A DNA stretch of 64,000 nt, taken from positions 128,001-192,000 of the IMG/VR virus record IMGVR_UViG_3300021514_000002, one strand, 5' to 3'. The notes under the pieces were generated by a model, which did not search any database, had not been told where the DNA came from, and saw nothing but the letters and a program-made list of their open reading frames with translations. This DNA is from a virus (Duplodnaviria; Caudoviricetes). A program made the position numbers and the translations under genes. Positions 1 through 64,000 of the stretch are shown here, piece after piece (position 1 is the stretch's first letter; every line of letters begins with the position of its first letter).

Positions 1-162
1 CAACAAAGCCTGCAGATATCGGCGTTCTTAAAACCCGAGTCCAGTTCCCGTAAGTCTGGTTTTTCATACCTTCAAGAGATTCCGCCATAACATCATGATT
101 TACGGAATTTGGAAAGGTGAAAATCTCAAACTCATTGTCTTCGTTGATCATACATATATATT

Positions 163-2103
163 TCATTCATCCTCCCGGATTTTGTTTATCTTTAGTAACA
201 GTTTTCTTAAATGTTGTCGGTCGTCTTCTGTTATATAATCAGATACCCGCTTCATGCGAGCAGACTTAAATCCACACGATGGACAACATTCTTTAGTATC
301 CTTATCAGGTGGGTAATGTGTATCATACTCATGTGTACAATTATCACAAATCATCGTTGCAGGATACCCATAATTATAATTTGTAGCCATGGTTATGCTT
401 CCTCCGTCGCCTTATGCCAAAGTCTATTCCATAGATATTGATCATCCTTGCCTTCTTCGGTTATACATTTTCCATCTTTAACCATCGACACGAAAAGAAA
501 CTTCTCACCGTTAACGTGGTAATGATTCATCCCACATATTGCCCATTCATTTAATGGAGAGTTTTGCCATGGCATTACTTTATTCATTTCTATGTAAATT
601 ATCCATCAATTCTTTCTTTATAATATCCCGCCTATCTTGATTACATAATCTGTGGAATTTATCAAGGTCGTAACCGCTTAATATACCATCATCGTCGATT
701 AATTCTTTAAGTTTAGTTGCTTTGTTAGGACAAGATATGTTCAATAAGTCAGCAGCAAACTTGTATCCCGAGGCGTCTGTTTCACGCGCGTCAGGCGGGG
801 GCATTGTTATTGTGACAATGACCGATATTCCAACCATAATGAACAGTAATATTATTTTAGTTACAGTATTCATTTTTATGTCTTAACTTTTAATGTCAAT
901 TGTCTTTTTGGAATAGACATATAAGTAGGATTTTTATTAGTGCCAAAATTAACACGCACTAAACCAGCTTTAGTTATCTTTTGAACAACCCCAGTATGTG
1001 AAATATTGGTTAGTGGGGAATAGACAACTTCCCTGCCCTTTATAAACTCTTCGTCTAAGGCATTAATTGCCGTAAATAATTGGTTTCTGCCAACACGGGT
1101 ATAGCCGTTGGGCACACTCGGGTCTTCGTGCATATCCTTGAAATTCGCAGCTTTTTTAATCACAGCTGCCTGGTTTGCCATCGTATCAAGCAATTTGATT
1201 ATTCCCTGTTCAATACTATCAGCAGCAGGACATTTTATATTTTGTAAGCGCATTAGGGTTTTGAATTCAAACAGTAATGTCTGTGTTTTCTTGGTCATTT
1301 TTTTCTCCGTATATTTGTTGTCTGGTTAGTCGATTATTCTGACCATCTTTCGGCAAGTAAATCTGTACCAAATTTGGAAATTTTTTGCCTAATGTGATGA
1401 CCATTACCAAATATACGCTTCTCGCCATTTGGAGTCTTCGTATATTCGAGTTGTTCAATTAATCTGGAGGCTGCGTATAATGCGTTGCTTAATTCAACCT
1501 TTGCAGTTTCTAGATCCATTTGTTCAAGTTCTGCCCTTGTATAATTTACCATTACCATTCTCCATTAATCCACTTGCAGTTAATCGCCATCTATATGTCT
1601 GTCTCTTAACGCCTCAAAACATTTCTTTAGTATTCTATTTGTAACGGGCAGATATGCGTCGTTAGTTAAAACATCGCGTAATCCTTCTTTTGTATTTTTA
1701 GCGAAGATATAACCATCAGTGATAGCAACTAAAAACCATCTTTCATCGTTATCCTTGTCAGATCCTGCAATATATCCAATTTGAGCAACAGTCGTAGCAA
1801 TATAATCAATAGTATGGTGTGGTTTTTCATTATTAATGAAAGTCACATAACGACCAGCTTTCACATCACTCGTACCCCAAGTAATTTTCATTTCTCACTT
1901 CCTTTCTTATGTAATTTAATCCACATATCTTTAGGATGTAGCCTTTCCCAGACAGGCATTGGCAATCTATCACCCACCACCCTGCATAATAAGCTGTCTA
2001 ATTCCATATGACGATCCCCATCGTAGAATGGGGCAAATCTAATCAGATAAGCCCCATTGTCTTTAGGTAATCCAATATTTTCCACTGTTCTTTGCATAAT
2101 CAT
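163..2103 (-). other. Run of seven small co-directional hypothetical phage CDS (163-390, 393-587, 580-873, 876-1298, 1334-1558, 1580-1891, 1888-2103)
   Basis: Tightly packed or overlapping minus-strand ORFs; no recognisable family. Confidence 0.7.
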
Positions 2104-2172
2104 TAGGTTAACATATTATACACTCTTTGTCAATTATGATAAATAGAATCACTAGACAATTGGAATTTAATC

Positions 2173-2523
2173 ATGACGCAAAGATTTAAAGAATATCTTA
2201 TAGAAATACTAGACAAGGGCATCCATTTAGATGACGTTAAAGATGACGAAATTGATGATCTTGACCATAAGGCACCTAATCCACCTAAAGGTATTGAAGA
2301 TACAGCCGAACGTTTTATGCATCTACAGAACAAGGTGCTTGCCATGATTCCACAAGATGAGTTTCCTGAAAATAGCGAAGAAATGATGGCTCTTAACCGA
2401 TTAATATATGATAATATCTTAGAAATTCGCACAGATATTCCTAGAAATGTTATCACCCGTTGGAAACAAATGGCACCTACCCGCAAAGCGCGCGAATTAG
2501 AAAATCCTTACAATTATACTTAA
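2173..2523 (+). CDS. Hypothetical protein (116 aa)
   Basis: Only substantial plus-strand ORF in a minus-strand run; acidic helical composition. Confidence 0.6.
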   Translation: MTQRFKEYLIEILDKGIHLDDVKDDEIDDLDHKAPNPPKGIEDTAERFMHLQNKVLAMIPQDEFPENSEEMMALNRLIYDNILEIRTDIPRNVITRWKQMAPTRKARELENPYNYT

Positions 2524-2629
2524 AAGCCACCCATTTGTTGCTTCTTTGATTTAAAGAAACTAATACGTTTCTTTTTAATAGGGAAGCAACTCATGTCTTT
2601 CTTAATAGGTATTAGTTTCTTAATAAACA

Positions 2630-4875
2630 TTATATTGTTTGCGTATGCCCTTCTGAATATCCTGAATCGGGATGCTTTCCATCATACCATTCTGTGGTTC
2701 TACCATCCCGCTTATGTTCATATAATGAACATTTCTCACACTTATGTTCTAATGGGAGCATAAAGAAACTATGTGCGGTTATTTTCCATTTGTGCCAACC
2801 TAACTTACATAAAATATTCATTTTTTTATTTCTCTTTTTCTTGAGGCCGTAATGATAGTTGTTCCATTTCAGTTAAATCACCGTCACAATCTTCATTATT
2901 AAATTGTTCTTTTGCTTCCTTTTCAGCATCTTCTTTTTCCCATCCATTAACGATTAATTTCAAGGCAAAATCTTCTTCATTCATCATCCGTTACTTCCAT
3001 TTTCTTAATATACCATTCATGGTTCATTATCCTATCGTTAATTAATATGCCCGGTTGTAACCTAATTATATCAGGGTGTCAAGGTCTTAATATTAATCAA
3101 TACAGGGTTTAATCTTATAGTTATACGATGCCCTTTATCTGGACGCGTTCCATCCGAATTCATTTGACCTAATAACCACTCTTTTCCACAGTCTTTACAA
3201 ACTATGACATTGCATATTCGTTTATTACTGGGGATATGTTCACCTTCAATATATTCAGGATATTTTTTGGTCATACATCGTCCCCTTAAAACCTTCCATA
3301 TTTTTTAAATCTTTTATGTAGGTCATATTTTAATTTCATCAGGGCAAACTGAAGTCCTGCGTAAACAATTAATCCTGCTATACATAACCAATGAATCAAT
3401 GGTATAATTACTTCCATTATAATGCCTCATTTAAATTGACTTCTACGCCATCAATTAATTTCTTAATATCATCAACTTCTTCCTGTGTGAATGGTTTACA
3501 CACTTTAAGCAATTCATCAAAACTTAAATTAACAATTTTCTCAAATTCTTCAAGTTTATAAAAAAATTCAATGGTGTCATTTATTGCAGTTATCCTCTCA
3601 TCGTATTCGTCAACACACATTTGATGAAATTTAGCATCACCAATACGTGGGTTTTCATCCCTGTATTTTTGATGACAATCGCGCCACTGTACATGTGTTT
3701 CGCGCGAATATTCAAGATTAGGCAATAATGCTTTTAATTTCACAATAAAATATTTAGGTTCATTCATTATATCAGTTTTCCAAAAATTCAACATAAGGGG
3801 CGAAACTAGCAACGTAATTCCCTATAGGTTTATTCCCATCTTCGTTACATTCTTTACATACAGTCATAGAAACAGGTTGACCCATACAACCACATTCCCT
3901 GCCATCACAACACCCTTGTAATATGTAATGCTCATCATCACAATAACTACAGATTGGTTTATTCATCCTTATACATTAGTCTTTACCCTTTACTATGTCA
4001 CTAGATAAATCAGCTGCCCATCTTTCAATATCTTCGGGCGGCTTAACTTTGGCAACTTCCTTGGCTAACTCTATCATACTATCGGATAATGCAAAAGCGC
4101 CGCTGGCCTCATCTATCTCTTTTTTTGTAAAACCAAGCGGCTCAAGAACGTCATAAATTGTTGGTAATTGATCTGTGTCTTCATCATAAAAATCCTGTGT
4201 AACATTCTCCCAATAAGGGTCATCACGATCAGTCATTCTCATGATAAGCTTTAAAGATTGTTCTCTAGTAATATTAATTTTTTTCATATCTGCTTATTAT
4301 CCATCTAGTTTCCATTTTACAATTCCCTTCTGCACTAATTGACATATTAAATTTGAATTGTAGATTAGGGTCAATTCTTGCCCGTAAACATAATTCTTTT
4401 GCTTCTTCATTTATCACATGAACGATCATATCTTGTTCTGCTTCGGTCGGAATCCTATCATGTAACTTTAAAGATAATGATTCGTCCATAAAATTCGCAA
4501 TTTTTGTTTCTATTAATTGAAGTTCAACAATTGAAAACATAATCACACCACTTGCTCTCTTTTGGCTTCACTGGTCTGTAATTATTCACTGTCATCCCCA
4601 TTTTCTAATAAATGCTCAATGAGCTTGTCCTTGGCTTCTATTTCTTCCTGTAATTTTTTAATCTTGAAAGGTGCATTTGCTATAAATTCAGCAACGGCTT
4701 CCCTTTCATCTTCTGGAACATCATCATGAATAATGGCGATGTAATGGGCACCCCAATTACAGATACGTCCAACAGAGCATTCGTCAATACAATCGCCATC
4801 AGGATCTTTATAAGTACATGATGATTGCCAACCTGATAAAATATCATCAATTGAAATATGTATTAAATCACTCAT
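2630..4875 (-). other. Run of small hypothetical CDS (2630-2821, 3071-3274, 3417-3812, 3772-3966, 3976-4287, 4274-4546, 4582-4875)
   Basis: Co-directional ORFs, several with CxxC motifs. Confidence 0.65.
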
Positions 4876-5103
4876 AAACCACCTTTGTTATGTTCTATTA
4901 CTTATTAATTGTGACGCCATTTTTAATTGTTCTTGGCATTTACAACAAGATAAATAAGCATCACTGCGACATTCAACAACGCCTGCGCCGGTTATTCTAA
5001 TACCTTCTTTTTGAGGACATTTCTTTTTAGGATCTTTATCGCAATTCGTATTCATAATCGTTTCCTTATCTAAAACTACTCATCCTAATTTCCCCATTGT
5101 AAC

Positions 5104-5664
5104 CTAATTCTGTTTTGAATTATAATTAGGATCACGAATATTTCGTTTTAATGCTTCAGTAGCTTCTTCAGGCGTGTTGCCCTGACCATAAAATGATCTG
5201 TTGTCTGAAATCCGTTTTCCCCAACATCCCCAATAGTCCTCTTCCATGGCTTGACAACCTTCATCCCCTTGAACGTGATATGGTGTATCAAAAATATAGT
5301 CATCTAAATTTACAGGGTCATTCCTGTCATTATTAATATACGTTATGTTCTTATGAAGTTCTGTGGCAATTTTAATTTCATCTGCGACACCCGTCGATTC
5401 TTTCCATCCGTCAAGGCACAATACATAGACTTCCTTTGCACTAGCAATCATCGTTCTACAATGATTCCGCCAAAATGCATAATTCGTTGGTAAGGTATGG
5501 TTTTTAGTAAGATGATGCATAGCAACGATTGTTGAATATGCAATTTTTCCTTCTAATGTTAAATTAACAAGGAAGGTTTCTGCTTTTTCTACCCGTTCCT
5601 GTACAACAACAGGATTATCATGGGTATATGGACTTATTACAAATACATCATACATTGGAATCAA
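5104..5664 (-). CDS. DUF1937-like / nucleoside deoxyribosyltransferase-fold protein
   Basis: Motifs VISPYTH, YSTIVAMH, VYVLCLDGWKESTGVADEI. Confidence 0.65.
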   Translation of the reverse strand: MIPMYDVFVISPYTHDNPVVVQERVEKAETFLVNLTLEGKIAYSTIVAMHHLTKNHTLPTNYAFWRNHCRTMIASAKEVYVLCLDGWKESTGVADEIKIATELHKNITYINNDRNDPVNLDDYIFDTPYHVQGDEGCQAMEEDYWGCWGKRISDNRSFYGQGNTPEEATEALKRNIRDPNYNSKQN

Positions 5665-6453
5665 TCACCTCTTGGTATTGTTGCCACCAGTGCTTCTACC
5701 GCACTTACGATATCGTTTACTTCAAAATCACGTCTAGTATCACCTAAGATATATCTAATTCGGTGGATGGCTTCTTCCCATCTGTCTTTGCGAACAACCT
5801 CACCGTCGCCACGAAATTCATAATCCGCAGGGTCTTTGCCTTGAAACTCCCGTTTCCTAAAATCATTTTCTGTAACTTCACGTTTATCAGTTGATTTCAT
5901 TTAATTTTCCTATATTGCATCAATGTCAGTGATATCAGTTTTTTCACTGTCAAAGTTTTCACTAACATATTTTACATCCATAAATGAACACGGATACACA
6001 TGCATAGTAATAGTGTTATGTTTAGTTTCGCCATGCTTTTTAGCGTATTCAACCGCTTGCTTTAATTCTTTTAATGTTATATTAAATCTTTCTGGTTTAT
6101 TCATTTTAACTACCTTGCTTGTCTTCTAAAGCATATTCCATAGCATCTTCAAATGCACATCCCGAATCATTATATTTCAATATATAATCAATTCTATACT
6201 TGTCATAGGAAGTTATAAGGAATAGTTCACGGAGTTCTTCTTTTGTAACCTTATACAATAGACCATCCAGCACAAGGTATTCTTCACAGAATCCTTGTAA
6301 CAGCTTTTCTGTATAATCTCTGTATCCAGATAGCTTATGCCCTAACTTCGGTTTAATAGAAATCAAGACACTCTGACACAATTCTTCCAGCGTTTGACCA
6401 TTATGTTCAAAAGGAATAAGTTCTAAAGTTCCCCGTACAAAAGCAGTTGCCAT
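5661..6453 (-). other. Three small hypothetical CDS (5661-5900, 5910-6104, 6106-6453)
   Basis: Coupled co-directional ORFs. Confidence 0.65.
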
Positions 6454-6578
6454 CAGTTATCTCCAAATTTATTAATAATACAACAATTGTAACCTAATTC
6501 ACTATTATGTCTTTTACATGAGGAACATTCACCACAATGTCCTTTCTTACCAGATTCACGGTAATAAATTAGATTCAT
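6453..6578 (-). CDS. 41-aa mini-ORF duplicating the QueC-like C-terminal Cys cluster (not in ORF track)
   Basis: MNLIYYRESGKKGHCGECSSCKRHNSELG..; ATGA and TGATG overlaps with both neighbours; about 86% nt identity to 7271-7357. Confidence 0.55.
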   Translation of the reverse strand: MNLIYYRESGKKGHCGECSSCKRHNSELGYNCCIINKFGDN

Positions 6579-6775
6579 TGCGTCTTCCTTGTTTCGCGTC
6601 TTATGTTAATTTTCCATTCGTTAGAATTTAACTCTGTAACGCTAGGTCTATAATTATTACCTGTTTCATCAGCTATAGTATTATGCAATAAATGGATATA
6701 CTGGTGTGGTTTCCAATAAGATAGTGTAACTTCTTTTTTATCAAAAACTAGTGTTAACGCTTCATCAAATTTCAT
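6575..6775 (-). CDS. Hypothetical protein (66 aa)
   Basis: ORF in co-directional run. Confidence 0.6.
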   Translation of the reverse strand: MKFDEALTLVFDKKEVTLSYWKPHQYIHLLHNTIADETGNNYRPSVTELNSNEWKINIRRETRKTQ

Positions 6776-6935
6776 TATCGTTCTTCTTTGGTTTAGGGGT
6801 GTTATAATAAAGCTTCTTATTACAATGAATACAGTGTGTAAAATTTACAACACCAAAAAATTCAGAATCGTACTTCTTATCGCTTTCGTGCCAACCAATA
6901 AAACATAGTATTTTCGTAGGTAGTTTCATCTTAAT

Positions 6936-6964
6936 ATTATAACCTAATCCTAATAAGTTGTCAA
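6936..6964 (-). promoter_or_regulatory. Phage sigma70-type promoter, near-identical to the cas promoter
   Basis: TTGACA-17 bp-TATAAT; 32/33 nt identical to 17301-17333. Confidence 0.8.
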
Positions 6965-6979
6965 GTCTTGCCTAACTCA

Positions 6980-7264
6980 TCACGGTTCGTCCTTATTGAA
7001 ATATTCAAACGCAGCATTACATACAGCTTCGTTGATTGTTTCTTCTTCTTCATACATTATTTGCATTAAAGCACCCCAATCATCCCAAGTTAAACTTTCT
7101 TTCAGCTTCTCCATTATCTCAACCATTTGGTCGTTGTTTGTTAATGGGTAGTATCTGCTGCCACCAAACGTTGGCGAACCTAAATATAATATTCCGTCCG
7201 TAGTGATATAGTTAGGGAAAAGTTCCATCCCTTCTGCAATCACTTTTAACTGTTCTGGTTTCAT
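6980..7264 (-). CDS. Hypothetical protein (94 aa)
   Basis: Stop/start overlap with the queC-like gene. Confidence 0.6.
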   Translation of the reverse strand: MKPEQLKVIAEGMELFPNYITTDGILYLGSPTFGGSRYYPLTNNDQMVEIMEKLKESLTWDDWGALMQIMYEEEETINEAVCNAAFEYFNKDEP

Positions 7265-7857
7265 TCTATGCCTAACTCATTATCGTGCCTTTTGCACGAT
7301 GAACATTCACCACAGTTTCCTTTCTTACCAGATTCACAGTAATAAATTAGGTTCATTATTTGCTCATAGTATATAAAATCTTTCAAATCGTTAATTAAAT
7401 CTACCTTAGTTTTCCATTCGTATGGAAATACCAATGGCACAGTGTCACCATCACATACTAGATTATTCATCGCATCGTAAACAGCATGGATTTCGGTCTT
7501 GTAGTGCCATGCAGCATCGTATTTAATAAAGGCAATATTGACGCCACAATGAGTATTAATATTGGCGATATAAGCCACTGCAGTAATCCAAAGGGCAGGT
7601 TGAACATACATCGTTTTAGTTACCGAAATAGTATTGTATCCAAAACTATGTTCATTAACAATTTTCCCTTTAAGGTTAGCATCGTTAATAATACATCTTA
7701 ATTTTCTAATGGCGGTTTTTTCATGTCTTTGTTGATTTTCATTATTTTTCAAATCAACATACATAATGTCAATATCGCCTTGGGTTAACAATTCAATAAC
7801 CAGACAGGTACTATCCGTTCCACCTGACCATAATACTAATGGACGTTTATCACACAT
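7261..7857 (-). CDS. QueC-like (7-cyano-7-deazaguanine synthase-like) PP-loop ATPase
   Basis: PP-loop LWSGGTDST and C-terminal C-x7-CGECSSC Zn motif. Confidence 0.7.
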   Translation of the reverse strand: MCDKRPLVLWSGGTDSTCLVIELLTQGDIDIMYVDLKNNENQQRHEKTAIRKLRCIINDANLKGKIVNEHSFGYNTISVTKTMYVQPALWITAVAYIANINTHCGVNIAFIKYDAAWHYKTEIHAVYDAMNNLVCDGDTVPLVFPYEWKTKVDLINDLKDFIYYEQIMNLIYYCESGKKGNCGECSSCKRHDNELGIE

Positions 7858-7926
7858 TAATTACCTCCAATAGGTAATAATTACATCCCAAAATGTAGAA
7901 TAGTTCTTTTTGTTCCAATGGAATGT

Positions 7927-8214
7927 TCATACAATAGCCATCGCGTCATCAAAATTGTTTGAACCCATATTAACCATATCAAATTGTGCTGCAACAAATT
8001 CTATTGCAAATTTAGTGGCAAACGTACAATCATAACCCATTGGGTTATCATCAGGTTTAAGTGATATGACTTTTGATTCACCTATTGACCATATCCGAAC
8101 CCTATATTCTTTTCCTTTAGTAAATCGCCTATTACCAAATTGTTCATTAAAATGGTCATATTTTGCTATAAGAATATCACCCGTTTTAAGGTTTTCTACT
8201 TCTGCTCTTAACAT
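7927..8214 (-). CDS. Hypothetical SH3-like protein
   Basis: FTKGKEYRV motif and C-terminal FDDAMAIV; resembles 19455-19685. Confidence 0.55.
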   Translation of the reverse strand: MLRAEVENLKTGDILIAKYDHFNEQFGNRRFTKGKEYRVRIWSIGESKVISLKPDDNPMGYDCTFATKFAIEFVAAQFDMVNMGSNNFDDAMAIV

Positions 8215-8215
8215 A

Positions 8216-8608
8216 TTATCCTTTTACTTTTTGTACAAACATTTGCTTAACTTCAGTTAAGTGTTTAATCCAAACATCAACAGACTCTTCATTTAAAAAT
8301 GTGATATTCAACACCTCAATATTGGTTGGCATTTCACCGCCTTCGACGGGCAACCCAACTTCGCCCTTACCATTATTACCAACTGATAGACAGGGAACAT
8401 CGCCAAGCAATCCCGAGTGGACTGCAAATTTTCCTTCACCACATTCAATTCTTAAACTTTCCACGGTGTTTTCAGGCTTATAGCGTACGCTCATATATGA
8501 TAATTCTTCACATGCTTCTTCAACACTTTCGTACATATCCCAATCAAAGTCTTCCCATCCTGTAAATGTATAAACCTGTAATTCTTCACCATATCTTAAA
8601 CTTCTCAT
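8216..8608 (-). CDS. Hypothetical protein (130 aa)
   Basis: ORF downstream of a promoter-like sequence at about 8645-8672. Confidence 0.6.
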   Translation of the reverse strand: MRSLRYGEELQVYTFTGWEDFDWDMYESVEEACEELSYMSVRYKPENTVESLRIECGEGKFAVHSGLLGDVPCLSVGNNGKGEVGLPVEGGEMPTNIEVLNITFLNEESVDVWIKHLTEVKQMFVQKVKG

Positions 8609-8702
8609 TCCAATTTCCCATTGCGCTTGTTAATTAAATATTAATTGTAATCTAATTCTTTTAATGTGTCAAGGACTAAACATCGTAGACAATTACACGG
8701 CT

Positions 8703-10079
8703 TTATATTAATTTTACAATTTTTGATTCTATTTTTTCTACGCATTGTTTTAAAACATATTCAGGATCGCCTATATTATCCATTATAATAGCTTGTAATG
8801 TTGCAGGTGCCATATGTTTATTAAATTCTATAAACGATGGTATTACAAAATCAGGATAAAAATTATCAAAAAATCCCTTAAAACAATCATGTGTTAAATA
8901 TCCAATTTCAACACTTATATTGAACCTACCTCTGCGTGTCAGTGCAGAATCTAACTGGTTTATGTGATTTGTAGTCGCAATCAATATTCGACCATCAGAT
9001 GCCATTATACCATCTATTACATTTAATAATCCAGATAATGATAACATTGAAAATTCCTCGCTATTTTGTTCATCATTGCTATCTCTACTTTTAGTTACTG
9101 AATACGTATCAATATCTTCTATTAATAATAAAGAATTTCTAGGTAAAAGAGCGAGAGCTTCTTCTAATGTGTCATCCCTTATACCAGATAAACTTAAAAT
9201 GTACAGGGGTTTTTCAAATTTATCGCATAACGCTCTAACTAAAGACGTTTTCCCCGTACCAGGCATACCATATAAAATTACCCCTGTGCGGTAGGGAATC
9301 CCATGTTTCATATACCATTCCCGACTATTTAAAAACGTATCTATATGTTCGACTATTTCATTTTTCGTTTCTTTTGGTAAAATAACTGAACTGAATTTTC
9401 GTCGAGGTTGTCTAGCGTAAGATTTCCAATAACCATCTTTGTTGCCATTCCATTTGTATATTTGGGTCAAGTCCTTATCTACTTTTTTAGGGGTAATTTC
9501 AATAAGTAGTTGATGAAACTTTATTTGGGATCTTCCAAATGTAGTTAAATATATAGATTCTTTAACTTCTTTCGTATTATTGGCGTCTTTTAGTTCCCTG
9601 ACAAATCTAAATGGTTTCCCATCAAACATGAAATAATGAGTACCATATCCAGATGATATATCTAATCCACGGTCAGATGTATCACCATACCAAGAATAAA
9701 TTTGATTTTTTGCTACAAGAGTTCTGGATTTTGAACTTCGGCCAGTAGTATGGTACCAACGTAAAAAATTATCATAGACATCATCTACGTTGTTTAATGT
9801 CAATGTTACTGTCGTTTGTTTTACTACCATTTCCCAAATTGATTTTGGAATTCCCCGTGCAAAAAATGAAGCTGACCCTAATGCCCAAAGACTTATTGCG
9901 CCTGCGACCATAGGATTTTGTTTATTTAACCATACAAACAACGAACTTCCAATTAATTTAATATTGTCAAAACTCGTATAAGTGTAATATATTAATAAAC
10001 ATATCATACTTAATAACAATACAATGATTACGTTTATACGCGAAAATAACTTAATTTCATTTGTCTGCATTTTTAACAC
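8703..10079 (-). CDS. BCS1-like AAA+ ATPase with N-terminal membrane anchor
   Basis: Walker A GMPGTGKTS, Walker B LLIEDID, LSLSGLLNVIDG, ATTNH..LDSALTRRGRF; hydrophobic N-terminus. Confidence 0.85.
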   Translation of the reverse strand: MLKMQTNEIKLFSRINVIIVLLLSMICLLIYYTYTSFDNIKLIGSSLFVWLNKQNPMVAGAISLWALGSASFFARGIPKSIWEMVVKQTTVTLTLNNVDDVYDNFLRWYHTTGRSSKSRTLVAKNQIYSWYGDTSDRGLDISSGYGTHYFMFDGKPFRFVRELKDANNTKEVKESIYLTTFGRSQIKFHQLLIEITPKKVDKDLTQIYKWNGNKDGYWKSYARQPRRKFSSVILPKETKNEIVEHIDTFLNSREWYMKHGIPYRTGVILYGMPGTGKTSLVRALCDKFEKPLYILSLSGIRDDTLEEALALLPRNSLLLIEDIDTYSVTKSRDSNDEQNSEEFSMLSLSGLLNVIDGIMASDGRILIATTNHINQLDSALTRRGRFNISVEIGYLTHDCFKGFFDNFYPDFVIPSFIEFNKHMAPATLQAIIMDNIGDPEYVLKQCVEKIESKIVKLI

Positions 10080-10271
10080 TGTACTTTCCTAAAATCGTTT
10101 TCTGTAGCTGCGGTTATTAGTCATTTTAATGATTTGAATCCTATAAACCCGCCAAGGAGGAGACCAACAATAGCACCATAATTACCAAAAATGGAAACGA
10201 AAAGAATCCCACCACCCATGGCTGTTGCTATTGTTGTATTATGTGATAATTTTGCAAAGAATGACATGTTT

Positions 10272-10908
10272 TTAACACGCTTCGCCTGTCTTAGCAGTCC
10301 AACTCCGTGCCAATGTTTCCACCTCTACGTTTGGTGTAAATTTGCCCGTTTCTACAAAAATCCAAAAACCTGCGTATGGCTTCTGAACTTCTAGGCGGTT
10401 TGTCTTTTTCCACCATAACATCCCTGTTTCTACATCTACCAAAGCATGATAGATATAATTTAAATAAGAGTTGCCCGTTGTTTTCGTTAATTCAAAATTT
10501 GTAATTTTCATTGTATCCCCCTTTTATGCGTTAAGTGTAAGTTAATTCAGGGATAATGTCAAGACTTTAACCTAAAACCGCTTCAGGTTTCTAGACAATA
10601 CCACTGGCCTCGGCTTCAAGCAATACCAATATTCCCTTAGCCGTAATTGTAGGATGTGTCATGAATGCCTGTAGCCGTTCACTGCCTATATCAATCAGGT
10701 CGAGGCTGGCCAATGAAAAAAGCTCGTCAAAGCTACAATCTGCTTTTTTGCAAATGTCCGCACCTTCCATGTCAGGCGTATCCCGTATCACACGAAGGGC
10801 AATAAATTGTTCATATCCAAGATTCATTATAACCCCTTTAAATTTAGAATTTGTAAAACAGCGAATATAATAACCTAATTGATATAAGATGTCAAGGCAA
10901 AACTTCAT
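10272..10908 (-). other. Two hypothetical CDS (10272-10511, 10591-10908)
   Basis: Co-directional ORFs downstream of the HNH gene. Confidence 0.6.
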
Positions 10909-11395
10909 TTGACATTCCGCGAAAACGCTCTAATAAAAATAATAAAGAAGCCAACCCAAACAAAAAGTGCGCATGTCTTACTTTTGAATTCGCTTCTTTA
11001 ATTTCGCGTTCTTTGATACTACGTTGTTCTTTTAATTGTTTCCATTTTGCATAACGTTCTGGATTAGATGTTACCCACTTAAATTGATTATGTGATATTG
11101 TTGCGCGTTTACTATTGCAACCATTACATGCACAAGCTATATTAGACTTATGAAGCGTGCCACCTTGCGATCTCGGTAATAAGTGTTCTATGGTAGCAGT
11201 ACGGTGAAATACTTTATGAAATATTTTACGATCAGTCTCAAACCACAAATTCATTTCTCTTTCACACCAATAACATTTACCATCTTGTTTTTCGTATAGG
11301 TTTTTAAGTCGGCGCATATTACTCGACATCTTGAACGTTTTCTTACCAAGTTCAATCTGTAACATGAAATCACGTTGAAATGTAATACCACACAT
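10892..11395 (-). CDS. HNH endonuclease (McrA/HNH_5-like)
   Basis: CYWC...TIEHLLPRSQGG...NIACACNGCNSKR. Confidence 0.85.
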   Translation of the reverse strand: MCGITFQRDFMLQIELGKKTFKMSSNMRRLKNLYEKQDGKCYWCEREMNLWFETDRKIFHKVFHRTATIEHLLPRSQGGTLHKSNIACACNGCNSKRATISHNQFKWVTSNPERYAKWKQLKEQRSIKEREIKEANSKVRHAHFLFGLASLLFLLERFRGMSNEVLP

Positions 11396-11424
11396 AAACT
11401 GTACCCCTTTATTAACTTGAATAC

Positions 11425-11453
11425 ATTATACGTAATTGTAACCTAATTGTCAA
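11425..11453 (-). promoter_or_regulatory. Consensus sigma70 promoter for the HNH gene
   Basis: TTGACA-ATTAGGTTACAATTACG(17)-TATAAT. Confidence 0.8.
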
Positions 11454-11512
11454 ATAATATTTCACAGTAAGTGTCATAATAAATTCAAAATATAACCAAT
11501 ATTTTCTTTTTG

Positions 11513-12022
11513 TTTGCCTTCTGCCTATACGGCAGTGAACAACTTTGAAGCTATCAAGCTTTTAAGTATTAACTTCTAAGCTGCCTATACGGCAGTGAAC
11601 CTAATAATGTAGCAGTAATTGTTTTGTCGTTCCTTCTAAGCTGCCTATACGGCAGTGAACATGACACAACAGCGAATACACTCGTCTATGTTTCTTCTAA
11701 GCTGCCTATACGGCAGTGAACTGATAGCCGCATACCTAGTGGGTTTTTTGAAAGCTTCTAAGCTGCCTATACGGCAGTGAACATACCATTGGATAGTGGA
11801 ACGGAAAGAGGCACCTTCTAAGCTGCCTATACGGCAGTGAACCTTCCCATACTTCCAACACTTTTAGTTTCGCACTTCTAAGCTGCCTATACGGCAGTGA
11901 ACGATAGAACCTATTCCAGTTATTCCAGTTAATCCTTCTAAGCTGCCTATACGGCAGTGAACATTAGTTACCCATAGGTCTTCTGCACTTGACGCTTCTA
12001 AGCTGCCTATACGGCAGTGAAC
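11513..12022 (-). CRISPR. Type I-F CRISPR array: 9 repeats (last degenerate), 8 spacers of 32-33 nt
   Basis: 28-nt repeat GTTCACTGCCGTATAGGCAGCTTAGAAG at 11995, 11935, 11875, 11815, 11755, 11694, 11633, 11573 (left coordinates); degenerate trailer repeat 11513-11540. Confidence 0.99.
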
Positions 12023-12157
12023 AGGGTGAATTTTACTAAAAACTTAACCAAAACAAACGGTTATAGCGTTTTATACTATTTGACCAATAAAAATCATGTG
12101 ATTCATAACGTATTGATAATGTTAACATTTTATAAATAAAATATTTCATTGGTCAAA
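12023..12157 (-). promoter_or_regulatory. CRISPR leader with IHF sites and a 10-bp inverted repeat
   Basis: AT-rich; WATCAANNNNTTR match at 12106-12118 (minus), 1-mismatch site at 12051-12063 (plus); TTTGACCAAT/ATTGGTCAAA at 12079-12088 and 12148-12157. Confidence 0.75.
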
Positions 12158-12704
12158 ACCAAGGTATAGTGGCATTTTTACTTAAACCAAAGCAATCAAA
12201 TTGTCCGACAGTTTGAACTTTTGTTAATTCTCCAAAAGTCAAATATCTGCGATGTTTATGTTTATTAGAATTACTTACTAATTCCATATATGGTTCATCA
12301 AGCCCATGGTTAAACATTTTATTTTTATACAATTTTATATCAGCAGTGGATATTGAGTTTCTTTTAATTAACCGTCGTAATTTAGCTTCAGTCATATTAG
12401 ATTGCTTACGAGAAATTATTCTATAAAGGCCGTTATCTGGTACTTTACGTATAATACCAATTAAACAATATTGCGCCAAATTGCCCAACCATTTAGTATT
12501 TTGGAAGTTTGTTAGTTCGTTTTCATTACCATGAATTCTTAACGTTTTCCCAAGTACTATATTATAATCAGGGAAACTAACGCCAATATTAGATGATTTT
12601 AACGAAAACAATCTCCAATGAAATTTAGTATAAACTTCATTAAGTAATACATTTTGACGAAATTTCTTATTAGGTTGTATTAATATATCGATATAATGTT
12701 TCAT
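12153..12704 (-). CDS. cas6f: CRISPR endoribonuclease Cas6f (Csy4)
   Basis: 183 aa; IGVSFPDY...LRIHG, Arg-rich EAKLRRLIKR helix, C-terminal FDCFGLSKNATIPWF; abuts the I-F array. Confidence 0.95.
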   Translation of the reverse strand: MKHYIDILIQPNKKFRQNVLLNEVYTKFHWRLFSLKSSNIGVSFPDYNIVLGKTLRIHGNENELTNFQNTKWLGNLAQYCLIGIIRKVPDNGLYRIISRKQSNMTEAKLRRLIKRNSISTADIKLYKNKMFNHGLDEPYMELVSNSNKHKHRRYLTFGELTKVQTVGQFDCFGLSKNATIPWF

Positions 12705-13720
12705 TAGTTTCTCCTTGGACGAGTATCAATATTAGAGACATAAGCCAAGCCTTTTTTACCCAAAGGGAAACTTGACACGCCAGCATTTTCAATCATAGTT
12801 TTTATTTCTGTTGCGTCTTCACGATTAATATCTATATAAATTTCAAGTGTTCCACTGGCTTTGGTTAGCATTGAAACTACTTCACCTTCACCTTTTATTC
12901 TTTCTTTTCGGATATACGGATTACCATATATTTTCTTTTTTTCCCCCGTGGTAAAACGATCCATAAAATCTTTTTTTGTAAAAAGACGTTTAGATATACC
13001 AGATATAACGCCTGTTTTGGTAATAGCGGTAGATATATCAAATGATTCGGAAAGTCTATTTAATTGCAAATAAATGGCAGAACAATATACATTTTCAATA
13101 ACAATTTCGCCTTTATTATTAACATAATTAGTGTCATTAAATTGTGTATCTAAATATTGTATGACTTTTTTTGCCTTACCTTGAACTATAATAGATTTAA
13201 TCTTTCTTAATTCATCAAACTTTTCACAAATTACAATCGGATCAAGTTTAATTAATTTGTCTACTTTGGTATCATCTAAAATGAAAGAATATAATTCATC
13301 AGTATCTAATGCTAATACCCCCCATAATTCTTGTGAATAATCTGATTGAAAAATAACGTCATCGGTCTTAATCATCCCTGTAAAAGAATTTTGATCAGTA
13401 CTGCCTGAAATATTTCGAATATAAGTCATTTCATTAGTTAATTCTGGATTATCCATAAATGTAACTAACTTTTCAATGTCTCGGAAATAATAATCACTTG
13501 TGCTACGGGAATGGTATAACTTTCTTTGATCACCAATAAGACGATTAATTACCCCCATCACAGTATTCAGTGTGATTTCCCGACGAATAAAATTCTTCGA
13601 GGTCTTTAAATTGGTCATTGAAGCAATAAATTTACGCCCCTTTTTAGGTAATGCCACATTATTGTCGCCATCCAGAAACGAATTTCTCCACGATGAATCA
13701 TAATTAATTAATATTTTCAT
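12704..13720 (-). CDS. cas5fv: Type I-F2 (I-Fv) Cas5fv
   Basis: 338 aa; [43 protein letters not shown] resemble Shewanella putrefaciens Cas5fv as recalled; position between cas7 and cas6. Confidence 0.9.
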
Positions 13721-13729
13721 ATAAACACC

Positions 13730-14677
13730 CTATTTGGCGTAGAAATAAGATGCAAATTCAGATTCAGGCATCTCCGAGATTTCAGCTTCATTGCGCTTAA
13801 TACGCATCATTTTATTACTATCATTGTAATCAATTAAAATTTCATCAACATACATATATGATTTTGCTTGACGGATAGATAGTTCACTGATCATTTGTAA
13901 AGTGTATTCAATTAACGCTTTTATTGCATCATTATTTAATAAAATACCTACTTCACCCTCTTCAAATATTGTACCTTCACGCACATAGTTCTCATGAAAG
14001 ATAGCCATTGAATTTAATTCAGGATTAAGTGATTTAATATAATTTTGAATAGTTTTCGCAATTGTTTCACCTTCACCCTCTTTGATGGTCATGCTTGCCC
14101 TGCCAAATTTATTATCAAGTGAGATGAATTGTAATTGTTCGATACTAATGGAACCGTAAGAGAGATATTTAGTATCACCAAACGTAGTCTTTGAAAAGAA
14201 CGAAGAGCTATCACGCTCACCAGCTTGTGTCATTTGTTCAAAATTTCCATTGCCTAATTGGTCTACAAAATCTTCCATTAATAACGGGCTGGTTCGTTTA
14301 CGTTGACTAGAGGGTACAACGTAACCACGAATTAATCCTGTCATAGAGGCAAGTACTTCTAATAAGTTATTTTTCGCGGCGTAATGCAAGTCAAATGCTT
14401 GATCACGAAATAAATGATGTCTAACACAGTTTTGACTAATATATAAAGGATTTTCTTTGAAATCAATATCGGTAGCTTCCTTTTTATATTTGTAACCTGT
14501 TTCATCTTTGATCTTTCCTGTTAAATTAGAATAACCACGCAATTTTGGCATTGTATGATTGTTAAAGGTTTTCCCATCATTACCTGTTAAGGTTGTTGGT
14601 CCATTCCAATTAACAACACCGTGTCCTAACGCCGTAATCTTAAAATCAACACTTTTGATGCCTGTTACTTTTTTCAT
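13730..14677 (-). CDS. cas7fv: Type I-F2 (I-Fv) backbone Cas7fv
   Basis: 315 aa; [24 protein letters not shown]..., [20 protein letters not shown] closely resemble S. putrefaciens Cas7fv as recalled. Confidence 0.92.
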
Positions 14678-14681
14678 TTTT

Positions 14682-17267
14682 TCACCCTATTAATATATTT
14701 GAAATTGAACCAATCGGCTGCTTGTCACAAATTGCATAATAAATAGCTGATTGATGTGCTTTTTGTTCGCCACCAATGGCGTTCAAATCTTCTTTTGTGT
14801 AACTTAGATAAATTGGTGTATCTGGATTTCGTGCAGCATTTAATAATATATCTTCATTATACGTTTTTTTCGTTTTTTTGATATTATGATGTTTAGTTAA
14901 CATATATGATAACAGATTATTCTCAGCATTACCATACCCTTTTATTAACCCAACACTTGCTGTTAATCCTATTGTAGTTTGGGTATGATCAGTGTCTTCT
15001 GTATAAGCATACTCATTTGGAAATTCATATTTTTTCGAATTTACTACGCGGCAAATTGCCATTTGTACAAATCTGTTATCACCACGTAAAGAATTATTTT
15101 TAATTTTACTCGTCTGCTTGTTTAATGAAACTTTTTTATGAGGGTAAAATAATGGATCTATTATATTTTGGTTTATAAGTGTTGCACTGTCTTTTAACAT
15201 TAATAATAATTCTTCTTTAATTTCGTTTAAAGATATTTCGTCCTTATAGAATTTTTTATATAACGCATAAAGATAATTAATATCAACAACATTACTGTTA
15301 ACATTGGAACATAAAAAATTATACCATGCTTTAGTGCTTTTTAATAAATTCTGCGTTCTTAAAAACCAACCGGTTTGTCCATTATCTATATTTTCAGGTA
15401 CTACCGTAAGGTATTCATTGATTGTGTTATTTTTACCAAAACGATCTAAACGACCTAACCGCTGTAACCAATTCTCTGCGGTTGTTAATTCTGTTATCAT
15501 GTTATCGCAGCTAATGTTTAATGAGGATTGAATGATAGGTCCACTACGCATTATATCGAATTCACTATTACCACCTTCCTTGAAATTATCCATAATCGTA
15601 TTAAATAATGAAAGTTTATCAGCTTTTTTGAATTTAGAATGAAACAATATACCATTTTCTTGATGCATATTTTTAATAAAACCGAGTTGTGCAGTAATTG
15701 CGGTATTACTAATCACAAACGTATTCTTTTTGAATATTTTTTGTGTTAATAATGAATTATTCACATCATCAATTTTAAAATTTACACGATATTTAGATTT
15801 GTTAAAGCTTTTAATATCAAATATATCACTTGAATCAATTTTTAAGACTTTATTCACAAAATAGTAATTGGGTGTAGCAGATACCAATAATGTATTTGCC
15901 TTATCTCCTTGTAACTTTTTGTTTTCAATTAGTTCTGCAAACAACAAATTAAAGGCTGGCATTGTAATTAATTCATGATATTCATCGAAAATGACATGTG
16001 AATTCATTAAAGTTATTAATGCAGTTATATCAGAATGTGTGGTAATTGTGTTTATCGCGTGATCTATCGTAGTAATAACAATATCCCCTGTGAACATATT
16101 ATGTTCTGCGGTTTCCTGCTCAATGCCATTAGTTTTTGTATTTTTGTACTCACCTGTATAAATTTCTATTCGACTGTTTTTTAAATAATCCAATTGTGAC
16201 AGATCGTGATATAGTCCAAGACACACGTTTACCCGAGGAGCTATCCATATAATTTTCTTAACATTACTGTTGAATGCCCATTCTAGGGCAATTTTAGTTT
16301 TACCACAACCCGCTGGCCCTTCAAGAACTGCAATATCGTTAACATCTTGACATTGTTTTGCCACTACCGCTTGTGCTTTGTTTTGTTGACTATCTGGGTA
16401 TAATATAGTAAAGCCTTCAAGACATTGCGCTATTTCAGTTTGAAGCGTACTATTATTATCCAAATGTTTATTGGTTAAAAAGTTTAAACTTTTATCGTTT
16501 ATACGTGTTGTCAATTCACAAGCTGAAAGTGTTGACACAATTCTATCAGCAGTTATAATAGCAGCCCTGATGATATTTTTATCAGCGTTTTCTTTAATTT
16601 CCCTAGTATAATCATCAATAATATCATTGTTTTCCGAATATTCTTTATAAAGGAGATTTTGTTTTTTTAAAGCGTATACAGCATCCTCAGTTATATCCGT
16701 TACTCGTTTCGGTAATTTGATAACATTATTAGAATAAGTTAAGAGTGAAGAATTTACACTTTCCAATATTTGACTGGCTTCTTTTAGAAATAATTCCATA
16801 TTCATATCAGCATTAAAAGAATTATTGACTTTATTGTAAATTTCAGCTTGATTTTTGTAATTATTCTTTCTTATAGGTTTACTGTGATGCCAGTAAATAC
16901 CATGTGTCGCATAATCAAATTGTTTTGGATTTAATCTTTTATCATTTCGATCATTTAGTAAATTAAATAGAAATAGTGAAATTTCGTTGTGTCTTGGATG
17001 CTTTTCAAAAGAAAATTTGCCCCTGTTGATATGTACCCCATCATTAACATCCACTGCTTTTGAACGAGAGTTTAACCAGTTTTGAAATGCAGGATCTAAT
17101 TTACCGATGTCGTGGAAGCAACCCGCCACCAATGTAGCATATGCTAATTTACTATTATTAGTAAGTTTATTAACAATATCATATCCAATCCACCCAACAG
17201 CAAATAAATGATCGGCAAGTAAATGTTGTTTATCATTAGCATAATATGATATTAAATTATTGGTCAC
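14682..17267 (-). CDS. cas3: Cas3 HD nuclease-helicase, apparently without an N-terminal Cas2 domain
   Basis: HD motifs HLLADH, FHDIGK, WHH, TAD; SF2 motifs [23 protein letters not shown]; GTG start with the first HD-domain His about 15 aa in. Confidence 0.95.
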
Positions 17268-17303
17268 TATTCTGAGTATCCTACTTCTGTTTAAGTTGAC
17301 AAT

Positions 17304-17332
17304 ATTATAACCTAATTCTAATAAGTTGTCAA
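17304..17332 (-). promoter_or_regulatory. Phage-type sigma70 promoter of the cas operon
   Basis: TTGACA-ACTTATTAGAATTAGGT(17)-TATAAT, 36 nt upstream of the cas3 start. Confidence 0.85.
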
Positions 17333-17580
17333 GCCATGACTAATTCATTTTCAACTTGTTTTAATTTCTGATGATTATCAATGCGCATTAGGTTCTTTTC
17401 AGACTGTACATATACACCGCTTTCAGAATACCTTCCACCATACCTATACAATGTAAGTTGAAGAACATCTACCTCCCACAAATCAACAGCTATTAAATCG
17501 TCTAATCCACCTAAAAAATTACCCACTGTCACACACTTACCAATATTTTCAGGGCGTCCACTATTAATCACTAAGGCCAA
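17329..17580 (-). CDS. Hypothetical protein (83 aa; start may extend upstream)
   Basis: VINSGRPENIGKCVTV phage-type small protein; occupies the position where cas1 would be expected. Confidence 0.6.
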   Translation of the reverse strand: MALVINSGRPENIGKCVTVGNFLGGLDDLIAVDLWEVDVLQLTLYRYGGRYSESGVYVQSEKNLMRIDNHQKLKQVENELVMA

Positions 17581-17711
17581 TCAACCTTTTTCTATTTTCA
17601 TTTTAACTTCCTTTATAAACAATACACAATAATATCATATATTACCTATTAAGGTCAAGGATTAAAGAATAGCCATAGCATAGCCGTACCTGTCAATTCC
17701 CAACATTTCAC

Positions 17712-17740
17712 TTGACAATTAGGTTATAATGTTATATGAT
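17712..17740 (+). promoter_or_regulatory. sigma70-type promoter
   Basis: TTGACA-17-TATGAT containing the ATTAGGTTA motif. Confidence 0.7.
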
Positions 17741-17770
17741 TACTACATACCAACTTTTAAGGATTAAATA

Positions 17771-18190
17771 ATGCCAGCTTATAATATATCTAAAACGTTA
17801 GAACTTGTTGCTTATTATGACGCTGATTACGGTTCGCCCACTATTCGGGAATTGTTTACCGCAAGTTTGTGTTCAGGTATTAAACCTTTCATGTTAGATA
17901 AGAATACTCCTGCCTTTGATTATAATGAATTACTTGAAACTTTCTGGATTCATATGGTTTATCCAGTATCAGATTCATCATTACAAATTCATATTAGTTC
18001 TATACTGGACAGTCTGTTCTATGCCCATTATATTAGTGGGAGTCAAGATCAAGACGGTAATCTGGATATTGATAGTTGTGATCTTCTTGAAGTAGGTGAA
18101 GTAGTAGCAGAATTACTTATTGAATTTTGTGCATGTAATGAACCTTATGTAGTACAATCTACAGATCATCATCAGTGGTTCAACCATTAA
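17771..18190 (+). CDS. Hypothetical protein (139 aa)
   Basis: Follows promoter; AAGGA RBS. Confidence 0.7.
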   Translation: MPAYNISKTLELVAYYDADYGSPTIRELFTASLCSGIKPFMLDKNTPAFDYNELLETFWIHMVYPVSDSSLQIHISSILDSLFYAHYISGSQDQDGNLDIDSCDLLEVGEVVAELLIEFCACNEPYVVQSTDHHQWFNH

Positions 18191-18219
18191 CCACATGATG
18201 AATAAGGGTATTATATAAC

Positions 18220-18627
18220 ATGGTTAAACGTAACTCTGTATTTAATATAGAAGTACCACATTTAGCGATGCTTTTATTTGAATTGTATGAATATGATAAA
18301 GTTGATATTGATGCTTTTGCTAATGACGTAAAGAAACATATATTGCCAAAAAATGACAAGACTAACATTAATGATATTGTACATAGAATTAGAAATAAAT
18401 CACATGTAGATAAAATAGATTTACCAAAAGGATATTATGTAAGATCTGATGGACAATTAAATACTTTTTGGTTGGATAAATCATACACGTATATGCAATA
18501 CGAAACTAGTAGATGGGGGTATAGTTGGACGCGAAAACAAATACTACAAATAAACAATTTCGTTAAAAATAATGGATGGCAGATAATTACAGTCATACTC
18601 ATTATTATAGGTATTATTCGCAAATAA
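18220..18627 (+). CDS. Hypothetical protein with C-terminal TM helix
   Basis: Hydrophobic tail WQIITVILIIIGII. Confidence 0.65.
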   Translation: MVKRNSVFNIEVPHLAMLLFELYEYDKVDIDAFANDVKKHILPKNDKTNINDIVHRIRNKSHVDKIDLPKGYYVRSDGQLNTFWLDKSYTYMQYETSRWGYSWTRKQILQINNFVKNNGWQIITVILIIIGIIRK

Positions 18628-18666
18628 CCTAATTCTTATAAGATGTCAAGCCTTAAAGACTTCAAT

Positions 18667-19410
18667 TCAAATTTCGTAACTATCATATAGTTGGGTATGT
18701 AAATCCTCCAACATAGAAACCATACAATCTAATCGGATATCAGACTTTGATGTTTCACGCAAGGTCTTGACATCCAGTAGGATTTCAGCACTCAGCACCC
18801 GCTTGTTCTTTAATGTAGTCACTTTAAAGAATGTGCTAACCAAGCCACTATCCCTAACATATTCATTATGCTTCAAAAAATCAGCCGCTGATTTTTTGTC
18901 TGTAAAATTGACAATAAACCGCTTCCCGCTTCCCTCTACATAATTACAGACATCATCACACATAATTTCGTTTAAGTAATATAGGTTAGCATAGTTCTCA
19001 CGATGGATATCATTCAAGGCTTTTTCCACTGTAATATAGGGGGGTATGTTAATAGGAGTTCTTGTATTTTTAGCAACAACGTTCTTTGGTTTAAACTTAT
19101 ATAAGAAGGGGAAATGTCCTATGATTCCCAATAATTCCGTCTGGCGAATAATTAAGTCTTTGGCAACTTTGAATATGGCTATGTCAAACCATTCAGTATG
19201 GCCATCGCCTTTATATATCCTTGTATTGTATTCTTTGAAATGTAGATGGCAGAAGTTTTCTACAGCTGTCGCGTTTTCGCATTCAAACATATAGGTTTTA
19301 TCATAGTTAATTTCCCCAACTACGGTGACTAGTCTTGATCTAGGGTTATTAGAAAACCCAATCTTGAAAGCGGTTTTTTCAACATTAGGGGCAAAGTATA
19401 GGTATGACAT
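18667..19410 (-). CDS. GIY-YIG family (T5orf172-like) protein
   Basis: YLYF..KIGFSNNPRSRL...ENFCHLHF...GHTEWF. Confidence 0.75.
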   Translation of the reverse strand: MSYLYFAPNVEKTAFKIGFSNNPRSRLVTVVGEINYDKTYMFECENATAVENFCHLHFKEYNTRIYKGDGHTEWFDIAIFKVAKDLIIRQTELLGIIGHFPFLYKFKPKNVVAKNTRTPINIPPYITVEKALNDIHRENYANLYYLNEIMCDDVCNYVEGSGKRFIVNFTDKKSAADFLKHNEYVRDSGLVSTFFKVTTLKNKRVLSAEILLDVKTLRETSKSDIRLDCMVSMLEDLHTQLYDSYEI

Positions 19411-19454
19411 ATCCTTAGTATATCATGAAGCCTTAAAGACTTCAAGTTTGACAA

Positions 19455-19685
19455 TCACAATATTCCCATGGCATAGTCGTACCTGTCTTTCGTACTGTCA
19501 AAGACTTCCATCTCCAAGGCATGGGTCAATTCCCGACTACTCTTTCTGTCTGTCAATACATAGACCGTTCCATTTGTGCCCACCCGTACAGGATACGTCT
19601 GTCCCTTAGTAAACAATACTCTTCCACTTCCCAGACTGTAGTAGTCACATACAGCTTTTACCCTGTCACCTGTCTTGTATTTCAT
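19455..19685 (-). CDS. Hypothetical SH3-like protein
   Basis: YKTGDRVKAV..FTKGQTYPV; C-terminal YDYAMGIL. Confidence 0.55.
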   Translation of the reverse strand: MKYKTGDRVKAVCDYYSLGSGRVLFTKGQTYPVRVGTNGTVYVLTDRKSSRELTHALEMEVFDSTKDRYDYAMGIL

Positions 19686-20437
19686 ACAATAAACACCTCT
19701 AATACACTTCCCAGTTCAAACAGTATTTCATTAACATTAGGAAATAGCCATGTATTTTCCGCCTGTTTATTACCATAATGATTTAACATGTCAAATACAT
19801 GACCTGAGAAATCTGGATACCAATGGAAGATTTTAACAACATCTATCTGTTTATCCCTTAGTTCTTTCATAAGGGTACTAACACCTTGCTTGTGTATCAT
19901 TATGGAAAGAAGGTTAGGGGATTGTACGCTGGTCTTATACAGTATCAACAGTGGGTCAATATTACGATTGGCTTCAATACGATGTTTAATATCTTTGCCT
20001 AAGAAGTTCTTCCAGCCCCCATTGACATAGAAAGAAGGGTAACGTCGGGCAGGATTTTTAGGGATTCCTTTAGGGATTAGACCATCGTCAAAGGCTTCTT
20101 TATACTGATCAACGTTTTTAAATTGCATCGTTTGTATTAGATTTACCGCCTCCCAATATTTCATAAGATCTTTTTCACGTACAGCTTTAGGACTATCTGC
20201 ATCGTAAACATTGTCAGTTTCAAGGAATGTTTTCCAGTCTATCCATTCAGGATATACCCTTTCTGGTCGTGTGGGAATACCCCCAGGTTTATAGTCACGT
20301 ACCCATGCACGATACTGGCGAAAGGTTTTAATCCCTGCCATATTAGTTAAGTCTTTACACATATGATAAGGTATCCACCTCCAGTCCATGGGTTTACTCT
20401 TTAGGACTATCTTAGGGATGGTTGTTTTCTTACCCAT
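19682..20437 (-). CDS. Integrase-repeat-unit-like protein
   Basis: Two GIPxxPxxxY...WxxFL repeats. Confidence 0.55.
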   Translation of the reverse strand: MGKKTTIPKIVLKSKPMDWRWIPYHMCKDLTNMAGIKTFRQYRAWVRDYKPGGIPTRPERVYPEWIDWKTFLETDNVYDADSPKAVREKDLMKYWEAVNLIQTMQFKNVDQYKEAFDDGLIPKGIPKNPARRYPSFYVNGGWKNFLGKDIKHRIEANRNIDPLLILYKTSVQSPNLLSIMIHKQGVSTLMKELRDKQIDVVKIFHWYPDFSGHVFDMLNHYGNKQAENTWLFPNVNEILFELGSVLEVFIV

Positions 20438-21140
20438 TATCAGGATTCCATGTATTACCTTTTTGAAGGTTTTCAGAAGCGGTTATAATTTGTAGGTTAT
20501 ATTCAACATGAAGTCCACAGACATTCACACCTTGTAATGGAACAATATGGTCAACGTGAAATATTTCATTACCACCAGCGATTCTGGTACAAATATTTAA
20601 ATCTTGACAATCTTCATAAATGTCATGGATTATTTTTATATTTGACCATATTGGTCTGGCTTGTATTCTCCATGCTCTACGAGAAGCACAGTATGCATTA
20701 TTTTGTGCTTTATTATTTTGTCTATATAATCGTTGTTGTTTATTAAGATGGTTTTTGTTGTGTTTTTTGTATTTTCCACTACACAATTTTATCTTATCAC
20801 GATTACATATATTATATTCTTTATTGTATTCGGATATTTTTTCGTAATTCTGTTCAACATATTTTTTATGTTGTTTGTTCACTTCCTTCTTGTTATTCTG
20901 ATACCATTCTTTTTGTTGCATCATTAAATATTCTTTATTCTTATTTCTATATCCTTTATTGTATTGTGCTATTTTTTTCTTATTATTTGCCTTATATTGT
21001 TTATCATATGTTTTACTACATCCCGCACAACAACCATTAATCACTCTTCTTTCAGTAATATGTCCTTGGGGACATTCTTTTCCTGTAAAGTACCAAATTA
21101 AACCTGTTTCTTTTGCTTCTTTTCTTGTTATCACTTTCAT
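20430..21140 (-). CDS. HNH homing endonuclease
   Basis: N-terminal ITRKEA..GL..YFTGKEC; C-terminal HVDHIVPLQGVNVCGLHVEYNLQII..SEN. Confidence 0.85.
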   Translation of the reverse strand: MKVITRKEAKETGLIWYFTGKECPQGHITERRVINGCCAGCSKTYDKQYKANNKKKIAQYNKGYRNKNKEYLMMQQKEWYQNNKKEVNKQHKKYVEQNYEKISEYNKEYNICNRDKIKLCSGKYKKHNKNHLNKQQRLYRQNNKAQNNAYCASRRAWRIQARPIWSNIKIIHDIYEDCQDLNICTRIAGGNEIFHVDHIVPLQGVNVCGLHVEYNLQIITASENLQKGNTWNPDNG

Positions 21141-21655
21141 AACAATATTTATAGTAAAAACAACAACATGTACCTTTTGAAGTTCAAAAGTGTGTGCAAG
21201 AATTATTATTGTGGGAAATTATGGTAAACTATGGGACGATTGTGTGATGATAATGTGACGATGATGTGATGATTACTCTATTATCATAAGGTTTTACTTA
21301 TGACGATGATGTGATGATCGTGTGATGATTATGTGACGATTGTGTGATTTTGTGGATAAATTGTGGATAACTATTGTCCACTCTTAGACACTGTTTAATA
21401 ATAGTTGGGTATAGCTGCCCATGTAAGCGTCAAAGTCTTCATTTGACAGTTTTTCACAGTGGGAAACCATTTTCACCATTTTTAAAACTTCAATGATTTC
21501 AATAGGTTAACTAACTTTGTACCCGTTCGCGACTCACTTTTTAAAACTGTGGAAATCGTATAAAATCGTGTAACTATTGACAATGGTTAAAAATGGTGTT
21601 ACACTGTAAAGGACTGTGTCCGAAGGACGCAGGTGCGCTTCGCGTGACTGTCTCT
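21141..21655. repeat. Non-coding region with TGTGA-rich repeats, two DnaA boxes and an IHF-like site (origin-like)
   Basis: No ORF; TGTGGATAA at 21351-21359 and 21362-21370; TTTCAATAGGTTA at 21497-21509. Confidence 0.6.
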
Positions 21656-22673
21656 TTAAAAATATATTTTTGTATCTTTAGGTTTCTTCACTGCGATTGT
21701 ATTATCTAATACGCCATTGATATATGTCATCCCAGTCATTGTGGTTGATGTCGACATCAAAGCTTCGGTGCCTAAACGTTTATCCGTGAAATCTTTATTA
21801 ATAAAATCCTTTATCTTTTCATCAGGGGAATGGTGCCGTGTCGCCCTGACTAATTCTTTACCTAATGTTAAGGTACGTTTCAACAGATTGACATTGCTAC
21901 ATTCAGAATAGAACAATGCTTTGGATTCCTGAATATATTCAACGCATGTCATAACTTCTGCAGTTAAGGTTACCTGCTTCTCTGCCCATTCATCTGCTTT
22001 CCATTCATGGGCGTGTGACGTTTGTGTGATGACTAATAATACTATTACTATTACGAATAAACATTTCATGATTGTCTCCAATATTGTATGCATGATATTT
22101 AAATTATTTATTCACACGATATCGCTGTTAAGGCGAATCCTCCACGTGCCGCATACCCTAGATAACATTGGCTGTCAAAATCAAATTTGATATAAATGGG
22201 TTGGACGCCCCATCTAGTAAGTGTAGCCCGTGTTGAAATGATTTCCGTTATGTCGGCACCCTGTGGAACATTCCGTAATGCCTGTTTGTAATGTGGTGAT
22301 AGTAGGATTTCTGGTTTATCAGCTGCATGAGCCTGATTAATAACATTTGATGTTGCCATTAATATGGCTAACCATAAGGCGAAAAGTATTTTCATTAGGG
22401 ATTTCCTTTAGTTGGGCAGTTAATATTAGCGGATGTTCCTTGTTTATGAAAGCGGCTTTGAAGGAAACATTGTCCCCTGAATTTAAATATTATATAGGCT
22501 AAGCTGGGGTTTTTAGTTGGTACCCATTCAATGATTGTAGCACCCTGTGGCAATACTTGTTCGGTATATCTATCAACCACTTCTTTCTGACTTTTAGGCA
22601 TGTCACTTTGTGCCATTAGACTGACAAGTAAAATGCCGAAGAGTATTATTAAAACAATATGTAATAATTTCAT
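21656..22673 (-). other. Three small exported or membrane-anchored hypothetical CDS (21656-22093, 22108-22395, 22395-22673)
   Basis: Each has an N-terminal signal-peptide-like hydrophobic segment (e.g. MKILFALWLAILMA..AHA). Confidence 0.7.
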
Positions 22674-22681
22674 AAAATCTC

Positions 22682-23143
22682 CTATGAGTTAGTAAGCACT
22701 GGATGTTCACAGTTTTCAAGTGCCCAGTCTGTCCAATACTTTAACCACTGGATACGTGCCCAAGCGCCGCCTAGTTCTGTGTCAAAAATATCAGCATCTG
22801 GGTCCAGAGTTTTGGCTTGCATTTTTAAGCGATTGTAAGCAGTGTCAATGGCTTCCTTGAATTCCTTATTAATAGGGAACGCACCAGGATGCCCACCACG
22901 GATGTTACCAGAAGAGCCGTCCTCAACCATATAATACATTGCGTGCAAGATCTTAGCATACTTACAGAATTCGTACCAGCTGGTATATGATGGCCAACGT
23001 TCATTTGTATAGTCCGTAGGTTCCCCAAATGCGGGAGCATCGTCCATACGAACACCTGCTGCAGTAATGCGACAATATGCTTCTAAGCCGTCTTCTACAT
23101 ATGATTCAATATTAGCTTCGCCAATCGTTAATGTGTAACCCAT
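22682..23143 (-). CDS. Hypothetical protein (153 aa)
   Basis: GGAG RBS; follows promoter repeat 23156-23190. Confidence 0.7.
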   Translation of the reverse strand: MGYTLTIGEANIESYVEDGLEAYCRITAAGVRMDDAPAFGEPTDYTNERWPSYTSWYEFCKYAKILHAMYYMVEDGSSGNIRGGHPGAFPINKEFKEAIDTAYNRLKMQAKTLDPDADIFDTELGGAWARIQWLKYWTDWALENCEHPVLTNS

Positions 23144-23230
23144 TTAATTCTCCAGTGTTAATAAGCATTTATTATATAACAATAGGTTACGATTGTCAAT
23201 GGTGATTTACATTAGTAGAAGATTTTTCTA

Positions 23231-23737
23231 TTATAATTTACATGGAACACCATTACAAGTATCAACACCTTCCGCATCACATTGGACAAATTCACTCGTG
23301 TGGCCAGCGTTTGCATTATACATATACAAAAGATGATGCACGAATTCATGTCGTAGCGTTTCCCTGTCCGAATGACAATTGCGAGGGATAAGGTCAGTAT
23401 CAGTATTGATAAAGATTGTGTCAGGCTGCGTCGTGATGCCGCTGGCCATGAAAACTCCCCAGCCACCAAACTGGCCATTGTAGTCTTCCTTAAAACTAAT
23501 GTACTTAATTGTTGGACCAGTACCAGATAGGCTTAAACAAGATTCTACACTTTTGTAAACGCTTTCCATTTCACCAAATGTGATAAAAGCTTCGCTTGTT
23601 GGCGTTAGTGTCAACCCTGTACTACCAACCATGCCATTTGTATAATTGTGTTTGGTATCGCAACCAGGATATTCGGGTTCTTCACAGCCAATAAGTAACA
23701 TAATAGGTAATAATAACAATAGCGATAAATGCTTCAT
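23231..23737 (-). CDS. Lipoprotein with HEXXH zinc metallopeptidase motif
   Basis: Lipobox LLIGC; RHEFVHHLL. Confidence 0.65.
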   Translation of the reverse strand: MKHLSLLLLLPIMLLIGCEEPEYPGCDTKHNYTNGMVGSTGLTLTPTSEAFITFGEMESVYKSVESCLSLSGTGPTIKYISFKEDYNGQFGGWGVFMASGITTQPDTIFINTDTDLIPRNCHSDRETLRHEFVHHLLYMYNANAGHTSEFVQCDAEGVDTCNGVPCKL

Positions 23738-23838
23738 ACTTTACTCCCGTTGTAATATTTGGATTTAAAAATGTATGTTAATAAGCATTTATTATATAAC
23801 AATAGGTTACAAAAGTCAAGAATGTTATGGCAGACACA

Positions 23839-23866
23839 AAAAAGCCGCTTAAAGAAGCGGCTTTTT
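23839..23866. terminator. Intrinsic (bidirectional-type) terminator
   Basis: AAAAAGCCGCTT-AAAG-AAGCGGCTTTTT downstream of the OMP gene. Confidence 0.85.
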
Positions 23867-23887
23867 AATATTAAAATATTCTTTATA

Positions 23888-24391
23888 TTAGAAAGAGTAT
23901 TTTGCACCAAGGTTTACAGTGTCAAGATCGAAATCTGAAACACCAACAGTAACTTCGCGGCGTGTATATCCAACAGTAACATCAAGATTATCTGTAACAC
24001 CAAGAGCTAAACCTGCACCATATGCAAGACCAGTATCATATATTGCCCCGCCGCAACAAGCGAACTTATTGCGTGCATAACCAACACGGCCAGTTACTTT
24101 AAGAGGCATACTAGCAATAGTAGCAACGGTAGGATCAACTACAGCCCATACAGCAGCAGACTGTGCAGTAACACCGTCTTCTTTACCAATATAGTCATAA
24201 GTTACTTCTGCAGCAAGCCAAGAAGTGACATCATAACCAACACCAACACCACCACCGTTAACGCTACCGCTTTCGTTGTTGATATGGGTATTAGCAACAT
24301 TACCTGTTACATAAAAGTCAGACGCCGAAGCAGTACTAACCATACTAACCATTGCGATTACTGTTAAGACGATTCCAAAAATTTTCTTCAT
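23888..24391 (-). CDS. Outer-membrane beta-barrel protein (OmpA/Ail-like, 8-stranded)
   Basis: Signal peptide ..ASA, amphipathic strands GVGVGY, YGAGL, C-terminal LGAKYSF. Confidence 0.85.
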   Translation of the reverse strand: MKKIFGIVLTVIAMVSMVSTASASDFYVTGNVANTHINNESGSVNGGGVGVGYDVTSWLAAEVTYDYIGKEDGVTAQSAAVWAVVDPTVATIASMPLKVTGRVGYARNKFACCGGAIYDTGLAYGAGLALGVTDNLDVTVGYTRREVTVGVSDFDLDTVNLGAKYSF

Positions 24392-24683
24392 TTGTTATTC
24401 TCCATTGATTTAAAAGTTTTATTTATCACCACAATAACGTATATTGTAATGTGATTATGTATACTACACGAATAATCTTGGGTTGTCAAGGGGGATGTGA
24501 TAATAATGTGACGATTGTGTGATGATATAGGGGTGTGATGATTATGTGATCATTGTGTGATCATTGTGTGATTGGGATAACTGCATTATCGGACGATAAC
24601 GGGAGCATGTTATCATCCTGCAGGTTGCTGTTCTAATCATAGAACCCCTAGTAACTATGTTATTCAATAGGGACAGTGTTACA

Positions 24684-24737
24684 CAGTTGTCAACAGTTGT
24701 CAACAGTTGTCAACAGTTGTCAACAGTTGTCAACAGT
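24684..24737. repeat. Tandem 10-mer (CAGTTGTCAA) x5
   Basis: Five exact units plus partial; reverse complement TTGACAACTG. Confidence 0.95.
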
Positions 24738-25071
24738 GGAAGACAGTTTTTAATGGTGACCATTATAATGAGCATAACACCCCCTTGTGCCTATTATAAT
24801 AGTCATTATGGTCTACGTGTGAACCATAAGACATCCTTATGTACCGTGTGTAGACCATTTGAAACTGTGGAGAACTGTGGAGAACTGTCTTCCACTGTCT
24901 TCCACTGTTACCATAATAATGGTATATTAGTCAGTTATTGTATTAGAATACTATAATAATGGTATATTAGAATATTACCATATACTGATATATGCACCCA
25001 GGGTTGACGTGCCCCCATTATAGTATAACACATATAGAAAGCTTGTCAAGTCTTTTTTTCATCTTTTTGCC

Positions 25072-25151
25072 TGTGGATAACCTGTGGATAACTTATCGAC
25101 CGCCCAGGGTGGGCGTACTATTATTATAACAAATTAGGTTACAAAAGTCAA
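25072..25151 (-). promoter_or_regulatory. Promoter plus conserved element with two DnaA boxes (copy 1)
   Basis: TTGACT-17-TATAAT then CCCTGGGCGGTCGATAAG-TTATCCACA-GG-TTATCCACA. Confidence 0.75.
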
Positions 25152-25327
25152 GCTTTATTTCATTTATTTCTAAAGTATTCTGAAATGTTTTGGGGGAGTT
25201 TATTTAATAGGTATGTAAGCGATACGATCATGAACAATGCATATGTAGTCCCAGACAGTATTGCCCAGCCTATGCTATCTGGTAATAGGTGGATTAATAC
25301 TTCTACTACAACGAAGTACACATGGCA

Positions 25328-25558
25328 TCAGGTATCTGCCCAATGTATCTGTATTGAATTACTTTGACCAAAGCCTTCGTAGCCGTCTTCTATACACGCT
25401 TGGATATCAGCGGGGGTATAGTCTTCAAAGTTAGATAGTCGGTCTGACATCGCATCTATGAAAGCCCGTTCAGCAAGTACTACGTCATCGCGTGTAAACC
25501 TTTGAAGGCTTTCAACCATCTCACCTATAATTACTATTACGTATACATAATTACTCAT
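25328..25558 (-). CDS. Hypothetical protein (76 aa)
   Basis: GGAG RBS; early-region ORF. Confidence 0.6.
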   Translation of the reverse strand: MSNYVYVIVIIGEMVESLQRFTRDDVVLAERAFIDAMSDRLSNFEDYTPADIQACIEDGYEGFGQSNSIQIHWADT

Positions 25559-25592
25559 AATTCTACTCCCATACCTCGAAGGCGATCTTTAG

Positions 25593-26078
25593 TTAAATAT
25601 GTTTCCAATTATTCCTATTAACGACCATTTTAATAGCACTTCTACTAACACTATATTCTGTCCCTAGTTCTTCTTGTGTATAATTTCCAGTTGAATATTT
25701 TTCACGTATTTCAAGTACTTCGTATTCATTTAATATTCTTTGTGGGTTTATTTCCCCTTTGTTACTTCCACCCATTGCACGACCTTTGTTTACTTTGTCA
25801 TTGACATTGTCAGCATGGGTGCCAAGCCATAAATGCTCTGGATTAATACAACATGGATTATCGCAAGAGTGGCATACAATTAACCCATTAGGTATTTTAG
25901 ATTCATTATAAAGTTCATAAGCAATCCGATGTACTCGTGTTGTCTTATTATTTAAACTCATGATCGCGTAACCAGCCTCGTTTTTATAGGCTTGCCATTC
26001 CCAACACCCAGTATCTTGAACTGTAATAATATTTTTTTCAAGTCTTTCTTGTAATGACCATTCTCTGTTATATACCAA
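25593..26078 (-). CDS. HNH homing endonuclease (HNH_3-like)
   Basis: CWEW..GY..VHRIAY..VCHSCDNPCCINPEHLWLGTHADN. Confidence 0.9.
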   Translation of the reverse strand: MVYNREWSLQERLEKNIITVQDTGCWEWQAYKNEAGYAIMSLNNKTTRVHRIAYELYNESKIPNGLIVCHSCDNPCCINPEHLWLGTHADNVNDKVNKGRAMGGSNKGEINPQRILNEYEVLEIREKYSTGNYTQEELGTEYSVSRSAIKMVVNRNNWKHI

Positions 26079-26150
26079 TGTTGTTTCCTTATAAAAGTGG
26101 GGACATTATTACATGCCCCCAGTATCATGTCAAGAACTTTTGTAACCTAA

Positions 26151-26888
26151 TTATTCAGTGAAGTCTACCATTTCATAAGTTTCAATAAACTCATTGATGT
26201 TTGCTTCCATGTAGTTACAGATGCGATCTGTTATTAATTCATCACCGTGACTACTTTTACGAATTTCATCAATGACAGCAACAATAGCATCGTGGGACAT
26301 TGTTTCATCTTCGTCACTGGGTTCTAGATCTGCAAGAAAGCAGTCATAGCTTGGCAAGCCATCCAATGAATAAGTTGTTACCAGACCAACAGCTGAATAA
26401 CCATTGTCACCAATGTCATTGCCGAAGCGTGAGCCTTCTGGTAGCTTTCTTTGTCCGAATCCACTGTATACTTCGAGGGTGTTTTTATCAAGGTCTACAA
26501 CGTACGCCCATTCGCAGAATAGTCCATCTGTCGCAAATTCAATTTGATCGGCAAGTTGAACAGGTTCAGTAGCGTCTTGAATAAATTCCAAAATAGCACC
26601 ACCCATATCACGAGAAAGTTGCGGATGTACTTTATTGAATTTTTTAGAAACCTCCATGGTTACCATGTCACTATCGTCAGCACCAAACTCTTTCCATAAT
26701 GCCTTCTGTTCCTCGGTTGTAATGAAGAATGATTGTTTCAAGTTTTCAATAAACTTTTCTTTGTCCATTCTTTTCAAGAATTCTAAAATGATTTTGCCTT
26801 GACCAGACGGATAGCCGTCCCATTGGCCGTACTGTGCTACACGGTATTCGCCATTCAGCATGACGCATGTTAAATTACGTGTCCCCAT
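26151..26888 (-). CDS. Conserved phage hypothetical protein
   Basis: MGTRNLT..YGQWDGYP motif, CEWAYVVDLD. Confidence 0.75.
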   Translation of the reverse strand: MGTRNLTCVMLNGEYRVAQYGQWDGYPSGQGKIILEFLKRMDKEKFIENLKQSFFITTEEQKALWKEFGADDSDMVTMEVSKKFNKVHPQLSRDMGGAILEFIQDATEPVQLADQIEFATDGLFCEWAYVVDLDKNTLEVYSGFGQRKLPEGSRFGNDIGDNGYSAVGLVTTYSLDGLPSYDCFLADLEPSDEDETMSHDAIVAVIDEIRKSSHGDELITDRICNYMEANINEFIETYEMVDFTE

Positions 26889-26959
26889 AATTCTTACCTT
26901 TAAGTTTGTTTAAGTATAAAGAATTGTACCCCAATTAAGGGGTACAGTCAAGCAATAGA

Positions 26960-27559
26960 TTAACGAAGCCAGTATTCAACGCCATCAAAATCAACGCTGG
27001 TATAATCCATTTGGATGTCACTTGCAACGCCTTCCCAATCGATATTGTTTTCAATATAACTGGGAATGTCTTGTGGTAAGTCGCCTATGTCTTGAATTAA
27101 ATCTTTGGCGTATTCTTCAAAGTAGGAATCACGGATCAATGCCGTACCATATTCCCAATCAGGGGCATAACCTTCAGCATCTTCTGCTAATGATTTAATA
27201 GGTTCCAGTTCTTCATTGGCTTCTGCAATGTCGTTTTCAATCGTAGTGATATTATCTTCAAGTTCTTGAATTTCAGAACGAAGTGAATCAACCGCGTTTT
27301 CAATTTCAGCAATTTCATCAGCGTCGTCTTCATCGTCAAGTTCCTGCGACTTATCTTCGAGCTCATCAATCTCAGCTTCTTTGTCTTCAATTTCAATACG
27401 ATGGTCGTTGGTGTCTTCTTCCCAACCACTAATATCTGATTCAAGTTCATCAATACGTGCAATGACATCGCGCGAATCAATGATGTCTTCTGAATTGTCT
27501 ACTTCGTTTGCCATGATATTATTTCCTATATTTGTTAACGATAAGTAATTATAACCCAT
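26960..27559 (-). CDS. Highly acidic coiled-coil protein with ArdA-like C-terminus (possible anti-restriction DNA mimic)
   Basis: Very Asp/Glu-rich; LPQDIPSYIENNIDWEGVASD resembles the ArdA YIDYEAYxRD tail. Confidence 0.45.
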   Translation of the reverse strand: MGYNYLSLTNIGNNIMANEVDNSEDIIDSRDVIARIDELESDISGWEEDTNDHRIEIEDKEAEIDELEDKSQELDDEDDADEIAEIENAVDSLRSEIQELEDNITTIENDIAEANEELEPIKSLAEDAEGYAPDWEYGTALIRDSYFEEYAKDLIQDIGDLPQDIPSYIENNIDWEGVASDIQMDYTSVDFDGVEYWLR

Positions 27560-27579
27560 CCTTGGGTAACTGTCAAATA

Positions 27580-28296
27580 TTAATTCTTAGAAAACTTAAT
27601 AAATTCATCAATATTTTCTTTAGCAAAGAGTATGATTTCGTTAATAATAGTGTCGGGGGTATCTAACTTATCCTTAGCGCAATCAATCATATCAATAACA
27701 TCTTGACGTTCTTCGTCTTCATCTTCGTCAAAGTTATAGCCCATTATATCTTCGGCGAATCGTTTCCATTGTTCATCATCGTTGCTTAACATGTTTTCAA
27801 CTTCACCATTTGCAATGATGATGTTACCAGAGAAGTAACCACCTTCTTCAACTACGTCAATTTCAAATTCCAAAGTTGGATATAGTTCTGCCAACTTTTC
27901 AAAAATTGGATCGGGTGTTGACCATGCAGTTTGGAAAGCAAAACAATTTTCACAATGATCAGCAGGGCTATAATCATAAGCACCCCACTTAGTACCTTGA
28001 TTAGTAACTTTCCAATCATACCAGTTATCGTGACCATAGGATTCGATCAAGCGTTTAGACTTCTTTTCCCATGCTTTATATTCTACACTGTCAGGTGAAG
28101 CTTCTTTACCATCTACCCGTGGTGGGCTGTTGGGCGCGCGCGTGCCAGCCAGCTCTGCAGGGAATGGAATAATTGTATCGAATTCAAAACAGTCCTTACC
28201 ATTTTCGCCTTTGGCGGTAACGTGATTATCGAAAAACTTTTTAACTTCTGCATCTGTGCCATTGACAGACATAATATGGTAGACATGATTTGGCAT
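27580..28296 (-). CDS. DUF1281/YubB ferredoxin-like domain protein
   Basis: MPNH.., WYDW....GTKW, FQTAWSTP..IFEKLAELYPTLEF. Confidence 0.7.
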   Translation of the reverse strand: MPNHVYHIMSVNGTDAEVKKFFDNHVTAKGENGKDCFEFDTIIPFPAELAGTRAPNSPPRVDGKEASPDSVEYKAWEKKSKRLIESYGHDNWYDWKVTNQGTKWGAYDYSPADHCENCFAFQTAWSTPDPIFEKLAELYPTLEFEIDVVEEGGYFSGNIIIANGEVENMLSNDDEQWKRFAEDIMGYNFDEDEDEERQDVIDMIDCAKDKLDTPDTIINEIILFAKENIDEFIKFSKN

Positions 28297-29496
28297 AATT
28301 TTTACCTTTAAATTTGGTTGTGATGATTATGTGATTGTAACCTAATTGTGATAGGTTGTCAATAACTAATATTCAGCAGGTGTTACGTCCATTGGACGAT
28401 CAGTCAATTTACGAGCCTTACTATAAATGTCACGGATAGATACACTCTCGCGCTCGCCCTTACTGTTAATAGCTTCGGCAAAACCAATAATGTAACGCAA
28501 TTTTTCTGCCCCTGATTCCATAAAGATCGCAACCTCGCCATCTATTAAATGTTCAGATACTATTAACGGTAAATCTATTTCAGTTTCATTGTCATCTTCT
28601 TCATCATATGAATATGTAGGCCATCCAGCACCATCAGCATCATTGCCGAGAATAACAAAACCATCATCGTTATTTTGTTCAACCTCAATGCCGGGAATTT
28701 CTAACATTGCCGCTAAAAATGCTTCATCGTCTTTTACTTTGAAATAATTTGTTCTGCAATTTGCATGATAATTTGCCATGATATTTTCCTTGTGATGGTT
28801 ATGTGATTAGATAGATTCTACCATATCATTAATGATAGTATCAATTTGTTCAGTTGTCAAACCTTTAACAGGTACGCATCGTTCGTAAGATACTTCTAAG
28901 CCCTTGTCGCGACCATATTCAAAGTCAAGGTTAGTACCAGCAAGGAATAAGATTTCGTCTCCACCTGATTCGTTACGGCCATTATCAGCAGAATAATACA
29001 TTGCCCGTAACTGATAAAAGAACGTACCGCCTTCGGTTAAATAATCGCTTTCTGTTTCACTTAACTCTTCGGCTAACTCACCCAGATCCATATCATATAA
29101 TGAATGATAATTAATGACATTAGGATTTGGATTCTTAATTTGTTCAATCAAGTAATAAAAACCAAGGCTTTCTGAATTTTTCTCACAAAAAGCTTCGAGG
29201 GCATCTTGTAAAGACTGTTCAATTACTTTATCGAGTTGGTTAGATACTTTTTCATTAGCTGACATATTACCAGAGCTAAATCCAGTATGTAAGTCTGTAG
29301 GTACGGTTAGATCAAAGCCACCGTTTGTAAATGGAATAAACCCATCATATCCTTTATGGTTAATGGGTTGTACTTGTGTATCAATACAACCACCATAATT
29401 TTCTGGTAGGTCATCCATCGCATCTTGAAACTTTGTTTCAATGTGTGATGATAATGTGACGGGTACATTCATGAGTTGCATATCTAATTACCTTTA

Positions 29497-29548
29497 TTTG
29501 TTGACGTTAGAGCTATTATTACATAACCCTATATCTTTGTCAATAACT
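29497..29548 (-). repeat. 52-bp promoter cassette repeated exactly at 32665-32716
   Basis: TTTGTTGACGTTAGAGCTATTATTACATAACCCTATATCTTTGTCAATAACT identical in both; variants near 30244 and 38715. Confidence 0.9.
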
Positions 29549-30684
29549 TAATTAAACATTTCAATTTGTTGTGGTGATTCTGTGATGTCATACTTTATAG
29601 CGGACTTAATTTCACTAATCATATGATCAGCATTGTATCCAAAATAGCCCCAGCAAGAATCGATGTCTTTTTCTTCACCAGCATCATCTTTAACGATACT
29701 AAAACCGTAAACTTCGCCAGTAAGATACTGGTCATATGTTTCAACTTCACCAGTAAGATGCGTTGCAACCTTTTTGCGCCATTTTAAAGAAACACGCTGA
29801 AGGCTATATTCTTTACGAATATCTTCATGAGATATATAGATATACCCTACGCGGCCAGAATCCCAGCCACATGAAAACCCGCCTGTGTTCATTGTGATAC
29901 CTGAATGATCATATAGGTACAATGGCAATACTACATATTTCTTATGTACAATTTCCCAACATTTATCGATTTGTTTATCGGTTAAATATTCATAACATTC
30001 TTCATCATACAATCCAGACAATTCATGTACCATTGCAATTGGGGTTTCAAAATCATGTTTGTCGCCAAGATTATAACGGTTATGAAAACAGACCATAGTG
30101 CCAAGGTTATCCCACTCACGCGGGCTTTCTGACATATCATCATGTTCGATCTTGATAGTATAATCCCCGAATTCAGTAGTTTCCATATAAGGAATGTGTA
30201 ATGCTTCGAGATTTAATGTATCGTGGTTCATGGTAATTACCTTTTGTTTGTTGACGTTAGGGCTATTATTACATAGCCCTGTTTGTTTGTCAATAACTAA
30301 TCGTGTTGTTTATCAATTTCATTTTGTAATTGATTAAGTAAACCAATTGTAGTAACTAAGCGATCAATAGCATCACTTGTATCTTTGCGACGTGCATGTA
30401 ACATAGTTTGTATTTCAATATCATCCTTTTCTGATAACATACGCACTTCATCGGCAGTAGTAACAACATCCTCTAATACTGTATCGTCTTGAAAATCGCA
30501 CTGCATTTCTAATGCGCGCATTAATGAGTTCACTTGTGATTGTGTGGTAAGAGCGAGCGTAATAGTTTTCATAGTCTTTACCTTTTGTTTATTGACAGTG
30601 GGCACATTATTACATAGCGGCATATCCTTGTCAACAATTAATTTGTATATTAGTATATCTGAATATTCTAATATACCTGCCCAT

Positions 30685-30768
30685 ATTTGCCAGTTCTATG
30701 TAGACTTTTCGCCTTCGGCTTTCCTTAGCTTCTGTAAACATTATAGCCCATCCTTGGGCTACTGTCAA
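30685..30768 (-). ncRNA. Candidate small RNA with own promoter (copy B; paralog at 42000-42110)
   Basis: Hairpin promoter followed by GTTTACAGAAGCTAAGGAAAGCCGAAGGCGAAAAGTCTACATAG; no ORF. Confidence 0.45.
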
Positions 30769-31480
30769 CAACTATTTCGTATAAGTTTCCATAATTATTT
30801 CAATACATTCTTTCTGCATACGTGGTGTTAATACATATTCCAATATCATAGCACTATCGATGATAGCGTCATACAGCGCACCTTCTGTTCGTGTTGGATC
30901 ATAGTCCCCAGCGTCAGCCATTTTCATTATATGTTCTGCCACTTCGTCTACAACACCTTCTGCACCAACTACATAACCATCGACACTGTTTATTTCCACA
31001 AATTGACATTTATCAATATGCCAACCATCAAGGTTATACATGATATGGTTTATCAGTTCATCATCCCGAAGAACGGTAGTACTTACATCCCATGCAGGAT
31101 AGTTCATAGGGGTATGTGCAATTTGTAGATACTTTCCGTTCTGTCCAATTTCTGCAAACAATACTACGCTTCCTTCTTCACTACTAAAGGCATTGTTGCC
31201 ACGTTCTGTAATATCTAAGTTCATAATGTTTCTCCAATATTATTGTAAGTATTTCTTTGCGTGATATGTTGCCATGCGTGCCTTGTTACGTACTGCACGC
31301 TCTTGTTCTCGTACACTTTCAGAAGAAGGTGCGTAAGTTAATTTGAATACCCATCGCGGGGATAAGAAAGCAATCCACGCGTTAAGTAAATGTAATGGTA
31401 AGTAATAGAATATTTTAATCATAAGTAATTGTAACCCAATGTGTTAGGGTTGTCAACAATTAATATGGATAAATATTATT

Positions 31481-31987
31481 ATGGATATTATAACAAGAAA
31501 AGAAGCGAAGAAATTAGGATTAAAATACTATTTCACTGGAAAACCATGTAAGTATGGACATATTGCTATTAGGCTGACCACTAACTGGGATTGTTTGGAA
31601 TGTAATAAAAAATATAAAAAGAATTATTACTATAAAAATAAAGAAAGTATTATTTCTTATAATATTGCATATAATAAGAAATTGTGGGAGGAATGCCCAC
31701 AAATAAAAAGAAGTTATGATAAAAAATACCGCGAACAGAATCCAGAAAAGCGTATAAAGTATTTACGTAAGCAGAAGAGTGCAATACCCCAATGGCACGA
31801 AACTGATCTTGTAAAACAATTATATCTTAAACGTGACCAATTATCTAAACTGTGGAATATTTCTTTACATGTAGATCACGTAGTACCACTACAAGGCAAG
31901 AATGTTTGTGGTCTTCATTGTTGGGATAACCTACAGTTATTAGAAGCAAGCCTCAATATATCTAAACATAATAAATTTAAAGAATAA
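31481..31987 (+). CDS. HNH homing endonuclease, inserted antisense to its neighbours
   Basis: IITRKEAKKLGLKYYFTGKPC; HVDHVVPLQGKNVCGLHCWDNLQLL; paralog of 20430-21140. Confidence 0.85.
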   Translation: MDIITRKEAKKLGLKYYFTGKPCKYGHIAIRLTTNWDCLECNKKYKKNYYYKNKESIISYNIAYNKKLWEECPQIKRSYDKKYREQNPEKRIKYLRKQKSAIPQWHETDLVKQLYLKRDQLSKLWNISLHVDHVVPLQGKNVCGLHCWDNLQLLEASLNISKHNKFKE

Positions 31988-32016
31988 AAAACACCAGCCG
32001 AAAGAGGTGGCTGGTG
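31987..32016 (-). terminator. Intrinsic terminator
   Basis: CACCAGCC-loop-GGCTGGTG followed by TTTTT on the minus strand. Confidence 0.75.
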
Positions 32017-32160
32017 CTATGTGTGCCAATAATAGCACTAAAATTGTTCTGTTTGACAAAGCAGCCCCCAGCCAATACGCTCTTTGTCCGAAGAACCTTT
32101 ATAGTCCCCCTTAGCCACCTACAACCACATTCTACGTAACGTGGTCAAGCGTTCGGGCTT

Positions 32161-33634
32161 TTATCCCCAAAAACCGTCTTCCATTGGTTCCATGTTTTCA
32201 AAGCAACCATCCTGTGCGAAGTCCATTAACTCTTGCTGTTCTAGCAAGTGGTTATTATCTTCGTCAAAATCGTACTGTAAATCAAAATCTTCTGCGTAGT
32301 CGTCTTCCATTGTATTGTGCCTTTTAAGTCCGTTGACAGTGGAATAATTATACATGTTATTTAGGTTATGTCAAGAATTATTTTTAATAAACCTTAGTTG
32401 CAATTACCTTATCTGTGCCAGTATTAACAACAGACACAACTTTTTTAATCATGTCCTTGACATTATCAAAATCCAACATTAACTCAGGTAATGGTTCACG
32501 AACCTGCATATTTGTTAAACAATGTGCAATGCGCGTTATAGCTCCAGTCAATGAATAACTAATCATTTGATCATCGTTCGCTTTAACCATTAATGTAAAC
32601 AAGTTACCAAACGGATCTTTTAATGAAAGTTTTGCAAGTACAGTTGCCATAATGTGTTACCTTGTTTGTTGACGTTAGAGCTATTATTACATAACCCTAT
32701 ATCTTTGTCAATAACTATTTCAGGATTCTTTTCAGCCCTTCAACCACCAGCTGATATTGTTTAGCTAATGTCATGTCAAACAGTCGATCAACTGTTATAA
32801 AATAATCCGCATAATATCCAACTTCTGTTACGCCTAATGGTGCTAGTTCTTTTAAGATACATTCAATATCTTCATCGTTTTGCTCGCTTGTGCGATTTAT
32901 CACACAACCATCAGGCGTAGATATTACGAAACTTCTTATTTCATAACCATCGACTTCGTTCATAACTTTGTTACTGCTACAATTTTAGCATTCTGCGCGC
33001 GTAAATATTTCGCCTTTGCAAGTGCTGGGGTTTTACTTGCTCCATCTGGTATGGTGAAAGTATTTTCAACTTTTAAATATGGCGCGGTTGGTTTACCATC
33101 ACGAATGTCTCGCACAGTATACGCTTTTACCATTACACCATTTTCTTTATTGATTGTTCGATGAGCGGCATACAATGTAGCGGCATATGAATCACCAATA
33201 TTAAAAGTATCTTTTAAAATACTAATTGCATTCTCACGCTTGGTTGCTGTTTGACTATCAAGCACAGTGAATGCGCGTTGCCGTACCGAATTTGGATCTT
33301 TTTTACGTGCCATTTAAATTTCCTCTTGTTCGTCGTCTGCTTTACCATTGATAGTACAAGGACGAAACTTATACAATGGACAATTCTTTGAAGTACAATC
33401 TTCAACTTGTTTACGCCAACTACCACACCCCAATGCTTCGGGGTCATAGATACATTCACAACACATCGCATTGATGGCTGCAGCGCGCCCCTTTTTACTA
33501 CGGAGTTTATTCATTACTTTTTCTTTCTGATCTGTTTTCATATTTGTTACCTGATCTGTTTTAAGAAACTTATGTAAGACCAGTGACACGACATGAATAC
33601 CTAGTCGACTCCAGCTATGCTGGCTTGGTTTCAT
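32161..33634 (-). other. Small early hypothetical CDS (32161-32355 very acidic, 32384-32650, 32715-32963, 32960-33313, 33314-33634)
   Basis: Co-directional ORFs with promoters and RBS. Confidence 0.7.
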
Positions 33635-33720
33635 CCCGTAGCAAGGGCATTCCTAGTTACACTTGCCGCCTGTTTCCAGACTGTTGTTTTTCAACAACTA
33701 CCACTTAATCTTACATAAGC
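33568..33720 (-). ncRNA. Candidate structured RNA (multibranch, about 150 nt)
   Basis: ~18-bp closing stem (33568-33585/33702-33720), two GAAA-capped hairpins, promoter at 33737-33765. Confidence 0.5.
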
Positions 33721-33895
33721 TCCCTACGTTGAGAACATTATTACACAACCGTAGTTCTTTGTCAATAACTTTAAGCCCTTATAAGTGCTCTTATAGTTTA
33801 TTACCCTGCGCGTCAGGTCGCGTCTATAAGATCGGCGTGGCAATTTGACGCCGATGTTTTACTTTTAACATACATTGTATGTTCTTCTTATAAGC

Positions 33896-34069
33896 AGCCC
33901 CTAACAGGATTCGAACCTGTGAGAAGATAATACAATAACGATGTTTTGGGGACATCAAGACAATTACCCAAAATCCTTGTCTACACACTACACTTAGCGC
34001 AATTGTATGCAATGTATTATCTAAGTCGCTTCTTCAAGTGACTCCCTAAGCCGACAGGGGGCTAGGGGC
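33896..34069 (-). ncRNA. tRNA-like RNA with ~98-nt insertion at the variable arm
   Basis: Acceptor GCCCCTA/TAGGGGC, T-arm ACAGG-TTCGAAT-CCTGT, D-loop with GG, imperfect anticodon arm; no encoded CCA. Confidence 0.55.
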
Positions 34070-34199
34070 ATAGATTTATTCTGCCCACCTCACGACACTG
34101 GGTGGCGATGCCGTAACATTCCTACATGATTGCGTTCCTCTTTGTTTGTTGACAGTGGGGATATTATTACATACCCCTAGTTATTTGTCAATAACTATT

Positions 34200-34796
34200 T
34201 TAATACATTGTCCTGAAACACCACATAGTTATCCATGCCAACGCACCCGATAATAATATAATGTCGCGTGGTAGACGCAGGTTAATCTTTTCGGTAACAT
34301 GCACTGGATTAAGGAGTAACATAAAAACATATATCGCCATACTTAATACCCACCACCCAAAACATACGAATGTCATTACTTTTGGATCTAATAAAAAATC
34401 AAACATGTTATTCTCCAGTTAAGAACCCATAACGAATTTATATATTTTTACACCCCGTGGGGTCTTAGTCTTACGTGGTGCTACTGCTTCCAAGAAGATA
34501 TGATGATAATCACCGGTGACCTGAATCATTTCGTTAGCGACTACAGCAAGGTCTAACCAAGTAGGATTTTCTAATACTTTACTTTGGTATGTTTTACCTT
34601 CGCCCCAAAATTCATCGTGTTCTTGTATGACCATAACCTTACCACTAACTGCAACCTGTTTAAGATTGTTTAGTGGGTTGTCAGTTGTCTTAGAAGTTTT
34701 GTACGCTGAATAAGACACGTACATCTTCTCGCCTTCTGGTAAAGCCGCATGAATAGCATCACTCATTTCATCTAGTTTTTGACCATATTCTGACAT
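34200..34796 (-). other. Two hypothetical CDS (34200-34406 membrane protein; 34419-34796)
   Basis: Downstream of a promoter at about 34830-34858. Confidence 0.7.
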
Positions 34797-34861
34797 AACT
34801 TAATTCCTTTGTTTGTTGACTGTGGGGACATTGTTACATGCCCCCGTTTGTTTGTCAATAA

Positions 34862-35458
34862 TTATTTTGAACATATCCAAACAGGTGCTGACTTAGTACC
34901 ACCTAGAACTTGAACAGTGTTAAACTGTTCTAATAGTAATTGCACCATTTCAGAAACTGTGATATCAGCCTTGCGTGGCGACTGTGGAAAATTCGCGTAG
35001 AACCTACCATCGTCTTTTACTACTTCCGCAACCTGTTTAATAGTTTCACGCGCCATGTCGAACCCTGATTGAACATTCAACACGTTTGACGCATATACAA
35101 TATCGTATTTCTGCATCAATGCTAATTCGTTGTGAACCCGTGGATCAATGTTGTCACCGAATTCGTATGCTGTTACCATCCAACCATCAGCCAACATTGC
35201 CTGTGCATGTGCTGCAGATTTACCTGCGCCAAAATCCAACACTGTTGCGTCTTCTTTATCGTAAAACAATTCTAAATATTCACGTACAAAGCGTGGCGTA
35301 ATAGCGTTCTTGCCTACTGCACCACTATTACGTGATGTCTTGTTTGCTACTTCAATATCTGTTTGTTTGAACATACTAAATTGCCTTTGCTTGTTGACAG
35401 TGAAGCTATTATGGCACAAGGCATTGCCCTTGTCAACAAATGTTTTAATCTGCTTCAC
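34862..35458 (-). CDS. Class I SAM-dependent methyltransferase
   Basis: VLDFGAGK motif I; YDIVYASNVLNV; true start probably MFKQ. Confidence 0.75.
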   Translation of the reverse strand: MKQIKTFVDKGNALCHNSFTVNKQRQFSMFKQTDIEVANKTSRNSGAVGKNAITPRFVREYLELFYDKEDATVLDFGAGKSAAHAQAMLADGWMVTAYEFGDNIDPRVHNELALMQKYDIVYASNVLNVQSGFDMARETIKQVAEVVKDDGRFYANFPQSPRKADITVSEMVQLLLEQFNTVQVLGGTKSAPVWICSK

Positions 35459-37439
35459 TTGACTATGTAATAATGTCTTGTTATAATCTTTATAACGTCA
35501 ACAAACAGGAAGAACATTATGAAAAAAGTCAAATCAACATCAGAGATTATGCGCGCTATCTGGAAAAAACGTATGGAAGGTGGTGAAGATATATTGCGCA
35601 TCGAGATAGGTCGTTACAAGCAACACCCTCAAACCGTAATGAAGTTTATTCGTGACAACGACCTTACTGTAATTAAAAATGATGGTATTTGGGTGGTATC
35701 TAAAAAGTAATTATTGACAGTTGCGTAGGGATGCGCTATAATTCTTTCAACGTCAACAAACAGGAAGAACAATATGCGTAAGACGATTAATATAAAATGG
35801 TTAATCGAACATGTCAACAACTTTAATGCTACCAGTGCTGATCAATATAAGACAGAGCGCGAAGGCAAGAACATGATGCTTGAAATGATCTTACATGAAG
35901 CGGGGGCATATAGTGGGTTTGGTTATTTAGAAGCCCGTGACCTTCGCAAAGATGCCATGTCGGTTGGGGTACGTGAACAAAAGGACGATGGTTCATGGAA
36001 TTTTGATGATACAGATCATACACGCGTTTATTATTACATTAACAGGAGACTATACTAATGGCAGACTTAGCCTTTAAAGAAAAGATTACCAAACGAAAAT
36101 TTGATGCAAAGATGGTTGAAGATTTTGGTTACGATAATATCTATTCATCACCCTATTCTGAAAATGGTGCAGATGGAGATGGATACCACATCGTTAAGAA
36201 AATGACATTGTACTATACTAATGAACATACACATATCGGCACATGGATGAAAGGTGAAGGCTGGATATTTGAAAAAGCATACCAAAAATAGTTATTGACA
36301 ATAGTGCAGGGATGCACTATAATGGTTTCAACGTCAACAAACACAGGCAATAAAAATGTACACCTTTGAAACACATAATACTGACGAAAATATTGATCCG
36401 ACTAATACTTATCTATGTGGGAACTTAGATTGTCCACGCCATGTATTGGTAGAATTATTTGGTGAACCATTTGGCCCAAGTGATAAGGTTATCAATGAAT
36501 GGGACTTAGAAGTTACTGATGAAGTTGGTAAAACTGTTATCATTACCATATATGATTGGAAAAATTATCATCTAACATCTTTGCCCGACGATTACTATAA
36601 TTGGAATATTGGTGGCAAAGGGTATGATGCTGTTACCTTTATTCATGAATTAATTGCGCAACTGAGGACAAAATAACATGGGATATACCACTGACTTCGA
36701 GGGTGTTATTAATATTGATCCACCCTTAAACGAAAAAGAAATTAAATACATTAACAAGTTTAGTGACACGCGGCGCATGAATCGTCGTAACGGTCCATAT
36801 TATGTGGGTGGTACTGGCATTGCTGGACAAGGAGATGATGCAGATATTATCAACTCTAATAGCCCAGACCCAAGCCAACCGGGACTTTGGTGCCAATGGA
36901 TGGTTAATGAAGAAGGTACTGAAATTGAATGGGACGGTGGTGAAAAGTTTTACTATGCTGGTGAGTGGATGAAATATATCATCGATCACTTCATTGGTAA
37001 AGACCCTATTGCCAAACGCAACAACGAACACTTTGATTTTCTTGAAGGTCACAATACCAATGGTGAAATCTATGCTAATGGTGAAGAGTCTGGCGACAAC
37101 TGGAAGATTGAAGTAAAAGATGGTGTTGTAGTTATTAAAGAAGGTACTATCTCTTACGATTGATGTGATGATCATGTGATGCTTGACAACGGAACATATG
37201 ATATGATACTATTAACATTAACAGAAGGGGATGGTATAACAACCCATTTATCTATAGGGGTAGATCCTATAGCAGTGAAGATGGGTGACTTCTTTGAAAA
37301 TGTAATTGGTTTAGAAGTTGAATATGATAAAATTGATAGTGTATATCTACCCACTGTACGCAATCAAGAAGAATCACAACGCGCCGAGTATCTTATAAGA
37401 GAGTGGCGCAAATACGACAGCCACTTGATGGTTGTTAAA

Positions 37440-37600
37440 TAGAATTCTTGCTGTTGTTTGTTGACGCTGCTCTAGCAAGAGCTGGTTGTTAGTATTGAGT
37501 TGTCACACATGGGCAACTATGCCAACGTAATAAGCCCGTATTCCTACATTTGGCATACGGGCTTTCCTATGGCCCATAGAAAATTCACGATACGAACCCC
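37440..37600 (-). ncRNA. Candidate structured RNA with possible pseudoknot
   Basis: 10-bp stem AAGCCCGTAT/ATACGGGCTT, loop GCCAA complementary to downstream TTGGC; promoter 37602-37630; no credible ORF. Confidence 0.4.
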
Positions 37601-37642
37601 CACAATAACAAAGATAATTTTTAAAGTCAATAACTATTTGCC

Positions 37643-37722
37643 TGTGGATAACCTGTGGATAACTTATCGACCACCCAGGGGTGGCGTGGTATTATTATAG
37701 CATACCGCTGACCAATAGTCAA
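37643..37722 (-). promoter_or_regulatory. Promoter plus conserved element with two DnaA boxes (copy 2)
   Basis: TTGACT-17-TATAAT; TTATCCACA at 37654-37662 and 37643-37651. Confidence 0.75.
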
Positions 37723-38077
37723 GAACTTTTTAACATTATTTTTAATTGTTTTTATTGACAAGCGCATAGGCTTATGTAATAATTACCATAGTCAACTAAC
37801 AACAGGTAAGTAACATGATACATAAAAACATTCTATCTATGACCTTAAACGAGCTTAGGAATCTACACCATAATATAAGCAATACACCAAGCGCACATGG
37901 GCATGAATTATCAAAGAAACCGTTCATTGAATGGTTAGATATTGTCATGAATTGGAAAGGTAAAACTATACTTTTCGATACTACCCTTATTGATTTAACT
38001 GGCCTTAAATAATTCTTGACATTAGCCCAGTGATAGGCTAATATTACTACAATCAATTAACAACAGGAAAACATATT

Positions 38078-38716
38078 ATGTGGAAGTATATAAAAGAAAT
38101 CAACTGGGCGGTGCTTAGTAAAACCAATCGTGGTTATAAAGCTGGTAAAAAGTATATGTTGGAAAACTTTACAGCTAAACGTGGCAACGAAATCAATGAA
38201 TTTGTAAGTGAACGCTTTAGTGAACTATACAAACGTATTAATGAATACGAACGTGCCAACGATACGCATTGTGGTGCTTACGGCGGCGATGATTCATTTG
38301 GTGATATGATACACCATGTTATCGGATTAGGTGAAGACAAGTTCAATGAAATCATGGAAGATCCAAGCAAATTAAACGGCATGGAATTTGTAGAATCATT
38401 TAGCTATTGTATGCCGTATGAAGAAGACTACAAAATGCTTAAAGAAGATTATCACGTTGACCGTGCCAAAACAGCCGTGGTTGACTTAGCGCGCATTGTA
38501 ACAGAAAACGCGCCAAGCGGTCAAGACGTAATGGTCATTAAAGAACTAATGAATCGTTTCTTATTAATGATAGCTGGTGATATACATAGCGCACTGGAAG
38601 ATTATAATTATGACAATGATTATAGTCGCCATTATCAATTTGAAGCTAATGATTGCCATGCGTCCTTTGCTAACTATATAAATGATTGTTACGAATATAA
38701 AGATATTCTTTCTTGA
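38078..38716 (+). CDS. DUF4240-like protein
   Basis: MWKYI..INW, GGDDSFGDMIHHVIGLGEDKF..IMEDP. Confidence 0.55.
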   Translation: MWKYIKEINWAVLSKTNRGYKAGKKYMLENFTAKRGNEINEFVSERFSELYKRINEYERANDTHCGAYGGDDSFGDMIHHVIGLGEDKFNEIMEDPSKLNGMEFVESFSYCMPYEEDYKMLKEDYHVDRAKTAVVDLARIVTENAPSGQDVMVIKELMNRFLLMIAGDIHSALEDYNYDNDYSRHYQFEANDCHASFANYINDCYEYKDILS

Positions 38717-39168
38717 CAAACAATTGGGGCTATGTAATAATAGCCCTAACGTCAACAAACAACAGGTAAAATATTATGTCATACGATCAAGATCCAAAAT
38801 ACGCACAAAAACCATGGACGATGTTTATAATGGATGGTTACGGTACTGATTTTATAGTCGCTAATCCATTACATGTGCCACGCAAAGGCGAAGCAATTAT
38901 GGACTTTAACTATAATCCCGCGCCGTTAGTTCAGACTGTGGTGTATGATTACAAAGGCAAACAAATCTTTGTAAAGTGTGAATAAGAGTAATACGTTGTT
39001 GACTACGGCACATGGACGTGCTACTATTAATTACAGTCAACGAATAACAGGTAAAATATTATGACAAGAACAGCGATATTAATAATGGAAGTTGAAATGC
39101 GAATTGAGCAGGCAACACGGCGCAATGTACCCGAAGGGGAATTACAGGAATTGCGGCGCGAACTGTAT

Positions 39169-39381
39169 TCACTTGAAGAACAACTTGAAGATGAACAAGA
39201 TGAAAACTCCTAAACCAACTATATGGGGTATATTATAATTCTTACTTTTTTCAGCAACACATTTAGTACAATCCCTAGAACTAACATATCTATCATCCAC
39301 ATGACCATATTTACACGGGTTTCCAGTGTAGTATTTTTTTAGTCCCTTTACAAGTGCTTCTTTTCTTGATATAATATTCAT
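39169..39381 (-). pseudogene. Truncated HNH endonuclease remnant (N-terminal domain only)
   Basis: IISRKEALVKGLKKYYTGNPCKYGH..DCTKC matches paralogs, then no HNH domain. Confidence 0.6.
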
Positions 39382-39395
39382 TGTAGTATTTATCC

Positions 39396-39440
39396 GATGT
39401 GATGATCATGTGACGATGTGATGATCATGTGACGATGTGA
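39396..39440 (+). repeat. 19-nt tandem repeat GATGTGATGATCATGTGAC x2 plus partial
   Basis: Exact duplication. Confidence 0.9.
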
Positions 39441-39778
39441 AATCAGGAATAAACATGATAGATAATTTAATAATTGGTGAACCTATTGAAGGATTAACAT
39501 TACATGACTTGGGAATAGGGACAGAGGAAACAACATTAACCATAGGGGTGAATGAAGCCATTGAAATGGAATTATTTCTACCACGAATCCTTGTACATGT
39601 TGGTATATTTAATACTACCTCTGAAATCAAGCGCATTAACAAAGACAGACAAAACAGTACGAAGATTAAAGACGAAAATTCACGTAATTTGTGGCGCAAA
39701 CTCAACAAGCCAGAATTCACTTATATAAAATGCGGCAAAAAAACATTCTGGTTATTAGTCGGCGATATAACACAATAA
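39437..39778 (+). CDS. Hypothetical protein
   Basis: AGGA RBS before MIDNL. Confidence 0.65.
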   Translation: MKSGINMIDNLIIGEPIEGLTLHDLGIGTEETTLTIGVNEAIEMELFLPRILVHVGIFNTTSEIKRINKDRQNSTKIKDENSRNLWRKLNKPEFTYIKCGKKTFWLLVGDITQ

Positions 39779-39849
39779 GCGAATATTAGTACATCCTAAT
39801 AAGCGAATATTCAAACGTACTAATACGCTCCCACTTTTTACAGGCAAGA

Positions 39850-39879
39850 GAAAAGCCCTGAATTATATCAGGGCTTTTC
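39850..39879. terminator. Bidirectional terminator between convergent genes
   Basis: GAAAAGCCCTGA-ATTATA-TCAGGGCTTTTC. Confidence 0.85.
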
Positions 39880-39881
39880 GT

Positions 39882-40142
39882 TTAATTCAAGTCAGCTAAT
39901 ACGTACTCGCCAGCTTGGATCTTTTTGCGGGTTATCGCGATGCCTTCACCTAAGAACTTGTTACGATACTTTCCTGTAGTTACTGAATAATCCCACTTAT
40001 TCTCGTCGAGGGTGATTTTGCCGCCTTCGTTAATAGCGATAATAGACTGATAGCTCTGGAATGTTTCTTTATTCCCATCAGTAATAATAAACTGATTAGC
40101 AATATCATTGCCTTGCGCGCTTTGCATGTTTTGTACTTTCAT
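39882..40142 (-). CDS. Conserved phage hypothetical protein (86 aa)
   Basis: NQFII..FQSYQSIIA..WDYSVTTGKYRNKFL. Confidence 0.75.
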   Translation of the reverse strand: MKVQNMQSAQGNDIANQFIITDGNKETFQSYQSIIAINEGGKITLDENKWDYSVTTGKYRNKFLGEGIAITRKKIQAGEYVLADLN

Positions 40143-40213
40143 AATATTTCCTTTCGTTTGTTGACTGGGGATATAGTACCAACATGGCGTGCAGTTGTCA
40201 ACAATTATTTGCC

Positions 40214-40282
40214 TGTGGATAACTTATCGACCGCCCAGGGGTGGCGTGGTATAATTATAGCACATGGTCAAGCCCTTGTCAA
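40214..40282 (-). promoter_or_regulatory. Promoter plus conserved element with one DnaA box (copy 3)
   Basis: TTGACA-17-TATAAT; TTATCCACA at 40214-40222. Confidence 0.75.
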
Positions 40283-40361
40283 GAACTTTTTAACACATTT
40301 AATTGTTGACAACCGTTGACCATTGCCCTATAATTACCACAGTCAACGAATAGGTGCAATC

Positions 40362-41996
40362 ATGGCAAACCGTAAATTATATAAATTAGAGCTGTCTGGC
40401 GATGCTATAATCGTGTACAGGACTGATAATAACTATGGACGGCAAGGGGTTATATTTAAGGATGGTACTATTCGTAAAGAATACACACCATACGCCCTAC
40501 CTCAATACATTCAAAGGGAAGCATTTAATATTCTGAACGCTGACAGTTTCGAATTGAGGCGCGGGTACACATACGGCGGGTATCGTTGCAGATTGATACT
40601 TAATCATATCATGTTAGTTCTTGACAATTTGATCTAAGTAGGCTATTATTACCCCAGTCAACAAACAAAGGCACGACCATGAAACGCTTTGAAAAGATTA
40701 AAAAGTCAAGATACCGCAAAAAGTTAAACGAGTCTAATGACTGTGTGGTCATTGCTATCGCTATCGCTGCGCGCATGACATACGAAAAGGCACATGGTAT
40801 ATGTGAATTCCAAGGCCGCAAAAAAGGCAAAGGCATACACACTGAGCACGTCTTAAAGCATCTTAAAGTTATTGGTTTTAAAATTGAAAAGGTTAAAAAC
40901 CTTCGTCAAAAAAATGGATCACGTTATACACCTAAAACGATAGGCGATAGATTAAAACGTGGATATTATATAATACGCAAAAACCGTCATGCTATTGCGG
41001 TAGTCAATGGCGTAGTCGAAGACTGGACGAGTGGCAGACAACACCACATTAAAGACGCCTTTAAAATAACACGTATTAGATCTTGACAATCGCGCAGGCT
41101 TGCGCTACTATTAACATAGTCAATAAACAAAAGGAATAATAATTATGCTTTATATTCAACGTAAAGATAATAACACTCTTGAAACAGTGGACGAATTTGA
41201 AACCCGTAAAGAAGCGCGAGAAATGCTAACCGAATATCAAATGTCTGATGCAACTGCCTCTTTTTACATGTCGACACGTGCCTGTAAAGGTTGGAAATAA
41301 ACTAGTTAAGTTATTGACAAGGGCAACGGATTGCCCTATAATTACCACAGTCAACAAACAAAAGGAATAACCATCATGTCTAATTCTAATAACATGCAAC
41401 CGTTTAACTTTAATAAACAACAATCTTGGAACGTCCTTATCGGTGACAACGTAATCGACACCGTTTTCTATGATAAAAATCTCGATGCTGATTATGTACG
41501 AGATGGCCTTGTGAACCATGACGGATACCCCGCAGAGATTGAAGTATTAAAAGGGTAAAATAATAATTGACAATAGCGCAGGGATGCGCTATTATTACCA
41601 CAGTCAACGAACAAAAGGAATACAGCTTATGAATATTTCACAATACGACGATTCAGAATTATCTAATATGGTCGATAACGATGAATACTTATACAATATT
41701 GCACTGTTTGCAGATGATTTTGAAGAACTAAAAACTGCAGTAATTGAATGCTTTGTTTTTAACGCCGATCAAATGGCAGAACTTGAACGTGATTTCAATG
41801 AAGGCCGGTGGTCTTAATACTTGACAAGGGCGCAAGGATGCGCTACTATTACCACAGTCAACGAACAAAAGGAATAAACACCATGCACTTATTTCATTCC
41901 ACTAAAACCGATACCGTTTTTAACTTTTTGTTTTTAATTACCGCTATCGTGATCCCTGTATTCATCTTCATTGGTTCAAACATTCCCGCTATTTAA
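40362..41996 (+). other. Single-gene promoter cassettes (40362-40637, 40679-41086, 41145-41300, 41376-41558, 41629-41817, 41883-41996)
   Basis: Starts corrected to RBS-linked ATGs; 40679-41086 has NDC..HA motifs (possible Cys-His peptidase-like fold). Confidence 0.65.
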
Positions 41997-41999
41997 TAC

Positions 42000-42110
42000 T
42001 TGACACTAGCCCAGCAATGGGCTATAATGTTTACAGAGGCTAAGGAAAGCCGAAGGCCAAAAGGTCTACATAAGACTGGCCAACCTGCCTACCTATATCG
42101 GTATATCCTA
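42000..42110 (+). ncRNA. Candidate small RNA with own promoter (copy A)
   Basis: TTGACA-17-TATAAT then GTTTACAGAGGCTAAGGAAAGCCGAAGGCCAAAAGGTCTACATAAGACTGGCC; no ORF. Confidence 0.45.
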
Positions 42111-42218
42111 ATAAACTAATGTACTAACTATTTTAACCTAATTGCTTGACTTTTAATTTAAAAGATGTATAATTGCTTTAAATCAACAACTTAACACAAA
42201 ACAAAAGAGGCACAAATC

Positions 42219-43067
42219 ATGTTTAGAGAAATGACACATACGGGCACTATCGCGTTATTAAATGAACAGATGATCCAGAACGCGCCAAGTATTTTCGCAA
42301 CCGAGCCGCATTCAGAAGTATCTGATCGCTATGGTTTTGTTTCCACTATTAATGTCATCGACGCTTTACGCAAAGAAGGCTGGATGCCTGTTGACGTATC
42401 GCAAAAGAATGTACGCGATAAATCAAAACGTGAACTAACAAAACACTTGATCCGTTTTCGCCGTTTAGCTGACGATATACAGATCGGTGATTCTTTTGTA
42501 GAGTTAATCCTTACTAACAGCCATGACCGTTCGAGCGCGTTTGTTTTACATGCTGGCCTTTTCCGTATGGCGTGTGCTAATGGTATCGTGATCGCAGATT
42601 CTACATTCAATAAGTTATCTGTACGCCACGGCAAAAACGTAGTATCTGATATCATCGACGGCGCATACGATGTCATCGACGATGTTCCAATGATTGCAAA
42701 CGAAGTTGAAACAATGCAAAATGTTGAGCTTTCAGGTGCAGAGCGTGCATTGTTTGCTAAGACTGCATACAACTATATCAACGGCGATCAAGGTGAAAAC
42801 CTGCTAACGTCTGAGGGTAATATTGTTAATCAAATGTTACGCCCTAAACGCCACGCGGATCAAGGTCACGACCTTTGGACTACTTTCAATGTAGTGCAAG
42901 AGAATGTTATCCGAGGCGGGATTCGTACCACTAAGCGCAATGATAAAGGACGCTTACGCCGTAGTACATCACGCGCAGTCAAGGCCATTGATAAGAATAT
43001 TAAACTTAATAAGGCATTATGGGAGATGGCTGAACAATTCAAGCAATTGAAAACACAAGCCCATTAA
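42219..43067 (+). CDS. DUF932/DUF945 phage-plasmid protein
   Basis: APSIFA..HSEVSDRYGFVST, KHLIRFR, NSHDRSSAF.L.AGLFRMACANG, DLWTTFNVVQEN. Confidence 0.85.
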   Translation: MFREMTHTGTIALLNEQMIQNAPSIFATEPHSEVSDRYGFVSTINVIDALRKEGWMPVDVSQKNVRDKSKRELTKHLIRFRRLADDIQIGDSFVELILTNSHDRSSAFVLHAGLFRMACANGIVIADSTFNKLSVRHGKNVVSDIIDGAYDVIDDVPMIANEVETMQNVELSGAERALFAKTAYNYINGDQGENLLTSEGNIVNQMLRPKRHADQGHDLWTTFNVVQENVIRGGIRTTKRNDKGRLRRSTSRAVKAIDKNIKLNKALWEMAEQFKQLKTQAH

Positions 43068-43088
43068 AAAGGTTTAAATAGTTCTTTA

Positions 43089-43112
43089 CATAGCCCACTT
43101 TCGTGGGCTATG
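43089..43112 (+). terminator. Terminator-like hairpin
   Basis: CATAGCCCAC-TTTC-GTGGGCTATG after the DUF932 gene. Confidence 0.6.
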
Positions 43113-43374
43113 CTCTTTACATTGTCAACCAATAAAGGATCGCATAATGTATTGGATTATTAAGATGTACAAGGATCATGATAGTTACTTAGATCCTATT
43201 GTTATTAATAATAGGAATCCACCGTTTTACACTGTGCAGGGGCATAAGAAGAAAGGCGGCCATTATTCTAATAGACGTGGATAATATCTAATTCTTTTAA
43301 CCTAATTGCTTGACATTATCTCCCACTGTGGTATTATAGTTTCACTGTCAACAACATCACAAAGGCTTATCATT

Positions 43375-43893
43375 ATGACTAGCAAATTAGAAACAATCCT
43401 TTCCACTGTAAACGGTGCAACCTTCATTAGTATGGACACTTGTACCACACCTATCTTAACAGGTGGCAAAAAGAACCCTATGCAAGGCCGCATACGCAAG
43501 CATAATACTGGTGCTAATATCATGGTATTCCAGAATAAGAATAGTAATGGTTATTCTAACATGGTTAAGCGCCGCCTTGAGAAAGAAGGTAAAGATCCTG
43601 TATCGTTCAACCTATCGCCGCGCAAATGGGGTACGCGTATCCCTAACCTGCCTATCGTTGAGCATAAGGGCGCACAATATCTCGAGGTTATCTACCTTAA
43701 ATCAGGCCGTACAGCGTACACGTTAGACGGTCAACCAATAGACAAGGATAGTATCGAAGGCTTAAAGGATAAGCCTAAGCCTTTGCAAGGTGGCCTCACT
43801 GACAGCGTTACCGTTCGTACGTTCAAGGTCGGCAGTATCACACGCTTGAAGGTAGGCGGCAAGGAATACAACACCGTTGACCTGATCGACTAG
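43375..43893 (+). CDS. Conserved phage hypothetical protein
   Basis: Start reassigned to MTSKLE downstream of a promoter; GGKKNP and YLEVIYL motifs. Confidence 0.7.
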   Translation: MTSKLETILSTVNGATFISMDTCTTPILTGGKKNPMQGRIRKHNTGANIMVFQNKNSNGYSNMVKRRLEKEGKDPVSFNLSPRKWGTRIPNLPIVEHKGAQYLEVIYLKSGRTAYTLDGQPIDKDSIEGLKDKPKPLQGGLTDSVTVRTFKVGSITRLKVGGKEYNTVDLID

Positions 43894-44139
43894 CACACTA
43901 GCCCAGCCCTGTCAAGGGGCTGGGCATTGACTGCCCACTGTTGACACGACCACCCAGCTATGCTATACTGGTATGGGTAAAGCCTGTCAGTTTGAACTAA
44001 CCCCCTTAAGCAAAGAGAAAAATGTATTAGGTACCCCCCGCTAAGAAATGTTTTTAGGAAAAAATAATTTTTTTGAAAACTTAAAATATTTTAATATACA
44101 CGTCAATATTCCAAAATTATTTTTTCAGGAGAAAAATAA

Positions 44140-44751
44140 ATGCCAGAACGTTTATGTAGGAATTGTGGTGAAACAAATCAACAAAATTTCTACAAACACC
44201 AAAAAACTTCATGTAAAAAATGTAGTAACGAAAAATCTAAAATTAGATACCATAATGGTAAAAAATCACCGAAAGTTAAAAAAACTATTCTTGAAAAATT
44301 TAATGAAAAATATGATATAGATAGTACTGGTTGTTGGATATGGAATGGTTCTAAAAATACAGATGGTTATGGACAAATAGGATTCAATTATAAACAATAT
44401 TTAGCACATCGTTTAGCATATGAACTATTTAAAGACATAATTCCAGAAAGGTTATTCGTATGTCATGAATGTGACAATCCTTCTTGTGTTAATCCTGAAC
44501 ATTTATTTTTAGGCACTCATCAAGATAATATGGATGACATGGTGGCAAAGGGTAGATCACCTAAACAACGTGGCGAGGCAGGCTCTACGCATGTTCTTAC
44601 AGAAGAACAAGCCCAATACATTTTAGATTTTAAACACTATCACGGTTCACTTACGATGCTGGCCAAAGAATTTACTGTAGATGTATCTACCATATTCTAT
44701 GTAAAGAGTGGTAAATCGTGGTCACATCTTAAAAGGAACAAAATAACATGA
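44140..44751 (+). CDS. HNH homing endonuclease (HNH_3-like) with Zn-finger N-terminus
   Basis: CRNC..CKKC; CWIW..GYG..AHRLAY..VCHECDNPSCVNPEHLFLGTHQDN. Confidence 0.9.
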   Translation: MPERLCRNCGETNQQNFYKHQKTSCKKCSNEKSKIRYHNGKKSPKVKKTILEKFNEKYDIDSTGCWIWNGSKNTDGYGQIGFNYKQYLAHRLAYELFKDIIPERLFVCHECDNPSCVNPEHLFLGTHQDNMDDMVAKGRSPKQRGEAGSTHVLTEEQAQYILDFKHYHGSLTMLAKEFTVDVSTIFYVKSGKSWSHLKRNKIT

Positions 44752-45422
44752 GAATAATTATACCTACAGATACACAAACCACATATACGCCTACACCAAT
44801 ATACATGAGGTCAATACTTCCGATAGAAGTTTGTCCACATTGTATGATTAAACGTCCATTACTTGAACGTGTACATAGAATAAAAACCAGTGACCATTAT
44901 GAAAATAACTATTATATATGGAGTTGGTATAGATGTTCCAGTTGTGGATGTCTTACAACAGCGCGTTCTGAACGTCTCATCTCTAATGATCCTGATGATA
45001 TTGATGATATTGAAAAACAACATCTTAAAGTTGATAAAATCTATCCGTCTATTGTAGAAATTTCAAACGATATTCCAGATCCTGCTCGGCAATATTTACA
45101 AGAGGCAAAAAATGCAATCAACGATTCTCCAAGTGGTTCTATTGTAATAAGCGCAAGTGCGGTAGATGCCATGTTAAAAATAAACGGATTCGTCGATGGT
45201 AATTTATATCAACGAATCCATTCAGCAGGCGATGCTCATTTATTGACTCAAACAATGGTTGATTGGGCGCATGAAGTGCGAATGGACGCCAATGGACAAC
45301 GCCATGCGGACGAAGGCGTAGGATTGCCAAGCAATGAAGATGCAGAAAAAACTTTTAATTTTGCATTAATGTTTGCAGAATACTTATTTGTAATGGATGC
45401 ACGCATACGCCGTGAAAGATAA
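44748..45422 (+). CDS. DUF4145 (HEPN-like) domain protein with Zn ribbon
   Basis: CPHC..CSSC; YLQEA..SPSGSIVISASAVDAML..LYQRI..HEVRMDANGQRH. Confidence 0.75.
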   Translation: MRIIIPTDTQTTYTPTPIYMRSILPIEVCPHCMIKRPLLERVHRIKTSDHYENNYYIWSWYRCSSCGCLTTARSERLISNDPDDIDDIEKQHLKVDKIYPSIVEISNDIPDPARQYLQEAKNAINDSPSGSIVISASAVDAMLKINGFVDGNLYQRIHSAGDAHLLTQTMVDWAHEVRMDANGQRHADEGVGLPSNEDAEKTFNFALMFAEYLFVMDARIRRER

Positions 45423-45960
45423 CAACCGGCAAATATTTATTTAGTTGGTTTAAATAACCTTTTCTCACTTTTTTAATTTTTTCTAATAATTTTTTCATCC
45501 ATAAATACTTTTTTCATAAAGGATGATAATTAAATGGTTTCCAAAGTTAAACCCCCTGAAGTCGCCGAAGGTCAACATACCGAAGGTTGGGGTCATTGTG
45601 TTAAGTGTAACGACTGGTCATATTTCTTAAATCGTAATAAAAAGTGTGCTACTTGTGCAAAATCTAAGAAAAAATAAAATGGCCGGTTACTTTAACGCAT
45701 AACTTATTGATTTTTAAACAGTTTTTCAACATTTCCCACTGTTATTGGCCAGTTCTTTGGCCGGTTGGAGCACGATACTCCACTGTTTTCCACTATTCAT
45801 ACCCAAATTGTGAACCATCGTTCATAAAATGTGAACCTTTTAATTCTTGACAACTGTCGCGTGCACCAGTTGAACTTGACAACTGTTTTGCCACTGTGTT
45901 ATAGTGGTAGCTTATGGAAACTGAAAGAATTAAATTAAATTCCAAATTTAGAACAGACAC
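45423..45960. other. Largely non-coding repeat region with an IHF site
   Basis: TAACTTATTGATT (IHF consensus, minus) 45700-45712; CTTGACAACTGT at 45846 and 45875; several CCACTGT; one 47-aa Cys-rich ORF at 45534-45677. Confidence 0.5.
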
Positions 45961-46077
45961 TCCCGTCATGCCTGATGTTAAGCTTATTGAAACATGGGCT
46001 TATTACGATGGTCCACTGTTTGGTATATGCACGAAATATAAGAGGCGAACGATTTGACACATTGGTAGACGGATTAA

Positions 46078-48762
46078 TTGAAAATGAAAATTAAAATTTC
46101 CACTGTTATTAAACTGTTACTGACAGATCTTGATCGTCTTGACCCTATTACGGTCATTGCAGAAAATTTCGAACCTGGACAGGGTAAAATCACAATAGAA
46201 TGTTATGGCCGACCATGGACTGCCTATTGGGGTAGTATGGGCAATCAAACTATTCATGAATTCTTTTGTACGTCTGATAACGATTACCTTATTGGTAAAT
46301 TAGCCCCTGACATTAATAGTTCAATTTATGATGAAGGTCAGGCATTGATTGATGTTGCGTTATCTCGTGTTCAGACATTGCGAGGCTATGGTAACTGGGA
46401 TGAGGCACGTTTTGCTGAAATGAACCAACGGGTTATTAATGAATTGGCTAGTGGCATAGAAGGGAATGAAGAATTATTATATCATGTATTCGGAAGTGAA
46501 TGGTGGCACTGGATGCCAGAAAAGACAAATCCTGATTATGACTACCTATGGCGCATTATAGATGTTGTCAAGGTGGGACTGACCGAATGCAATAAGATTA
46601 AAAAAGAAAACCCCAAGAACAATGATAGTATTATTCATTGTCCCGATTGTGGGCAGGACACTGATCAGGATAGTAATAGTTACTGGTGTGATGGCTGTCA
46701 AAAACTGTGGGAAAAGGAAGGATAAAGAAAATGAATGTATTTGAAGAATTAGAAAATATTTTTGAAGAACAAGGTGTTGTTCAAATTTCAGGCGGAGTAT
46801 TAAAAGATCATACTGGTAAAAGATTAATTCCGAATGATGACCCTGATGCTAAACCTGAATATCGCACTTTTCCAATAAAGGCGAATACCACAGTAGAACA
46901 GTATTGTAATCGCTTGGGCGAAATGCATAATGTTTCAGGCAAAGATTATGCCCTTGAATTATTAGCCATCGAAAAAGCTATTGCTTCAGGTAAAGCGACG
47001 GAAGTAGTAGGTGAATGTCGTCGCTGCTGGACGTTTATGTACAAAAATGAAGAGCACGTTTGCGATGAAACTCGGGTTAAAGAACAACAAGAAAATCAAA
47101 AATTGTGGGCAAGCCTACAGAAAAACCATGAACAGGAAATAAAATGACAGACATAACATGCGATGACTTCAATAAGAGATTCATTGTAGGACAACCCGTA
47201 TTTCTGGAATTGGACGATGGTAGTCTGATGGAAACCTATCTACGTTCACCTGCATGGGTTATTGGTGGTGGGGATATTATTGCCAAGGTAAAAGGTAAAA
47301 CAGGGGGCTGGCTTATTGAACGCATTCATCCGCGCACGGAAGATAACCCAACGTCAAACAATATAGACATTACAATCAACATAGCAGATGAAGATAAAGA
47401 AGCAACAATAAAACATTATATTCGCTCTACCATGAGCAGTGCGTCCTATGAAGTCTTTGAACGGGAATATGTGCCGGGTAGTTTATATGACGCCGCAGGC
47501 AAGGCATTGCTTAATGAGATCTTGGTTGAACTTATTATTAAGGGTATGTTAATGGACAAAAATGAATTATTTTTGAAGATAGAAGCCGAGAGAAAAACTG
47601 AGCTTAATAACGATGAATTATTTAATCAAAGAAGGTCGTGAAAAACTGAAAGGTGTGAGCGATGCGCCATGGACTATTGGTGATACAACTACATCAGAAG
47701 ATAAAGGATATGAAAAAGATTTTCCAACTTATTCTTTGGATTTGCCCATAGACGATGCTATACATAAAACACATTACTCATGTATAGAGCTTTATTCGTG
47801 CGAAGAAGATAGAGACTTTATCGAGTGGTCGCGCGATAACCTAGAAGCAATACTAAAGGGTTGGCAAGAAGATAAAGATAAATTGGAAGAGTTAAAGAGA
47901 AGAGAGGATTTAACTAGAACCAAATGGAAAGAACTTTATATCGTAAGTATTGAAAATGCGGAAGAAGTAATCGAACAACAAAAACAAATTGTTAAGTTGC
48001 AGAAGGTTATTGAGGTTGCAAAAGCTTCACACTTTAACGCAATATTAAACAAAGACGGCAACTACGTAGTAGCGGGAAAAGACATTTATTTTTTAGGTAT
48101 AGCCTTAATAGAACTGGAGATTAATAATGGACGATGAAAGAGAAATGACACTTAAAGAATGGGTTAATAGATTACCTGAGTTTCATTTAGTTAATAAAGA
48201 ATATAAGGATTTACAGGAAAGATTAGACAAAGCAATTGCTATGCAACAACCTGTTGAAATGATGAATGCTTTTGGTATCTGGGTAGTGGGACATGATGCC
48301 TATCCTGTGGCAATCTTCCGATATGAGGAAGGAGCTGTAGAATGGGCTCGCGAAAATTTCTTTGGTGCATGGCTAATGAAGCAGGTACAGATGCCTGCCA
48401 TGCCCTTTTGTACCGAAGAAGAATTAGCCGAAGCTAAAATAAAAGCTGAAAAAATGGCTGTTCTCTTTAAACAATCATCAGAAATGGATTAATATAAAGA
48501 CATGCCAGAAATTTATGAACATCAGATACCGCATCGCAGAATGCTTAATTTTGCATACGGACGAATATGTGAAATTGATGAACAGGTAAAACAATTACAA
48601 CTGGAAAAAGAATTAATGCAAACAATTCTTGAAAAATTTGAACCATTAGTTTGCCCGGATTGTATGGGCGATGGTCATATTATGAAACCAATTAAAGGTT
48701 GTGAGCTTGATGGTCCAAGATTGCATCATTGTGAAACCTGTGATGGTAAAGGTGTAGTATAA
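46078..48762 (+). other. Operon of hypothetical CDS (46078-46725, 46707-47147, 47144-47641, 47613-48137, 48127-48492, 48502-48762)
   Basis: Overlapping start/stop coupling. Confidence 0.75.
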
Positions 48763-49490
48763 TGTTAAAGCCTAATTTCCATATTGTTATTCCTGCCCGA
48801 TACGGCTCTAGTCGTTTCCCAGGCAAACCCCTGGCCAATATTTGTGGCAAGCCTATGATACAACATGTTCATGAAATAGCCTGTCGTACAAAAGCCAAGT
48901 CTGTGACTATTGCAACTGACAATGTTCAAATATTGGACTTTTGTAAAACTATTAAGGCACAATGTATATTGACAGACACTACTTGCGAATCAGGCACAGA
49001 CAGACTGGCAGAGGTCAGTCGAATACATGGTTGGTGCTCTGATGATATCGTGGTTAATCTACAAGGCGACGAGCCCTTGATGCCTCCAAGCTTAGTAAAT
49101 CAAGTTGCGAGTTTATTAGAATATTTCACAGGCAGTGATTGTAATATAGCCACATTGTATACCCCCATAGAAAACGGTAATAACCCTAATGATGTTAAGG
49201 TTATTACTGACGAATATGGTTATGCAATGTATTTCAGCCGCTGCGCTATCCCACATGGAGCCACTATATTTAAACGCCATATAGGACTGTATGCCTATCG
49301 GGTTGGGTTCTTACAAAATTTTGAATACATGCCCAACTGTGGATTGGAACGTGTCGAACATTTAGAACAATTACGTGCCATGTATCATGGTGCCAAGATA
49401 AGGGTTGAAGAAGCCGTAGAGATTCCTGGACCGGATGTTAATTGTCCAGAAGACTTAGAACACGTAATAAAGGCAATGAAGAATGAATAA
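48762..49490 (+). CDS. kdsB: 3-deoxy-manno-octulosonate cytidylyltransferase (CMP-Kdo synthetase)
   Basis: VIPARYGSSRFPGKPL, SGTDRLAEV, VVNLQGDEP, HIGLYAYR, LEQLRAM. Confidence 0.92.
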   Translation: MLKPNFHIVIPARYGSSRFPGKPLANICGKPMIQHVHEIACRTKAKSVTIATDNVQILDFCKTIKAQCILTDTTCESGTDRLAEVSRIHGWCSDDIVVNLQGDEPLMPPSLVNQVASLLEYFTGSDCNIATLYTPIENGNNPNDVKVITDEYGYAMYFSRCAIPHGATIFKRHIGLYAYRVGFLQNFEYMPNCGLERVEHLEQLRAMYHGAKIRVEEAVEIPGPDVNCPEDLEHVIKAMKNE

Positions 49491-52400
49491 TTTTGAAAAA
49501 TTGAACGAAATATTAATAGCATATACACCAATACCTACACCAGGACCACTATTTTTTAATGGTATACCAGATAATGCAATAATTCCTATTATTATAATAC
49601 TAGGTGTTATAATAGTATTTTGTATTGGATTAGTAATTTGGCAAGTAATAACGGTAATGAAAAATGAAAAATGAAAAATGAAGAAGAAATCATGGAAGCA
49701 TTTAAAGAAGAATTCAGTCCTGAATATTTAGGATTTATGGATCTTAAAAGTACGCCCGATAATAATATAGTGGAATTGTTGTGGATGGCATTTGCGCGCG
49801 GGTATACTTGTAAAGACAAAGAAGCCGTAAATAGATCCAAAACAGAAGGTTTGGATTGACCCTGTAGTTTGTAAGGATTCTGTGCAATTATCTCTTGACT
49901 ATTACAAGAGTTTAAGGTTATAATTAATACTTGAAATATTAGGAATGTTTGAATGGTAAATTGGAGAAATAACAATGCATAGTTCTAGATATGAGTTTGA
50001 CGATGGTATCAAGTATGTTGTTCATCATGACGGTGACTGCACGGGCGAAGCCATTTTTATTATCGTTGAAAACAATGAGCGTGTTATAGAAGAGCATCAG
50101 GACATTATCACTGTTCAGAACACAATACAAATGGCGAAAGTAATAGGTTCTGACAAAATTAAGATTAATGATTCTACTTTTATGGTTGAAGGTATTGAAT
50201 ATATTTTACAAGGATTAATAATCCAACGCATTAATCACTTAATTGAAAATGAATCCCATTCACCCTATTCATTTGACACGCTTGTCGAATTGGAAGAATA
50301 TCTTAAGGCTTTGGATTACTAATGAAACGCTATGAACCAGAAGAAATAACAGACGAAGATGGCACCTATGATCCTGATATGGTAGAATGTAGTGATGGTG
50401 CATATGTATTATATGAAGATGTGCTATCTGTCTTACGCAAAATTGCACAGGATGGTAGTCTTGATAAAGAAGCAATGAATATTATTCTTGATGTTTTGGC
50501 GAGTGATTGAATGAACTTGGAATCGTAATGGCAAAAGTGGAAAGAAAATTTGAAGGGTGGTCGGCTCTATGTCCTCATTGTTTTGTTCGTATGGGATATT
50601 ATAGATTACGGAAACATCGTCCAACCTGCCACATGATTTCAGATAAGGAAACAAAAGATGGAAAATGATTTAATTTATTTTGTAGAAGTTTGTGACTATG
50701 AAGCCTGTTGGTATGTCAGCATTTGGGACAATGAAGAAGACGCTCGTGATCATTATAATGATTATAAATTAGATGATGGTAATTTTGAACAGGTAGTACG
50801 ATTAGGTAAACGTAAGATAAACACGCGCAAGTTTAATGGTGAGTTTTTAGATACGGAAGATTAATATGCAAGAATTAGAGAAAAATTAACATGAAGAGAT
50901 TACATCCATTTGTAGGCGTTGGGATTGGGATTATTGTAATGGTATTATTGCTTACTTTGCTTGTTACACTTATTGGTCATCAAATTGACCAAGCAGGTGG
51001 TACCAAACAAATCTTAATTGATGTTGGTAAAGATGCTAAAGATATTATTAATGAAATTCAAAAACATGAAGATGAAAAGCAATGAGTAACATCATTAAAG
51101 AAATCAATGTAGCATATTATGAAGCATTAGATGGTCGCATGGCTGCATCACGTAATAACGATACGGAACAGGCAGCAAAGTTTGAAAGTCTTCGGGTCCA
51201 AATTGGAAACATATTAGTCATGGTGGAAAGAATGGAGAATGAGCGTGGTAGATGAATTAGAAAGTGGTAAATGTTCATGTTGTGGAAACGTAGCCATTGT
51301 GAATCGCAAGTATTATCACTATGATGTAAACTGTGATTGTTGTAATGGTGATGAACATTTTGAAATAGTGTATTATTGTGAAGATTGTAAACCAAGACCG
51401 CCGAGTCTTATACGAATTGTATTAGAAATGCAACCAAGAGATTAAAAAATGAAAAATCCCGATAACGCAATAGAATCAAGTAGAATCAACCGCAACACGA
51501 TTGAAAATAATACCCAATGTGGTTGTTATTTTTGTACGACTGTATTTAAAGGTAGTGAAATAACTGAATGGGTAGATGATGGTCAAACAGCATTATGTCC
51601 GCATTGCGATATAGATGCGGTTATTCCTAATGAAACAGACGTTGATTATTTAAAAGCTTCCTTTGAACGATGGTTTACGGGAATTGGAACTATAGACGAA
51701 TAAGTGAGAAACGAAGACTAACGGAGAATCAAAATGGGTATACCGATTAACAATGTTCCACTTATTCCTATTCCCGAAGGTGCAACGGAAGAAGAACGGT
51801 TAGAATTGTTTGAAGAATGGAAGCGTCAATTTGCACAGGCAAATCCTGGACATTTTAATTCTGACGGAAGCAGAATAACTATATGGCAACAAATTAAAAA
51901 TTTATGGAAATAAAAAAGAAGTGATGCAAGCGATATTTAATATAGACAATAATCAAATCAATGTTGAATTTGATCCTACAAAATTACCAACGAAAGTTGA
52001 ATATGTTTTGGTTGGGGGTGAATCAGATGAAGATTTCCATAGTCGACGAAATACATTTGTTCGATGGTTAGTGGGTTTGCCCAAGAAGCGTAACGAATCT
52101 ATTGGACGATTCCCTGTACCTCCTAAATATATTGACGTATCATTAAAAGTTAAAACAGAAGACTTGGAAATATTTCGGGAATGGATACATCGTGATTTTG
52201 GTAATCTTAAGTCAGAGTGTATAATCCATGCAGACGATAAAACCTATACTTTTTTAGGGGCATTTCCCTCAGAATTGATAGATGATGGTAATGTCAAATT
52301 ATCGTATGATTGTTATAGAAGAGAAGATCGTCAACCACAAACTATCGGTGAATAAAATGACTAATTGGAAAAAATGGAAGAAGAAAATCATTGAGTGGAT

Positions 52401-52557
52401 TATCTATGCACATTATGGGCAGAAGCATCCATTTTGCAAACATCCAAAAGTTGACATTAAAACAGTGTATCCTGTTACCTTACAATCTAAGACAGGTGTA
52501 TGTAAGATATGTAAAAAAGAAGTTATTGCCAGAACGGTTTGGGAAGTAAAGCAATGA
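49483..52557 (+). other. Small hypothetical CDS (49483-49674, 49671-49859, 49975-50322, 50322-50510, 50658-50864, 50891-51085, 51239-51445, 51449-51703, 51921-52355, 52282-52557)
   Basis: Co-directional ORFs, several Cys-rich or membrane-anchored. Confidence 0.65.
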
Positions 52558-52597
52558 TTACAACTATTTTCTTGTCTAAGCGTAATAGAGGATTAAT

Positions 52598-52888
52598 ATG
52601 ATTAAAATACTTAAAAGAATTGTAGAAAAATATATAAAGTTTAAGCCTTGTCGTTGTCCATTCATAAATGCCGATGATCAACTATCGGGTAAACTATTTA
52701 AACATTATAAGAATGAAAAATTGTATCGGTATATGTTCCCAGCAGCTCCCGAGGCAGAACGTACTAAATTAGTCGTTGTCTATCAGGACATTGAATCGGA
52801 ACAGTATTATACTCGTCCATGGAATGATTTCTTTTCTTCGGTTAAACAAAATGGACAAAGCGTTCCACGATTCGAGGCACAAGAATAA
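52598..52888 (+). CDS. DUF1653-like protein
   Basis: FKHYKN..Y...VVVYQ....YTRPWNDFFS. Confidence 0.7.
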   Translation: MIKILKRIVEKYIKFKPCRCPFINADDQLSGKLFKHYKNEKLYRYMFPAAPEAERTKLVVVYQDIESEQYYTRPWNDFFSSVKQNGQSVPRFEAQE

Positions 52889-53701
52889 TGACATCTTTAG
52901 AAGAAATTAAAAAAGAATATGAACCATTTATCGGAACAGTCGTTTTAGATTGTTGTTTGAAACCAGTTTTATTGCATGGTATTGTAGAAGATGAACGTGA
53001 TGTGTATTATGATTATGAAACAATAGACAACACTCGGGTTCTTTATACGTGCGTCGGTTGGTGTATAGGTTTAAAAGGTTTAATTTCAGACAAGGCATAT
53101 AAGTATGTTGAATATCAATATAATGTTAGTAAAGAACGCCACGAGTTAAAAAAGGAACAAGAATGAAAGTACGTATTATAGATGATGTGTTACAAGTAAT
53201 ACCAGAGACAGACGACGAAGTGAAAGAATTGAAATTCTGGAAAATGTGTAATACCCGCGTTATTGGTAAGGCTAATGCTTATTGTGCTAAAGCCATTAAT
53301 ATTATTGAGGAAGTACAACAATGAACGAACTTCATAATAATGGAAAACAATCTGAAAGTATGGCTAGTATGGAAATAAGTCCTATAAACGATGATAAATT
53401 CTTTGCTCGTTTAGTTGCGGCTGAGGTTGCGGCGAATTTACAAATTAATTTTGGCGACAGAGATATTGTTGTTAAATTATTAACATCCGCATTAGAAAAA
53501 CAGTTATGTCAACATGGCGGACTGTTAGAACAGTATTTACATACCCAATTAGATATTCTTGTGAAAACGATTAAATTTAAATTTGATATTGCAGATGATG
53601 TAGGTGTTAACTATGGGTATGCCACACATGCTAAATTTAATGACATATTGGATATCATTAAAGAAAAATATGATCCTGAACAAGAATTTGGCACGATTTA
53701 A
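52888..53701 (+). other. Hypothetical CDS (52888-53166, 53321-53701)
   Basis: Co-directional ORFs. Confidence 0.6.
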
Positions 53702-53727
53702 AACTGTAAAAACTGTAGGATAGTAAA

Positions 53728-54060
53728 ATGAAAACAAAAGAAACGATAGCACCCTTTACAACTGACGGATGTTCTGGTGGAATGTCATGGTTGTATAATA
53801 ATCTTTTTCATAAAGAATTACCATGGCGTGATGTTTGTGTAAAACATGACAAAGCGTATTGGCAAGGTGGAACTAAAAAAGAACGACGAGATGCAGATAT
53901 TAAATTACTGTGTGGTGTTGCGAAATCAGGATATCCTATTATTGGATCACTAATGTATGTAGCAGTTCGTTTTGGTGGACATTGGATATTCCCTACGCCA
54001 TATAGATGGGGTTATGGTTGGAAGTATCCAAAAATGTATACAAACAATTTAAAACTGTAA
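53728..54060 (+). CDS. Prokaryotic phospholipase A2-like protein
   Basis: TDGCSGG..CVKHDKAYWQGG..R..AD..L..V..MY.AVR.GG. Confidence 0.55.
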   Translation: MKTKETIAPFTTDGCSGGMSWLYNNLFHKELPWRDVCVKHDKAYWQGGTKKERRDADIKLLCGVAKSGYPIIGSLMYVAVRFGGHWIFPTPYRWGYGWKYPKMYTNNLKL

Positions 54061-54164
54061 AAACTGTAATGGTCACCTTTTGAATAATTAGGTTACAAAA
54101 TTAAAAACGCAAACCGAACCTCCTGAAGTGTGAAAAAGGGTTCTTAAATGATGAGGAAAGTAAG

Positions 54165-55959
54165 ATGAGTAATAAAGACGATTTTGGAATGTCACCAGCG
54201 GCGCTTGCTGCTTTGTTAACTGGCGATTATAAAAATGCAATGGTAGCGACAATTCCGGGTGGTATTGAAGCACAAGAGGCACAAGGTCAGAAAGACTTTG
54301 TTGCTTCCGAAACATTGCCTATTAATTGTCCACGCGAACGACTAGAAAGCCTTGGATTTGTTTTTGGCGAAGCCGTTGATGAGCTCTTTAACGATGTACA
54401 ATTTCCAGAAGGTTGGACGAAAACGCCGACTGAACATTCCATGTGGTCTGACTTGTTAGACGAACAAGGTCGCAAACGCGGCAGTATTTTCTACAAGGCG
54501 GCGTTTTATGATCGTAGTGCACATATGAGCCTTAATCATAAAATGTCATACAGTCCAGTATATGAACACCACGATGGTTATGTAGAAAATGGCATACAGT
54601 ATTTCGTATCAGACGGCAAAGATATTTTATATGAAACAGAACTTGTAATGGTGGAAAAGAAATACGAAGGCGATTACTGGAAGCTGGACGATGCAGCATC
54701 AGCTAATGTCGTACAATGGCTTGAAGACAACTACCCCGATTATAAAAATCCTTTAGCATACTGGGATTAAAATATGAGATGGAATGTATTTTATGGTATA
54801 GCAGGGATGTATATTTTTATTAGCGCTCTGGAAAATTTAATATTGCAATTCGCGGATGGTATACTTGGGCGGGAACAAACGCTAGATATTTTAAATACAC
54901 ATTTAAATGAAATGTCCCAACAGGTATGGATCTTACCATGGGCATTGTTTTTCATTAGTCTTGGTATAATAATATGGGCATTGTTTTTTAGTAATAAAGA
55001 AAATGAATAATGCAACCGACATTATAAAGGATTGGAATCGTGAACATTCTGGAAGAGATAGTTCTGTATTTGTTGATAGGTTAGTTATTGGCGGTTTGAC
55101 TAATGACCAAATCGTAACAGTTCTTCAGGTTCTTGAAAGCGTATGCCATGAATGTTGGGACGATGATCTTGATTGTCACTGTTGGAATGACGAATGAAAG
55201 AAATAACAGCATATAAATGTGAATATTGTAATATGGTCAGTATGTATAAAGGCCATACCAAACGACATGAACGCGATCATTGTAGGAAAAGTCCTGAGCG
55301 CAGATGTTGTGGTCTATGTGTATATCTTGATAATGATCAGCAAACCATTTACAATCCGATTCATGGTGGAAACCCAGGTTCAACAGACTATGAAATAGAT
55401 AGTTGGTGGTGTAAAGAGTTAGATATGGATCTTAATGATCGTGAACTGAATGCGAATAATGAATGCGAATGTTTCATTTCCAAAATAGTAGTAAATACAA
55501 ATAAAACATAATTTGTAGGAGAAGTATCATGTTAGAGCAAGCTAAATTTTTTATTGAAAAAGTAAATGAAGAAAATAGAAAATGTTGGGGATTTGCGAAA
55601 TATTGTACAAATGTATTAACGTTTCCCATTGTTTTAACAGGTACTCTGCTTGTAATAATAAGTACAGGATTTAAACATGTTGAAGATAGTATTGACATAT
55701 TAATAAGATTTATATTTAGATAACCAGATAGGAATAAAATAAAATGGTGTATGAAACAGACGAATACAGTAACTTACAAAAAGTTGAAGAAAAAGTTAGT
55801 TGTGCTGCACCTGCTACAGTAAGCATCAATCTCGACGATGTTAAACGCATGGCTGGTTTTATAAATGATGCACTACAACCCAAAGTTACATATACAGAAG
55901 ATATGAGCGGGATGCGGGAAGCGGGAAGAAGCAGAACGTGTTTCAAGGCAAAGTATTAA
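54165..55959 (+). other. Hypothetical CDS (54165-54770, 54774-55010, 55003-55197, 55194-55511, 55529-55723, 55744-55959)
   Basis: Coupled co-directional ORFs. Confidence 0.65.
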
Positions 55960-56005
55960 AATGGTACGCGATATTTTAGCGCGATATGTATCACCAAAGT
56001 ATTAA

Positions 56006-56725
56006 TTACCAGATAATGGTTGATGTTGTTCCCGCCGCTAATCGTTCCACTGCTACATTATAATATTCATCATCTTTTTCAATACAAATATATTGGCGAT
56101 TGAGGTCACGAGCTGCTGCTGCGGTTGTTCCTGAACCACCAAAACCATCAAATACTACGTCGCCTTGTTTAGAATGTTTTTCAATACATTGTTTAATTAA
56201 GTCAAGTGGTTTTTGGTTCTGGTGTAATTGGCTTGCGCCAACAACCTTATCAAATTCCCAAACGTCCTGTATGCGCTTGCCTTGTATCGGTGCATTGCCT
56301 TTATTAACTAATATGATAAATTCATGTTTTTTACCAAACGCGTGCACAAGGTCACCCGCAGTATGATTATTCTTAATCCAAACAATAATGTTGCGAACTG
56401 TAAATAAATTTTCCAATTCATTTATAAAGAATGCTACTTTGTTGGAATTACAAAACATATACATTGCAGTATCTGGTTTCATGATACGATAACATTCTTC
56501 AATATATTTAGATATTAGATCAGGATCATCATCACCATCTATTGTTGTGGAAAATTTATGTTTTACATCTTCCCTGTTAACGCTATATTTGTCAGCCTTA
56601 TTATTTCTACGGCCTGTTTTGTAATCCATGAGATATGGGGGGTCGGTTACAACAAGATCAATAGATTCGTCTTCCATCGTTGCCATGTGTTCAAGACAAT
56701 CCGCGTGTATTAATTCTTCTGTCAT
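56006..56725 (-). CDS. Amino (N6-A/N4-C) DNA methyltransferase, beta class
   Basis: VVTDPPY; HQNQKPLDLI; VFDGFGGSGTT. Confidence 0.9.
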   Translation of the reverse strand: MTEELIHADCLEHMATMEDESIDLVVTDPPYLMDYKTGRRNNKADKYSVNREDVKHKFSTTIDGDDDPDLISKYIEECYRIMKPDTAMYMFCNSNKVAFFINELENLFTVRNIIVWIKNNHTAGDLVHAFGKKHEFIILVNKGNAPIQGKRIQDVWEFDKVVGASQLHQNQKPLDLIKQCIEKHSKQGDVVFDGFGGSGTTAAAARDLNRQYICIEKDDEYYNVAVERLAAGTTSTIIW

Positions 56726-56822
56726 TCTTTTTCCAATATTCTTTTTGTTATATGTGCATTATATATGATTTCTTACGAGTCGTCAAGTTGACTTTGTGGT
56801 AATGCCGTGTTAAGATTAACAC

Positions 56823-57467
56823 ATGGATACTACTAACAATTATGAAGTTCAAAGAAAATGGTCAGATAATCTAATACCACAAGTTGCTCCGTTGATTCTT
56901 AGTGCATTAAATTGCGATCCTGTAATTTGGCGAATAGAAATCACCACCCCCGAAGTAGATATGAAAGAGGCAGCCGATTTAATATTAACCAATGGAAATG
57001 AATCTTTTTATATTGCACTAAGATTGCGCAATGAGCATTACATGATTAATTTTCCATTCGATTTTACAATTCGACGGGAATATACGCAAGGCTACAAAAC
57101 TGAATATGAAAAAGTTTTAGTTGATGGCTTCGCCGATTTAATGTTTTATGGATTTAGAGTTAATAACATTGTGGTGCGTTGGGTGTTATTGCATATGGAT
57201 AGTTACCGTGATGAACACTTCTTTGATAAAGAAACACAAACATGGTTACCAAAGAACTATATTAATCACGAAATTCGTGAAAACCACGATGGTAGAAATA
57301 ATTTTATAGGTTACGATATTTGTTCTTTCAGAAAACCAAGTCTTATAATAAGCCATAGCCCTGGTTATTATGATGATGTGATAACAAAATGGCTTCCAAA
57401 ATCTAATGGTACTAAAATACCAATGTATACTTTAAAACCTAAAGAGGAAAGAAAAGATGGGAATTGA
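56823..57467 (+). CDS. Hypothetical protein, possible nuclease-fold partner of the MTase
   Basis: DM..AADL..IALRLR..DFTIRR..KTEYEK..G..D.MFYG; divergent from the MTase. Confidence 0.4.
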   Translation: MDTTNNYEVQRKWSDNLIPQVAPLILSALNCDPVIWRIEITTPEVDMKEAADLILTNGNESFYIALRLRNEHYMINFPFDFTIRREYTQGYKTEYEKVLVDGFADLMFYGFRVNNIVVRWVLLHMDSYRDEHFFDKETQTWLPKNYINHEIRENHDGRNNFIGYDICSFRKPSLIISHSPGYYDDVITKWLPKSNGTKIPMYTLKPKEERKDGN

Positions 57468-57992
57468 TTTTTCACACGGGGATGCACACTGGTCGTATAG
57501 TGGATTCAATAACTTTAGAAATAGTTTGGTTAAGACATTAGGTTATACAACATCCTTACACATTATGTACGAAGATGGTACATATGTACGAATGCAAAAA
57601 GAACCAATATATCCATTGATTAACCATTCGGATTGCGATGGTGTATTAACAGTTAAAGAAATGCAACAAGTTCTTCCACAATTAAAAGATATTGTTAATT
57701 GTTGGCCTGAAGGCGACTACGATAAAGTACGGGGGTTGAGTTTCATAGACGGCATAGAAGAAGCTATCAATGAAAATGAATCTCTGGAGTTTATATAATG
57801 AGTCTAGAATCTAATAGATTAGATTTTGAAAAGGTTTTGAAAGATGCAAAAGAAACAATTGAAGAGGTATGGCAATTAGAAAACTCAATAGATATTCTAA
57901 TCAGTCGCGTTGAAACATTGGAAAATAAAAATATCGCATTAGAAGAAAAAAATACATTTTGGGAAGAAACAGCGACAACATATGAAGATTGA
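57457..57992 (+). other. Two hypothetical CDS (57457-57798, 57798-57992)
   Basis: Overlapping ORFs. Confidence 0.65.
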
Positions 57993-58518
57993 ACGCATTT
58001 GGGCAATGCCCAACAAAAATACTTTTGTGATTCCGCCCATTAATTCATTAATTCGCCGACACGTCCATGGAAAGTCAATCGATCCGTTTGCAAATGTCAA
58101 TAAACTGGCAATGATTACAAACGATATTGACCCAATATACCCAACCGATTACCATTTAGATGCTTTAGACTTTTTAAAGACATTTGATGATGAAAATGTT
58201 GACTGTGTTTTATATGATCCACCATATTCGCCTCGTCAAGTCAGTGAAGTTTACACAAAATTGGGTATGACAGTCAATATGGAGACAACACAGGCTTCTT
58301 TTTGGTCAAAACTGAAGAAAGAGATCAGCAGACTCACTAAAATGGATGGTATTGTTGTGGGTTGCGGCTGGAACAGTGGTGGAATAGGCAAAAAATACGG
58401 TTTTGAACTACTAGAAGTACTTTTAGTGCCTCACGGCGGTCATCATAACGATACTATCATTACCGTTGAAAAAAAGGTACAAAAATTGTATAAAAGTGAC
58501 GATACTTTAATAGAATAA
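57982..58518 (+). CDS. Small adenine-specific DNA methyltransferase-like protein
   Basis: SIDPFAN; DALDFL; VLYDPPYSPRQ. Confidence 0.75.
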   Translation: MKIERIWAMPNKNTFVIPPINSLIRRHVHGKSIDPFANVNKLAMITNDIDPIYPTDYHLDALDFLKTFDDENVDCVLYDPPYSPRQVSEVYTKLGMTVNMETTQASFWSKLKKEISRLTKMDGIVVGCGWNSGGIGKKYGFELLEVLLVPHGGHHNDTIITVEKKVQKLYKSDDTLIE

Positions 58519-58817
58519 GGGTGTCTATCCACTAATATCACCCATAATAACCTACTTTCTGTTAAATTGTTGTAAGAATACCCATTTCTTGGCAATTTTG
58601 TATGAATCTTGCTTGTATGTCCGCATTTGGTACTATTTTTTCTACTATTTTAGTTTGAACTTCGCCATCCGATGTAATAATATCATTAAATGTGAGATCG
58701 AAGTCATTAATTAGTTTATATTGCGTTCCCATTACGTTACCTTTTGTATTTTAGATAAGATGAATATATTGTAACCTAATATGAACGCAGAGTCAAGGTT
58801 TAAGGTTACAAAAAATA

Positions 58818-60185
58818 TTAACCGACAGTTTTGCGCTCAATTGCCAATTTTTTATTCATAATAGGTTCAATTTTTGATTGTAGTTGTTTAGTAAACGCTT
58901 CAATTGTACGTACATCTTCTACGGCTTTTAAAGCATTAGTGACAAATGTTCTTACGGATGGATCATTGCCAACCATTAAAAGACGTTGAAGTCCTGCATT
59001 GCTTTTAATATTGTCCTGATCGCCTGCATTGAAAAGAATAGTACCAAGGTCACCCTTTTCATCAAGCGCATCAGCTAAATCAGGATTAGAAATTGCTGAC
59101 AATGCACCGAGTATTTTAACAACAGAGTCTTTTTTGGCAGGGTCTAGTTTTCCAGACGTAATCGTATTCCTAACTTTAACAAGCCATGTAGTAATAGCCT
59201 CGTTAAGTTGTTCTGTTGACATTGACAAATATTCCGTCAAACGGCCAATGTTACCATTAATAATTTCATTTTCTGTTAAAACAGTTTTAGTCTGTTCATT
59301 GATTTGGCATAATAAAGAATCCATTAAAATCTCCTAAGTATGGAGTATTTATACGTTTGTTATTGAACTTGCCACAATTCCCGCAGACAGGTTGCCATCA
59401 ATCCATGCGTAGTAGAGACTGTTTTCTGTATCAAAAGTATGTGGGTTCGTTTTATCTTTATCAAAATACGCGCGCCAGCCTGCATTATACGCAATTTCTT
59501 CTGGCGTTGGCATTGTTGGGGGCAATTCTTGAATATCGTCCATTGTTAATCTCCACGTGAATATGTCCTAAATTATATATTAATTAGGTTACATTGTCAA
59601 GGGTTAATCGTTTATGGAAGATCCTTCTTTCGTCCATGGGCATTAATCTCAGCAGTACGATGACTTATAAAATTATGAAACTCCATGTCTGCCTCTTCCT
59701 TTTTAGAAGAATATTTCCAGTGCGATAAGTTGGGATTTTTCGCCGTAAAGTAAATCCAAATATTTTTAACATTGCGCCTAACATCCTTTGAAAATACACG
59801 AATGATTAATTGCATGATTATTGCCCCAAAAAAAGAAGAAAACATCCATCCGCGAACTGTGAAAAAATAATGGCCACCATAATTGCAATCAGTAAACTTA
59901 TAATTATTTTTGCAAGTAAATCTGAAATAGCAACTACTACTTGAACTGGCAACATGTTAATGTTCATTTTTCTATCCTATTAAAATATTTAGTTTCTTGG
60001 GGATCATCCATCCAATAATCTTGCACTATAGGATAAGATTTAATCGTGTTATATTTCTGCTGAATACGCATTGCATGTTTTCGCAATTTTCGTAATCGCA
60101 AGACATTAAGAATATGTAGAATAGTAAATAGGGTTAATACTAACCCTAGAAAAATTACTGCAATTATTAATATTGTAATATTCAT
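58818..60185 (-). other. Hypothetical CDS (58818-59324, 59349-59543, 59612-59845, 59964-60185)
   Basis: Co-directional ORFs with RBS. Confidence 0.6.
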
Positions 60186-60193
60186 AATATTAC

Positions 60194-61186
60194 CTACATA
60201 TAAATTTCGCTAACGGACTGTCCGTTATTGATCCTTCTAATTGTTTCTGCTAATAATGAGGCGATTGATATAACACGTATCTTACTAGATTTTAATTCTG
60301 TTGATAACGGAATGGTGTCCGTTACGACAACTTCATCTAATACAGAGTTTTCAATATTATCATATGCAGTGCCTGAGAAGACCGCATGTGTTGCATATGC
60401 GGTCACAGATAAAGCTCCACGTTCTTTTAAGGCCGTTGCTGCTTTCGCCAACGTTCCTGCGGTGTCAATCATATCATCAACAACAATACATGCTTTACCT
60501 GATACATCACCAATAACATTCATAACTTCCGATACGTTTGCTTTAGGTCTACGTTTATCGATAATAGCAAGGTCTGCATCGTTTATTTGTTTTGCGATAC
60601 TGCGCGCACGGGCAACGCCACCAGTATCGGGCGAGACAATAACAATGTCGTTAATGTTCTTATGATAATTTCTCCAAATATCACCAATGATTATTGGCGC
60701 TGCAGAAATATTTGTAACTGGAATTGTGAAAAATCCTTGTTGTTGTTCGGAATGTAAATCGACAACAATAAGTTGTGCAACCCCTGCGACTTGTATCATG
60801 TCCGCAACCAAACGTGAGGTTATTGGTGTTCTTGTATAAGAAGGTCGCCTATCCTGTCGCGCATAACCATAATATGGAATAACACCGATGACTTTTTGCG
60901 GCGCAGAACGTCTTACAGCATCCGCCATAATAAGAAATTCCATAAGATTATCATTAACAGGAGCGCATGTTGGTTGAACGATAAAAACATTTTGCATTCT
61001 CACCGTTTCATCCAATTCAATGCGAATTTCGTTATCGCTAAATTTATCGACTTCCACTCTTCCAAGTGGAATACGTAACGATTTAGCAATAGCCTTCGCC
61101 AATGCTGGATTAGCATTACCTGCAAATACTTTAGAATTTCCCAACGCTGTCATTATTATCTTCCTCGTATTCTTCAATATGTTCAT
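60194..61186 (-). CDS. prs: Ribose-phosphate pyrophosphokinase (PRPP synthetase); start probably near 61153
   Basis: VFAGNANP.LA, FSDNE, YYGYARQDRR, DLH, VSPD.GG..RA, IIDKRRP, DDMIDTAGTL. Confidence 0.95.
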   Translation of the reverse strand: MNILKNTRKIIMTALGNSKVFAGNANPALAKAIAKSLRIPLGRVEVDKFSDNEIRIELDETVRMQNVFIVQPTCAPVNDNLMEFLIMADAVRRSAPQKVIGVIPYYGYARQDRRPSYTRTPITSRLVADMIQVAGVAQLIVVDLHSEQQQGFFTIPVTNISAAPIIIGDIWRNYHKNINDIVIVSPDTGGVARARSIAKQINDADLAIIDKRRPKANVSEVMNVIGDVSGKACIVVDDMIDTAGTLAKAATALKERGALSVTAYATHAVFSGTAYDNIENSVLDEVVVTDTIPLSTELKSSKIRVISIASLLAETIRRINNGQSVSEIYM

Positions 61187-61607
61187 ATGCTTGTATTAGC
61201 ATATTGTATGATTCACATGTGACATTAGTTTCTAATTTAATCTTCGTAAATGAAGGGAATATAATTATAATAAATGAATTAGTCAATGTCGCCAACCACG
61301 ATATAAATAACCATGCAGGTGTTGCTTGTAATTCTGGAACTATTGCAAATAATAATATAGTAAGATCAACTAATAAAGTTAGCGTACTAAAATAGAACAT
61401 TCCCTTAGATGCTTGAAAAGATTCTTGTAGTATCGGTATATCTTTTGTTGTCAATATCTCCGATTCTTCTGTATCATCATTTTCCAATAAAACATCATTT
61501 GCGTATGTTAAAAAACGTAAACCCTTTGCATTGTATAACATAATACTAATCATGTACGCGATTGTCATAATATTTGCTAACAATAATATTACTATAAATG
61601 TTATCAA
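61131..61607 (-). CDS. Hypothetical membrane protein
   Basis: Three hydrophobic segments. Confidence 0.65.
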   Translation of the reverse strand: MITFIVILLLANIMTIAYMISIMLYNAKGLRFLTYANDVLLENDDTEESEILTTKDIPILQESFQASKGMFYFSTLTLLVDLTILLFAIVPELQATPAWLFISWLATLTNSFIIIIFPSFTKIKLETNVTCESYNMLIQAYEHIEEYEEDNNDSVGKF

Positions 61608-61777
61608 TTAATAATCCTTTAAATATTAGTATGTAATTCATTATTATATACGATACGTATAAAATGTCAAGAACTTTTAACCTTTGGTGTAATTTCAAAC
61701 TTTTCAGTTGAAGACTTAGTAAACTCCCCAATTCCAAATACGATGATTACAAACACCGTTGGTATTAACATCATCCG

Positions 61778-62206
61778 CTAATATATTTTGTTGGGTTTTA
61801 CCTTTCTGTTTTCATCCCCATGAATCGGGCAATCAGAATTCATTACACTTTCTTCACTACCAATACGATCAGCGTTGTCGAGTTTAGGACATTTACATTT
61901 TGGTACATCAAACCATTGATGCCAATTGCTATCTTTTTTAAATCCCCACAGCTCTTGTTGAAGGAATTCAAGTCTTTCAAACATCTTGGCAAAGTTTTTT
62001 AATGTGGTAATATTATCTGTGCGTTCCATCGCCGCAAAGATTAATGCACGCAATATATGCGTCTCTTTCAACATTTCAATGTTTTCTGATGATACATTTT
62101 GATCACGAGCCATATTACTATTTAAAGTGGTAACATAGTCGCCATTACTAAAGCGAACTTCCATATTTTTTGCGTTGTAAATGTCGTCAGACATAAGATA
62201 CTCCAA
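61778..62206 (-). CDS. Hypothetical protein with Cys/His motif
   Basis: LQ.LWGF..D..WH.WF.VP.C.CPK.DN..CPIH. Confidence 0.65.
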   Translation of the reverse strand: MEYLMSDDIYNAKNMEVRFSNGDYVTTLNSNMARDQNVSSENIEMLKETHILRALIFAAMERTDNITTLKNFAKMFERLEFLQQELWGFKKDSNWHQWFDVPKCKCPKLDNADRIGSEESVMNSDCPIHGDENRKVKPNKIY

Positions 62207-62295
62207 AGTTGTTTATTCAGTAGGAGTAGTTTATATTAAAATAAGTTATAAGTCAAGACTTTTTAACCTAAATAATATATTAGCATATTCTAATA

Positions 62296-63177
62296 TTAGA
62301 AATCTATTAACCCATTGGATTGGTAGCCTTCTAGCCGCTTCTCTATTATATTAATATATGCTTTTTCGCGTTCAATCAAAATAGCGTTTCTTCCTAACGA
62401 TAATGCGGCTTCGCCTGTTGTTCCTGTTCCCCCAAAACAATCCAATACAGTATCGTCTTGATTTGTAGTAAGTGTAACCAACCATTTCATTAACGCCAAG
62501 GGCTTCTGTGTCTGGTGCTCTTTAATTGATTCTTTTCCGCGCGGCTTTTTTACATCAATCACGTTCGATGGATGTGTCAATTCCACAATTGATTCAGTAA
62601 TTACATTATAAGGATGCCTGCCATTTTCATTCATTGTATATGGTTTATCGTCTAAAGCCTTACCATATATCTTCGCATCAGTATCACCACTATATCCAGG
62701 CCTTCCCGGATGTTTGCCAGTTGGTAAACCGGGTAATAACAATTCATCATGGAGAGTTTTAAATTCTTCTTTATATGTAATGCGACATTCTTCTATGTTA
62801 AGCGGCACTGTTTTATGTTTAACGCCAAAGTAAATTGGTTCATGACACGATTTTAAATTTTGTGCTTTGGGCATAGTACTCCAATATACCCATTCAATCA
62901 TATCTCTAGTTTTAAACCCTGCTGTTTCTAATCCACAAGCCATCCAATGGTACGTTTTGGTACATCCAAATGATAATAAGTTTCCAGACGGTTTTAAAAT
63001 ACGGTACGCTTCTTTGCCCCATTCATTACACCAATCACTGAATTCTTTATTGGAAGGCCAAGTATCCCACTTGTCCATTCCCAAGTTATATGGTGGATCG
63101 ACAATTATGGCATCGACGCTATTGTCTTCAAGTGTTTTTAATTGTTCAATCACATCACCATGAAGAAGCGTTAACAT
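62296..63177 (-). CDS. Amino (N4-C/N6-A) DNA methyltransferase, beta class
   Basis: IIVDPPYN; HQTQKPLALM; VLDCFGGTGTT. Confidence 0.9.
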   Translation of the reverse strand: MLTLLHGDVIEQLKTLEDNSVDAIIVDPPYNLGMDKWDTWPSNKEFSDWCNEWGKEAYRILKPSGNLLSFGCTKTYHWMACGLETAGFKTRDMIEWVYWSTMPKAQNLKSCHEPIYFGVKHKTVPLNIEECRITYKEEFKTLHDELLLPGLPTGKHPGRPGYSGDTDAKIYGKALDDKPYTMNENGRHPYNVITESIVELTHPSNVIDVKKPRGKESIKEHQTQKPLALMKWLVTLTTNQDDTVLDCFGGTGTTGEAALSLGRNAILIEREKAYINIIEKRLEGYQSNGLIDF

Positions 63178-63923
63178 TTTGTGTTACCTATTGGTTTATT
63201 ATAAAATGGTATTCCAGTATCATAGGCATCATATAATTGTTCAACTGTTATTATTAATTTGCTAAAAGGTTCGCCCTTAATAATTCCTACAATTGGCAAC
63301 TCGAGGGGGGTGACGTATCCTTCCGTTTTTTGATCTGCTTGTTGTTCACGTAATTGAATTTTGGAGGGATTATATTTCGCTGGGCTTGTTGAGGGGTTTA
63401 TTTTATTACTTTCTATCATATGAAATACCACAGCATCCATGTATATTAATGCACCTATCATATAATCAAATTTGGCAGGTTTTACGTGTTGATACATTGT
63501 AGAACCTTTACATGGATTAGTAGGGTCAAAGCGCAATGCACGCTTTGCAAAGGTTGAAAGGGGCATTTTGTGTTTCGGTTGCATTATACGTGATACTTTT
63601 ATTTCAATTTTATTATTATTGATAAAGTCGTATCCATCGTAATGCGTATCGAGTGGTTTAGATAATCCTAACGTTGCAACAAGGGACTTCTCAGCATGGT
63701 CACCAAATGCTTTAGAATTTTCTTCTAAAAATTCACTAACGTTTGCATACCTTGTTAAGTCATCTACGAGGGTAGCAACTTTACGTGCAATGATATGATC
63801 TATATGGATTAATTCATTTACTGTTTTGTTGTCATTTGTCGTTGTTATGTCTAATAGGATCAATAGTAGCTTTTCATCGATACACAATTCTTCAGCCAAG
63901 CAAGCAAGACTTGTCATCTTCAT
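63171..63923 (-). CDS. Putative PD-(D/E)xK restriction endonuclease
   Basis: FGDHAE..YDGYD..KIEIKVSR..QHVKP..FDY; overlaps the MTase start. Confidence 0.5.
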   Translation of the reverse strand: MKMTSLACLAEELCIDEKLLLILLDITTTNDNKTVNELIHIDHIIARKVATLVDDLTRYANVSEFLEENSKAFGDHAEKSLVATLGLSKPLDTHYDGYDFINNNKIEIKVSRIMQPKHKMPLSTFAKRALRFDPTNPCKGSTMYQHVKPAKFDYMIGALIYMDAVVFHMIESNKINPSTSPAKYNPSKIQLREQQADQKTEGYVTPLELPIVGIIKGEPFSKLIITVEQLYDAYDTGIPFYNKPIGNTKC

Positions 63924-64000
63924 ATGTGTTCCTTTTTTGTGCGTTAATCACACTTATAATTATTATATAAGCAATATATCATAAACACATAAAAAAGTCA

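Follow-up and report, generated by a model that had tools for sequence, protein, structure and literature searches.

Phage tRNA-like stable RNAs, represented by T4 species 1 and by T5 RNA1 and RNA2, have been known since the 1970s. mascRNA, from the 3′ end of MALAT1, and the viral TLS are non-decoding tRNA shapes that are recognised by RNase P or by CCA-adding enzymes. The T4 species 1 RNA (rnaC, 139 nt), T5 RNA1 (144 nt) and T5 RNA2 (125 nt) are annotated as small stable RNAs or as "tRNA-like stable RNA with unknown functions" (T5 record notes), and the function of T4 RNAC and RNAD is given as unknown (PMC9697503). YrlA and the bacterial Y RNAs, tRNA-mimicking partners of Ro60, also occur in phages (PMC4201824). 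Here, we describe a tRNA-shaped RNA element on the minus strand at 33896-34069 of a 64,000-nt window (the whole stretch of DNA that was analysed) from a giant deep-sea phage; the element lies at 161.9 kb of the 363-kb phage genome. Its cloverleaf and an extra domain are conserved, its anticodon loop is not, and an early-type promoter precedes it.

Architecture of the element

A sequence-only reading of the window had described a tRNA-like RNA with a pseudoknotted domain in place of the variable arm. All of its parts, namely the acceptor stem, T arm, D-loop GG, anticodon arm, closing stem and two complementary loops, together with the lack of an encoded CCA, are present within a unit that runs from promoter P1 to promoter P2:

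34163-34191, minus strand: promoter P1, strong and sigma-70-type, TTGACA-17-AATAAT with an upstream TG (TG-n-AATAAT)
34070-34156, minus strand: leader of ~87 nt, a generic cassette leader GTCAACAAACAAAGAGGAA with a Shine-Dalgarno site
34127-34122, minus strand: start-stop ATG-TAG in the leader, from the sequence
34105-34101/34089-34085, minus strand: leader hairpin CCACC/GGTGG with loop CAGTGTCGTGA
34063-34069, minus strand: 5′ strand of the acceptor stem, GCCCCTA, from the sequence and the MFE fold
34044-34060, minus strand: D arm CCC / CTGTCGGCTTA / GGG, a 3-bp stem and an 11-nt loop with GG
34025-34042, minus strand: anticodon-like arm GTCAC-TTGAAGAA-GCGAC, with one A.C mismatch and an 8-nt loop
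34013-34022, minus strand: 5′ strand of the closing stem, AGATAATACA, in a perfect 10-bp helix
33982-34011, minus strand: hairpin H1 of the extra domain, variable and absent in the homologue L110
33959-33981, minus strand: hairpin H2, whose loop GGATTTTGGGTAA contains TTTTGGG (33967-33973)
33940-33956, minus strand: hairpin H3, GATGT-CCCCAAA-ACATC, in which CCCAAAA (33944-33950) can pair with the H2 loop
33925-33934, minus strand: 3′ strand of the closing stem, TGTATTATCT, pairing with 34013-34022
33904-33920, minus strand: T arm ACAGG-TTCGAAT-CCTGT, from the sequence and the fold
33896-33903, minus strand: 3′ strand of the acceptor stem, TAGGGGC, plus discriminator T, followed by GCT, not CCA
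33780-33895, minus strand: trailer with four hairpins, including ATCGGCGT...ACGCCGAT at 33855-33831
33894-33887, 33830-33824, 33796-33790 and 33785-33778: CTTATAAG-type palindromes or near-copies in the trailer
33737-33765, minus strand: promoter P2 of the next unit, a structured leader and a Cys-rich gene

The unconstrained MFE fold of the element is the cloverleaf with a three-hairpin domain (-57.6 kcal/mol, z = -3.1), and 2 of 200 shuffles are equally stable. The extra domain spans 98 nt (33925-34022) at the variable-arm position, is closed by the 10-bp stem, begins 1-3 nt past the anticodon stem, and is single-copy in the genome. The acceptor stem, the GG-bearing D arm and the TTCGAAT-type T arm are those of a tRNA. 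The helical variable arm, 3-bp D stem and 11-nt D loop are those of a class II tRNA, the D-arm dimensions of the window copy matching class II geometry; the arm exceeds those of the class II tRNAs in the same genome 5-7-fold in length. U8 is replaced by G in the window copy, and the D region varies among members of the family. An alternative fold of the anticodon-like arm is a longer stem capped by a GAAG tetraloop.

The promoter of its own that had been ascribed to the element is confirmed at 34191-34163, where a consensus scan gives an 11/12 match with an extended -10. The start predicted for P1 lies near 34156, ~87 nt upstream of the acceptor stem. A P1-type promoter is also found 5′ of the homologues in L107 and L110, and a T precedes the acceptor stem at position -1 in all three members with a known 5′ flank. 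The L107 leader contains a Shine-Dalgarno site and keeps the leader hairpin by compensatory change (CCGTC/GGCGG), with a loop identical to that of the window. An amber-read-through ORF from the leader ATG was rejected because L107 has ATG-AAG-TAA. The trailer is as rich in hairpins as had been claimed and is 97.4% identical between the window and L107; the RNA body is less conserved. P2 forms the downstream limit of the RNA unit.

The element lies outside the tRNA clusters of the phage genome (2-72 kb and 249-253 kb), ~90 kb from a cluster, and a separate tmRNA is encoded at genome positions 233835-234219. CCA is encoded by 42 of the 45 genome tRNAs but not by the element, and the phage encodes a CCA-adding-type enzyme (PF01743, genome positions 78389-78775).

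Homologues, covariation and distribution

Metagenomes contain three homologues, L107 (99.8 bits), L143 (93.9 bits) and L110 (22.9 bits), and read alignment added further alleles as diverged copies in X3 and X4. The X3 allele, which was partly rebuilt from a difference table and left out of the pair counts, combines an L107-like extra domain with an anticodon-like arm that differs again, and in the X6 allele the 5′ two-thirds are swapped for unalignable sequence. The 3′ strand of the closing stem has zero substitutions in X3, X4 and X6. Mutagenesis by a diversity-generating retroelement was considered and rejected, since the differences are not confined to A.

Identity among members in the 5′ half is only 50-60%, and the helices are paired in every member despite 40-50% sequence divergence. 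Acceptor pairs are retained in L107 (GCCCCTG, with a G.U pair) and in L110 (GTCTCTG/CAGGGGC). The D stem of L107 is wholly different yet paired (GTCAC/GTGGC, with GG in the loop), and L110 has the D arm TCC/AAGCGATCAAC/GGG. The T arm is invariant or changed to G.U, with a TTTGAAT loop in L110 and L143. The discriminator is U73 in the window copy, L107 and L143 and A73 in L110, and the 3′ ends of L143 and L110 read N73-G-CCA.

In alignment A4, which holds four sequences (one truncated) and was fitted to the model's structure before counting, 94% of cells pair, against 36-51% with partners slid. In the same alignment 18 pairs are changed on both sides, against 2-5 after sliding, a level reached by none of 500 shuffles; eight of the 18 fall in H1 (helices 5 and 6). 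Compensatory changes preserve the entire architecture in the homologues, and the element is therefore more than a chance resemblance. Random decay in relatives and a match to a known Rfam family had been named beforehand as counting against a novel RNA; the relatives show no such decay, and no Rfam family matches.

The complementary loops of H2 and H3 occur in three versions (TTTTGGG/CCCAAAA, TATAGGG/CCCTAAA and TTAGGG/CCCTAA), their pairing covarying in L107 and L110. In the window copy the complementarity amounts to 7 contiguous Watson-Crick pairs, a length that 80 of 5000 loop shuffles reach. This covariation bears out the suggestion that the two loops could kiss, and supports, on comparative grounds, a predicted pseudoknot that locks the extra domain. 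At the elbow, L110 has A where the other members have the second G of the D-loop GG, and U56 in the T loop where they have C; this double change, a single case, is what an intact D-loop/T-loop elbow pair would need.

BLASTN with the element gave no match among 50,697 phage records; an 8-kb query matched no more than five short segments, all in a flanking gene (82-89 nt, 76-78% identity). Exact and gapped patterns (T arm plus acceptor; acceptor and T arm across a long gap; the H2-H3 module) had 0 matches in IMG/VR. A degenerate T-arm/acceptor pattern matched 20 loci in IMG/VR and more than 119 in metagenomes, mostly ordinary tRNAs and about half of them tRNA-Arg, with L143 the only family member. 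Neither the single-sequence CM (R1) nor the four-sequence CM (R2) found a member in 18 related IMG/VR records (10 to 100% complete), and this absence indicates that the element is dispensable and narrowly distributed. Weak long CM matches in G005, G002, G014 and G008 were inspected and are not family members; that at G008:33936-34086 is a different tRNA-like RNA. Syntenic loci reached through the upstream 125-aa protein (L101-L105) are without the element, whose slot holds interchangeable early one-gene cassettes, with syntenic relatives carrying others there.

Possible roles of the RNA

The sequence-only reading had placed the RNA outside both normal tRNA and tmRNA, and this assignment holds. 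ARAGORN reports 0 tRNA or tmRNA genes in the window and misses the element on the whole genome even with introns allowed. No Rfam family reaches its gathering score for the element; the tRNA family (RF00005) gives 15.3 bits, in a partial alignment only, against a gathering score of 29. A search of Rfam to E = 10 returns no Y-RNA or YrlA, group I, intron or ribozyme match. Letters resembling CUGAUG near H3 recall a hammerhead ribozyme, a candidate that was rejected for want of a GAAA core and of an Rfam match. Computational removal of the extra domain makes all three full-length members recognisable to ARAGORN as tRNAs, with a 4-nt "anticodon" in the window copy and a 2-nt one in L107, while L110 is called tRNA-Tyr(GTA). 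The stem of the anticodon-like arm is retained in the homologues, and the loops of the four members are TTGAAGAA (8 nt), TTGACG (6 nt), CTAATAA (7 nt) and CGGTAAA (7 nt, with G33, in L110); no canonical 7-nt U33 loop with a conserved anticodon is found among the orthologues. An RNA with so variable a loop is not a decoder. A decoy for anticodon nucleases or other tRNA-sensing defences had been suggested from the sequence; the variable loop speaks against one that is directed at a single anticodon nuclease.

We tentatively read the element as a conserved phage gene that is transcribed on its own and yields a non-decoding RNA, which would derive from a class II (long-variable-arm, Tyr-like) tRNA and act by mimicking tRNA, a mechanism proposed by analogy with the T4 and T5 stable RNAs. 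Transcription from P1 would give a precursor that RNase P would cut after T(-1) at 34070, leaving G(+1) at 34069 as the mature start; trimming at the other end would produce the 3′ terminus, and CCA would perhaps be added by a host enzyme or by the CCA-adding enzyme of the phage. The mature RNA of ~175 nt would fold into the tRNA L-shape with its elbow intact, and the rigid arm, locked by the kissing loops, would project from the variable-arm position. The acceptor, T arm and elbow could be taken for those of a tRNA by a tRNA-recognising protein, a recognition that we assume, and the knotted arm might confer specificity or block normal use. In this way the mature RNA would act in trans as a mimic, whether sponge, decoy or adaptor. 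The mimicry may be directed toward factors that read the acceptor, T arm and elbow.

A more specific and speculative form of this proposal, which we consider unlikely as it stands, is that of an early-expressed decoy. The tRNA acceptor, T arm and elbow would be offered to a host immune effector that targets tRNA, for example a nuclease that cuts tRNA or a toxin that modifies the acceptor end, and the kissing-loop arm would trap or block the enzyme. Recombination between phages that are otherwise 97% identical would exchange the body (D arm, anticodon-like arm and H1), because hosts differ in their effectors.

The tRNA shape might instead work in cis, as mascRNA does at the end of MALAT1 or tRNAs do in tRNA punctuation. 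RNase P or 3′-end processing at the element would trim neighbouring transcripts, so that either the leader RNA upstream acquires its 3′ end there or the message downstream its 5′ end, and the excised RNA would have no role of its own. There is no T-run terminator in the trailer or anywhere between P1 and the Cys-rich gene, so that P1 transcripts should read through. The element is followed by this same Cys-rich gene in five of the six loci with a known downstream region, and in L110 it lies 9 nt after a conserved structured RNA of ~180 nt, with the next promoter immediately 3′. However, the downstream gene has its own strong P2 in the window and in L107, where the upstream leader is short and generic, unlike the structured RNA of L110, and many loci with the Cys-rich gene are without the element. 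A plain tRNA or minihelix would suffice for such trimming, which leaves the covarying kissing-loop domain unexplained, and we think it unlikely that processing in cis is the role of the element.

A chargeable special-purpose tRNA, serving as a non-ribosomal amino-acid donor or as an odd decoder that reads four bases with the 8-nt loop of the window copy, appears more doubtful still. Class II synthetases, SerRS among them, recognise the long arm and not the anticodon, and the element combines such an arm with class II D-arm geometry. In L110 the Tyr features GUA and A73 persist (its domain-less form being the tRNA-Tyr(GTA) called by ARAGORN), and six genome tRNAs of class I identity carry added variable-arm hairpins. 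Against this, the discriminator is U73 or A73, the loops have 6, 7 or 8 nt and L110 has G33, so that no single identity or codon is conserved. The phage genome encodes no TyrRS-type or class IIb synthetase. Among the five proteins encoded next to the element, Pfam searches identified a methyltransferase and otherwise only matches below threshold, with no tRNA-handling enzyme or tRNA-dependent transferase among them.

The sequence-only reading had left a choice between a tRNA mimic and an intron-like insertion; a genuine mimic is supported and an intron is not, the insert being conserved and covarying. Removal of an intron or small mobile insertion to yield a normal tRNA would fit the 76-79-nt cloverleaf, accepted by ARAGORN, that remains without 33925-34022, and on the metagenomic contig L116 an HNH endonuclease ORF abuts a similar tRNA 3′ half. 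Yet three of the four members would then keep a 6- or 8-nt anticodon loop or G33. The insert is single-copy, occupies the variable region, not the anticodon loop, behind a perfect 10-bp closing helix, and shows no bulge-helix-bulge or group I features; its 98 nt fall short of the 200 nt or more expected of a group I intron. Its covariation extends to the tertiary kiss, and no insert-free allele was found at the locus, which makes this explanation highly improbable. A decaying pseudo-tRNA or functionless chance resemblance could account for G8 in place of U8, the anticodon-stem mismatch, the missing CCA and the absence from most relatives, but is barely credible for an architecture kept at 50-60% 5′-half identity with 18 doubly changed pairs, covarying kissing loops and a promoter retained in all members with a known 5′ flank.

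Comparison with known tRNA-like RNAs

mascRNA and the TLS are eukaryotic or plant-virus RNAs without a large variable-arm domain, and have no known sequence relation to the element. tmRNA likewise joins a tRNA-like acceptor/T-arm domain to a pseudoknotted RNA, but the element has C3-G70 in place of G3.U70, is negative in the ARAGORN tmRNA search and hence has no tag reading frame, and carries a full D arm and an anticodon-like arm. YrlA resembles the element as a non-coding RNA in which a tRNA-like module (T arm, D arm and acceptor-like stem) is combined with a second module of other function. YrlA is, however, circularly permuted relative to tRNA, its ends forming the Ro-binding stem, and is linked to the rsr gene. 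The ends of the element form the acceptor stem, it has no Rfam Y-RNA match, and TROVE/Ro60 (PF05731) is absent from the 363-kb genome, control genomes scoring in the same search.

With class II tRNAs (bacterial Leu, Ser and Tyr), the element shares the 3-bp D stem, 11-nt D loop, helical arm and 7/5 acceptor/T geometry. In those tRNAs the arm is a single hairpin of 13-23 nt, whereas that of the element is branched and 98 nt long. The anticodon loop of the element is unconserved and mostly non-canonical, and U8 (window copy) or U33 (L110) is replaced.

This new family offers a clean, testable architecture, a cloverleaf with one kissing-loop-locked domain, in natural allelic variants that keep the fold and in a stand-alone gene with its own promoter that is easy to clone or delete. 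It also carries a warning that tRNA finders and Rfam overlook such genes entirely. A partner, if found, could make sense of an entire class of phage RNAs that lack annotation and would show what a virus gains by mimicking tRNA.

By its predicted fold, the element appears to be of the same kind as T4 species 1 and T5 RNA1 and RNA2, with no detectable homology. R1 matches nothing in the T4 region (E up to 0.01); R2 gives T5 RNA2 15.3 bits, where ordinary tRNAs reach 20 bits, and finds nothing at T4 rnaC at E up to 1. All are phage RNAs of ~125-175 nt whose two ends form an acceptor-like stem, and in all of them the T arm is canonical (CCGGG-UUCGAAU-CCCGG in T4, GCAGG-UUCGAAU-CCUGU in T5 RNA2). 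Oversized extra hairpins replace short arms, there is no usable anticodon, and none is in Rfam. The T4 and T5 RNAs sit inside tRNA clusters and are co-processed with tRNAs, whereas the element is ~90 kb away from such a cluster under its own early-type promoter. Unlike them, it keeps the full cloverleaf and gathers its extra mass into one variable-arm domain with a kissing-loop pseudoknot.

Setting and architecture of the element

The source record (IMG/VR; 363,531 bp, 36% G+C), of which the window is bases 128001-192000, encodes a T4-type major capsid protein (Pfam Gp23, 321 bits), and the runs containing the stretch are labelled hydrothermal vent metagenomes. All 45 tRNA genes of the phage are on the minus strand; it also has a tmRNA and two CTA-anticodon (amber-reading) tRNAs (G000:C1 252271-252344 and 252952-253023, coordinates of the whole record). 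CCA is encoded in 42 of the 45, and the genome also specifies a nucleotidyltransferase of the CCA-adding type (PF01743, 73.9 bits, genome 78389-78775). Eight CRISPR repeats also lie within the genome (window 11573-12022, minus; Rfam CRISPR-DR4, 45.6 bits each). Some 90 kb separate the element from the main tRNA cluster; the minus-strand ORFs around it are small, and each has a promoter of its own.

Window 33896-34069 (genome 161896-162069), minus: the tRNA-like element
Window 33314-33541, minus: downstream gene for a Cys-rich 75-aa protein (CxxC...C...CPLY.FRP; weak zf-C4pol match)

The Cys-rich gene is the usual right-hand neighbour of the element and is also found without it; from comparison with relatives, its true start is probably Met32 of a 106-aa ORF, at 33541.

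Inspection bears out every feature listed in the sequence-only reading, positions included. The unconstrained minimum-free-energy fold of 33890-34075 comprises a 7-bp acceptor stem, a D arm, an anticodon-like hairpin, a 10-bp stem enclosing three hairpins (H1-H3) and the T arm ACAGG-TTCGAAT-CCTGT, at -57.6 kcal/mol (z = -3.1; 2 of 200 shuffles equally good). The D region is best read as three base pairs closing an 11-nt loop that includes GG, the same geometry as in class II tRNAs. The promoter scan recovers the element's own promoter, P1 (TTGACA-17-AATAAT with an upstream TG, 34191-34163), and the promoter and terminator scan finds no T-run terminator between it and the next promoter, P2 (33765-33737). 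The 98-nt insert at the variable-arm position occurs once in the phage genome.

ARAGORN reports no gene in the window. No Rfam family reaches its gathering score on the element, and at E values up to 10 the sole match is to tRNA, at 15 bits and partial, covering the T arm. The exclusion of tmRNA also holds: the element pairs C3 with G70, ARAGORN detects no tmRNA here, and a separate one is encoded elsewhere in the genome (G000:C1 233835-234219, asterisk-flagged by ARAGORN, tag AANDAFFEETRLAA).

Homologues and conserved pairing

Direct DNA searches and exact patterns in phage records and IMG/VR yield no copy of the element, nor does a single-sequence covariance model in 18 related IMG/VR records (capsid identity 64-87%); at loci syntenic via the upstream 125-aa gene, other cassettes fill the same slot. 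Tracing the downstream Cys-rich protein leads to copies at two metagenomic loci, L107 and L110, and a degenerate T-arm/acceptor pattern in JGI metagenomes to a third, L143; the pattern's other matches are ordinary tRNAs, with tRNA-Arg making up about half. Aligning public contigs to the stretch adds alleles in three sequencing runs, X3, X4 and X6, whose alignments all stop at the promoter.

Copies of the element
L107:1759-1936: 99.8 bits
L143:1-157: 5′-truncated, 93.9 bits
L110:545-698: 154 nt, 22.9 bits
X3 (marine run): ~90% identical, aligned over 33561-34076
X4 (sediment run): ~90% identical, aligned over 33530-33986
X6 (cold-seep run): aligned from 33500 to 33929, then 160 unalignable letters replacing 33930-34084

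Each member was cut into the proposed segments and its helices compared one by one. All helices pair in all members examined, even where the sequence is wholly different. In the three close members, 9-10 pairs of the closing stem persist, with changes from A-U to G.U. In L110 the stem has 14 pairs, which flank an internal loop and differ in sequence.

Paired and kissing segments
D stem: window CCC/GGG; L107 GTCAC/GTGGC; L143 truncated; L110 TCC/GGG
Anticodon-like stem: window GTCAC/GCGAC; L107 GTCAT/ATGAT; L143 GCCGC/GCGGT; L110 GTCGG/CCGAC
H2 and H3 loops, window and L143: TTTTGGG and CCCAAAA, seven contiguous pairs
H2 and H3 loops, L107: TATAGGG and CCCTAAA, central A-T to T-A, one mismatch
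H2 and H3 loops, L110: TTAGGG and CCCTAA, 6/6 pairs, hairpin stems unrelated in sequence

In A4, a model-guided alignment of only four related sequences that is fitted to the structure, 94.1% of cells hold standard pairs, vs 36-51% with partners slid by 1-3 columns, and 18 pairs are changed on both sides, vs 2-5 in the slid controls; none of 500 shuffles matches it on any of five measures. The kissing loops are the most telling evidence for a conserved structure. The H2-H3 kiss, proposed from the window alone, is now backed by three covarying versions among homologues, and the L107 substitutions recur in X3 and X4. A seven-pair match arises by chance in 80 of 5000 loop shuffles for the window's copy and 72 of 5000 for L143. 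L110 also has A for the second G of the D-loop GG, combined with U for C56 in the T loop, a single case that hints at an intact elbow. We are highly confident that the element is a real, conserved structured RNA, and a pseudogene is hardly credible.

Mosaic evolution and neighbouring RNAs

Alignment of the whole module with L107 shows that identity differs by segment.

Identity to L107 by segment
Promoter, leader, 5′ tRNA half and H1: 51-63%
H2-H3: 77%
Closing-stem 3′ strand, T arm and acceptor 3′ strand: 95%
Trailer between element and P2 (window 33778-33894, minus): 97.4%, above the RNA body
P2: 84%
Structured leader of the next gene: 92.6%
Cys-rich gene: 97%

The X6 breakpoint coincides (33929/33930). 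L143 joins an H1 of L107 type to a unique anticodon-like arm and to kissing loops of the window's type, and X3, an incompletely reconstructed allele, has an L107-type extra domain with an anticodon-like arm that differs again. From these segment identities, breakpoint and combinations, recombination junctions sit within the RNA gene, with long-range helices surviving in the chimeric RNAs. The cause may be ordinary early-region mosaicism or selection for new bodies. Four copies or near-copies of the palindrome CTTATAAG occur in the trailer; a dimeric regulator of P2 could use them as operators.

A further structured RNA of ~170-190 nt begins right after P2 (window 33542-33730, minus) and has no Rfam match. 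It is kept across relatives (L107:2100-2290; L101:5630-5795; L102:5430-5590; L110:385-535), with a long closing helix formed by GCTTATGTAAGA...TCTTACATAAG in the window and GTTTATGGAAAGG...CTTTCCATAAAC in L101, L102 and L110. Downstream of it lies the Cys-rich gene (window), a 67-68-aa gene (L101, L102) or the tRNA-like RNA (L110).

Several other unusual tRNA-shaped genes were observed. Six phage tRNAs of normally short-armed identity bear an additional variable-arm hairpin: Met/CAT (90 nt), Trp (87), Glu (85), Asn (91), Thr (88) and Lys (86), at G000:C1 2344-2433, 5682-5768, 22831-22915, 69180-69270, 69470-69557 and 71935-72020, respectively, all minus; for Asn, Lys, Glu and Met/CAT the phage also has a normal-length tRNA with the same anticodon. 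A long-armed tRNA-Ile(TAT) of a relative (L088:1436-1528, 93 nt) shares with the element an identical acceptor 5′ strand, GCCCCTA, and an identical 23-nt run from T arm to acceptor 3′ strand. ARAGORN overlooks three more tRNA-shaped genes in the cluster (G000:C1 22997-23109, ~21014-21083 and ~16907-16990, minus), of which one, 110 nt long, encodes CCA and has an anticodon loop of 8 nt (TAACGAAT) and a variable region of 43 nt. On the metagenomic contig L116 (reverse strand, ~100-365 of the reverse complement), an HNH-endonuclease-like ORF (...CANCHRVLHYEKH*) abuts a tRNA 3′ half that has the same T arm, CCA and an acceptor 3′ strand matching that of L110/L143; here a homing endonuclease may have inserted into a tRNA gene and split it. 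Just beyond the tRNA cluster of a related 229-kb phage lies a different tRNA-like RNA of 151 nt (G008:C1:33936-34086, plus, = L263:101-251), whose 6-bp acceptor, T arm (CGGG-TTCGACT-CCCG) and pair of long hairpins recall T4 species 1 RNA.

Identity, proposed mode of action and known analogues

Since ARAGORN calls a tRNA in all three full-length members once the extra domain is deleted in silico (with a 4-nt 'anticodon' in the window's copy, a 2-nt one in L107, and as tRNA-Tyr(GTA) in L110, whose discriminator is A73), the core is tRNA-derived, probably from a class II, Tyr-like gene. The sequence-only reading finds partial support: a tRNA mimic with a kissing domain is borne out, and the intron-like alternative is not.

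The proposed mechanism builds on a conserved cloverleaf with a kissing-loop domain, on the lack of any conserved anticodon and on a promoter of early type. RNase P would cut at 34070/34069, the 3′ end would be trimmed and possibly receive CCA, and the element would accumulate as a stable L-shaped RNA of ~175 nt, acting in trans through tRNA mimicry with the locked arm as a specific or blocking module. We hold this mechanism tentatively, at a little under an even chance, and its specific version, a decoy against host defence, is doubtful.

Among the processing signals, CTAT immediately precedes G+1 in all three members with a known 5′ flank, placing T at -1, and the discriminator is followed by GCT in the window's copy and L107 and by G-CCA in L143 and L110. 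The leader includes the generic cassette leader with a strong Shine-Dalgarno site, and its hairpin stem covaries around a conserved loop (CCACC/GGTGG in the window vs CCGTC/GGCGG in L107). The Shine-Dalgarno site and the start-stop mini-ORF that it precedes lie at window 34122-34143 (minus; ATG with TAG as the very next codon; ATG-AAG-TAA at this position in L107).

A cis-acting processing site is an unlikely role for the element, and a special tRNA that can be charged is improbable. A decoding tRNA is ruled out by the differing anticodon-like loops, of 8 nt in the window's copy (TTGAAGAA), 6 nt in L107 (TTGACG) and 7 nt in L143 (CTAATAA) and L110 (CGGTAAA, with G33). An intron-bearing tRNA is very improbable: the insert has no intron or ribozyme match and no bulge-helix-bulge, is too short for group I, and is conserved along with its tertiary contact, with no insert-free allele found. 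YrlA was rejected, with no Rfam match, no Ro60 gene in the phage and a different topology.

Literature searches turned up no tRNA-like RNA whose variable-arm domain is pseudoknotted, which does not prove absence. The nearest analogues are phage stable RNAs: the T4 record lists rnaC as species 1 RNA (139 nt), and in the T5 record both RNA1 and RNA2 carry the label 'tRNA-like stable RNA with unknown functions'. Like the element, these have paired ends, a canonical T arm and oversized hairpins, and none is in Rfam (checked there for T4). Covariance models of the element built from one and four sequences detect no homology to them, and they sit in tRNA clusters, whereas the element stands alone as an early cassette. 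The element represents a real, conserved family of unannotated phage RNAs and, given the shared fold plan, the lack of detectable homology and the different gene setting, is of the same kind as the T4 and T5 stable RNAs, outside their lineages.
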